A DNA stretch of 51,090 bases, counting the filler, from Circinaria calcarea (lineage: Eukaryota): assembly GCA_051942165.1 (NCBI GenBank). It is 2 parts of 2 records of this genome, joined end to end, with 100 filler letters (N's around TTAATTAATTAA, not from the genome) between each part and the next. Parts side by side here need not be neighbours in the genome. Positions count along the whole stretch, not along the records: positions 1 to 25,522 come from JAVECS010000090.1; 1 more part is not named here. The stretch is one strand, 5' to 3'. How positions within the stretch are numbered: position 1 is the stretch's first letter; every line of letters starts with the position of its first letter. A program made the translations under genes and the position numbers. Positions 1 to 51,090 of the stretch are shown piece after piece. Under the pieces are notes generated by a model. The model was not told the origin of the DNA, made no database searches, and saw only the letters and a program-made list of their open reading frames with translations.

Positions 1-460
1 CCATTTGTTTGGCGACCATAACCACTGTCTTGGTGGAAAACCGCCGGTTGCAATGATCGAACAGGTCTTCGAGCGAAGGTCCGAGGAGGTCAATGACGAG
101 AATGTTGTGAAGGCCTTCTTGGCCAAAGTAATAGACATTAGGTATACCAGCTGGTACTTGTCAGCCAGGTTCGACATCCACGGATACCGACAAACTCACG
201 GCATCCGACTAGAATCTTATACGTCCGGTACTCATCTCGTAGCTGCGGTGCATCGCTTTTCCTTGGTTCCTGAAATCCGTTAGCCGACCGTAGGGGCTGT
301 CGACCTTTCGTGTCTTTCCATGGCGACATACAAATTTGATGGCGACTTGTTGATTATTGAGAAGGTTTGTCCCTTCGAATATCACCCCAAATGACCCTTC
401 ACCAATTTTCTTGCCGACCCGATAATGCACCCCAACGACATTCGACGACGAGGACGCCAT
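1..460 (-). CDS. Casein kinase I (Yck1/Yck2/Cki1-type), 5' part; continues beyond window start
   Basis: Exons 460-332, 269-200, 150-1 joined by GT-AG introns (331-270, 199-151) give [30 protein letters not shown]...[60 protein letters not shown], the CK1 signature. Confidence 0.96.
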
Positions 461-600
461 CGGAGTCGTGTCAAAGGTGTATCAAGCCTCAATGCGTCGA
501 ACTTCGAGAGGGTGAAGGCACAAAGGAAGCAGAGAGTTGCTGACGAAGGCAGTTTGTTGGTGTTTCAAATGCGAGTTCAAGAGAATGCGATAGCGTGAGG

Positions 601-1001
601 CTGACAGATAGATTAGTTTCGAGCTCTGAACCGAAAGACCGTCTACCCGGTTATCATCCAGAGGTGAGACAATGTCGTGTAGATGTCCTGGTGCTGGCGA
701 ACTCGTGTATTATTGCCTGGTACCTCGGAGGCGTGTGACGAAGTGAAATCGAGGTGCAAGGCTCACGAACTTTTAGATAGCAATCTCCTTTCGGCGCCCA
801 GACCCTTCGTGGTCTTGCGATGTACAGACAGATGTACTGACAGATGTACTCCGTGGCGATGTCCAAATGCCCTTCAATGTGTTTGGACTGCTTCTGCCAA
901 TGGCGCAGTCCTCGGAGGATTCTAGCGGAGTGGCTTCGTAGTCCGAAGGCTGACGGTGGGTAGCCAGTGGAGTGGCTTTGCCGGTTACGAGGGAGGCATA
1001 C
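601..1001 (-). other. Probable 5'-UTR intron of the CK1 gene
   Basis: Donor GTATGC at 1001, branch ACTAAT and acceptor CAG at 603-601, ~140 nt upstream of the ATG. Confidence 0.5.
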
Positions 1002-1921
1002 GCTGTACGCAACAACCACGCGGAAACCAAGTCAGAGTACCCCGAGGCAAGTCAACCACGACACCGAGCAGATTCAAACCATCCGCAATCCGTACGCTCG
1101 ATGGGGTCGATGGTCATGTAGCTGCATGAAAGAAGCTACTTCTGCCGTTACGGACTGAGAGGGACGATCAGATGCACAAAGGAGGAGCGATTTTAATTGT
1201 AAGACTATGACTGACTGGGCTTAGTGTCGTGTAACTGCTCGAAATAGATTTCAGCCCACAGGCCACAGGGCTTTTCCATATGCGTACACGGCATTTATGA
1301 TAAGGATACACCCGGTCGCATGTCGTGCCCCTACTACTTGCACTGTGTCGTATTTCAAAGGGGTGTATATCTTCGTACAAATCTTTGTTCTACATTCACC
1401 CTACTGTGACCCCTAAGTATGACCGTCGTCAGCTGTTCTATCCAAACGGTTAACAGTGGTACTGGTGTACATATATCTAGTCGGGGTGTATATAAGGAGG
1501 GTTACACAACCCCCTCACTAGTGCAAATCCCAAATCCTCAACTCAAATCATCAAACTGATTTAATATACGTCGAACTGCCTCACTTCATCTGAGAGCCTG
1601 CGTGCCGGCCATACAGTGAACTTAATAGGGATTTTGGCCGATATGGGGTAAGCCTTTCTAGGTCGATTTGCAATAACTATGTATGACTGTGGTATCTACG
1701 GCTTAAAATCGCCATACGATGGTTGCATATTGTCATCGGACAGTCCCTTGGGGGGGTCTAGTAAGCTATGAATCCATGAATGTTGGTCATCCTTAGATAG
1801 CTACAGTTAACATAGCTCATAAAATTAATCGAAGGCATTTCAAAATTCGATGTGTTCTCCCACATACAATACGGACATCGCAGCGGTGGACTGTTCGGAT
1901 TAGGAAGATTTCTATCACCCA

Positions 1922-3402
1922 TTACCGGATTATGAGACCGCAATCTACAGCTGGTCAGGTGTAAACTCTGATATCCTTGGAATGAAGCGTACCTATCTGG
2001 ATACTCTGCCCTGTCATGGACATGTTCTAGTATCGTATGACGGTTAGTTTCCCTATTTTGACCATTCAAATGGACAGATCACCTTTGCAGCGGCAATAAA
2101 AGCATCCGCGCAGTCCTCCAGCCCAGTCTAGACATTATTAGCCTCAACTCTTCTGAAAAGAGTAGGAGCGAAGCTTACTACTCGTTTCAACGCAGCCTTC
2201 TCCTCTGTAGCCTTTATCTTTTCCGGGCTGAATGCTGAGCCCTGGTAGAAATATCAGCTGTTCGTTCAGAAATCGGACCCTGGTCAGGTTAGATACCCAT
2301 TCAGTAAGTAGTAGACCGGGTGATACTGCATTAATTCGAATCTTGGGTCCTTGTGTTGATGCCAGGCATTTCATTAGGTGTAGGCCTGGTGACGGAACGG
2401 TTAGGCCAGAGTATGTGATCCCACTGCATATTGTTCGTTACTGACCTGCAGCTTTTGACACCGAGTATGCCATAGTGCTACCGGTAGGAGCGACACCCTG
2501 TCTTCATCAGTCTGCTCGAATTCGAGAATCCAAACTGGGACTTACAGCAACGGACGAAGTCATAAGGAACACGCCACCATCGGGATTCGCATTGAAAGTC
2601 GGCAAGGCTTCGCGGAGCAGATGCAAGTTCCCCTTGACATTTACAGCCCAGCACTAGCCGGCTTGTCAGATAATGCATTGCATAGCTTTCCCCTTGGTAG
2701 AATTACCTTGTCCCACTCCTCTTCCGACAGAGCGTTCAAGTCCCCAAACTCACTGAACTTTGTCCAGCCCTAACCATGCATCAGTCCAACCTTACACCTG
2801 GTAGACGACCACATCCCTGAATATGCTGAACCCAAAACCTTCCAAAAACAACCTTCATAGAGTAAAACCGTCCGGAGACTCACTGCATTCGAAATAATAA
2901 CATCCAACCCTCCCAGAGCCTCAATACTCTCCCTGACCACCCGTTGACAATCCACCAAGATGCCCATATCCTATTCACCCCAAAACTCCAATTAGCCCTT
3001 AACACCCCTTCTCGCCCCCGGGGGCCCCCCCTCTTTAAACCACCCCCAAAACCAAAATTCCGAGAAGGAAGGAAAACTTACACCCTGAATAACCACCACC
3101 TTCCCCTCGCCTTCTTCCCCTTTCTCATTCCTCTCCGCGCAAATCTTCACCAACCTCCCCCTCGTCTCCTCCGCCCTCTCGGCGTTGGAAACGTAGTTGA
3201 CGGCCACATTGCAGCCTTCGAGGAGAAACTTCTCGGCCACGAGGGCGCCGAGACCGCTATTTTTGTGGGTGGTTAGAAGATCTTATTATGGTTGTGAGGA
3301 AGGAAGGGGCAGGGACGAAGGGCAAAAGGGCAAGGGAGGGGAAGCAATGTACCGAGATCCGCCCGTGACGAGGATATTGCGGGAGGAGAGGGCGTAGGGC
3401 AT
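1922..3402 (-). CDS. Short-chain dehydrogenase/reductase (classical SDR), multi-exon
   Basis: Spliced N-terminus MPYALSSRNILVTGGSRGLG (TGxxxGxG), LDVIISNA, AYSVSK (YxxxK), RINAVSPG, C-terminal MTGQSIQIDCGLIIR* with stop at 1924-1922. Confidence 0.92.
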
Positions 3403-4011
3403 CGTTTTACTCCGTAAGTTTGGGGGAAATTTATATCTGGTCTGGTGAACAAGGTAAAGGCGGGGGTCCGAGGATTATACCCCGCTGTATGCTTCCGAGA
3501 GCGCCCCTGTTCGATAAGGTATCTAGTGGATGAAGGGGGCGCGAAAGACTTGTTGGTTTTGCTGGCGGAGAAACGAGAGGATATGATGGTTTGATTGGTG
3601 GAAATCAGATGGAGATAGGATGATTGGGATTTACTTGGTAAGGGTGTGCTTATATAGACGGAGTTTGTAGGTAAAAGGAGGGGTAAGAATCTTTGGATAG
3701 ACTACGATTGTATCACTTTTTCGTTTCATAGCATAAACCGGGACTCGACAGGAGTAACCTATTTTAAAAGTTATATACTTCTACCTGTGGGATCTAGTGC
3801 TGCCGTGGCGTATTCCGAAATAGCTTTCGCACCCTTCTCTGAGAAAAATGGGTGGCCTTTTCCCATGCTTGAAGAGTCTTAGCTAGAGCTGCATGAGTTG
3901 TATAAGACACGCCGAAAGTTAGTAAAGCAATAGAACCCGAGTCAGTCATGTTTTCTCATCACATATTGAAATGCTGATTTGAGACGCCCACCAGACACAT
4001 TGTTCGTGCCC

Positions 4012-6944
4012 TCATTTCAACTGTCCGGCTACATCACGCCCTACTTTGAATGCAACTTTCGCACGTGGGAGTCGCCCTTTGGCATCCTGTGCATCACTTA
4101 GTCCATATGATAAGCAGAACAAGGTCGAAGTCTCATCTTGCTTACCCTTGTGCCATCTCGATACGCCAATTGCTTATCGACCAAGCAAGGAATTGCAACC
4201 TTCGGAATCCCCATCATCTCGTCATGTTCCCTCAGAGCCTCATGATTACTCCCCGCCGCTCCTGTCCTGATCAGAATTGCTTCTGATGTTGACGATCCTG
4301 CGCTTCTGTCATCCGGATTGAAGCTCCTGTCAGAAGCGTCACTTGTCAGCTCACTTGGCTCTCGCCTCTCAATGACAATTGCAACCCCTCGATCCGTTCT
4401 AGACCCCTCCTCTACATGCCTGTTCTTCTCCCGATGTGGAAATATCCCTCGCTCTTTCCGAATGTTTGCCAAAACGCTCCCAAATTGCGCTTTTCGCGGA
4501 GGCCTGTTTGCAATCTCAGCCTTCTTAGCTTCCGCATCGAATAGCAGCCTATCAGGATGTAGCTCAGGGGCCGCCGCAAATAGATCACGGTGGCAGTATC
4601 CTTGTTTCCATTGCGGAATACTAGTGTGCGGTATACGCTTCTTGAGCTCTTCAACTTGTCCTCGTAGTTTCGCGATCTCAGTTTCCTGGTCGCTTCGCTC
4701 TCGCGTCGATATTTGCAGCCTTAGAACCTCTATTTCTGACTTTGCGTCTTTTAACTGGGACAATCTATGGCGAAGGACTTCCTCTTGCCGCCTGTAGGCC
4801 TTACGCATACCCTTGAGTTCGGACAGTGGCGTTAAACTGGCTGTGTTTTGAGATTGGATAATAGTTTCTTGTTTGGATCGAGCTTTCTCTAGTTCTTCCC
4901 TTAACTCATCTAGTTGCAGATGCAAGTCTCCCAATTCTCGTTTATGCTTGTCTCTTTGCTTCAGGTGCTCTGACTTACGTTGCTTAAGTAGGTCACGGAG
5001 CTCTTTGATATCCTTTTCATAAGACTTAAGTTTCTTCTTCAATTCTAAATTGCGTGCCCGATATACGATTTCGGAAGGCTCAGGTGCTTTAGCAGCTATG
5101 ACGAGATTATGACTGCTCTGGCTCTTTACTAAATCGTGTACTTCTCCTCTTTCCTTATTTACACCAAGAAGCTTATCCGAGAGATTTGACTTTATAGATG
5201 GAGAATCTTTTGGTTTGGCTCTGTAGGAAGTAGAGGGTGTCATTGAGAGAGAATACAAATCTGGACTCCCGGAAGAGTTCGGCCTTCTTGGATCCGCCGA
5301 GACAGATGCTGGTGCCTTTTGGTTAGGTTCTACAAAGTAGTGGCCTCCGTCCATATTTCTGCCCTGGGCGCCATTGGCTCGAAGAGGAGCTTGTGAACGT
5401 TTATGAGTGGCAAAAAGTCCCGCACCTGGAACCCTAAGGTCGCCCCATGATGGTTGTACTCTGATGTTTGTACTGGTTTTAGATTGTGCATAATTCCTAG
5501 AGGCACTATCAAAAAGAGGAGGCGGAGATTCCGGAATGACAACCTGATTAGCCGCTTCGTTCGTCAAGTAAGGACTCTGCGCGGCTTCCGCATATGCATG
5601 ATTACCGTTGCGTTTGCATATGGAGCTGGGTTGGTTAGCCTCAAGTCAGGAGCCATAGATTGCGAATATACCATAATCTAACGGTCCCACCCTGAGAAGT
5701 AGCCCCTATAACCTTCTTGCCACATCTTCCACACACGGCCAAGTTTGTGCATGAAGCAGAATCCTCCGGTTTTTGGTCTTCAGTTGATTTTGTTATACCA
5801 TTTTTATAGGTATCATCGATCATTGCCATGACTCCTGGAGACTTTAACTTGATATCAACTTGTACGGCAGCATCTGTATGTGATTGAACCTTTCGAAATC
5901 CAACCTCTAAAGGTGGACTATAGGGCGGCGACAACTCCCTAGTTTGAGGGCCGTAAAGACTAGATTTGTTGAAATTGCTTGGCTGCGAGACGTCTTTTTC
6001 ATGGTTCAGCGTACCTGAAAGAGTCTGCACGGTATCAGCTATCCCTTGATTTCTGTCATTCGTCATTGGCGTGTCTCCAGGTATCTGCAACGTCGATCCT
6101 AGGACATTGGTATGTCTCCCAAATTCAGCGATTTCAGCAGGAGAAGCTTGACCTGTTGCCATCATTTGTATCAGATACACAACTCTTGGATTGGCGGACG
6201 CTTTTGTCATAAGCTCGCCAACGGCCAGGGAATTCGAGCTATTGTTGGCTCGCGGCCTGGGCATGACATCTCGTACAGAGACCCCATTCGATGAAGCGAC
6301 GGACGGTAAAATACTGACACCCAAACCGTTATGTGGAACACCAAAGGGGTTCATTGAGGTTGATGTAGTAGTGATTTTGCCGGTAGATTTTGGTATGGTA
6401 ACCAGAGGATTTTTTTCATCATTTTCAATTGATTGAACAACTGGAGGTTCTGTAGTCCTGCGTCGTTTTGCTGGCCGCCCATAGACGGTCTGCAAGTCTT
6501 GGGGAGTTTCAATACCATTAGGATCGACTAGGGGCATATTTTTATTAGATGAGTCCGTCATAGGTCTGTGTCTAGTGCTTTTGATACATCGAGTACAGCG
6601 CCAGTCGGACGTAAAGGCATCGCTGAATTCGTTAGCCCATTTAATTAGCCGAACTCGCCCAATTGACTGTGCTTCACCTACCTCCGATAGCCTTCAGCAC
6701 TAGAGGGATGATAATCACAGTCCGGGTGATACCGTCGCTGGCATAATGTGCACTGCCTCAGCGGCGGTGAAAATGCAGTGGTTGGAGGCTTCAAGCAGAC
6801 AAAACACCGATTGAACCTTGACCCGACTCCCTTTGAAGATGACGCGGAAGGGCTGTACTCGCTCAAGCCGGATGCAGTAGAAGTGGCATTTTTGTGGTTA
6901 CTTTCACTGACCCGTCGGAATTTGGGTAGTGGCAACATCTCCAT
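4012..6944 (-). CDS. PHD-finger protein with a second C2-C2 zinc motif and a coiled-coil region
   Basis: Three ORFs joined by introns 6681-6623, 5671-5626, 4145-4087. Splicing completes CFVC...CTLCQRRYHPDC...WRCTRC (PHD) and CGRC...CSIC. Long K/E/L heptad segment; ends DAKGRLPRAKVAFKVGRDVAGQLK*. Start codon uncertain. Confidence 0.8.
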
Positions 6945-7181
6945 ATGCCTATCCTAGGCACTAGCCATATCCGATGATTCACATCCAATTACTGCTATTA
7001 CTCGACGAACATTCGTTTCCTGTAGATACTACAACTATCGATTGAGCTCGAGGGGGTTTACTCATATGGCTAATAAGCAACTTCAAGGAGTGCTTATCAA
7101 AAGCGGCAGTCGGGGAACCTCGATCCCTTATCGTTCGAAGCATCTAGTTTCTCGTCCGGATCCTTTAACGAGACCCAAGGC

Positions 7182-7842
7182 CTATATTTATCATTAGCAA
7201 ATCGCGTTTCGGGAAGGCATAATTCTCTTATATAAAAACGGGGAGCTTAGTGGAGCTGTAATTCTGTAGCCGGCTGGCGCACAGTAGTCCACTGAGAGTC
7301 CCAAAGATGCCTCAGGTCTTTTCAGTTCCATAAAGTCTTCAATCTACTCGTCTTCCCAGGTTCTTAGCCCTCTTTTATAGTGAACTCCACAGAAGTAAAT
7401 TCACAGTGCGATGAAGCGGAGAAACTCAAGGCAGTCAAGAATCAATCTTGCTGTCATCCCGCCTATCCAGTTGAACCTTGTACACCACTGCCATTGACGC
7501 CGACTCTTTGAGAAATATCGAATCAAGGTCCCAAGAAGTGGTGCTTTGGAATGAGTCTAATTTACACCTTGAATCCAGGATTTGACAATCCATGAATCTT
7601 GGAGAGCCCATCTTGCCGTTCAATGTGCCAGCCGTTAAGGTTCCAAACATGCAATGGTTTCTCCCACTCCGCTGATCCGAAGGCAAGAACCACGAGAAGA
7701 CGCCACAGCAGTCAGACCTTTTACCATGTGTTCATCATTGGCATCTTCAGGAGTCACGTTCCCGTACCACAGAACGAGAAGCACAATAAGGGAAATAGAA
7801 GCAATCCAAAGAACTCCACGTCATGTGGATGTATGAACTTAC
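7182..7842 (-). other. Host intron of the box C/D RNA (non-coding or 5'-leader transcript)
   Basis: Consensus donor GTAAGT at 7842-7837, branch GCTAAT 7198-7193, acceptor TAG 7184-7182; 661 nt, far longer than the ~50-nt introns nearby. Confidence 0.65.
7299..7752 (-). ncRNA. Long box C/D guide RNA (snoRNA/scaRNA-like) with predicted U5 and U2 snRNA targets
   Basis: 13-bp terminal stem (7752-7740 with 7311-7299, two G-U pairs); box C AUGAUGA 7738-7732; guide UGGUAAAAGGU 7726-7716; D' CUGA 7715-7712; C'-like UUGAAGA 7342-7336; guide AACUGAAAAGA 7327-7317; box D CUGA 7315-7312. Confidence 0.88.
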
Positions 7843-8342
7843 CATGATCGAGCTCCTTTAAAACAACGCTGTGTAGGTTCCAACGTTTTACAAATGTACC
7901 ATCAATGTAAAGGGTATATAAGGTCACAAATCGCCCGAGTCTTGGGAGGTGTCCATCTAAAGAGTGTGACTCAATTCTGAACAAGAGAGATTGAAATGAA
8001 GGTTACCAGCAGCAGCTGTAATTCCCAACTCCACTGAGCGTCAATCTGCAGTATTTGAAAGCACAACCGTGGTAGCGACAGTGTAGTGAAGAAATGGATA
8101 TCAGGTGAAGAAAGGAAAAAAGGGCGTACTGGTCAGTACGCGCATGGAATGTTTAAGATACTCGGCTAAGGCGTCTATTCTAAACCTTGTAGAAAACAGG
8201 GCTGAACCAGGGCCTGCATTTAAATGTCAGCGCATGTGAATATTACAGTATGTGTTGTTGACCGGATGTCATTGTCTACTAGTTGCATCTACCTTTGTGG
8301 ACGTTCGTAGTTGTCATCATTCATTACTAGGATTGCCAAATT

Positions 8343-11119
8343 ATGGACTTCCTCAAATCTGCGGTAGCATCTGCTATCTCCAAAGGTCCACCTTTCCCCT
8401 ATACTTTTGGTGATAAAATCGACCTTGAGCATTCTATTTGGACGCTGTATAATGGCACAAGACGGGTACCGTACCTCAACAACTCTGTTCAATACGTACT
8501 GACGTAAGTTGTCCTAGGAAGATGGTTCCGCTTGCAGCGTTTTTAGTTTCGACATCACAGCGAACAAGTCCCGTCTGCCCCTTGCTAAGAATATGGTGCG
8601 GAAGTTGAAGACGTTAAGACACCCCGGAATTATCAGACTACTTGATGCCGTCGAGGTGTGGACAATATCTGTCTAGAGTAGAATGTGAGGACTGATTTGA
8701 TCTCTAGACTGATACGTATATTTACATTGCTACTGAAAGAGTAATCCCTCTTGCCTGGCACGTTCGGCGAAAGAGTCTAAGCGTGGAAACCTCAAAATGG
8801 GGCTTGTTTACAGTTGCAGTATGTGCTGCACGTTCAAGAAGGAAGCGCCGTCCTCATGTTACGCATAGAATACACTCAGGTTCATCAATGACGAAGCCTC
8901 CTCCGTGCATGGCAACATTCGGATATCTTCGATTTTTACCAGCGAAAGCGGGGAATGGAGGGTCGGGGGTCTGGATATTCTGTCCTCAATGAAAGATGAG
9001 GCAGCTATCATCTACGTTTGTATTCTGCAATGTTCCCTGCGACCGATTCTGATCCTCTCCCTAGACGTATGGAACCCTCACACCTAACCTTAGCCAATAT
9101 ATGCCACCAGAAGTCTCCAAATCTGGTTGGGATAGCATTAAAGGGAACCCAACTTCTGCTACAGACTCCTATGCGTTCGGGCTTTTGATATTTCAGGTTT
9201 ACAACGGCGGATCACTTAGCAGTGACCAGATTGGCCAAACCAAGAACGTACCGCCCAATATACACCAAAGTTACAAGGGACTACTCAACACAAACCCCAA
9301 AGCAAGGTTGAGCGTAACACATTTTCTCGAACAGGGACGTAGGAATGGTGGGTTCTTCGAGACACCTCTAATAAGGTTATCAGAGGGAGTCGAGAGTCTT
9401 GGTTTGAAAAGCGACGCAGAGCGCGCAGAACTCCTGAGGTCTGTCATTTGCCTGAGGTTAGCAATGCTATGGTTGATTTCATCTTAGTGAACTTGATGAA
9501 GTATCGGAAGACTTCCCTGAAGATTTCTTCAAAATGAAAATTCTACCAGAACTCCTCAAGTCTGTCGAATTTGGAGGTGGCGGACCTAAAGTGTTTGGTT
9601 ATGTAATGAAGATTGGAGCCAAGTTAACTGAGGATGAATACGAATCGCGAATTACACCTGTCGTCGTCAGACTCTTTGCAAGCCCAGACCGACAGATGCG
9701 AGTATGTTTGTTGGATCATCTTCCTTCCATGATCGATCATCTCTCGCAGAAGATTGTTAACGACAAGATATTTCCACAAATGGTGGGTTCCGTTGGCCAG
9801 CATCTGATACTTTCGCTGATTCTCATAGGTAACTGGCTTCAGCGATATTGCCCCCGTTGTGCGTGAACAAACTGTCAAGGCTGTATTAACCATAATCACG
9901 AAGCTATCAGATCGGACAATCAATGGCGATCTGTTGAAACATCTTGCAAGAACGTCAAACGACGAACAGCCTGGTATTCGAACCAACACAACAATCTGTC
10001 TTGGAAAGATTTCTCGCAACTTAGGAGTCAATGTATGTATGGACCGTGAAACCATGAGCTGGACACTAATATATCCATAGACCAGGCAGAAGGTTTTAGT
10101 TACGGCTTTCACACGATCGTTGAAAGATCCATTTGTACACGCGCGCAATGCAGCCCTCCAAGCATTAGCAGCCACTTCTGACCTATTCCCGGAGGAAGAC
10201 TGCGCAAACAGACTATTACCAGCTTTGTGCCAATCCTTACTTGACAAAGAAAGGTATGATATCATTAAACTCCTATTGAGCTCAGTTGATTTGGAGTAGA
10301 CTTGTTCGAGATCAAGCCAATAAGACCCTCGATATTTACCTTAGTCGGGTACGCAAATATGCAACTACCATGCCAGAAACAGCACTGCCTCCACAAAGCT
10401 CCGGTATGGCTAATGGGGCGACACCACGAATGGGTACTCCCCAGAATGACACTTCTTGGGCGGGCTGGGCAATTTCTTCTTTTACCAACAAAATAGCTTC
10501 CACCAGTGGTGAGATCGAAGCAAAGCCGAACGGGAACACCTTGGGCGCTCCCGTCAACGACCGCAGCTCTAATATATCCCCGGCGCTAGTTGCTGAAGCT
10601 GTCCGTAGTGTGAGCACAGCTGCTTCAGCGTCGACCCTGCATAGACAAGCCCTTAAAACAACGACTGCTTCCAAACCCGTGTTGACGAGAACAACAACAG
10701 AGCAATTCTTCGGGGACGCTCAGGTGGAAGATGACGAAATCGATAACGCCTGGGGTGAGATGGCCGAGGAGTCTTTTTTCGATGCTCCCACAACTCCAGC
10801 CGTCTCCCCGCCTGCGTCAACGACGCCAACCATGAAATACGATGACGGTGGAGAGCCAGATTTCGCCGGCTGGCTGGCTGCACAAGCTCAGGCAAAATCT
10901 AAAGCACCATTACCGAAAGGTCTATCGAAGGCCTCTACCTTGGCGAGCGGGCGGCCTGGGCCGGCTCGGGTTACGACGACCGGTAGTGTAGGCCCTGGGG
11001 CTGGAGCAAAGAAGCTGGCGAGTACGGTGTCGAAACCTAAGGCCGTGCCTGCAAAGAAGATTGATATCAAACCGAAGGAAACTGCGGCGGATGATGATTG
11101 GGGTGATGCGTGGGATTAG
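8343..11119 (+). CDS. CEX1: SCY1-like pseudokinase with HEAT repeats (Cex1/SCYL1 family)
   Basis: MDFLKSAVASAISKGPPFPY..., LRHPGIIRLLD, VHGNIRISSIFTSESGEWRVGGLD, HEAT-like DEQPGIRTNTTICLGKI and LKDPFVHAR, acidic C-terminus DDDWGDAWD; several short GT-AG introns (first 8466-8517). Confidence 0.9.
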
Positions 11120-11434
11120 GCTATAATGTTTACTTTCCGGGACTTGGCGAATTGCGGCATAATTTGGCGTTTGAACGGCTGTCTCACTCATGATGAGATG
11201 TACCTGATGATACGTTTACTAGGCATCTCCATACGTATTAGAAGACGATAATTTATAGTACTGATAGACTTGAGTTTAAGAAAATTAGAAATGATATCTC
11301 AGAAGGCATCTCCCAAAATCAGTCCGCTTTGGGTATCTACTAGCGCCTGTTCGCCTCGCTAACCAAGATCTCTAACCAATGGATAAATTGCCGTCATCAT
11401 CAATATCTAAGAAAGAAAACCCGGGAGCAGAGCC

Positions 11435-12554
11435 TTAACGACTCTCAGAATAGTCGTTGAGAGCAACACAGACTGCGCCCCTATGATGGCCGTTGTACTG
11501 CCTTATGATCGCCTGCGTACTCAGTTCCCAAAGCCTAGCATAATGATCGGAGCAAGCAGTGACGAGGTATGCACTATCAGCACTGAAGGCACAATCCCAA
11601 ACCCATCTCTGATGAGCTGTGAGGCTCGTCTCGAGAGGAAAGGCACCGGGTTGACGTTCGGCAGGGAGGTTCTCGTTTCCCTTGATGTTATGCGGAGCGT
11701 TGGGGTCGACAGACCAGATACGAGCGTTGTGATCGGCTGAGCAAGTTGCCAGATGGCGGACGTCGGGTGATAGGAGAACGCGGGTGATGTATGCTGTATG
11801 GGCTTGGAATGAGGTGACGGGAATTAGGGAGGTGACGTCGCGGTTTTGGATCATGCGCCAGACGTAGACGCTACCCTGCCATTGAGGTTAGCAATTACAC
11901 TATAAGAGATGATAGGAGAGCATCTGTAGGGAGCTTACAGAGTTGTTGCCCGCACAGAGTAGAGTTCCATCAGTCGCAACCGTGACACTAGCAACAGAGA
12001 CGTCTTCTTCTGGAATAAGCTGATGTGTGCACTTATTCTCGCCGAGATCCCATATCCTAACGTTCCCACCCCGATCGCAAGAGATCAACTCCCCTTGGTT
12101 AGGATGGATAACCACATCATTGACAGGACATCCATGTGAGTAGTTGCGCTGCACGGTCGCAGTACGTGTGTCCCATATCTTGACAGTACCGTCTTCCGAG
12201 CTAGTGACCATCCATTTGCCCTCACAGTGAAAAGCTACACCTGTAACGTTGCCTGTATGACCTTTGAAAGTGAGGAATGGGCTAGGATTCGTCGAACGGA
12301 TGTCATAGAGCTTCACATTGTCGGCTCCGGCCGCGGCGAGGAAGCGCTTGTCAGGGGATATGCAAAGTCGATTGACTTGTGAGTCTGTATGTGATATGGT
12401 TCGTGAACAGATGCCAGAGAGCGCTTCCCAAAAGCGAATTGTATGGTCATAGCCGGCTGAGTGAGGAGGACTTATCAGCCATCGCATATCTCGGTAGGTC
12501 AGGGGTGAGCCTTGACTATGAGGTGCGCTCACCTGTGCAGAGAATGACAGACAT
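11435..12554 (-). CDS. LST8: TOR complex subunit LST8 (WD40 repeat)
   Basis: Spliced [28 protein letters not shown]...HQRWVWDCAFSADSAYLVTACSDHYARLW...GHHRGAVCVALND; introns 12532-12457 and 11938-11876. Confidence 0.97.
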
Positions 12555-13657
12555 GATTGCCAGCGAGCTCGATATGTGCAGCCAGTCTCTTTAAGCTCTA
12601 AGCATGTCGGCCATTATAGCGCACGCAAGTCAACTCAATTGGAGTTGAGGTGTCAAGCCGGAACGGGGGAAGTTTGTAGCGATCACACAGCGGAATTGGT
12701 GCCGCAGTCGTGTCAAGAAATTTGACAGCAGCTTCGAGATTTCACCGAAAAGTAACTGGACTTTATGTATACGCTCATTTGACTCCCTTGAATTCTTCTG
12801 GCAAACCTGTTGATTTGATCTGTCCGTGAGCCCTCCTACTCTCCATATTGAGCCTCATTCATCCACCCTCTGGAACGGTCAAGCAGCACTCAGACGTGCC
12901 ACATCAAGTCGTTGTTTATTGACTCACAGTGTTGAATTTGCCATTCCTCTACCACCCCGGAAGCAAGTACCAACTGTTGCCGGCTTCGAAGTCTCTACTA
13001 AGCCGGATGATATCTCAGGATTGTCCCCGATCGAATTGATAGGATCTTGTTCTTTGGCAGGTGGATTGATTACTCGGCAGAGAAATCCAACGTTCTTGTC
13101 ATTCAAGGCCCAGAACTCAAGTGTAAGACAAGACGAACGAACTCTAGAGCGTCAAGGATCGTTGCATGGATACCTTTTCCAAAGACGTTTGTCTCGCCGT
13201 GATCCAGTCTTGCGCTGAGATCGCTACTCGAAGTTTAGTTGAGACTCCTTTTGCCTTTATTTTCATGTAAATCTCGTTGCAACCTCGGTGGAGAGTGCAC
13301 TAGACCATTTTGTTACCGCTTTGGTTAATAGACCATCCATCGAATCGTGGGCTTTTGACCTCCTGTAGCCTTGGGAGCTATGTCACAAGACTAGGAAACT
13401 AGGGGACGCTTGAGACCATAAAGAGCGTGGATCTCCTCCTTTATTCAGCTGTACAGAGGCACCGGAGAAGGATATTGATTAGATCCTCCCGATTTGTGAA
13501 CTTTAAAGCGTCCAACTTTGACGTCTGGAGATCTGGATCACTTAGATACCCTCGCCTTCGATACTTTCAAGGGGCGGAGAAGGGGGAGGATTGCGTGCTC
13601 TGAGCATTGCGTCCGAGTCGAAGGGCAGAGTGCCGGCGTCTGTACTCGGTATCAGCT

Positions 13658-16600
13658 ATGAGAAGGGACAATCGCTCGTTGGGAGAGCAGAATGGGAAGG
13701 AGATGGCTAGACCCAAAGAAGGTATTTATGCTTCTTCAGTCTCTTCAGACTCATCAGTCCAATTAGACCAAGGTAGGGTGATTCATCAAGATCTGGGGCT
13801 TACACTTCCCCCCGGATTACAGATCCAGACGGACCAGGATGAAGATAGACCGGCGACGCCGAAGTCGTCTCCCACCAAGAATGCCAGGGGAAATGGGGTC
13901 AAAAGGCAGGGAAGCTTTGTCCAGAAGCGTAGAAGATGGGCGAGTAGCAAAGACATTGTGAAGGCCAAAAATGCTTCAGGGGATAGTCAAGAGCAGAGTG
14001 CACTTCAGCAAGGTTTTTCGGAGACCGCCAGCCTTCAAGAATCCAATGTGCAAGATAGGTCTCCTACTGCACCTGCTGAGACAAATAGAAAGCAGACAAG
14101 AAACACAGGCGCCAGCAAAATCCCAGCTACAACACAAGGACCGCCCCTACCGGTACGGCACCCAAGAAAAGACAATACTTGTTATCCAGCGGACAAGGAA
14201 GATGGGATCAATTCACCCTACAACACGAACAGCCCGAAGAATCCAAGGAGTGAAGGAGTCAATGCCTTACTACCAAACGACAAGCAATCTATTGTACCTC
14301 TTGCTGGGAGAAAGTCACTAAAGCGAAGGAGAGACATTGAGGACGTTGATGATGATGTAAACCTAGTGTCACCAAAGGATCACATACGTCCTGTGCCCGA
14401 CCCTATCGCTAGCTCCGCGGATAGGGGTTCGAACGAATTATCACACCAGCCGCCAGATTACCAGCCGCTTTGCCCTGCACCACACCATTCTGTGTACTCT
14501 CTAAAAAATTTAGCTCTGCATCCTCAACATCCAGAAGACAGCTTTGATCAGCCTGTACTCCCACAAGCTAGTTCTACTCATCCGCTACACCAAAAAGCAA
14601 GCTCTCATCGTTCTGTACATCTAGAAGCTAGCTTCGATCATTCCCTGCCTCAAGAAGCAAGCTTCAACCGTTCTCGACTTGTTCGTTCCAGTTCTTGCCC
14701 ACCGTTATTATCACACTCCTTCTCAACAAATATGACCCGCCAACCAGGCAGATATCAAGCGCGTGGCAGTGAGAACATTGCACCATGGCCCACCAGAAAT
14801 GTGCAGCCATACCTATCGTCTCCAGCGCCATCGCAGTCGCCTCACCAATCTCCTTCGGCTTCCTCGCAGTCGCCTTATCAATCTCCTTTAGCTCCGCCAC
14901 AGACGCCTTCTAGAAGACGTCGCCTTGAAGCACCATCGGAGTCGCCGTCTAGGAGACGTCGCACTGAAGCACAATCGCCCTCGACACATCCTGTTTTTCT
15001 TTCCGCCTCTCCAGTCTTTCACAGCCAACAGAGTAATGACCAGCCATCAATTCAAGCGTCATACCAAAAAAACACCTTCCCTTCTACACCGTCCCAAATA
15101 AATCCTACCGTCAATGCAGCGTTGTTAGCTCAACCAATCTCGAGTATGGATCGATACAACAGAAATTTTGTCAGCCAGCCTACAGTCCGAACATTGCAGC
15201 AGGTCAACACTTTTCCAACTGAAATGTCCCTATCGGACCCTCCCATCAGTGCTACGCCCTTCTATCAAGGTGTTTCAACTTCAGACTGTCGTGACCAGCA
15301 ACTTGCTACTCAGCCTATGCTCCGAGCCTCGCAGCAACTTAACCCAAATCTATCTGAACAATCCTTTGTGAATTCTTCTATAAATGATACATCGTTCCGT
15401 CCCGGAGTTTCAAATCCACACGGTTACAACCAGCATTTTGTCGGCCGCCTTACACCCCGAGCATCACAGCAGGCCAACATATTCTCATGTGCACCGTCCC
15501 CAGTCGATACGTCTACCCATGGCACACCAGCCTATCAAGCCTTTTCGCCAGTGTTTGACAACCAGTCGGTGGCGCCTCATGGAAATCCCATGTCACCACC
15601 GACTACATCAAACACTACACCACGGCGCAGCCTAAGTATCTCACAGACTGGACACGATATGGCCTATAGCAGTAATCCCTCGGGTAGTGAATCCACCTCT
15701 CCAGTCAGACAAGCTGAACCTCGCATGAACAAGACGTCTCTGGCAAAACTCGACAAAGCTCTGCGCAAGAATGAACAACTCAAGGCTACAGTGAAAAGCC
15801 TCAAAGAGGAACTGGCCACGAAGAGTCAGCAGGCAAAGGATTTTCAACAAGGAGGGTACATCCAAGGGTTGAAACAGGACATAAGACGCCAGAACGAGCA
15901 GTTGGCCAAGAAGGATGAGGAGATCGCTCACTGGAAGCAATCTTCCAAGCGATTTGAGGATATGGTTAAGCAGTGGCGACCACCGATTGCCTCGAACGCC
16001 AGCATCCTCGCCAATTACGGCTTTGATGCAACGAATCGAGCAATCGATTCCATGGGTTATAGGCCATCAGTGCCCAGCGAACCTATACGTCTAGGCCACC
16101 GCGCTCCGCTCTTCCACACGCAGCAACGTCAACCTGAATCCATCATTATCATAGATGATGGTGATGATGTGTTGGAGGATCCCGCTCCCTCTACGATTCG
16201 TACTGGCACTGCACCAGCCGACGACCCGTTCGACTTCTCCGGGGACCTCTTTGCAAACGCCGGCACACCCCTTCCCCCAGTCGACGACGACCCGTTCGAC
16301 TTCTCCGGGGACCTCTTTGCAAATGCCGGCGCACCCCCTCCTCCCCCAATCGACTTCAGTACGTACGACTTTGGGCCCTCGGCCGATTTCGACCTGTTCA
16401 ATCAGGATAATTCTGCTGACAGCCAACCGGCCCCAGTCGGCCCGTCTCTTCCCGACCGGCCTATTCCCGGCGCCGCCCCCTCCGATCCAAGCCCAGGGCA
16501 AGCCACTCCTGCGCCAACTACCCCTCGGGAAGCTGCCCCTCCTCCGTGCACTCCCCAGCAGGCTCTTCCCCAGGAAGTGGTTCCTGTTGACGAGGCGGCC

Positions 16601-16993
16601 GCCGAGCGTGAACGACGCAGAAAGGAGGATATCTGGTTGGCGGCATTGAACGCAAACCAGAATCTGCCTGAGGACTATCGGTACGACTTGACCCGGCGGA
16701 TACAGATGGAGAGAGAGATCCACGACTGGGGGATTGAAGATGTTGGCGTGGAGGATGCCGTGGTGGGCGATGAGGCGGAGAACGGGATGGACAGAGTGGT
16801 GCGGGGTTTGGTGCAAGGGGTGGTGGTGGACAATTCTCGGACGAAGGAGGAGGAGAAGGAGTTTGTGGCGGGGTTGGAGGAGGAGGATGCCTTCGACTAC
16901 ATAATGGGCAACGGTGGGGGTTCCGGGCAATTTGTCCCCGGGGAAGATTTCCCCGTGCCGAATCTGGACGAGTTCCAGTTTGACATGGAGTGA
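13658..16993 (+). CDS. Hypothetical ~1100-aa low-complexity (S/P/Q-rich) protein with a coiled coil and acidic tail
   Basis: Uninterrupted 3.3-kb ORF; coiled coil KLDKALRKNEQLKATVKSLKEEL...; basic NLS-like clusters; first ATG at 13658, start uncertain; no recognisable domain. Confidence 0.75.
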   Translation: MRRDNRSLGEQNGKEMARPKEGIYASSVSSDSSVQLDQGRVIHQDLGLTLPPGLQIQTDQDEDRPATPKSSPTKNARGNGVKRQGSFVQKRRRWASSKDIVKAKNASGDSQEQSALQQGFSETASLQESNVQDRSPTAPAETNRKQTRNTGASKIPATTQGPPLPVRHPRKDNTCYPADKEDGINSPYNTNSPKNPRSEGVNALLPNDKQSIVPLAGRKSLKRRRDIEDVDDDVNLVSPKDHIRPVPDPIASSADRGSNELSHQPPDYQPLCPAPHHSVYSLKNLALHPQHPEDSFDQPVLPQASSTHPLHQKASSHRSVHLEASFDHSLPQEASFNRSRLVRSSSCPPLLSHSFSTNMTRQPGRYQARGSENIAPWPTRNVQPYLSSPAPSQSPHQSPSASSQSPYQSPLAPPQTPSRRRRLEAPSESPSRRRRTEAQSPSTHPVFLSASPVFHSQQSNDQPSIQASYQKNTFPSTPSQINPTVNAALLAQPISSMDRYNRNFVSQPTVRTLQQVNTFPTEMSLSDPPISATPFYQGVSTSDCRDQQLATQPMLRASQQLNPNLSEQSFVNSSINDTSFRPGVSNPHGYNQHFVGRLTPRASQQANIFSCAPSPVDTSTHGTPAYQAFSPVFDNQSVAPHGNPMSPPTTSNTTPRRSLSISQTGHDMAYSSNPSGSESTSPVRQAEPRMNKTSLAKLDKALRKNEQLKATVKSLKEELATKSQQAKDFQQGGYIQGLKQDIRRQNEQLAKKDEEIAHWKQSSKRFEDMVKQWRPPIASNASILANYGFDATNRAIDSMGYRPSVPSEPIRLGHRAPLFHTQQRQPESIIIIDDGDDVLEDPAPSTIRTGTAPADDPFDFSGDLFANAGTPLPPVDDDPFDFSGDLFANAGAPPPPPIDFSTYDFGPSADFDLFNQDNSADSQPAPVGPSLPDRPIPGAAPSDPSPGQATPAPTTPREAAPPPCTPQQALPQEVVPVDEAAAERERRRKEDIWLAALNANQNLPEDYRYDLTRRIQMEREIHDWGIEDVGVEDAVVGDEAENGMDRVVRGLVQGVVVDNSRTKEEEKEFVAGLEEEDAFDYIMGNGGGSGQFVPGEDFPVPNLDEFQFDME
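16220..16345 (+). repeat. 66-bp-period intragenic tandem duplication (DDPFDFSGDLFANAG x2)
   Basis: gacgacccgttcgacttctccggggacctctttgcaaa at 16220 and 16286. Confidence 0.9.
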
Positions 16994-17459
16994 GATGGTG
17001 GTGCTGTTGCTGCCGCTGCCGGGGGCTGCTGGCTGTTTAAAAGGTAGTGTGTGATTTTGTTAGCTTTTGTTTTGCTTTCGGAAACGAATTAATGAAGACT
17101 TGATACTGGAGATCCCCGTCTCCTTATTTGAAGTCTTGAGTGAAGTTAATATTCTCAATTTCGAATCAGAGATACAAGGGCATGTGAAGATTTATCACCA
17201 ATTACTAAGCTCCTGCTGCTATTGACGGCCTCTGCGTTCTTCAAAAAAGGTGCTGGTGGTCGTTATCTTAAAGCAAGGGAAGGAATGGATTCATGTCTCT
17301 TAGGGATGTTGAGGGATGCAGTTTATCTGCTATTGTCGTTAATCGAAATCGAAATTGGATTTGGAATTGGATTGAAGGGAAAGGGGACATGTGTGTTTTC
17401 TTTCCCCTCTACTTCGCTTCGTTTTGTTTTGCTTTTGCTTTGTGGGGTACGATTTCAAA

Positions 17460-17485
17460 TTTTTTTTTTTTTTTTTTAAAAAAAA
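17460..17485. repeat. Poly(T)-poly(A) homopolymer tract
   Basis: T run immediately followed by an A run in intergenic DNA. Confidence 0.85.
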
Positions 17486-18052
17486 GGGAGCTCGGTACTA
17501 GAAAGGACCGGACGGATCAGCCCCTCGGGCTTGTTGTGGCGGGATTCTTTTTCTTTCATTTGGGGGGAGAATTCGGGACTTTGTCTAGAGTTTCGAGTTT
17601 TCGAGTTTGAGTTCGTTTCTCGTTTTCAGTGTCGGGTTTTGGTTATCAGTATCGGTTGATGGGGAGATGTGGGTACTGGTTTGGGTATGGGTATTTACTA
17701 TAGGCGCCGGGAGTGAGTAACCGACCGACCAACCGACCGACTGCTTCAGAAAAAGGAAAACTAAGGAGATAAGGGAAAGGGATGATGGTTTCATTCACTT
17801 AACCATCCTAATAGATAGAAAAACAGGGGAACGAGGTTTACGGAGTTATCCCCCCCCCCCCCTGGGGACCCCTTCTCAAAAATACTCTCCCCGATGAAAA
17901 AAAAATCAACAACCGAGACCAAAAAAGTTCAACCCGACCTGATCCCACCCGATACTCCCATGGGATTGGGACTCATTCATGCCATGGGAATAAACTGTGA
18001 GTGCAGACTGCGGACTGGGGTACTGCTAGCTGCTGAGAGGCTTCTAACCGCT

Positions 18053-18080
18053 GAGAGAGAGAGAGAGAGATAGAGAGATA
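18053..18080. repeat. (GA)n microsatellite
   Basis: gagagagagagagagaga tagagagata. Confidence 0.85.
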
Positions 18081-18329
18081 CGATATTTGGAGATGATTTT
18101 ATTTGTCAATTAGTCCATGTGTCCCATAGAGATGATAGATGTAGTGCTCCTGACGGACATTCCGTGCTCAGAATGAATAATATCCTTGACCATCATGGCG
18201 CGATGGTAGAAAATCCCGATCTGACGATTCAACGTCTATCCAAGACATCACTCCACAAACCCATCATGCAATCAAAGATCCCGCAGGCTATGCAAATACA
18301 AAATACCAAGCAAATGCGGCAAAGTTCAC

Positions 18330-19424
18330 TCATATACCCTTTTGCGGCCGACTCACTGGCAGCTCGTCGCTCAAGCTGCCCCACCACCTCCGCCTTAACG
18401 CCGGATTCTCCTCCTCGCCATGCATCGCTCTTCCTCCCTCATATCGCTCCTTCCTTCCCACTCTTCCTCCTCTTACCTCTTTCCTTCCCGTCTTTACATC
18501 CCTCCGACTCGTCCCGCAGCAGCACATGCCCAGCTGACCCATTGCGCCCAGCAGCGCGCATCCAGCCGCAATCCACATGAATATCAGCATCATACGGCCC
18601 ACGCTAGCACCGATATTGATATCGGCGGCGACCTGGTGGAGCTGGTTGGCGAAGATAGACCACATGGCGGTGGCAATAACGGCGGCGACAGTGGTCATGA
18701 GGGCGGAGAGGAGGGTGAAGATGGCGATGGGGATGGCGGTCAGGCGGGAGTAGACTGAGAGGGGGGTGAGGAAGATGGCGAGGAAGGAGGTGAAAGTCGA
18801 AGCGAAGAAACAGACGAACATGGCCCGGGAGGCGAGGCGGATGATGTTGAGGTATTTGGTTATGGTGGTAGGGATGGAAACTTTGGAGTAGGTGGAAGGT
18901 TAGTAAATGGTGAGAAGGGTTGTGGGAGGAAGGGGCAAGATGGTTTCTTTACCGGTTGCGCCGTCCAAGAGCTCCTCGAGCAGGATTTGCACCGGGTTGA
19001 ACCAGTAGAGAAGCCTCGGCTTGCTACAGGCTGTAATGCCTACGCCGTTGTAACCTTCACAGAAATTCCACATTCCGACTTGGTAAAAGTCGTGGAGGCC
19101 GATTGAGCGGGCTAAGCTGTTGAGAAGGCGGGCGTTGGGTACGCTCGTGGGTATTATCCGGCTGGTGTCGAGTTTGAAAAAGTAAATGTCGCCGAGGACA
19201 TGGTGATTGGAGACGTTTCCGATGTTGATCAGGATGAGGAAAACGAGGGAGACGAGGAAGAGGAAGGAGGTGAAGATGGCAAAGGCCTTTCGCCCTTTCG
19301 TCGCGGCTTTGATTTCTCTGTCCGAGGTCTTGGGATCCGAGTGAGCGGAGGTCGGAGATGCCTGGGACGGAGGTGCATTCGAGCCCTGTGAGCGGCGGAC
19401 TGCGTTGTAGATGGGGCCGCTCAT
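18330..19424 (-). CDS. SUR7/PalI-family four-TM membrane protein
   Basis: N-terminal TM, motif IGLHDFYQVGMWNFCEGYNGVGITACSKP, three further TMs; intron 18952-18881 (AAG acceptor) joins the two ORFs in frame. Confidence 0.9.
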
Positions 19425-20388
19425 CTTGGGAATGATTTCGTAAAGTCGAATTGGCTGCTGGGCCTCCAGGGCCGATAGACAATAAGAAACTGTTCACAAA
19501 AATGGGAGAGGACGAGTAATCCTTTGGCGGCAAGAAACGAAAGCAGTGCTTTTGATCACAGATGAACTTGACGGGGAGAGAGGCGGTTCAACTGATATAT
19601 GTTAGGGACAATTCTTTTGCGCAGGCGGTTGGTTGTTGTATTATGTTGTTATGGTGCCAACCACGCAGTGCACCAACAATGCCTGGGAGGATCAATACAG
19701 TGCCGACATTGGTAACGGAGAAGAGAAGGCAGAGAGTGAATTCTGTTCCATACTGCGCCTACGATAAGTTACATGATCTAAAGTAGATCCCCTTTGACGC
19801 TCCATAGTGCGTTTCTTCCCCGTATGGATGAGAAATGGGGAAGGTCGGTGGAGGAGACAGGACGAGACGTCATCTCCAATGCAGCACCCACCTGTCATTT
19901 TTGGTTGGAGAGACGATCCACTACTATAGTAACGCGTTGCCCTTAAAGCGGATAAGCTTTTTCGGTAGTGCTCACTGATACCCAATACGAGTTAATCGCC
20001 TTTTTGAGTTTGTGCTTCTCTTGACGATCAACCACCAGACCTTACATATTGTATGTGCCCGACTTGTCTGCGGATCAAAAGATTGCAGGTGGTCCGAGTC
20101 CCGCGGGACCCCTGAATTTACCCCGCGGCCCAATGCCGCCGTTTACGCGGCCAATCATAAAGTGTTCAGGCGATAAAATACGTCATGCGGAAAATTGAGC
20201 CGTTGTCTGAACGAGCAATGCTGGTGACTGGGAGGCAGATGTTAGAATTTCTTGCAGCTCCAATAAGTTGACTCAACTTCTCTGATATTTCACAATTGCA
20301 GTCTCTTCCTGTTCACAACTTCGACTCCATCATGTGAGGAGTTGGTGTCGGCGACTCGGTTCTGTGTGCGGCGACTATCTTCTTTTTA

Positions 20389-21831
20389 ATGTATCTATTT
20401 ATCCCAGTCGGCCTCCTCCTGGCTCTTCAGGTACATGCTCAGAGCAGCAGTACCAGTCGCAGCATCAGCACTGTCACTCTCTCAGGTACACGCTCGCTCA
20501 CTACGTCCATACCCTTTGGTGGAGGGGACTTTGTGCCTACGGGTAGCCACGTCTCCTACCTCAGCTACAACACAACAATCACCCTCTCCTCTACTACATA
20601 TACTAGAGGCGCCTCGAACAGCTCAGCCGCTTCCATCTCTGGTGCCAATCCAAATAGCTCCATCACCTCCACAAGCTCACTATCCACCTCTCCAACCGCT
20701 ACCCTTCTCGTCGGGACCAATGCAGCATCTTCCTCCAACGGGACGAGTACCTCCACCGCCCCTGAACCTACAAACACTCAAGCCTGCAACAACTATCCCG
20801 AACTCTGCTCTCGTTCATATAGCAACATCACCTTTGTCGCCGCACATAACTCTCCTTTCGTCAATGCGAACAATGTCGCCGCAAACCAAGATTATGGCGT
20901 TCTCGATCAGCTCAACGATGGTATCCGTATGCTGCAAGGGCAGACCCACTATGTGGACGATACCATCTATTATTGTCACACAAGTTGCGCTATCCTCAAC
21001 GGTGGGAGTGCCGAAGCCTATTTCACCAACGTCTCCAACTGGCTCGCCGCAAACCCATACGATGTTGTGACCATCTTAATCGGCAATGGCGACTTCATCG
21101 ATGTGGGTAAATTTACCGCACCTTTGGAATCCTCCGGTCTCTCGCGCTACGCCTACATCCCCCCCAAGATTCCAATGGCACGCTCTGACTGGCCCACCCT
21201 AGCCTCCCTCATTCTCCACAACTCCCGCGCCATCATCTTCATGGACTACCAAGCCAACCAAAAATCAGTTCCATATATCCTAGACGAGTTCTCCCAGATG
21301 TGGGAGACGCCGTTCAGTCCTACAAATGAAAGTTTTCCCTGTACAGTCGACCGCCCACCCGGCATCAGCAAAGCCGACGCGGAAAATCGATTATACATGG
21401 CAAATCACAACCTCAATACCGAAATCAACCTCCTCGGAGTAAGCATCCTGGTACCCACAACAGTCAAGCTAAACACCACCAATGCCGTCAGCGGATTTGG
21501 GAGTCTGGGTCTAGCAGCCAATAATTGCGTCGGCATGTCTTTCCCCTTATCCTCGCTTTTCCAATCCAAAGTCCCGATTCCGATAACTAACATCTCTGCT
21601 CCCAAAACAGATTCATGGAACTATCCCCCCAACTTTCTACTTGTAGACTACTACAACCGGGGCTCCTACCCCGGCAGCGTCTTCGAAGTCGCCGCTCAAC
21701 ACAACAATGTCACCTACAACCGCAAATGTTGCGGTTCGGCCGTGCGATCGGCTGCTGGTCGTGCCGTGGTGATGCAGGCATCGATTATCGGGTTGTTGTC
21801 GTTGCTTGTGACTGCAATTACGATATTCTGA
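20389..21831 (+). CDS. Secreted, probably GPI-anchored PLC-like phosphodiesterase (PI-PLC X-domain-like)
   Basis: Signal peptide, S/T-rich linker, ACNNYPELCSRSYSNITFVAAHNSPF...QLNDGIRMLQGQTH...CHTSC, DEFSQMWETPF, PNFLLVDYY, hydrophobic C-terminus; probable intron 21533-21610. Confidence 0.9.
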   Translation: MYLFIPVGLLLALQVHAQSSSTSRSISTVTLSGTRSLTTSIPFGGGDFVPTGSHVSYLSYNTTITLSSTTYTRGASNSSAASISGANPNSSITSTSSLSTSPTATLLVGTNAASSSNGTSTSTAPEPTNTQACNNYPELCSRSYSNITFVAAHNSPFVNANNVAANQDYGVLDQLNDGIRMLQGQTHYVDDTIYYCHTSCAILNGGSAEAYFTNVSNWLAANPYDVVTILIGNGDFIDVGKFTAPLESSGLSRYAYIPPKIPMARSDWPTLASLILHNSRAIIFMDYQANQKSVPYILDEFSQMWETPFSPTNESFPCTVDRPPGISKADAENRLYMANHNLNTEINLLGVSILVPTTVKLNTTNAVSGFGSLGLAANNCVGMSFPLSSLFQSKVPIPITNISAPKTDSWNYPPNFLLVDYYNRGSYPGSVFEVAAQHNNVTYNRKCCGSAVRSAAGRAVVMQASIIGLLSLLVTAITIF

Positions 21832-23298
21832 TAAACCAGGACGGGAATGGGAATAGGAATGGAAACTGGGATTATTTAGTGTGGGTCTTTTGGGGGTTCG
21901 GGCATAGCGATGGGCGTTTCCTTTAACTTTGTGGGGGGTGGATCAAGGCCTGTCTTGAAGGAGCAAGGAGAGAGGATTGGACCGCAATTATTTTTTTTAG
22001 GATATATTTACGGTCAGCGAGGGTTTCCGTAGAGGGTTTCTGATTATGGTAGAAGAGTACATATTACCGATATATACGTATAACCAGTGGTCTCGTCTCC
22101 CCTTGGGTACAAAAACAAGAACCCGGCAGGATAGGAAAAAGCACATTTGAGAAGGGAATAGTAGATATGTAGATTGACAATTTTCCTCCAAAGGTCCTCT
22201 CTTTTTTCTCTCACTCTACCCATGACTGCCTTAACCATTATACGGTAGTAAAGTATCACCGCGGATGACCGGGAAAAAAAAATGCAACCAGCAAAAATTC
22301 ACCCCCCCCCCCGCCGTATGGTACTGTAGGCACACCCCACTAATACTAATTCGAGCCTCAGGATCAGGAGATAGCCCTACCTTAGTGTTAGAAGGGGGGT
22401 CCCTCACAAATTTGGGTTGGGGGCTTATTACTTACCATAGGCAAGTAAATACGGTGGGGTGGATTTTTTTCCTGTCACCCCGCGTGTGGTTGGTATGGTA
22501 TCACGGTATCTAACTGGGATTGGTGGCTGGTGGATGATAGAGCTACCATAAAGGTGGGGGGCTGGTGGTTTTACAGGTTACTGGGTAACGGGCACTGGGT
22601 AACGGGTATCAAACCGGGGTGTGTTTTTGCAGAGGAGCCCCCGTTTCCGGGAAATTATATGGTAGCATTTACAGAAGTGCTCGATATGGGTACTCGAGTT
22701 TACCGAGTATAGTACAGTGCCTACCTAGCAACAATTTCAGTGCAGTTCATACCTACAGAGAGAGGTGCACGTTGAACGGGCGATTTTTTTCGAATTTTTT
22801 TTTTCATTGCTATCATTTTTCAATTTTCCAAATTGCTCGCGTACAGAACAACTATCTAAAGACAAACATGCAGGTACAAGAGTTTCATCGTGTCATCATG
22901 TCATCATATCTCATTCATCAGACACCAGCAATAGTACAACAGCTGGCCTGGCCGGAGGGTGTGGGGTATCATCGCTGAAAATGCGGTAAGATTCGCGTGG
23001 TGCAAAAGTCCAAAGAGATAGGTGTAGTTTGTCGGCTTAGACGGGGTTCCCTCCTATTCCAAAGGAAGAGAGAGAGAGAGAGAGGCGTTGGAGGTCCTAC
23101 TTCTGCAGAAGAGCGCCTTGCGGCAGCCGTGTGCATTTTTCGAACCATTTTCCTCCCCGAAGCGACGCACATGTGAAGAATGGGGCCCTCAATTCTTTCT
23201 CTGAACAGAGAGAAGAAGAAGAAGAGGTTAAGGCACTACTGGACCATTCTCCATCGAGAGTGGTTGATTTCGCACCAAGCCCCGGACGCAGAGACCCC

Positions 23299-25379
23299 TT
23301 AGTCGGAGTCCAGGTCGATGGCGTTGTTTTCAGAGGTACCGCGGAGGTCATGGACCGCGGTCTGCTCGTTCTCGGCTTCTCCGTCCTCTTTGTCCTCTCC
23401 GTCGTACCCCTCGCCATTGTAGTCCACTTCCTCTCCGTCTTCATCCTCATCTCCGTATCCTTCCTCTCCGGTTCCATACTCGGCCATCCCGTATTGAGCA
23501 TAAGCTCCAAATGGAGCAAGTTCCTTCAACACTCCCTGCACAGCTTCCTCGTCGCTGTCAATCTCTGTCTCTTCCTCCGACTCGTGAGTCGGACCAATGT
23601 TTGCGTACTCTCGGATTTCAGCATACATGGCAGCATCATTCGTGCCGCCGTGATATTCTTTGCGCATGCGCTTGGTTGGCCCATGCGGTCTATAGAGTCC
23701 AAACTCGTCTTCCTCATCAGAGGAGAAACCATGTGAGCGTTTAAGGACGTTAACAATGGCAAGGTCCCACGCAAGACGAGCATCTTCAATGTCTACAGCG
23801 GTCTGCTCTTCGTCGTACTCAACAGCTTGGGTGTGGGTGTAATGCGGTGGGATCGCTGCGGGTTCGTGGAGGGTGTCTTCCTCGTCGTATTCATGATAAT
23901 CTTCAGCAGGTATGGTACGGAGGCCATAAGGGTAGTGAGGGTTCGGAACGTGATTAACGGGTTGTTCATCGTCGGAATCTTCATAGTCGGGTAGATTATC
24001 TCCGTTCCCGTAACTACCATTGTGAGGATTGTCGGTGGGCGTGTGTGAGTCGATGTCATCTCGACTAGCGTACTCTTCTGACTCACTTCGCATCGGCCCT
24101 AGGTCATCCAGTTCGCCAGGCTGGAATCGTGAAGAAGTTGTTGAGGTGGGTGGTGAAAGAGGATCGTAGTCATTGTGCTCGCCGCCTTCATACCCTTCTT
24201 CCTCAATGTCTGCTTCATCTTCGGAAACAAATAGAGACTCCTCTTCGCGGTTGGCACGGGTAAAGGAGTTGGTGAGATGTTGACGATGCTCGGCAGAGGA
24301 GGCATGGGGAACAGGCTCATAGTTGTCGTCGGGAAGGCCATGTGCCAGTTCATCAGTCGTTATAAGCTTGTCAACGTAAAAACCGCCATACGAATCGTTG
24401 AATTGAATCTGACGTTCCTCCCCAATCAGATCAATGAAATCATGAGCATGGGATCGAGAGCTTGATGCTTGCGCATGCCCTCCGGTAGCCTCAGGCCAGC
24501 TTGAGCGACGGCGATCTTTGTCGCCTGCGGCCTCGTATCGCTTCAGTTGGGCCTCTAGCTGTGGGGTCCACTCCGCTAGGACATCAGCTTCAACCATGCG
24601 CTCAAGATGGGCCTTGTGCTTATCGATTTCTGCATGCATTTTACGATACAGCTGGTCATGAATTCTTGGCCCTAGCTCTGCGCGCAGCTCAGACTCGATT
24701 CCTGGTCCCAGCTGGCCACGAATCTCTTCGATGGTGTCGTCGCGAATCTGCACTTCCCACATTGTGCGGAATTCCTCGTCGATTTGCCTCTTCAGCTCTT
24801 CCTGCGCTGGGATTCGATGTTCGGCGTCAAGCGCCGCTGTGACTTCGTTAAACAACTTCAATCTAATTTCTTTCTCGTCTCCATGAAGGATGTCGCGCTT
24901 CAAGTCTGCAAATGCTTGTCCACGAAGCTCCTCCTTGAGCTCGGTCATGACTTGGTTCCTCAGCTCATCCTTCATCTCATTAACGACATCGTCTCGAAGG
25001 TCTTTCTTCAGGCCGTCGATGATCTCATATTTAAGCTCGGCTTTGAGAGCGTCGATAGCCACCTCCTTGCTCTGTTTGGTAAGGAAAGCGCGCTGCTCTG
25101 CTTCGATCTTGTGACGCATTCCGCCCTTGAGGTAGATGTCAGGACGAGCCAGGTGCTCCATGTCCTTTGCTTTCTTGTTGTTCTCTAGAGCGGTCTTTGC
25201 GGTGATGATGCTAGACCTGAAGTCAGGGGTGGATGGTAGAGACTTGACAGCGCGGTTGTCATGTACTGCGTCGTCCATAGCAGCGTTTGTACGAAGTACT
25301 GACTTCATGTCTAGTAACTGTCAGCAACTAACTAGATCCTACTGCGAAATGGTGCCCTTGGTAACTCACCTGGTGGCAT
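23299..25379 (-). CDS. Hypothetical protein with long coiled-coil N-half and very acidic C-half
   Basis: 669-aa ORF plus micro-exon ATG CCA CCA G (25379-25370) and intron 25369-25311; ends NNAIDLDSD (SIM-like). Confidence 0.75.
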
Positions 25380-25522
25380 TGCGCAATTCGTTCAATCAGA
25401 GACGCGTATGCAAAGGCTCTTAGACGTACAGGTTGTGAGCCGTAAATTGGCTCAAGGAAATAGCAAGTGGTTGCAAAAAGGACAAGTGGGAATGGACGTG
25501 CTTGGAATGGAAAGTTACAGTG

Positions 25523-25622
25523 NNNNNNNNNNNNNNNNNNNNNNNNNNNNNNNNNNNNNNNNNNNNTTAATTAATTAANNNNNNNNNNNNNNNNNNNNNN
25601 NNNNNNNNNNNNNNNNNNNNNN
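25523..25622. other. Assembly gap / artificial contig linker
   Basis: 44 N + TTAATTAATTAA (stops in all six frames) + 44 N. Confidence 0.97.
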
Positions 25623-25838
25623 CGCTCTTGCCATTATGGACGATTTGATATACTAGTTTGCCGTAGCGAGCGCAAGCCGAGGCCCGAGACTTGTGAGCGC
25701 GCTACTGCATGATTTCCTCACCGCTGCCTATTTCGACATCAGCCTGACCTTCGCACCTTTCTAAACCTTGAACTCGTACTTCCCGAATCCAGGTTTCAAA
25801 CCAAACACGCTCAACGCTAACTCTTCGTCATCAATCAG

Positions 25839-28223
25839 TTCGTTGTCGACGGCGATTGGATAACCGATCATACTGCACCTCAAGAAAACGACGGGGCCAA
25901 CAACGTGAACAACTACTTGTTGCCACAAGACATCATAAAGCCTCCGAGTTCTACAGGCTACCAATCAGCAGGCATCATGTCTGGAGTAACTCCCCAATCG
26001 ACGACCTCCAAGCTTGCTGGTAACGTGCCAAAAGAATCATCGCAAGACTTGGACCTGCCTGGGAGTTTTCCGGAAACTCCTGCTGCAGAAACTTCTGAGT
26101 TTTCTGTCAACCCTATGCCGGCAAGTATGGGAACCGGTAATCCCGTTAGACTACAGCCTGGTGAAAAAGTTCCCGATCCAAGCACTTTTACCTCCAATAC
26201 CGTCTCTTCCACTGTTCGAGACGATCTCTCTCTTGCTAAAAAGGATGAGGATCCCCAGCAAACTTTTGGAGTCAACCCACTCCCGGCTACATCAGGGCCT
26301 GGTAACCCAATTCATCTGAACCCCGGCGAGAAAGTTCCACACCACGGTGAGTTTACAAGCAGTGGAGTGGATTCTGCAGTGACCCAAGATAAAGAATCGT
26401 ATGAGAACAGCTCAGGTGCCCCACAACTTCCTGACGTCGTGACGCCACAAAAAGAGCGAGATGCTCGAGGCGGTGGAATGTTCAATTTGCCAGGATTGTC
26501 GGGCAATATGATTCCAGAATCGAGTTTGCCAATGGGCGAGGGTACATCTGCTGAACGCGATCCCGGGTTTACTATCCAATCTGCTGCTCCGCATTCAACA
26601 ACTGCAGAGTTGGCCGGCAAGGTACCGTTGGAGCAACAAGGTGTCCCGGAAATCGTGCAAGAGAGCCAAGCAAAGGCTGGGCTTGATCCAGAAGCAAGCG
26701 CAAATCAAGAGGCAGTCAAAGAGAAGACGCAGATGGAAAAAGAGCTGGAGAGTAAGGTTCCCGAGGAGCCCCCAACAGCGGAAGGTACCGGCACGGAAGA
26801 GAGCGGTACACCACAGAAGAAAGAGATAACCGGAGGCGAAGTCACTGGTATGGCAGCCGGCGGTGCTAAAGAAGCTGCTGGTATGGCAGCCGGTGGTTCT
26901 AAAGAAGCAGCTAGTATGGTAGCAGGTGGTGCCAGAGCTGCTGCTGATATGGCAGCCGGCGGTGCTAGAGCTGCTGCTGGTATGGCAGCCGGCGGTGCTA
27001 CTGCCATCGCAGCCGCAGTGGGCTATGCCAATAAGGCGGAGTCCCCTGAGCAGGCCACTTCATTACCATCTCGCGGCTTACCACCATCTGTTCAGCAAGC
27101 CATTGATGAGATGAACAAGGGTAGTGCTGTAGCACCAACAGTTCCAGATGTCGTGCAGGAGTCATTTACTAAAGCACATCAGTCACCGGAAGCAGCAGCT
27201 AGTGAAGAAATGGTTGGTGAAAAGAGAGCGATGGAAACCGAGTTCCTGCAACACGTCAAGACCGAAGAGACAAGACTTGGTGCGACAAACAACGGTATCC
27301 CTATAGCACCTGCAGTGCCCGACGTTGTACAGCAGTCCATTGCCAAAGCCCATCAGTCTCCGGAAGCAGCGGCGAGTGCCGAAATGGTTGGTGAAAAGAG
27401 TGCGATGGAGGCTGAATTCTTGAAGCACGTTAAGACAGAAGAAGCAGGCGTTGATAAGGCGAACGAGGGCATCGCCATTGCGCCTACAGTGCCAGACATT
27501 GTACAACAGTCCATTGCCGAAGCTCATCAGTCTCCGGAAGCAGCCACGAGTGCCGAAATGGTTGGTGAGAAGAGCGCCGTGGAAGCGGAAATCTTGCAAC
27601 GTGTCAAAACAGAAGAAGCAATTGGCGAGCCGGCCCCGGCGATGAGCGCAGCTCTTTCAGAGTCGGCTCCAGCCCCAACTATGATCCCATCAAAAGCAGA
27701 CCTTAACGCTCCAGCCTCAACTTCGATGTCACAGGAACCGGGCTCTGATGCTCCTGTTGCAACTTCAAATGCATACGATAAAGGTCTCGATGCTCCAGCT
27801 GTGATTCCAATCTCATCCGCCCGCGATCTCGAACCCCCACCTTCATCTTCAGTCAAATCTGGACCAGGTCTTGCTGCTCCAGCGGCTGCACCAGCAACGA
27901 CACCAGCTGCAGAAAACGCATTTCATCAAGCAATCGACTCCCGTGATGTCTCGCCTATGTCTCGTGGTCCGACTACCTCATCGCAAGCCCAGCCAACTGT
28001 CACCAGCGGCTTGGATTCGAGTGTCGCACCTCAGATCTCCCAGGCTGACCCTCCTGTGACACAGCCGAAGGCAGAAGAACCGAAAACGGCGATTCCTGCA
28101 CAGGCAAGTCCCATGAGCAATAAGAATGGCGAGAGTAGCGCAGGTGTATCAGCGGACAAGAAGTCGAAGAGAGCAAGTGGGTTTTTTGGAAAATTGAAGC
28201 AGAAGTTCCACCATAAGGACTAA
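25839..28223 (+). CDS. Crp1/Mdg1-like protein with N-terminal CBM48/AMPK-beta-type glycogen-binding domain; 5' exon(s) missing
   Basis: After branch GCTAAC and acceptor CAG (25838) the frame reads FVVDGDWITDHTAPQENDGANNVNNYLLPQDI (CBM48 C-half), then PGSFPETP, GNPVRLQPGEKVP repeats and a basic C-terminus KKSKRASGFFGKLKQKF. Confidence 0.85.
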   Translation, partial: FVVDGDWITDHTAPQENDGANNVNNYLLPQDIIKPPSSTGYQSAGIMSGVTPQSTTSKLAGNVPKESSQDLDLPGSFPETPAAETSEFSVNPMPASMGTGNPVRLQPGEKVPDPSTFTSNTVSSTVRDDLSLAKKDEDPQQTFGVNPLPATSGPGNPIHLNPGEKVPHHGEFTSSGVDSAVTQDKESYENSSGAPQLPDVVTPQKERDARGGGMFNLPGLSGNMIPESSLPMGEGTSAERDPGFTIQSAAPHSTTAELAGKVPLEQQGVPEIVQESQAKAGLDPEASANQEAVKEKTQMEKELESKVPEEPPTAEGTGTEESGTPQKKEITGGEVTGMAAGGAKEAAGMAAGGSKEAASMVAGGARAAADMAAGGARAAAGMAAGGATAIAAAVGYANKAESPEQATSLPSRGLPPSVQQAIDEMNKGSAVAPTVPDVVQESFTKAHQSPEAAASEEMVGEKRAMETEFLQHVKTEETRLGATNNGIPIAPAVPDVVQQSIAKAHQSPEAAASAEMVGEKSAMEAEFLKHVKTEEAGVDKANEGIAIAPTVPDIVQQSIAEAHQSPEAATSAEMVGEKSAVEAEILQRVKTEEAIGEPAPAMSAALSESAPAPTMIPSKADLNAPASTSMSQEPGSDAPVATSNAYDKGLDAPAVIPISSARDLEPPPSSSVKSGPGLAAPAAAPATTPAAENAFHQAIDSRDVSPMSRGPTTSSQAQPTVTSGLDSSVAPQISQADPPVTQPKAEEPKTAIPAQASPMSNKNGESSAGVSADKKSKRASGFFGKLKQKFHHKD
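26847..27011 (+). repeat. 33-bp intragenic tandem repeat x5 (GMAAGGAKEAA-type 11-mers)
   Basis: ggtatggcagccggcggtgcta... units at 26847, 26880, 26913, 26946, 26979. Confidence 0.9.
27132..27620 (+). repeat. 174-bp (58-aa) intragenic tandem repeat x3
   Basis: APTVPDVVQ.S..KAHQSPEAAAS.EMVGEK.AME.E.L..VKTEE units start at 27132, 27306, 27480. Confidence 0.92.
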
Positions 28224-28770
28224 GACCCAAGATCACCGCTGTACTTGGACAGCAGAAATGGGTGCTGGGCAGCTGTTCACAGTATGCATATACTTCGTCG
28301 GAGCGAGTTCCAGTCGAGCGTTTTGTTTTTGGCATACATTAGAAGAGTGGGCCCTTAATGTAATCAGTCTTTAAGAGACGAAGTGGGAAGGTGTTTAATT
28401 TGATACCACGGGTGCGGAAGGGAAGTTCTGTTACTCTCCCCACGAAATATCTAGGTAGCCTAGTCACTCTCACAAAAAGTGGCCACATATTGAAGATCTT
28501 CTTATGAACATGACTATCACATTCAAAACGTAGGCTGGAGGTCTTGTTATTCCACATGTATGTAGTCGCTATTCCGTTATTTTAGCACGATGTTCCTTTG
28601 GGCCCTGGAGAGATCTTGGCATCCTGGCATCCTGGCATCCAATCTGATTACGAAACCCTACACAGATCATCACCATGACTAGGTACTCAATTTCCTAACC
28701 CCTTTCGCCATATGAAAGTCTATATCTTAACGTGAGACTTCCTCACCACTGAAGCGGTTGATACCCCGTC

Positions 28771-29655
28771 ATGGCGCCAGCTCAGCGGACACGCCCAGGG
28801 CGTTTTCGTCGTTCTACCGAGTTCCTCAGCACCGCTTCATGGTTGTATCCCTTGAAGGTGAGTAGGCTCCGAAGGCACATGTGGCATTACAGCTGACATC
28901 GAAACCAGGGTATTTACTACTTCTTCGCCCACCCTTTTCTCTACCCACTATTACGAGCGCGCCTGATACCCTGTCTCCTGCTATCTATGTTTGTCCTCAC
29001 AAACCTATTCCTTTTTACATATCTCCCCCAAGTTGCTTTCCTGATGATCTTCCACGGTCCTTTGGCTTGGGTGAATGGAGCATTTTTGGTATTAGGGGAG
29101 GGAGCCGCGATTGTTGCATTGCTGTTCGAGGCATTCTTTGTCGATGAAACATTAGTGGACGTTTTTGATGCAGTTTTGATCAATGAAGGCTGCGGAGATC
29201 TAGTTGCCCAGGGAAGAATATTACAGTCCGAAGGCAGTGATCCGGTGAAGCAGCTGGGCAAGCCCACTACTTCGGCTGTCTACTCACCCTTCTCGTTGCG
29301 CCAGATCGCGGAGTTCATCTTTTTCTTGCCACTGAATCTCATACCCGTTGGAGGGACCCCGGCTTTTCTGATCCTCACAGGTTATCGTGCCGGCCCATTA
29401 CAGCATTGGAGATACTTTAAGTTGCTGGGGCTCACCAAGAAAGAAAGACAGGCTGTCATCAAAAAGCGGAAACTGCGATACATGTGGTTTGGAACGGTCG
29501 CCTTGCTGCTACAACTCGTGCCAATGCTTAGCATGCTTTTCCTGTTGACTACTGCTGTCGGTTCTGCACTATGGGTTGTCAAGCTTGAAACAACGCGGCT
29601 TGAGAGCGAAAGTGATGCTTCGGCTGCGCCGGAATACACAGATGATCCTGTCTGA
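28771..29655 (+). CDS. EI24-domain membrane protein (Rrt8/Lds-like)
   Basis: Spliced WLYPLK|GIYYF (intron 28858-28908), FFVDETLVDVFDAVL, PLNLIPVGG, HWRYFKLLG, FGTVALLLQLVP, TTAVGSALW. Confidence 0.85.
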
Positions 29656-30927
29656 AGAAATGACCATACTACAAACCAACAGCTATCCTACGTTCACTTT
29701 GCTAAGGCCTAGAATCCGACACCCAATTGCGATGTACGACCGATGCCCGCTTACCATAGTACGGACTAAGAGGGCTTCTATGGGTGTTTGAATACCTCCT
29801 ATGTGCTACAACACTCCACCAATTTTAGAGGTCGAATTGATAGCCTGTCTGTAACTTTAATATTGTGATATACGCTGACGGAGGTTTACTCGAGAGGCCT
29901 AAGCTGAATGCTCAAGATCGGTGATCATGGCACTGCTTGCGGAAATGATGGAGGAAGACGGTACTAGAGGATTTGGTGGGCCGCCTCATATCGGCACCTT
30001 ATTCGGTCATTAGAATGAAGATCAGACGTCTTCCTAGTACACACGCCGACGGCATGTCTGAAGGAGCTGACCAGCCTGTAATTCAAACGAGGTGTTAATG
30101 ACAAACAATAGTAGAGGAATCAAAGAAATTGACAACAATGGCTCCCTCCATCTGATCTTCTCGGAAGATTTATTCCAGTGCGCCCTTGGCTCTATGTCAT
30201 TTATCTTTACGATACCTACCAAACAGCGGTCATAACCCATTCAAAGGTACGTGGGTACCAAGCTTTTGCTGTGGGGTAGTCGTTGAATGATCCTGGTCAA
30301 TAACCAAAAACTATTCCAGAGGGGACCCGAGGAGCCAATCAGATGGCTTAAACGCGGTTCGCCACGCCCGAGCAGCGACAAAAGAGCCGCCCATCATCTT
30401 CGTCCCCCTTCTCAGCCTCTGTGACAGTCCATCCTTTACTTGATGTTCTCGCGATCCGAAACAGAGATAGTTCTGTATCGGGCATGGTATATGTGAAGGG
30501 AACCCTTCCTCTGGCCTTCGTGTTGCAGAAACCGCCGACCTTATGGCTTCATCTTGGCCAGAAGCCTCTGAGACTGCTGTACTAGCAGTTCTTTGTTTCA
30601 CTGCAATAATAACCATTGTTGGGCCGAGATGAAAGACGCGTTGAGCTTTCATTGTTCTCCGGATCTTGTAGATATTACAGGAATCCTCCTATTTTCGCGC
30701 TCGTATACTCTTGCCGTTGGATTTACAATTCACTCTCCTTTTCTATCTATCCTTCTAGAATTTCAGTCATTGCTTGCGCATCCACTTCTATTCACCACCA
30801 GGTAGCCATAATCGGCTCCATTATCTTCCAGCTTTTTCTTCTTCGTCTTCCCATTTGCTCTTTATCATACTCACTTACATATTTGATTATCATAATTCTA
30901 GCCCTCGAACCGATACCTATTCGAACA

Positions 30928-32735
30928 ATGGCCCTCTTCATCCAGGCTTTCATGCTGCTGGCAGCTCTTTCCGATACAACCACAGCCGGGCCAGTTCCCC
31001 ACCATAATGTTGCTCGGTAAGTCAAAAGTAACCAGAAACCCTGAACCAAGTGGACCAGCTAACATATTGCAGGCGCCACATCTATCCCCGATTCTTCAAT
31101 CAGTCGACGGCGTTGGCCGAATCCTCGTCAACCTTGGTCGTTCCTAGCTTGACTTCTGAGGCTTCGTCAGGTGCCTTCTTTACATCTGAATCTCTTTTAG
31201 GAACCAGGAGCCTTGACCCAACGACCACAATACCGCTCATGACCGCAGATATTTCCATGGCTGCATCTAGTGCTGCATCCTTATCTACGACATTGACTGG
31301 TCAGGTTGGTCAGGTTCAAGCTCTCGGCGTAGATCCTGGTTCACCCCCGATAACATCAAGCCCACCATCCACGTCTTCGTCAACGACAATCCCTACATAT
31401 TCAAGGCTGTTCACGTTGAACGCCGAGAATAACAATACCGTACCCACTTCAATATCTTTTTCAATCACATCGGAGGCTACTCCCCAATCAACCAGCCTGA
31501 GTACATCTATCACCAGCGATATTCCGGCTTCTACGAGTTCCCGAACCTTGGGCCCGGTGTCACTTTCGTTCCCTACGTTTGGCTCTTCTGGTAGAGGATC
31601 AATGACAATGAATTCTTCATCAACCCCTCTGCTTGTTCCATCCACTGCCATGAGCTTGACAGCGTCGACGACCACAACCTCCATCTCTTCAACTTCGATC
31701 TCCTCGACGTCGGTCTCCTCGACTCCTAGCTCCTCGACTGCAGCGACAAACAATACCATGGCTTCCTCCATCTCATCGGTTATACCTGCCTCCATAATCT
31801 TACCTGATTCTACCACCATCCCTTCGACGATTTTGCCTACTTCCATGGTCTTGTCTACTCTATCGGCCTTACCTACTTCTACAATCATTCCTGGAGCTTC
31901 CTCGACCTCATCAGCTCTATCAACGCCAACCTCAAGTCAAAGTGGAGGAAGTGAGAACATTGTTTTAGCTATGAAGTTCAATGATTGGTTCAACAGCTTG
32001 ACCGTTGATTCAACTTGCAGTTCTGCCACAGACAGCAAAACACAGGCTGCTTGCATAAACGGTCAACTTGCCCAGTGCAATTCCAACGGGAAGTACACTA
32101 TCTCGGAATGTGCCCAAGGACAACAATGCTACGCGCTCCCACTTTCTGGAGTTTCCCAAGGTGTAACCATCCAGTGTGGCGCTGTCAGCTCAAAACCATC
32201 GATTGCAAACGCAACAATCCCGTCATCTATAAGCGTATCCTTGACATCAGTCTCCACCAGCGTTGCCCAGTTGCTATCTGATGGAGCAAGCCAGCCTTCA
32301 GTACAATCGGCCAGTCTTCTGGCTTCAACCGTGCCGCTCGAAGCATCTTCGATTTCCACCACCTCGCTTCTAGCCCAGACATCCCAGCTTGCTCTCAGTC
32401 AAGCTTACGCATCGAAACCATCGCAGACCGAGGTTGTGGCTACTAACACGGCGGTGTCGGCCTCCGCGACTCTATCGACCCAGGTCTCAAATGAATCTTC
32501 TGCCCAGTCATCCTCGACTGTGGATGAGCCTTCGCAAAACGCCAGCCCGAGCACAGGCCCAGCTCAAAGCGCCGTATTACCGATTCCAGCCGCGACCTCG
32601 CTGTCAACCGCTCCAGGCGTGGCATCGATTAGTACCGCGGCTCCCGCTATCACCATTATACCGGTCAAAGCGAGTGGATTTGTAACTGTCACGGAGACTG
32701 TCACCGTGACAGAGACGGTGACGGACCGGCGCTAG
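30928..32735 (+). CDS. Secreted Ser/Thr-rich mucin-like protein with central Cys-rich (CBM19-like) module
   Basis: Signal peptide MALFIQAFMLLAALSDTTTAGP; intron 31017-31072; S/T-rich flanks; ACINGQLAQCNSNGKYTISECAQGQQCYALPL...TIQC. Confidence 0.8.
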
Positions 32736-33451
32736 TTGTTGACAGCTCTGTAAATGCATTTATCAGTTCAGGGGCTCCACTAGCATGTCTTGAGCGACGA
32801 GCTATACTGGCGTTGGAGGTCTAGCCTTGACGGCTCCGTTTCTTTCTAGCATAGGCGGTAGATTCGCAAATCATCAGATACCCTATAAATTACCAATATC
32901 ACGCTCTCTCACTCTCTTTTATCCCTCTTTAAGTTGTATGTTAACCGTGGTAATCCGTAGAAGGCTTATCAGAATGTATATTCTCACCATGGTAATCTTT
33001 CCTTGCATAATCTTTAAACTAAGCGAATACCGGAGTTTTCTCTTATCTCACAGGAATGTTTGCAAGGTGTTATGGTGTCTATGTGGTTTTAGGGAATGGA
33101 AAGGTTGGTGTGATTAAGTGGTATAAATTGTGCGTTACGGGCTCTACCTATATGGAATACAATTACACCTTGGTGTGAAATATACACCATTTATTTGGTC
33201 TGTACGAGGCTTTTTACTATTTTCTGTTATAGCTAATAAAGATATCGGTTGCCCTAAGAAGACTTTGTCTGAGAGATTCTCTGATTCGACGCAGTTGACC
33301 AAACAATTACTGCGGAAGGGGACTGTAGAATATCTTGTCGTTTAACAGCGTGACAGCCTCAAGTGGCCAGCATCTACGTCATGGGCCATTACCGATCGGT
33401 CCGAGTTTGGTCGTTCATACGCAGTGTATTTTGGAACGCGCCAAGACATGA

Positions 33452-35769
33452 ATGCCCTCTGTAGACGCTGTTGCAACGCCCATCACTGGCATTTCCGCCG
33501 CACGGTCTGAACTGCAAGCCCGGATGTCGACCAGTCCTTATCTACCGCTGCCGCATCAGCAGCACCAATTTGCGCAATTTCCACCAAATAAAAGCAGCAT
33601 TTTCCCTATTTCATCGGCAACCGGAAATACTTCGGCAGACCGGGACCTGGCCTTCCCCAACGATCTGAGCAATGATGGGCCTTTGAGCATTCATGGTGAC
33701 GAGCATCCAATCGGGGCGACGAACGGGGCTGATGGAAAGGCTCGGCTTCGCAAGGCTTGCGATTCCTGTTCTATCAGGAAGGTGAAGGTGGGCTTCGGGT
33801 TGGGGACAGGCGCGTTTGTTACATGCTAACCCGAGCAATTACACCCAATAGTGCGATGAAGAAGGACCTCCATGTCGACCATGCACAGCTCTAGATATCC
33901 CTTGTACCTTCCAACGCCCGAGTCGACGACGCGGACCGCCCAATCGCCATGCCGAAGCCATCAAGAAGCGTCGGTTCGAGTCTCCTGCAACGCCAGGCCA
34001 TTCAATTCCCTCTTCTCCCACCCATGCCGCCCATGCTGCTCAGACACTGGCCTCGTTCGCTCAGCATCACGTCCTCTCTGCGGAATCGATATGTCCATTC
34101 CCAGTCTTGCAACTACTCGTCGATGACTACTTCCTTTTCATCCACCCGCTCATCCCCGTCCCACACGAACCATCCTTCCGAGACGGTCTGCACAGGCGGG
34201 AGGATGTTAATAATCCTCGGTTTCTTGCGTTGTTGGCTTCCATGATAGGTTGCCTGGTTGCCTCTTTTCCTCGGAAGCCGCGTTTGCACCTCAAGGCACA
34301 AAACAAGGAGAATCTGTTTCCAAACTCCATGAGCCTCATTGAGCGGTGCCGCAAGGTCGCGGTCGAGGCTCGGGGCCCAGGGTATCTAGACAGAGATTTG
34401 GACGTCTATGATACTGCTACCAGTTATCTTCTAGCCCTTTCTAGCGCTTATACCTTTAATTGGCCGAGGTGCAGACTTTATATGGGAGAGTGCTTGACGA
34501 TGTTGACTGTCATTGGATTACACAAAACCTCAAGTAACCCATCTACTAGTCTCCGCAACTCATTGTCACCCAGCAGTGGAGATGAAAGTGTTTCAGGTTA
34601 CAATATGGACATCATCAGGCAAGAAATGATGAAACGGATATTTTGGGTCATATTCGTGAGTATCAGATCTATACATCAATTAGGAGCATCCTTCCGGGAA
34701 CTCTGGATCTATCCAGATTCGCCCTCGAAACCCTACCCGGATCTTCCAATCGAAGTTGACGATGCATACATCTTCCCGAATCATGTTCTCCCACAACCCA
34801 AAGGCATCTTATCTGAACTTGTGGGCTTTAATGTCAACGTTCGTGTGTACAACACATACAATGATCTCTACAAGATGGATATTGCCTACGGACTCGATGA
34901 GTTGTACGACTGGCATCATCAGAGGCGCACCTTCGATCGCTGCTTGCAAGCTGCTAAGCAAGTCTTGGGGGACGTTCCGACTGAGCTTGTGCTCAATCCA
35001 AGCATGGGTTTCAATCAGTTTGAGCAAAGCCGGGATTTCCTTGGACCAGTAGCTCCCAGCTATCCAGAGGCTTCTGACCCCGGTCCATATCCTTATGTCA
35101 AAACAGAAGATACCTCAGCCAATCGTCGAGCATTGCAGTGCGAGATCCAGAAAGCCAACATCAATGGTAGTCAGCTAGCCACGCGATGTTACATTGTCGA
35201 GAAATACTGGAATCTCTATGACAAGCACCGCTGTATAAGGTCGGGTAACGACACGACCAATGACTCCGGTAACGCAACTACCAACACGTCACCTATCATC
35301 GCGGGTGCAAGCTACTCCCCGACTCCAGCTAGTCATATCGATCTCACAGAGCAAGAGATGGCCTCGGAAAGGGAAACTGTCATCAAGGATTTACTTATGA
35401 TGCTAGGAAATATTAGTCAAGTCAGCATGGAGCCCAATGGCGGAAGCTTTGTGAGTACTGCAGCAATCTCTAGTCGTCAGGCTTTCCGACTGACCGTCTA
35501 CGTAGATTCATAAGATCCGCCAGATTGCATCAACCCTTCTCGATGTGCCTCGGACGCGCAAAGGCCAGCTCGCTCTCCGGGCAGAAGAATATCTCGCCGC
35601 CTTTGTCGAGGTCCTGATGAAGCTCGAACATGTCTCCTTTCAAGCACGAGGTAGGGAAGGGGAAGATGGCACCGACGGTGATGAGGAGGCGGAGCTGAGG
35701 ATTTGGGCAGATCTGAGGGAGTACCAGGAAAGATTCGCAAGGTCCGGTGGCTTTCTAGCAGAGGATTGA
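33452..35769 (+). CDS. Zn(II)2Cys6 fungal transcription factor
   Basis: Spliced RKACDSCSIRKVK|CDEEGPPCRPCTALDIPCTF (intron 33788-33851); middle homology region YFLFIHPLIPVPHEPSF; second intron 35451-35505. Confidence 0.93.
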
Positions 35770-37067
35770 ATAACGGTCGCGACGAGGTCACGACGTCATG
35801 GATGGGATTGCAGTCTGCGGGAAAGAGCAAAGGGTTCTATCGGGAGTCCAGGAGTAGACTTGGAGGTTGTTGATATCCACTGCTTGATCTGCGGTAATCT
35901 CAAGCTCCTTTTGTTATGTAACCCATAGCTTGTCCGACTGACTGGACATCCGAATGATAGCGCACGTCAGAAAGCGATGTTCGCCTTTACATTTCACCCA
36001 CCATCCTCTACCATGCTATTGAGTAATGGACCTCTTTGGTGATTGTCATGAACCGGTAACTCGCTAAATGTGTAGATGGTCTGGGACAGGGTTCTGAAAT
36101 CTTTGTTCTAGTCTTCTATGTACCATGAGGTTATTGATCATGCTCACCTTGGTGTTGAGTATGGATAGACCTAGGTAACTCGGAACAGACTAAGATTACT
36201 AGTAGCAGATCTAAATCCAGCCCTATTAGGTCACCGTTGTTATACATCTAGGGGGGGATCCTGGTGTTTGAATGATTGGCACCAATTTATCTCGATCTCG
36301 ACAGGGAGCACGGGAATATTATCGACTACGGATTAAATGGAAGATTGTTGAATATCCAACGGACACTGAAGACTCTCTTGCTTGAACTTCCGGGCTGTGA
36401 CAGTAACGTTCTACAGTCCTAGTACTTTGTTCGATGAAACTACTACTATCTAGGTAGTCAACCTGCTATAAAACATCCTAAAGCCAGGGCACGCCGTGGA
36501 ATAAAGCCCTGGGCTGTCCAGCAACTCGATTAACCCCCAAGCCTATTCCCGAGGTCGGGTTTGATGCGCAAGATAGTTAGCAGAGGATGTAATGGCTCGA
36601 CATCGCTACCTAACCGGTTTACCTTCCATTCTACCTCTTCTCTCGGGATTCTCAATGTCCCTGCTGCTACTTGGGTTGGTCTATTTCGACCAGTTACAAT
36701 ACGTCATTGCTACGGGATCACCTAATCCCGAGAACAAATTATGCAACTGGATGTGCATTTCCAAACCGTTCCATTGTACATGCTACTAGTTAGCTGGCCC
36801 AGCTTGTTCTACCGATGTAACATGAAGCTCCAAGTATACTGTAGATCGACAGTGCAAGACCTGGATGCGGCTGCAGGAGAAAGCTCTGTGATCAAATGTG
36901 CGACCCTGTCCACCATGAACAAGTAGCTTGCTCTCCCTTCGTCAATGAGCGAGCATATTCAGGTCCCCCCACTGTTGCTGACTAACACCCATCCTCCATT
37001 GTACAAGATAAACACATGCAAGAACCCTCCCGCTCAGACTTGATGATTATCGGAAATTAAGGATCTG

Positions 37068-40000
37068 ATGATTGTCGCGGACATGGATATCAACTCGCTC
37101 CTTTCGCCGCAGGACTCACCTGTCGATGAGACACCACCCGCCCCGCCGCCATCAACCATGGCAGCTACCACCAAAAGGACCCGAAGAACCAAATCATCGG
37201 CTCCTACCTCCAAAGTTGGCTTCTCACCCCTCTCAAAGGCTACACTCCCATCCGATCCACAGGTACACAATGCCGCTCCCAAAAGTCGACCTCCACTACA
37301 TTCACCGCCTTCAAGCGGCTCGGGACCACCTATACTCTTGAAATCAATCAGCTCACTCAGCACATCGTCAACCGAGAACATGAAATCGGATCGGCAGCTG
37401 TCAACATCAGGCATGGATACACTGGCAGACCTAGCCTCCATGCAGCACCATCAACAGGAGGCGAGGGCGAACGCTGGAGGGCTGCGAAGCACAGAGGTCT
37501 ACGACACACAACTTGCCCCCGCAAAGATCCTTCCGAACCTACATACCTTGTCTCGAACCCCGTCAATCTCTCTGGGCTCCTTGGATCTCAGTATGCAGGA
37601 TGCTCCGACACAGACTCCTCCACGGACATTCACCGCTACATCTTTATCCGAGTCGGATCTCGAGACGGTTGCACGGCTTGTCAGCTACCTTGCTGAAAAT
37701 CCATACGCATACGAATCACATGTACAGCTAGTCAAGCTGTTGCACCAAGGGCTTATCACTCATGTATACGGACTTTCCGCATCCACAGCTCACCGCGATC
37801 CCCATACCTATGATCTTCTTCAAGATCTTCACCAGGCAACCGCGGCCATGGATCTGAGGTTCGCTTTAGGCGAAGATCTATGGGCAGATAGGCTGCAAGA
37901 TCAGCAGCTTCTTGCAAATTCCTTGGAGGATTGTATCGGGGTGGCTGAAACATACAAGAAAGCTGTGCAAGAGGAAACGGGAAGTACCAAGCTTTGGCTA
38001 ATGTATGGTAACTGGATGCTTTCGCTTTATAACACGGCACATGGTTACGAGACAAGCTCCGGGGATATGAGCGGAACCGTGACCTTGGCGAAAGCATGGT
38101 CGGACGAAGATAAGCTGGACGGCAAGGAACTGTTTGGAAGGCAACAAGTGCTAGATACTTGGCAGCAGGGCGCAGAAGAGACGAAGTTCCGGATCCACGA
38201 CAGCCATCTTGTATGGGATCGCTACACTGAGTTTCTGATGCAAGATTTGGGTCAAGCGGCAAATGTCGAAGCAATTGCTGCAATGAAGACTCATTTCTTG
38301 GATCGGTTGCAAATTCCCCATGCAACGTGGGACCAAACCTTTCAGTTGTTTTCCACCTTCATGTCGACGTACGATAATGCGATGTACGAGGGGACCATGG
38401 TGACGGCAAATCGTCAATGCGCACATGCAAAGACCACCTACGCGTTGCGTGAAGGTTTCGAGATGAAGCTGAAGAGAGCGGTAGAAGCCGGGGATAAAAG
38501 CTCTGAGTGGAATGTTTACAGCGAATACCTGGATTGGGAATTGAGTCAGAGTCGTAAGAAAAAGGTATTCAACTATGATCTAATAAATGCACTGTACCAG
38601 CGCGCCAATATCAGGTTTCCAATAGATACGAATTTATGGGAAGACTATCTCATGTTTTTTATTGACGAGGTCGACGACAACCATCGTCCACATATCTTAG
38701 CGCTACCGGTACTTGAAAGAGCTACCAGGCATTGCCCTTGGTCGGGGACGTTATGGCAACAGTATCTGCAGGCTGCAGAACGCGAAAACCTACCTTTCAC
38801 GGATATTGGAGAAATCAAGCACAAAGCTACGAGTTCCGGGCTCCTTGATGCTGGGGGTATGGAGGAGATTTTGAAGGTGCATACAGCTTGGTGTGGATAT
38901 CTGAGAAGGCAGGCTTTCCGCCAAGATTCAACCGATGAGGAACTCGACGTCGCAGAGGTCGGTATCAGATCTGCTATAGAAGACATGGAGACTCTTGGAC
39001 GTCAAAAGTATGGCAAAGACTACAAAGGAGATCCGCAGTATCGACTAGAGCGGATTTATATCAAATATCTAAGCCAAAGCCGTAACTGGAAAGGGGCACG
39101 AGATACCTGGAAAAGCCTGGTGGCTCGTCATGGGGATAGCTATGAGTTTTGGATGAGGTACTACGCATGGGAGATGCTTACTTGGGGGAAGCTCGTGCAC
39201 TATGAGAACGCTGCACCGAATCAGGTTCCTAGCGAAGCAACAAAGGTTCTCCGCCAAGCCGTTAAGAGGCCTAATATGGACTGGCCAGAGAAAATTATTG
39301 ATACCTTTTTGAGCCATTGCGAGGATCATGAGAATGTTGCAGAACTCCAGTCCGCCTTGATTCTGACAAGGAAAGCAATGAAAGCTGTGACTAAGAAGAG
39401 AGCAAAAGAGGCGCTCGATGCTGCCGTGACTGCTCAGTTGCACCAGCAATCATACTTTGCAGAAGCAACCGGACTGCAAGATAGTCCAAATGGCGGTAAG
39501 AGAAAGCGAGGAGATGCTGAGAATATAGAGGATGAGACGATTGCCAAGAGGACTCGATCGGATGTTGTGGAAACGCGGGGAACAGCAACTGAAGAGCAAC
39601 CACCGTCTGCCAATAACTCGCCAAAACGAGATCGGGAGAATGCAACGGTGATAGTGAAGAGTTTGCCACCACAAACGACGGAAACGAGAGTACGGCAGTA
39701 TTTTAGAGATGTAAATACCTTGACTCTCAATGTTATATCCACCATGGTGCTAATCGGCTTACAGTGCGGTACAATCAATAGTCTGAAGATTTCGCTCGAC
39801 AATGACGGTTCATCCGCTACTGCCACCATCGAGTTTGACTCGAAGGAGGATGTCCTCACAGCGCAAACGAGAGACATGAAGATATTCGATGGCCATTCTA
39901 TAAATGTTCAGGTGGGCAGCGGCTCGACCCTATTTGTCACTAATTTCCCGAAAACCGCGGATGAGGCGTATATTCGAGAAAAGTTTAGCCAGGTAAGATG

Positions 40001-41308
40001 TGCGTACTCGAAACTAGTACATGGGGCTTACGCGAAACCAGTATGGTGAAATCGTTGACGTACGGTTCCCTTCGCTGAAATTCAACAACGCACGGCGCTT
40101 TTGCTATCTACAGTTCAAGTCACCAAGTCAAGCCCAAGCAGCTACCGAGTTGGATGGTAAGAAAATAGACGGCAAATTGACATTACTCGCGAAGATTTCG
40201 GATCCTACCCATAAGCAAGAACGAAGCGGGCCTCTGGCTGAGGGACGGGAGATTTATGTGTCGAATGTGGACTGGATATCTACGGAAGGCGAGATTAGGG
40301 AAGTATTCTCGAAATACGGCAAAGTGGAAAGTGTTCGCGTCCCAAGAAATCTCGCAGGCAAGAGTAAGGGTATAGCATTTGTGGTATTCTCAAATAGGGT
40401 GAGTCTTGACCATTCGATGACCTACTTAATCCAAGCTAAATTTGTCCTAGAACGAAGCAAATGCGGCTCTTGAGTTAAACCTTACCAAATTCAAGTCTCG
40501 ACTTCTCAATGTTTCCGTTTCGACTGCCAAGCCAACAACCCGCACGACTACGGTCTTCAATCCCACCTCCCCACTCTCCACGTCCACCTCACCACAACCT
40601 GAGCCAGCTGCCTCAAATGGTACCGTACATCATTCTCCCATCCTTCCATCCACCGTCTCGCAACCGCCTTCCTCTGACCACCCAACCCGCGAAGAAATCT
40701 CCTCCCGTACATTTGCCCTTTTCAACATTCCCGACACTGTCAACTCCGATCGCATCCGCGCTCTCGTGGAGCCTTATGGTGCTGTCGTTAAGATCACCTT
40801 ACGACACGATCACCGAGGTGCGATTATCGAGTTTGCGGATCTGGCTGGCGCGGGAAAAGCAGCATTAGGATTAGACGGATATGAGATTTCACCGGGCCGG
40901 AAGATCGGGGTCGGTACGGTAGGGGAAATGATGAAGGAAAAGGCGGAATGGAGAAGTGATAGGATAGGTGTCGGTGGGGGTGCAGGGAAGAAGGAAAAGG
41001 GGAAGGGAAATGGAGAGGAGAACGGGGAAGAGGAAACGAAGAAAGCATTGCAGGCCGGAGCCGTTATTCGGAGGCCGGGACAGGCAACAGGGAGAGGAGG
41101 CAGGAGAGGGCGTCTGGGGATCAAACGAGGCGGAACGGGACTGAATGGGAGTAGGACGTTAGGCCATGCTGGCAGCGGCGGCGGAGACGAAGGAGCAAGG
41201 ACCGAAACCCATGAATCATTGGTGGAAGGTAAGGAAAAGGAAAAGGACAAAGAAAAGGGTGGGCCGAAGAGTAACGCGGATTTCAAGGCCATGTTCCTCA
41301 AAGGCTAA
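37068..41308 (+). CDS. PRP24: U4/U6 snRNP recycling factor Prp24/SART3 (HAT repeats + RRMs + Lsm-interaction motif)
   Basis: HAT-like repeats (LERATRHCPWSGTLW), RRMs (TVIVKSLP, TLFVTNFP, RRFCYLQF, KSKGIAFVVF), C-terminal KSNADFKAMFLK; introns 39711-39764, 39993-40041, 40399-40450. Confidence 0.94.
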
Positions 41309-41706
41309 GTAAGGTTGGGGAATCCCCGAGGGAAATGGAAATCTTGATACCCTTGTTCATTTTTGCAAATGTGGCTCTTTGGCGACGGGGGGTTTTTCCG
41401 GACGAATTTTTACTTTCGGCTAAGGGAGATGGATGGGTTTTTAAAATAGTGATTGATGGTAATGATTTTTCGCCAGTCGAGGGCACACACACAAAACTCG
41501 TACTTGTACTTGTACCCCTGGTGGTTGGCTGTGAGATAAGATATGACAATAACCATCTTAGGTAATGGTAATAAGCGAAAGAAATCCAAATCCAATCACG
41601 CTCACTGCCTTACAAACATGTGTATGGTGTTTTTTGTGGTCGTGGTCGCTTGGGTTGGTTGGGTTGGGTTGGGGCTTTTTTTGTTGAAAGACTGTTGTGT
41701 TCCTGT

Positions 41707-41766
41707 TTTTCTTTTTCTTTTTCTTTTTCCTTTTCCTTTTCCTTTTCCTTTTCCTTTTCCTTTTCC
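41707..41766. repeat. (TTTTCC/TTTTTC)n hexamer microsatellite
   Basis: About ten tandem pyrimidine hexamers. Confidence 0.9.
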
Positions 41767-42215
41767 GATAGACCAATAGGAAGAGAGGGGAGAGAGGGAG
41801 AGTCGCGCTAGTTTTATGGAGCGGGGAGCATGGATTGGGGAGGTTGCCTTGGCTTTTGCTTTTTGCGTTTGACCCTCGTGCGTCTACTGCGCTTTTTCAA
41901 ATTGGGGAATCGGCCTCGTCCGTGGGGGTGGTGTATCGAGAAAAGTAACTACAGTACCGTATGAGATATTCCCGTGCTCGGTTTTTTACCCCCCCTCCCT
42001 ATGACGACCTACTCATTTTTCGTGTGGAATTAGGGCACATCCGAGCCCGACCTAGAAGGAGGAGAGCCGATGAAGCTAGCAACGAAAGCACCCTCTCTAC
42101 CCTCAGACCTCTCTGCTTGATCGGCGAGAAAGTCAGCTCGATCAAGATAATGCAGTGAATGCAGCAGTTTCATGAGCACTGAGACGAAGCCTGATTGAAA
42201 TGCTGTATACGAACG

Positions 42216-43984
<1,769 letters not shown>

Positions 43985-44689
43985 CTACGGGAGAAGGGGG
44001 AAGGGGAAAGAGAGAGTACCCGGCGGAGCGGTTTTTTAATTAGCTTTTATCCCTTTTTGATGAGGTGGGTGCATGGGGATCTGAGCGTGGAGAACTGGTT
44101 AAAGAAAGTCATGTTGCGTTTTAGCTTGGTTGGGTAATTGGTTGGGTAGATAGGTGGATAGGGTTGGGCGGGTGTTTGAACGACGGTTGAGAAGAGAGGA
44201 GGGGGGCAAGTATGTCAGCATTGGTAATGATGGAAGGGGAGGGAAATTCACTATATTGCCATTGATTGATGGAGGCTGTGTTTCAATTTGAGTAGAATAA
44301 AAATAGAATGGCGCCCTTTCTTTCCGCTTGCCCGCTTTCCCCGTCCCTGCCTACTACCTTCCATACCCCATCCCGATCCCCACCTCGACTCCACATTATA
44401 AGCATTTTCGTCCTGCGCACAGTTAGCCCATTCGTGCTGCTTTGCTCTCTTTCCAGACGGCTATGTTTTCCGATAGAAGTCCGATGTATGTTTAGTCTAG
44501 ATGGATTTAACGTGATTGCAACTCCGTCGATTCGTGTCTTGCTGCTCCTCTTTCTCTTCTGGCTTCTCTGACACTTTCTTGACTTGCTCCTCCCATTAGG
44601 TTGGGTGTCAAATAAGCGGCAGGCTTGAAAAGCCCCTTCATGTGCATTTGTAGGCCGGAGCGAAATTGCCACTTGTTTTTAGACCCAGC

Positions 44690-45690
44690 CTAATGCTGAA
44701 GAGAAGAAGTACTCTTCCCGTCAATCCTAAGGCAAGACTCAGGCACAAGTGATTCATACAACCTTCCATCCAAGTCCTTCACTCTGTACATATACATATC
44801 CCTGCTTTTGTCATACATCGTGGCGACTACAGTCATCGACCATTCAATATGACCAGTTTCCGCATTTCTCATCAAGGCTTCTTGGCCTCTGAGGTATAAA
44901 GGCTCATACTAGAATGGCTAGTCTCAGCATAACTTCTGTTAAATCGATTCGTTATTCAGAAGGATTACGGAATGGGGACAAGTACAAATGAAAAATTCCT
45001 TTACCTACTCTTTTTTTATCCTTTGCCCGTTGTACATGCGCCGTTGCCATTGCCTTGGCCGCTTGTTGTTGTTGATGCATGCCGGGCTAGAGGCGACCGA
45101 TATTAGGGGTCTTGTCCGATGCTATGTAGTCGTCTAGGATTTCTTGCTTCTTCAGATGCTTGGCTTTGGCCCTTCTGTTCTCATACCAGTTCTAAGATTG
45201 ACGTCAGTAAGGCCCCAAGACGGTACCGTCATTCTCTACAGTGGATTGATCACTGACATTGACCTTGTCAAGAGACAGTCCGACTTGCGCGGCCAACTGC
45301 TTCTTAACCTCCGTAATGGGTTCCGACTCTCCCTGGAAATGCTCCTCCAAGACGTTAGTCTGCTCCGTCGTCAGGCGAGGTCGACTGGACGCGACGACCT
45401 TGTCCTCCTTTTGACCGGCAAGGTCCTGGTCATCATTTGGCTGCATTAATTGAGCGACCAGAGGGCCATCTAGGTCCTGTATTGTCTTCCCTAGTTTTTC
45501 CGACGACCTCTTCCTCTTCATCTAGCTATTATCCTTTGTCTCTCCCTACTATCTCTTTCTTAAGATCTTCTTTCTCAGACTCTTTCACCTCTCTCTTTAC
45601 TCCGAGAACAGTTGTTAATTCAGCGGTCATTCGCCTCTTACGAAGTTTGTGCGTATGTTCGAATAAGATGTCCTGATCTTGTTCTGGAAT
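44690..45690 (-). pseudogene. Disrupted 3' portion of the same gene, including a homeodomain and a small C-terminal module
   Basis: Reading frame continues past TAG 45693-45691 (IPEQDQDILFEHT); stops TAA TAG at 45531-45526, a frame change, homeodomain RPRLTTEQTNVLEEHF...KVN|NWYENRRAKAK (intron 45257-45192), TAG 45089-45087, intron 45008-44909, last exon to 44690. Confidence 0.7.
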
Positions 45691-48398
45691 CTACTGTTTA
45701 ATGATAATGAAGGAAGGGTCAAGCTTTGCATACAGGTCAGCTTTTTTCAAAACGGATCTGCAGCAATGGGTGTGCTATACCTGGTCGTACTCCCATGGTA
45801 AGTGGTAGTTATCTAGGGTCTCTGCATCCAAATACTTCCTATTGACTTTAATATACGTCGGCCTCGCTAGAGCCGAAACGTTCGGGGCATCGCTCTCCAT
45901 ATCTGACCCAAGATCTGACCCAAGATCTGGCCCCTTCCCTTTATATAATATCTTCTCGATTTCCTCTTCCGTATATCCGTTCGATCGAAGGGTCTTTGTC
46001 ATTCTCTCTCGATATTCCTTATCAGCCGCCTCCTTCGCTTTCTCCGCTTTTTCTTTCTCTTCGGCGTTGTACTTCTCGACTGCTTTCTTCGCGAGTTCTC
46101 TTTTCTCCCTTTCTGGTTTCGCCTTCTCCACTGCTATGTACTCCAATATACGCTCTAACCCGTCGTTCTTCTTTCGTAAGCTCTCGATCTTCGTTTTCAT
46201 TCCGTAATCGATTTTACACGGCGTCTCTTCTTCCCTGTCAACTTTATCATTTGCATCCAGTTGACTGCCTCCGCGATATATTCTTGTATTCCCATGAAGC
46301 CCGAAAATGGTTCCTGGACCACTAGCTTCACGATCTGACATAGCTTGTACAGGTATCTAATAGAGTGCATTAGTACCTTTAATTTCAGATTGGTAAACGA
46401 CAACTTGCATGGTCTTCTTCACCAAATGAAGTATCAAGGCCAGCCATATCAGATGGGCCCCAAGTTGGATCTACACCTCGTACCCCACTCTGTCTCTCAG
46501 GACAGTCTCTAGCCAGGTGACCGGAATTACTACAGATAAGGCAAATGATGTTCGCAGTACTGTCCACACCAAGCACAGTATCGTCCCTAAAATGGTCTGC
46601 AAAATCTGGTAATCCACTTTCTTCCACCGACGCGGAGGACGATCGATCCATGATAGAAGGTGAGAAAGGCCGAACAACATCTGGAGAGGGAGTATCTGGA
46701 AGGCCAGGGTCGTCAGCGTCCTCTGCTTCGGGGAGGAAGGTTTGCTGATTCCCATGTTCTTCGTTTCCGCTATCTTCACGTGACACTGGTAGGCTACTTT
46801 GATTCCTCGAAATGGAAGCTTGTGAGTCCACATCGTCTTCAGCTTCCTCTAGGTTATTAGGAAGTGCAAAGAGGGCGAGCTCTTCGAGGTGACGGCCTAA
46901 ATGCTTTTGGAGTGGGTTCCTTCCTATAATCTTAACATCACAAAGTGGGCAGGAGAACTCAAAGTTTTTAGCAACAGGCGTTGCGCGCATCTCAATCAAG
47001 GCCGGTATCTGGGCTTCTGTGATAGCAACTGGTGAGATGGCCTTGAGATGCGCAACTAGTTGCGCGCTAGAGAGAAACGTCCTCTCACAGTGACCACCGC
47101 AGGTCCACATTCTTCGGTGCCGTTGGAGTTCGTGAGCAAACCACTGACGCCTGCTCTCGTACGTCTCATTCAGATTCGAGCAGTCTTTGAAGGTACACAT
47201 ATAGGGTTGTAGGTCTCTGTATACGCTTTGGTAGTGATCACAGGAATTAGTGTAGGTCTTAGTTGAATAGAAACTATAGTCTTACTGTTTCCTCCATGCG
47301 TGTGTGCCTTTCACAATCTCGATTGTGTGGCAAAAGGGGCATTCGAAAGGTTGCCCATTAGCAGCTTCTTTGGGCATCGAAGGGACACGCGTACTGGTAG
47401 GACGACCAACAGATGTTGCATAAGAGGTTTCACTTTGTAAGTCATATATGTCCTTGGAAGCCATTTCTCTATCAGGGTCACGAAATCCAGATGCAGTGGT
47501 TTCACTCGGCGCTGTGATAGTGTCTTTGCCATCGACGGCGTGTGCGAGTTTGGCAGCATGAAGTTCTCGATATCTAAGGAATTGCCGTCGCCGAGAAAGA
47601 GCTTTTCCTAGCCTGTCGATTATGAAGTTCTGGGCAATGGGAAACTTTTGCTCTACATGTGCGATATCGAACCACTCGAAGTGAGCCGTGTCTATGTCTG
47701 CCGATTTGTTATATCGATTCCTCCAGGTGGAGTCACGGACACTCATAGAAAGTCTGTAGAGGGAGTTGATGATTTGCGTTATATCGAGGAATATCTGCTC
47801 TATTTCGGTTGGCCGGTCCAGTCCATTATCTTCGTCCTCTAGGTCGGAGTCTGAGGAGTCAGAACCCACGGTCTTATCAAGGCCCTGGCGAGAGCCCTCA
47901 GCAATAGATATAGCTACATAACATTAACAGAGCCTTCTATGGAATGAGTGTTGCCAGATCTGTCTGGCATATGAAACTTTCTGAGACGATAAGGGGTTTA
48001 GCAAGAAAGAGTAAGTCCATAGCAGAAAAAGTTTTTGCGAATAGGGCCGAGACACCATAACCCGATGAACGTCTTAGAGCACGTGGATTATATAGAAGCT
48101 CAAAGAGACAGCTCTTACCGTCTAGCAGTACCATATTGAGATCTTTTAATAAACGAATAAAACGTATCTTAATATAACCTGCATCTTTAAGACGGTAGTC
48201 TAAGCTACTTTTCAGTGTACCGCTCTGGTGAGCTCCAATGTTGCCTGACCAGACCCTAAATCGTCCGCTGGAGTCCGCTGCTGCAATTCGTAGTGATTGT
48301 GTATTGTTCTGCGGCGATTCATCTCCGAGTGCCTTTTGCAGGGCGGTAAACGATGCCAAACAGGCGGCTACATGAGGAGCGGTTGAGGTGGTATCCAT
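45691..48398 (-). CDS. Multi-module protein: N-terminal helical domain + C2H2-type zinc fingers + CCHC knuckle + further module; ends at a premature TAG
   Basis: Exons 48398-48119, 47913-47286, 47225-46409, 46356-45781, 45723- splice in frame: RFRVWSGNIGAHQSG..SSLDYRL, RLGKALSRRRQFLRYR, FECPFC..WRKHVYRDLQPYMCTF, CPLC..LQKHLGRH, CLICSNSGHLARDC, RPTYIKV..LPWEYD. Confidence 0.8.
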
Positions 48399-48742
48399 AG
48401 TATCCAAGATGCTATTTTGGTGAAGAATTGTGTTGTATACGATCACCCTAGAGCTGGATGCCAATAATAACGGATAGAAGATATGTATATAGGATCAAAT
48501 AGCTTTGGCTTTAGCTTTAATCTTATTACTAGATGATATCCACTGCTCCCATTAGTCGAGTAGATCGGGCATGCGAACAAGTAGGACAACTATTTGAAAT
48601 AGTAGCGCAACCGCATTAGATATGATGGATCGCGGCTGAGAGGGTGGCGCAGACGCTATTGCGCTCCTGTATCACGCACGGCCACCATATCTCACCCTCA
48701 AAGCTTTGTCCTTACTGAGTAGAGTTCACTATAAAGATTGCA

Positions 48743-50698
48743 ATGGTTACCGGGGTGGAGACAGCAGGCATCGTATTGGCGTCAATTCCACTCGTTGTAT
48801 CTGCCCTTGAACATTACGCAGAGGGGGTCAATACTATAACCAAGTGGTGGAGCTACAGAAGAGAACTTGCCAGTCTCGTTCGTGTGCTAGACGCAGAATA
48901 TGCACAGTTTCTGGGCACATGTGAGAAGCTTCTCGAAGGGCTAGTCCCTCCAGATGAGTTGGAAGAATTGATTGCGGATCCGCGAGGCGCTGGCTGGAAT
49001 AACCATGAGCTCGACCGAAAGTTGAAGGGTCGCTTGCGAAGATCGTACGGATCGTACCTGAGCTCTGTTAAGGATATGGAGGCTGCTGTCAGAACTCTGG
49101 CAGCGAAGCTGGAACTGGATCCAAATGGAAAGGTTAGTGTTGTCTGGCGACTTATGAGTAATCTACTCGAAAGATTTATAGAACATGCAATGCCGATCCC
49201 ATCATCATATCATCACTAACGAATGCCACAGCCACTTTGGGGCGACTATCACACGTTCAAACACGAGTACAAGAGAATAAAGTTCAGTCTATCCCGGCGG
49301 CAGTATGAAGAGTCAATGAAGAGAATTGAAAAGAACAACGATATTTTGGCAAAGCTCACGGATCGTAACCTCGAGCTGGAGCCTGCCAGGAAACGTCGAA
49401 GTCGACCGATTCACCAGTTTCGAAGTATCCAGGACCATGCTGGGAATTTGTATAATTTAATCAAACGAGGTTGGAAGTGCGATTGCGGAGGTCCTCACAA
49501 TGCGAACTTACAGCTGGATGCTCGGTTGTCTGACAATGAAACACATACATTGTCTCAACACCGAGGTCGGGAGGTACACAGCACCGGATTGGTGCAGTTC
49601 AAGGTGGTTTTCTCTGTTAGCAACAGTCCGAGCTCAAAGGCTGCTCCAGTATCATGGCAGGAGACAGAGATACGGCTTCTGGACCAATCTAAGAATGCTA
49701 TCGGGTTTGAAACAAAAGAGCTTAAGAAACCTCTTGAGCCCATGAATCCTAAGACAATGAACGGTAATAAGTCAGCTAGTATGCCAACCTCATTTTCGTC
49801 TCTCGTTACTAGCAAAGAGGTCACTCCCGGCATAAAGCCTAAGAAAGGAGTCAAATTCGCCGGTCCATCCATCGATCGAGAACTAGATGAGTTAAGCGTC
49901 TCAATGTCTAAACAACAGCTCTCCGGTTTGGTCGAAATAAGGAACATCTGCCTTGTAATGCAGCAGTGTCTGAAAAACGTCATCTACACCCAAAATTGCC
50001 TTGGCTACTTGTGTGAAGAAGGGCGGCAGCCGTTGGGTGTCTATATGGCTAAGTCATCACACATTCACGTTCAACATAGAGTTACGTCCCTAGCAGATAT
50101 TCTCACTAAAACTAATTCCGTTTCGAATCGGTTCCTACCAGCTTCTGGCTCTGGTTTCAGCAGGGCCGATCGGCTTGGCCTAGCCTTGACTATAGCTTCC
50201 AGCACACTCCAACTATACAAGACGCCATGGCTGCGAGACGACTGGAACAAGCACGATATCCTGATCAACGAAACGGGGAAGGATTCGTATCGGGAACAAG
50301 CCTACGTATCCGGTACATTCTCTACCTCGACCGCAGAACAAACTACCCAAGAGAAGATAATATGTCACTTTGTTCGAAACGAAACTCTTTTCGCACTCGG
50401 CATAGTCCTCATTGAGCTGTGCCTCGGTCAAGCACTGGAGTCGATGAGAAGTCCCGAAGATCCTTTGGATGCGAACCAGAAGCCCAACGTGTTGACTGAT
50501 CTAAGTACTTCGGAAAGGTTGTTGGATACTGTATATATGGAAGCTGGAAAGCGGTATGGTGATGCTGTAAGGAGATGCATTTACTGTGAGTTCGATCAGC
50601 GGAGAACAACGCTCGACAATGATGAGTTTCGACAAGCGGTATATGATGGGGTGGTAGCTCCACTTGAAGATGATATGAAGGATTTCTACCAGCTATAG
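48743..50698 (+). CDS. HeLo/HELL-like N-terminal domain + C-terminal degenerate kinase-like domain protein
   Basis: MVTGVETAGIVLASIPLVVSALEHY is a HeLo-like N-terminal helix; intron 49133-49231; GWKCDC..H.A.L.L; C-terminal RLGLALTIASSTLQLYKTPWL..W.K.DI, TLFALGIVLIELCLG, G.RYGDAVRRCIYCEF. Confidence 0.82.
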
Positions 50699-50769
50699 TT
50701 GCTAGGTCATCATGATTAACTACAGTGAAACTCTACCACCATCCCCTGAAATGAATTTCATCCCAAAAA

Positions 50770-50985
50770 TCAAGAGACTTTCGATTGTACACACAGCGCT
50801 ATCCCACCCAGCACAAAAGCCATGCCCAACCATGTATCTAACACAGTCTTATTAGCACATCACTCCGTCAAAAACTTGAGGCTACTTCTCACCTCTAGAT
50901 ATCACCTTCCCCTCCGCCCACCACTCTCCCAACACGGTAAACAGAAAAGCCAAAGAATTCGTAATCGGCACCGTAAGACTCAATT
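50770..50985 (-). CDS. TMEM234-like small membrane protein, last two exons (gene begins beyond window)
   Basis: LSLTVPITNSLAFLFTVLGEWWAEGKVISR|DTWLGMAFVLGGIALCVQSKVS*; intron 50892-50838. Confidence 0.85.
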
Positions 50986-51090
50986 CTACCCCCACCCAAA
51001 GTTTGATTAGCACAGTTCTCTTACAAAAGCCTCCCTCTTTTCCCTCCTTTCCATCCTTTCTCCTCCCTCCATCATCGCCCACCCCACCCG

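Follow-up and report, generated by a model that had tools for sequence, protein, structure and literature searches.

A probable intron-encoded box C/D RNA of a fungus with predicted guides for U5 and U2 snRNAs and an embedded H/ACA-like hairpin

Catalogues of guide RNAs for spliceosomal snRNA modification are extensive for vertebrates and flies, but fungi are hardly covered, and in the model yeast S. cerevisiae 2′-O-methyl groups are absent from all snRNAs. The closest known RNAs, in both function and layout, to the fungal locus described here are the vertebrate composite scaRNAs. In the available part of a 2021 review (PMC7960923), human U5 Um41 is assigned to scaRNA5/6 and U2 Um47 to scaRNA28, which agrees with an earlier sequence-only reading of this locus that had ascribed the two sites to separate scaRNAs in vertebrates. 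Moreover, a single human RNA, SCARNA10 (U85), directs two modifications of U5 loop 1, Cm45 and Psi46, as stated in the accessible portion of PMC5733568.

snRNA guides have also been described in filamentous fungi. The accessible text on Neurospora crassa (PMC2780460) reports CD29, a guide for U2-Am31 verified by primer extension, together with CD11 (U6), CD26 and a U5-Am62 guide, and the corresponding text on Aspergillus fumigatus reports Afu-191, a U2 Am31/32 guide. A guide for U5 loop 1 or U2-U47 is not listed in the available parts of the N. crassa and A. fumigatus surveys, and the A. fumigatus paper, to the same extent, reports no C/D RNA targeting U1, U5 or U6. Likewise, the accessible sections of the fungal snoRNAome paper do not mention scaRNAs, those of the SnoBIRD paper do not mention a fungal U5-Um41/U2-Um47 guide, and motif searches of the supplements of the T. 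rubrum and N. crassa papers returned nothing. Across the literature searched, neither a fungal U5-Um41 or U2-Um47 guide nor a fungal U87/U88 homologue was found, and the RNA reported here was not described.

The guide RNA locus occupies 7752..7299 on the minus strand of the window, that is, of the whole 51,090-nt stretch of Circinaria calcarea DNA that was analysed. The terminal stem, boxes C, D′, C′-like and D and the two 11-nt guides that the sequence-only reading had placed there were all found at their positions on this strand. The region holds no long ORF, so that the RNA is indeed invisible to an ORF track, as had been noted before; its neighbours are a minus-strand gene downstream and a plus-strand gene starting near 8345. 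In the window, a Pfam Fungal_trans match (E = 2.3e-11), a fungal-specific transcription-factor domain, supports the fungal origin of the sequence. The features are as follows, in the 5′ to 3′ direction of the RNA.

7837..7842, minus strand: GTAAGT, a putative 5′ splice site of the host intron, some 85 nt upstream of the terminal stem
7740..7752, minus strand: 5′ arm of the terminal stem, pairing with 7299-7311; four of the five pairs of the family stem (helix 1) are changed on both sides
7732..7738, minus strand: box C, ATGATGA, from sequence reading and pattern search
7716..7726, minus strand: guide 1, TGGTAAAAGGT, 11 nt, complementary to U5 loop 1 and aligned with SCARNA6
7712..7715, minus strand: box D′, CTGA, directly abutting guide 1
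7682..7711, minus strand: 5′ strand of the connecting helix, pairing with 7344-7369, from the MFE fold and RNAalifold helices 2 and 3
7558..7627, minus strand: upstream (5′) internal hairpin, weakly supported by sequence reading and single-sequence folds
7627-7619 with 7573-7565, minus strand: lower stem of the 5′ hairpin, from single-sequence folds
7563-7558, minus strand: H-box-like AAATTA after the 5′ hairpin, fitting ANANNA
7479..7544, minus strand: H/ACA-like 3′ hairpin, from RNAalifold, a covariance model and pair counts
7544-7537 with 7489-7482, minus strand: lower stem of the 3′ hairpin, 8 bp, from RNAalifold
7536-7530 and 7496-7490 (CAATGGC), minus strand: pocket strands of the 3′ hairpin, 7 nt each
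7481-7479, minus strand: ACA of the 3′ hairpin, directly after its lower stem
7344..7369, minus strand: 3′ strand of the connecting helix, from RNAalifold, with compensatory changes
7336..7342, minus strand: box C′, TTGAAGA; family consensus nTGA[A/C]GA
7317..7327, minus strand: guide 2, AACTGAAAAGA, 11 nt, complementary to U2 UCUUUUCAGUU
7312..7315, minus strand: box D, CTGA, separated from guide 2 by one C
7299..7311, minus strand: 3′ arm of the terminal stem, from the fold and family covariation
7198-7193, minus strand: putative branch site GCTAAT, 113 nt after box D
7183-7182, minus strand: putative 3′ splice site AG, the end of a TAG, of the host intron (feature span with the branch site 7182..7198)

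These features describe what is quite likely an intron-encoded box C/D RNA of about 440 nt that carries an embedded H/ACA-like hairpin and would methylate U5 loop 1 and U2. SCARNA5 and SCARNA6 (U87/U88) resemble it in the C box, U5 guide and D′, which are nearly identical to the Rfam consensus, in the large helix-closed insert between D′ and C′, in being intron-encoded and in the predicted target nucleotide. They differ from it in size (about 440 nt against a 265-position model) and in an insert that cannot be aligned; furthermore, the fungal RNA adds a U2 guide, has no recognisable CAB signals, places its ACA far from C′ and belongs to a fungal host. Human SCARNA28 is likened here by target position alone, the predicted position of guide 2 being U2 Um47 as given in the available part of PMC7960923, whereas SCARNA28 is a separate RNA in humans. 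SCARNA10 (U85) combines a methyl group and a pseudouridine in one U5 loop through C/D and H/ACA elements, an arrangement that is proposed here for Um41/Psi43, but its target nucleotides are other ones, the fungal pseudouridylation is putative, and the fungal ACA lies more than 100 nt before C′. Precedents in filamentous fungi are CD29, Afu-191 and CD11, snRNA-methylating C/D RNAs of intronic or intergenic origin; unlike the present RNA, they are 80-110 nt long, lack an internal H/ACA-like domain and have other targets. A length of about 440 nt is unusual among C/D RNAs and counts against the reading given above.

The layout has the features of the box C/D class, with C near the 5′ end, D near the 3′ end, a terminal stem of 13 bp (G-U pairs included) and internal D′ and C′ boxes. 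Between D′ and guide 2 there is no further CTGA, so box C has no nearer partner. Box C′ departs from UGAUGA at one position, which speaks against the C/D reading; the form nTGA[A/C]GA is kept in most of the 14 representative homologues. The guides were judged by the rule that an antisense element is at least 10 nt long, ends 1-2 nt from D or D′ and places the modified nucleotide opposite its fifth position, and this rule fits the sequences compared, namely the conserved motif of the U5 loop and U2 of yeast. Each half of the RNA (C, guide 1 and D′; C′, guide 2 and D) occurs a single time in the 51-kb window with up to three mismatches allowed, and none of 100 dinucleotide shuffles of the window matched either half. 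In addition, the 454-nt stretch folds at -157.3 kcal/mol, with z = -4.18 relative to 100 shuffles.

Conservation was assessed by scanning metagenome contigs with a pattern made up solely of the C box, a gap of 2-8 nt, guide 1 and D′. The scan yielded 70 loci, and in 22 of them CTGAAAAGA, followed by 0-2 nt and CTGA, was found 320-680 nt downstream, against a chance expectation of about 4e-5 per locus for a downstream guide 2 and box D by our own arithmetic. Together with the window, the 22 loci comprise 21 distinct sequences; visual grouping placed them in about 13 lineages in addition to the window, and their length from C to D ranges from 365 to 713 nt. The boxes, the guides and the intronic setting are kept across about 13 divergent metagenome lineages, where the conservation of guide 1 follows from ascertainment and the 9-nt core of guide 2 is our own criterion for family membership. 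Several observations are independent of the search criteria: the co-occurrence in 22 of 70 loci, the C′ box, the stems, the internal hairpin, and an A that precedes the core of guide 2 in every one of the 21 distinct sequences except L043. An alignment of 14 representatives showed that C′, guide 2, D and an internal G[TC]CAANGGC followed by 8 nt and ACA are constant, and most other columns vary. The related group L012, L045 and L064 has a different second guide, which weighs against the reading as a dual U5/U2 guide.

The secondary structure was also supported by covariation. An unguided RNAalifold analysis of 10 full-length homologues recovered the terminal stem, the connecting helix that links the sequence just after D′ with the sequence just before C′, the 8-bp lower stem of the internal hairpin and the base of its upper stem. 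Across the 29 RNAalifold pairs, 90.3% of cells were paired and the covariation score was 0.560, compared with 34.7-43.2% and 0.070-0.123 in controls whose 3′ partners were slid by 1-3 columns, a comparison that is somewhat flattering because structure and pair counts share one alignment. Changes on both sides were seen in 19 of the 29 pairs, all five helices contained compensatory changes, and the observed percentage paired or covariation score was reached by none of 500 shuffles. RNAalifold additionally joined the 3′ end of guide 1 and D′ to the 3′ end of guide 2 and D by six pairs. This pairing was taken as a by-product, both targets having a C followed by a run of U.

The targets were then assigned from conserved snRNA motifs. 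According to the accessible part of PMC4824092, GCCUUUUAC is a highly conserved motif of the U5 loop, which in human reads Gm37-C-C-U-Um41-U-Psi43-A-Cm45. The fifth nucleotide of guide 1 upstream of D′ faces the second U of GCCUUUUAC, which is human Um41, in agreement with the site predicted by the sequence-only reading. For guide 2, residues 31-78 of yeast U2 contain UCUUUUCAGUG (PMC4712673), and here the second U of UCUUUUCAG, yeast U48, lies opposite the fifth guide nucleotide counted from D. Yeast U2 numbering runs +1 in the U48 region, as given in the available portion of PMC5733568, and yeast U48 therefore corresponds to vertebrate U47, so that the count on the yeast sequence leads to the Um47 equivalent that had been proposed. 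The last letter of guide 2 mismatches a G in yeast U2, a place where the fungal U2 version put forward in the sequence-only reading would have a U. From the invariance of the guides and the general conservation of snRNAs, we infer that both guides match the snRNAs of the source organism itself.

Rfam provided a second line of comparison. At gathering score, Rfam gave no match in the window and none in 20 homologous loci. Under permissive settings, the best and sole sub-threshold match was SCARNA6 (human U88, RF00478), a U5-Um41 guide, with 22.8 bits and E = 4.8e-4; it spans only the first ~40 nt (C box, guide and D′), which are nearly letter-identical, and skips 229 model positions. As 22.8 bits lies below the gathering score of 68, the RNA is not a SCARNA6 member by the Rfam criterion. 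No family matched the 3′ half of the RNA at E values up to 10.

The alternative that survives best is a real, conserved C/D RNA whose partners are RNAs other than U5 and U2, or which serves instead as a chaperone or in processing. It would gain from the fact that the targets are derived from conserved motifs only, from the large internal domain, which has no proven role, and from S. cerevisiae, whose U5 and U2 are without 2′-O-methyl groups according to the available part of PMC7960923, so that, as far as that source goes, modifications of the U5-Um41/U2-Um47 type are undocumented in fungi. However, guide 1 is all but identical in sequence to the human U5-Um41 guide, both guides lie at the canonical distance from D′ and D and fall on sites methylated in vertebrates, and guide 2 is invariant over about 13 lineages whose sequence has otherwise diverged. 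We consider this alternative unlikely, and the assignment of the two guides to U5 loop 1 and U2 is preferred.

The sequence-only reading had described the locus as a long dual-guide C/D RNA. Its C/D architecture held, and what it had missed is an internal H/ACA-like hairpin, which makes the RNA a composite one. The domain between D′ and C′, of about 330 nt, contains a covarying hairpin followed by ACA. In an alignment of 18 hairpin sequences, a lower stem of seven pairs was obtained, six of which are changed on both sides. A covariance model of the 3′ hairpin (R1) gave a single match in the window (E = 7.9e-19) and matched 21 of the 22 family loci, with E values from 8.8e-12 to 2.5e-22; L012, L045 and L064 were matched weakly (E = 0.31), and the remaining metagenome loci, including non-fungal U5-guide loci, as well as L063 gave no match. 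In the model-fitted hairpin alignment, which leans towards the covariance model, 82.4% of cells were paired compared with 34-57% in slid controls, and 12 of 15 pairs were compensatory.

Sequence and spacing within the hairpin were consistent with this structure. ACA follows the lower stem in 20 of the 21 distinct sequences, with AAA in L063. The 3′ pocket strand reads CAAUGGC, its fourth letter being U in most sequences, A in L022/L037 and C in L031/L057, and on the 5′ side the pocket strand terminates in YGG or AGG. The distance from the top of the pocket to ACA is 14 nt, within the 14-16 nt of H/ACA RNAs. On these sequence grounds, the 3′ hairpin has the geometry of an H/ACA pseudouridylation hairpin. 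The ACA of H/ACA RNAs stands 3 nt from the mature 3′ end, whereas here about 135 nt separate ACA from C′; the H/ACA-like domain is internal, as in composite scaRNAs.

The upstream hairpin presented another picture. RNAalifold returned no consensus pairs in this region, and by eye most homologues have, in place of the H box, an ACAnnn that lacks the last A. A canonical two-hairpin H/ACA domain was considered and is not claimed, because the 5′ hairpin has no consensus pairs and no single register across clades. Manual comparison of the 5′ hairpin pocket with the yeast U2 stretch gave no convincing target. It is possible that the 'intergenic structures 1, 3 and 4' of Gao et al. 2021, orphan motifs composed of a single hairpin plus an H box in the accessible part of that paper, overlap with the internal hairpins.

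Signals of vertebrate scaRNAs were also searched for in the family. Vertebrate scaRNAs carry a CAB box, UGAG, in the H/ACA apical loop, or long GU repeats in the case of C/D scaRNAs. None of the 18 hairpins has UGAG in its apical loop, and GU/UG runs beyond three units were absent from the family. By motif, therefore, the RNA does not classify as a vertebrate-type scaRNA.

A second alternative takes the internal hairpins as an independent H/ACA-type RNA, with the outer C/D elements being non-functional or a processing scaffold. The internal hairpin and its ACA are indeed among the best-conserved and best-covarying parts of the family. Nevertheless, the outer stem, C, D′, C′, D and both guides are equally conserved, and covariation is also seen in the connecting helix between the two parts; ACA is followed not by a 3′ end but by more than 100 nt of conserved structured RNA; and the upstream hairpin and H box are poorly supported. 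An independent H/ACA RNA is accordingly judged improbable, to a greater degree than the alternative of other pairing partners. Chance juxtaposition of short motifs in a spacer without an RNA gene, to which the shortness of the C/D boxes could lend itself, is effectively refuted by the 22 of 70 independently retrieved loci that share the distal guide and D box, by covariation in three helices and by the absence of either half from all 100 window shuffles, in line with the sequence-only reading, which had held chance to be unlikely.

A target was also considered for the hairpin pocket. In H/ACA pockets, target nucleotides 5′ of the uridine are bound by the 3′ strand of the pocket and those 3′ of the uridine by the 5′ strand, as in a worked example in PMC5473140, and a minimum of eight guide-substrate pairs is given in the available part of PMC7960923. 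When the pocket is placed on GCCUUUUACCA with the fourth U as target, 13 of the 18 distinct hairpins form eight of nine Watson-Crick pairs and the remaining five form seven, in a register that is a post-hoc fit, the best of four. A U-U mismatch occurs at the first loop U in most hairpins; L022/L037 have an A there and are fully paired on that side. By our rough estimate, 8 of 9 Watson-Crick pairs would arise by chance at about 1e-4 per register and site, a fit that is meaningful for the U5 loop but would not stand out among all cellular uridines.

The fitted uridine is a pseudouridine both in yeast (Psi99, GCCUUU-Psi-AC) and in human (Psi43). For yeast Psi99, the table of the 2021 review (PMC7960923), as far as available, names Cbf5p as the catalyst and leaves the guide-RNA column empty. 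The L012 group has a different pocket strand with a poorer fit to the chosen register, and comparison by eye of the nucleotide before TGG in the C/D guide and in the 5′ pocket strand showed no covariation pattern. We tentatively speculate, at less than even confidence, that the RNA is a three-in-one composite whose C/D parts would place Um on U5 and U2 and whose ACA hairpin would serve as a Cbf5 guide for the U5 loop-1 pseudouridine.

The position of the RNA within an intron, as the sequence-only reading had it, was borne out by splice-site and branch-site motifs that flank the RNA in the window and in the homologues. Upstream, the putative 5′ splice site GTAAGT of the window is preceded by a TATA-like TATATA near 7925. 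A GTRNGT motif lies within 200 nt upstream in 9 of the 14 representatives (regular-expression search) and GTAAGC or GTAAAT in three more (by eye); no obvious 5′ splice site was seen by eye in L015 and L031. Downstream, 13 of the 14 representatives have a branch-site-like NCTRAY at roughly 55-75 nt from box D, and the greater distance in the window is a point against the intronic guide RNA reading. The host intron is probably located in the 5′ UTR of a gene with a downstream PHD-like finger ORF. By motif search, such an ORF is present downstream in three lineages (the window, the L012 group and the L022 group), and a tblastn search of the window's three downstream ORFs against the 70 loci gave no match at 1e-3, so that conservation of the host gene, as judged from these sequences, is only a hint.

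Overall, comparison of the homologous sequences indicates that the locus encodes a real, conserved, scaRNA-like composite guide RNA in fungi. According to the model that we propose, an intron of a minus-strand fungal gene would encode the box C/D guide RNA, which would be released by splicing and exonucleolytic trimming. The C/D core proteins, fibrillarin/Nop1 among them, would assemble on the terminal stem and boxes C and D, and the long covarying helix would bring D′ and C′ next to each other. Guide 1 is then predicted to pair with U5 loop 1 and direct 2′-O-methylation of its second U (human Um41), and guide 2 to pair with U2 immediately downstream of the region that recognises the branch point and direct 2′-O-methylation of the Um47 equivalent. 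The hairpin and ACA within the D′-C′ domain would form an arrangement like that of the composite C/D-H/ACA scaRNAs U85, U87 and U88.

Such an RNA is missed by ORF-based annotation and by Rfam at gathering thresholds, and it offers a candidate guide for the U5 loop pseudouridine. If the model is correct, the catalytic-core contacts of U5 and U2 would be modified in filamentous fungi in largely the way known from animals, and animals would not have invented the composite C/D-H/ACA design, unless it arose twice. Moreover, Aspergillus, Neurospora and their relatives would then provide a genetically tractable system for the roles of these modifications in splicing.

The connecting helix of the main RNA, an intronic box C/D guide RNA that pairs in prediction with U5 through its first guide and with U2 through its second, contains one segment that stands out in the family alignment:

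window ~7695-7686 with 7360-7352, minus strand: conserved segment of the connecting helix (alignment A2 columns 59-72 and 451-463)

The family consensus of this segment is TCTCATGGTT with AACCTGAGA, including one bulged U, and its sequence is strongly conserved in alignment A2. This conservation exceeds what pairing alone needs, so the segment may be a protein-binding site.

The ends of the two guides are also complementary to each other. On the minus strand of the window, AGGTCT at 7712-7717 (the end of guide 1 with box D') is the exact reverse complement of AGACCT at 7312-7317 (the end of guide 2 with box D). RNAalifold paired these two ends in all 10 homologues, using a G-U pair in four of the 10. 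Probably the two target sequences bring this complementarity about as a side effect; an auto-inhibitory pairing is the less probable reading.

Downstream of the main RNA, an ORF encodes a PHD-like finger (C-x2-C ... C-x2-C-x4-H-x2-C):

window 6678-6953, minus strand: PHD-like finger ORF

Such an ORF lies 660-1140 nt past the C box in three lineages (the window and the downstream ORFs of metagenome loci L012 and L022), a shared arrangement which hints that the intron hosting the RNA belongs to the 5' UTR of an orthologous gene. The ORF of the window had no Pfam match at 1e-5. Elsewhere in the window, Pfam identified repeat and RRM domains in two ORFs:

window 37047-40049, plus strand: ORF with HAT/TPR repeats and an RRM
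window 40451-41308, plus strand: ORF with an occluded RRM, then RRM_1

Taken together, these look like one Prp24/SART3-type U4/U6 recycling factor gene split over exons; the pair is tied to the main RNA by theme only and is otherwise unrelated.

The same U5 guide was found with other second guides among the metagenome loci. In three relatives of the fungal family (L012, about 1480 to 2170, L045 and L064), the internal hairpin is recognisable, with the pocket strand CATAAGGC followed by AGTGGCAA and ACA, and the second guide differs from that of the fungal family, reading CTTTTGTCAACGAT and then CTGA. Moreover, a second family of U5-guide RNAs, ~300 nt long, comprises L007, L008, L024, L033, L038, L044, L050 and L067, with the pattern match near 1500 or elsewhere in the locus. 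Its C box, U5 guide and D' are identical to those of the main RNA, and a helix TGTCACAG/CTGTGACA has one strand right after D' and the other right before C'. The second guide is CAGTRCAGATAT, followed by CTGA, and its fifth position would fall on C41 of yeast U2 (PMC4712673), equivalent to vertebrate Cm40. No Rfam match to this family reached the gathering score. In sequence, these RNAs look like non-fungal composite scaRNAs, and the source is possibly cnidarian.

Furthermore, L039 (1126-1260) and L070 (688-820) carry a short C/D RNA of ~105 nt with the same U5 loop-1 guide. As it has neither the long insert nor the U2 guide, the predicted U5 guide occurs in a canonical short form too in some lineage.

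Finally, L030 (1475-1800) contains a ~290-nt RNA with the same U5 guide, a 7-bp terminal stem and the second guide CAAGTTTTCAAT, followed by CTGA. This guide is apparently complementary to the U4 stretch around the known Am65. With a second guide apparently directed at U4 here, the snRNA target of the second guide in this class of U5-guide RNAs seems to switch from lineage to lineage.
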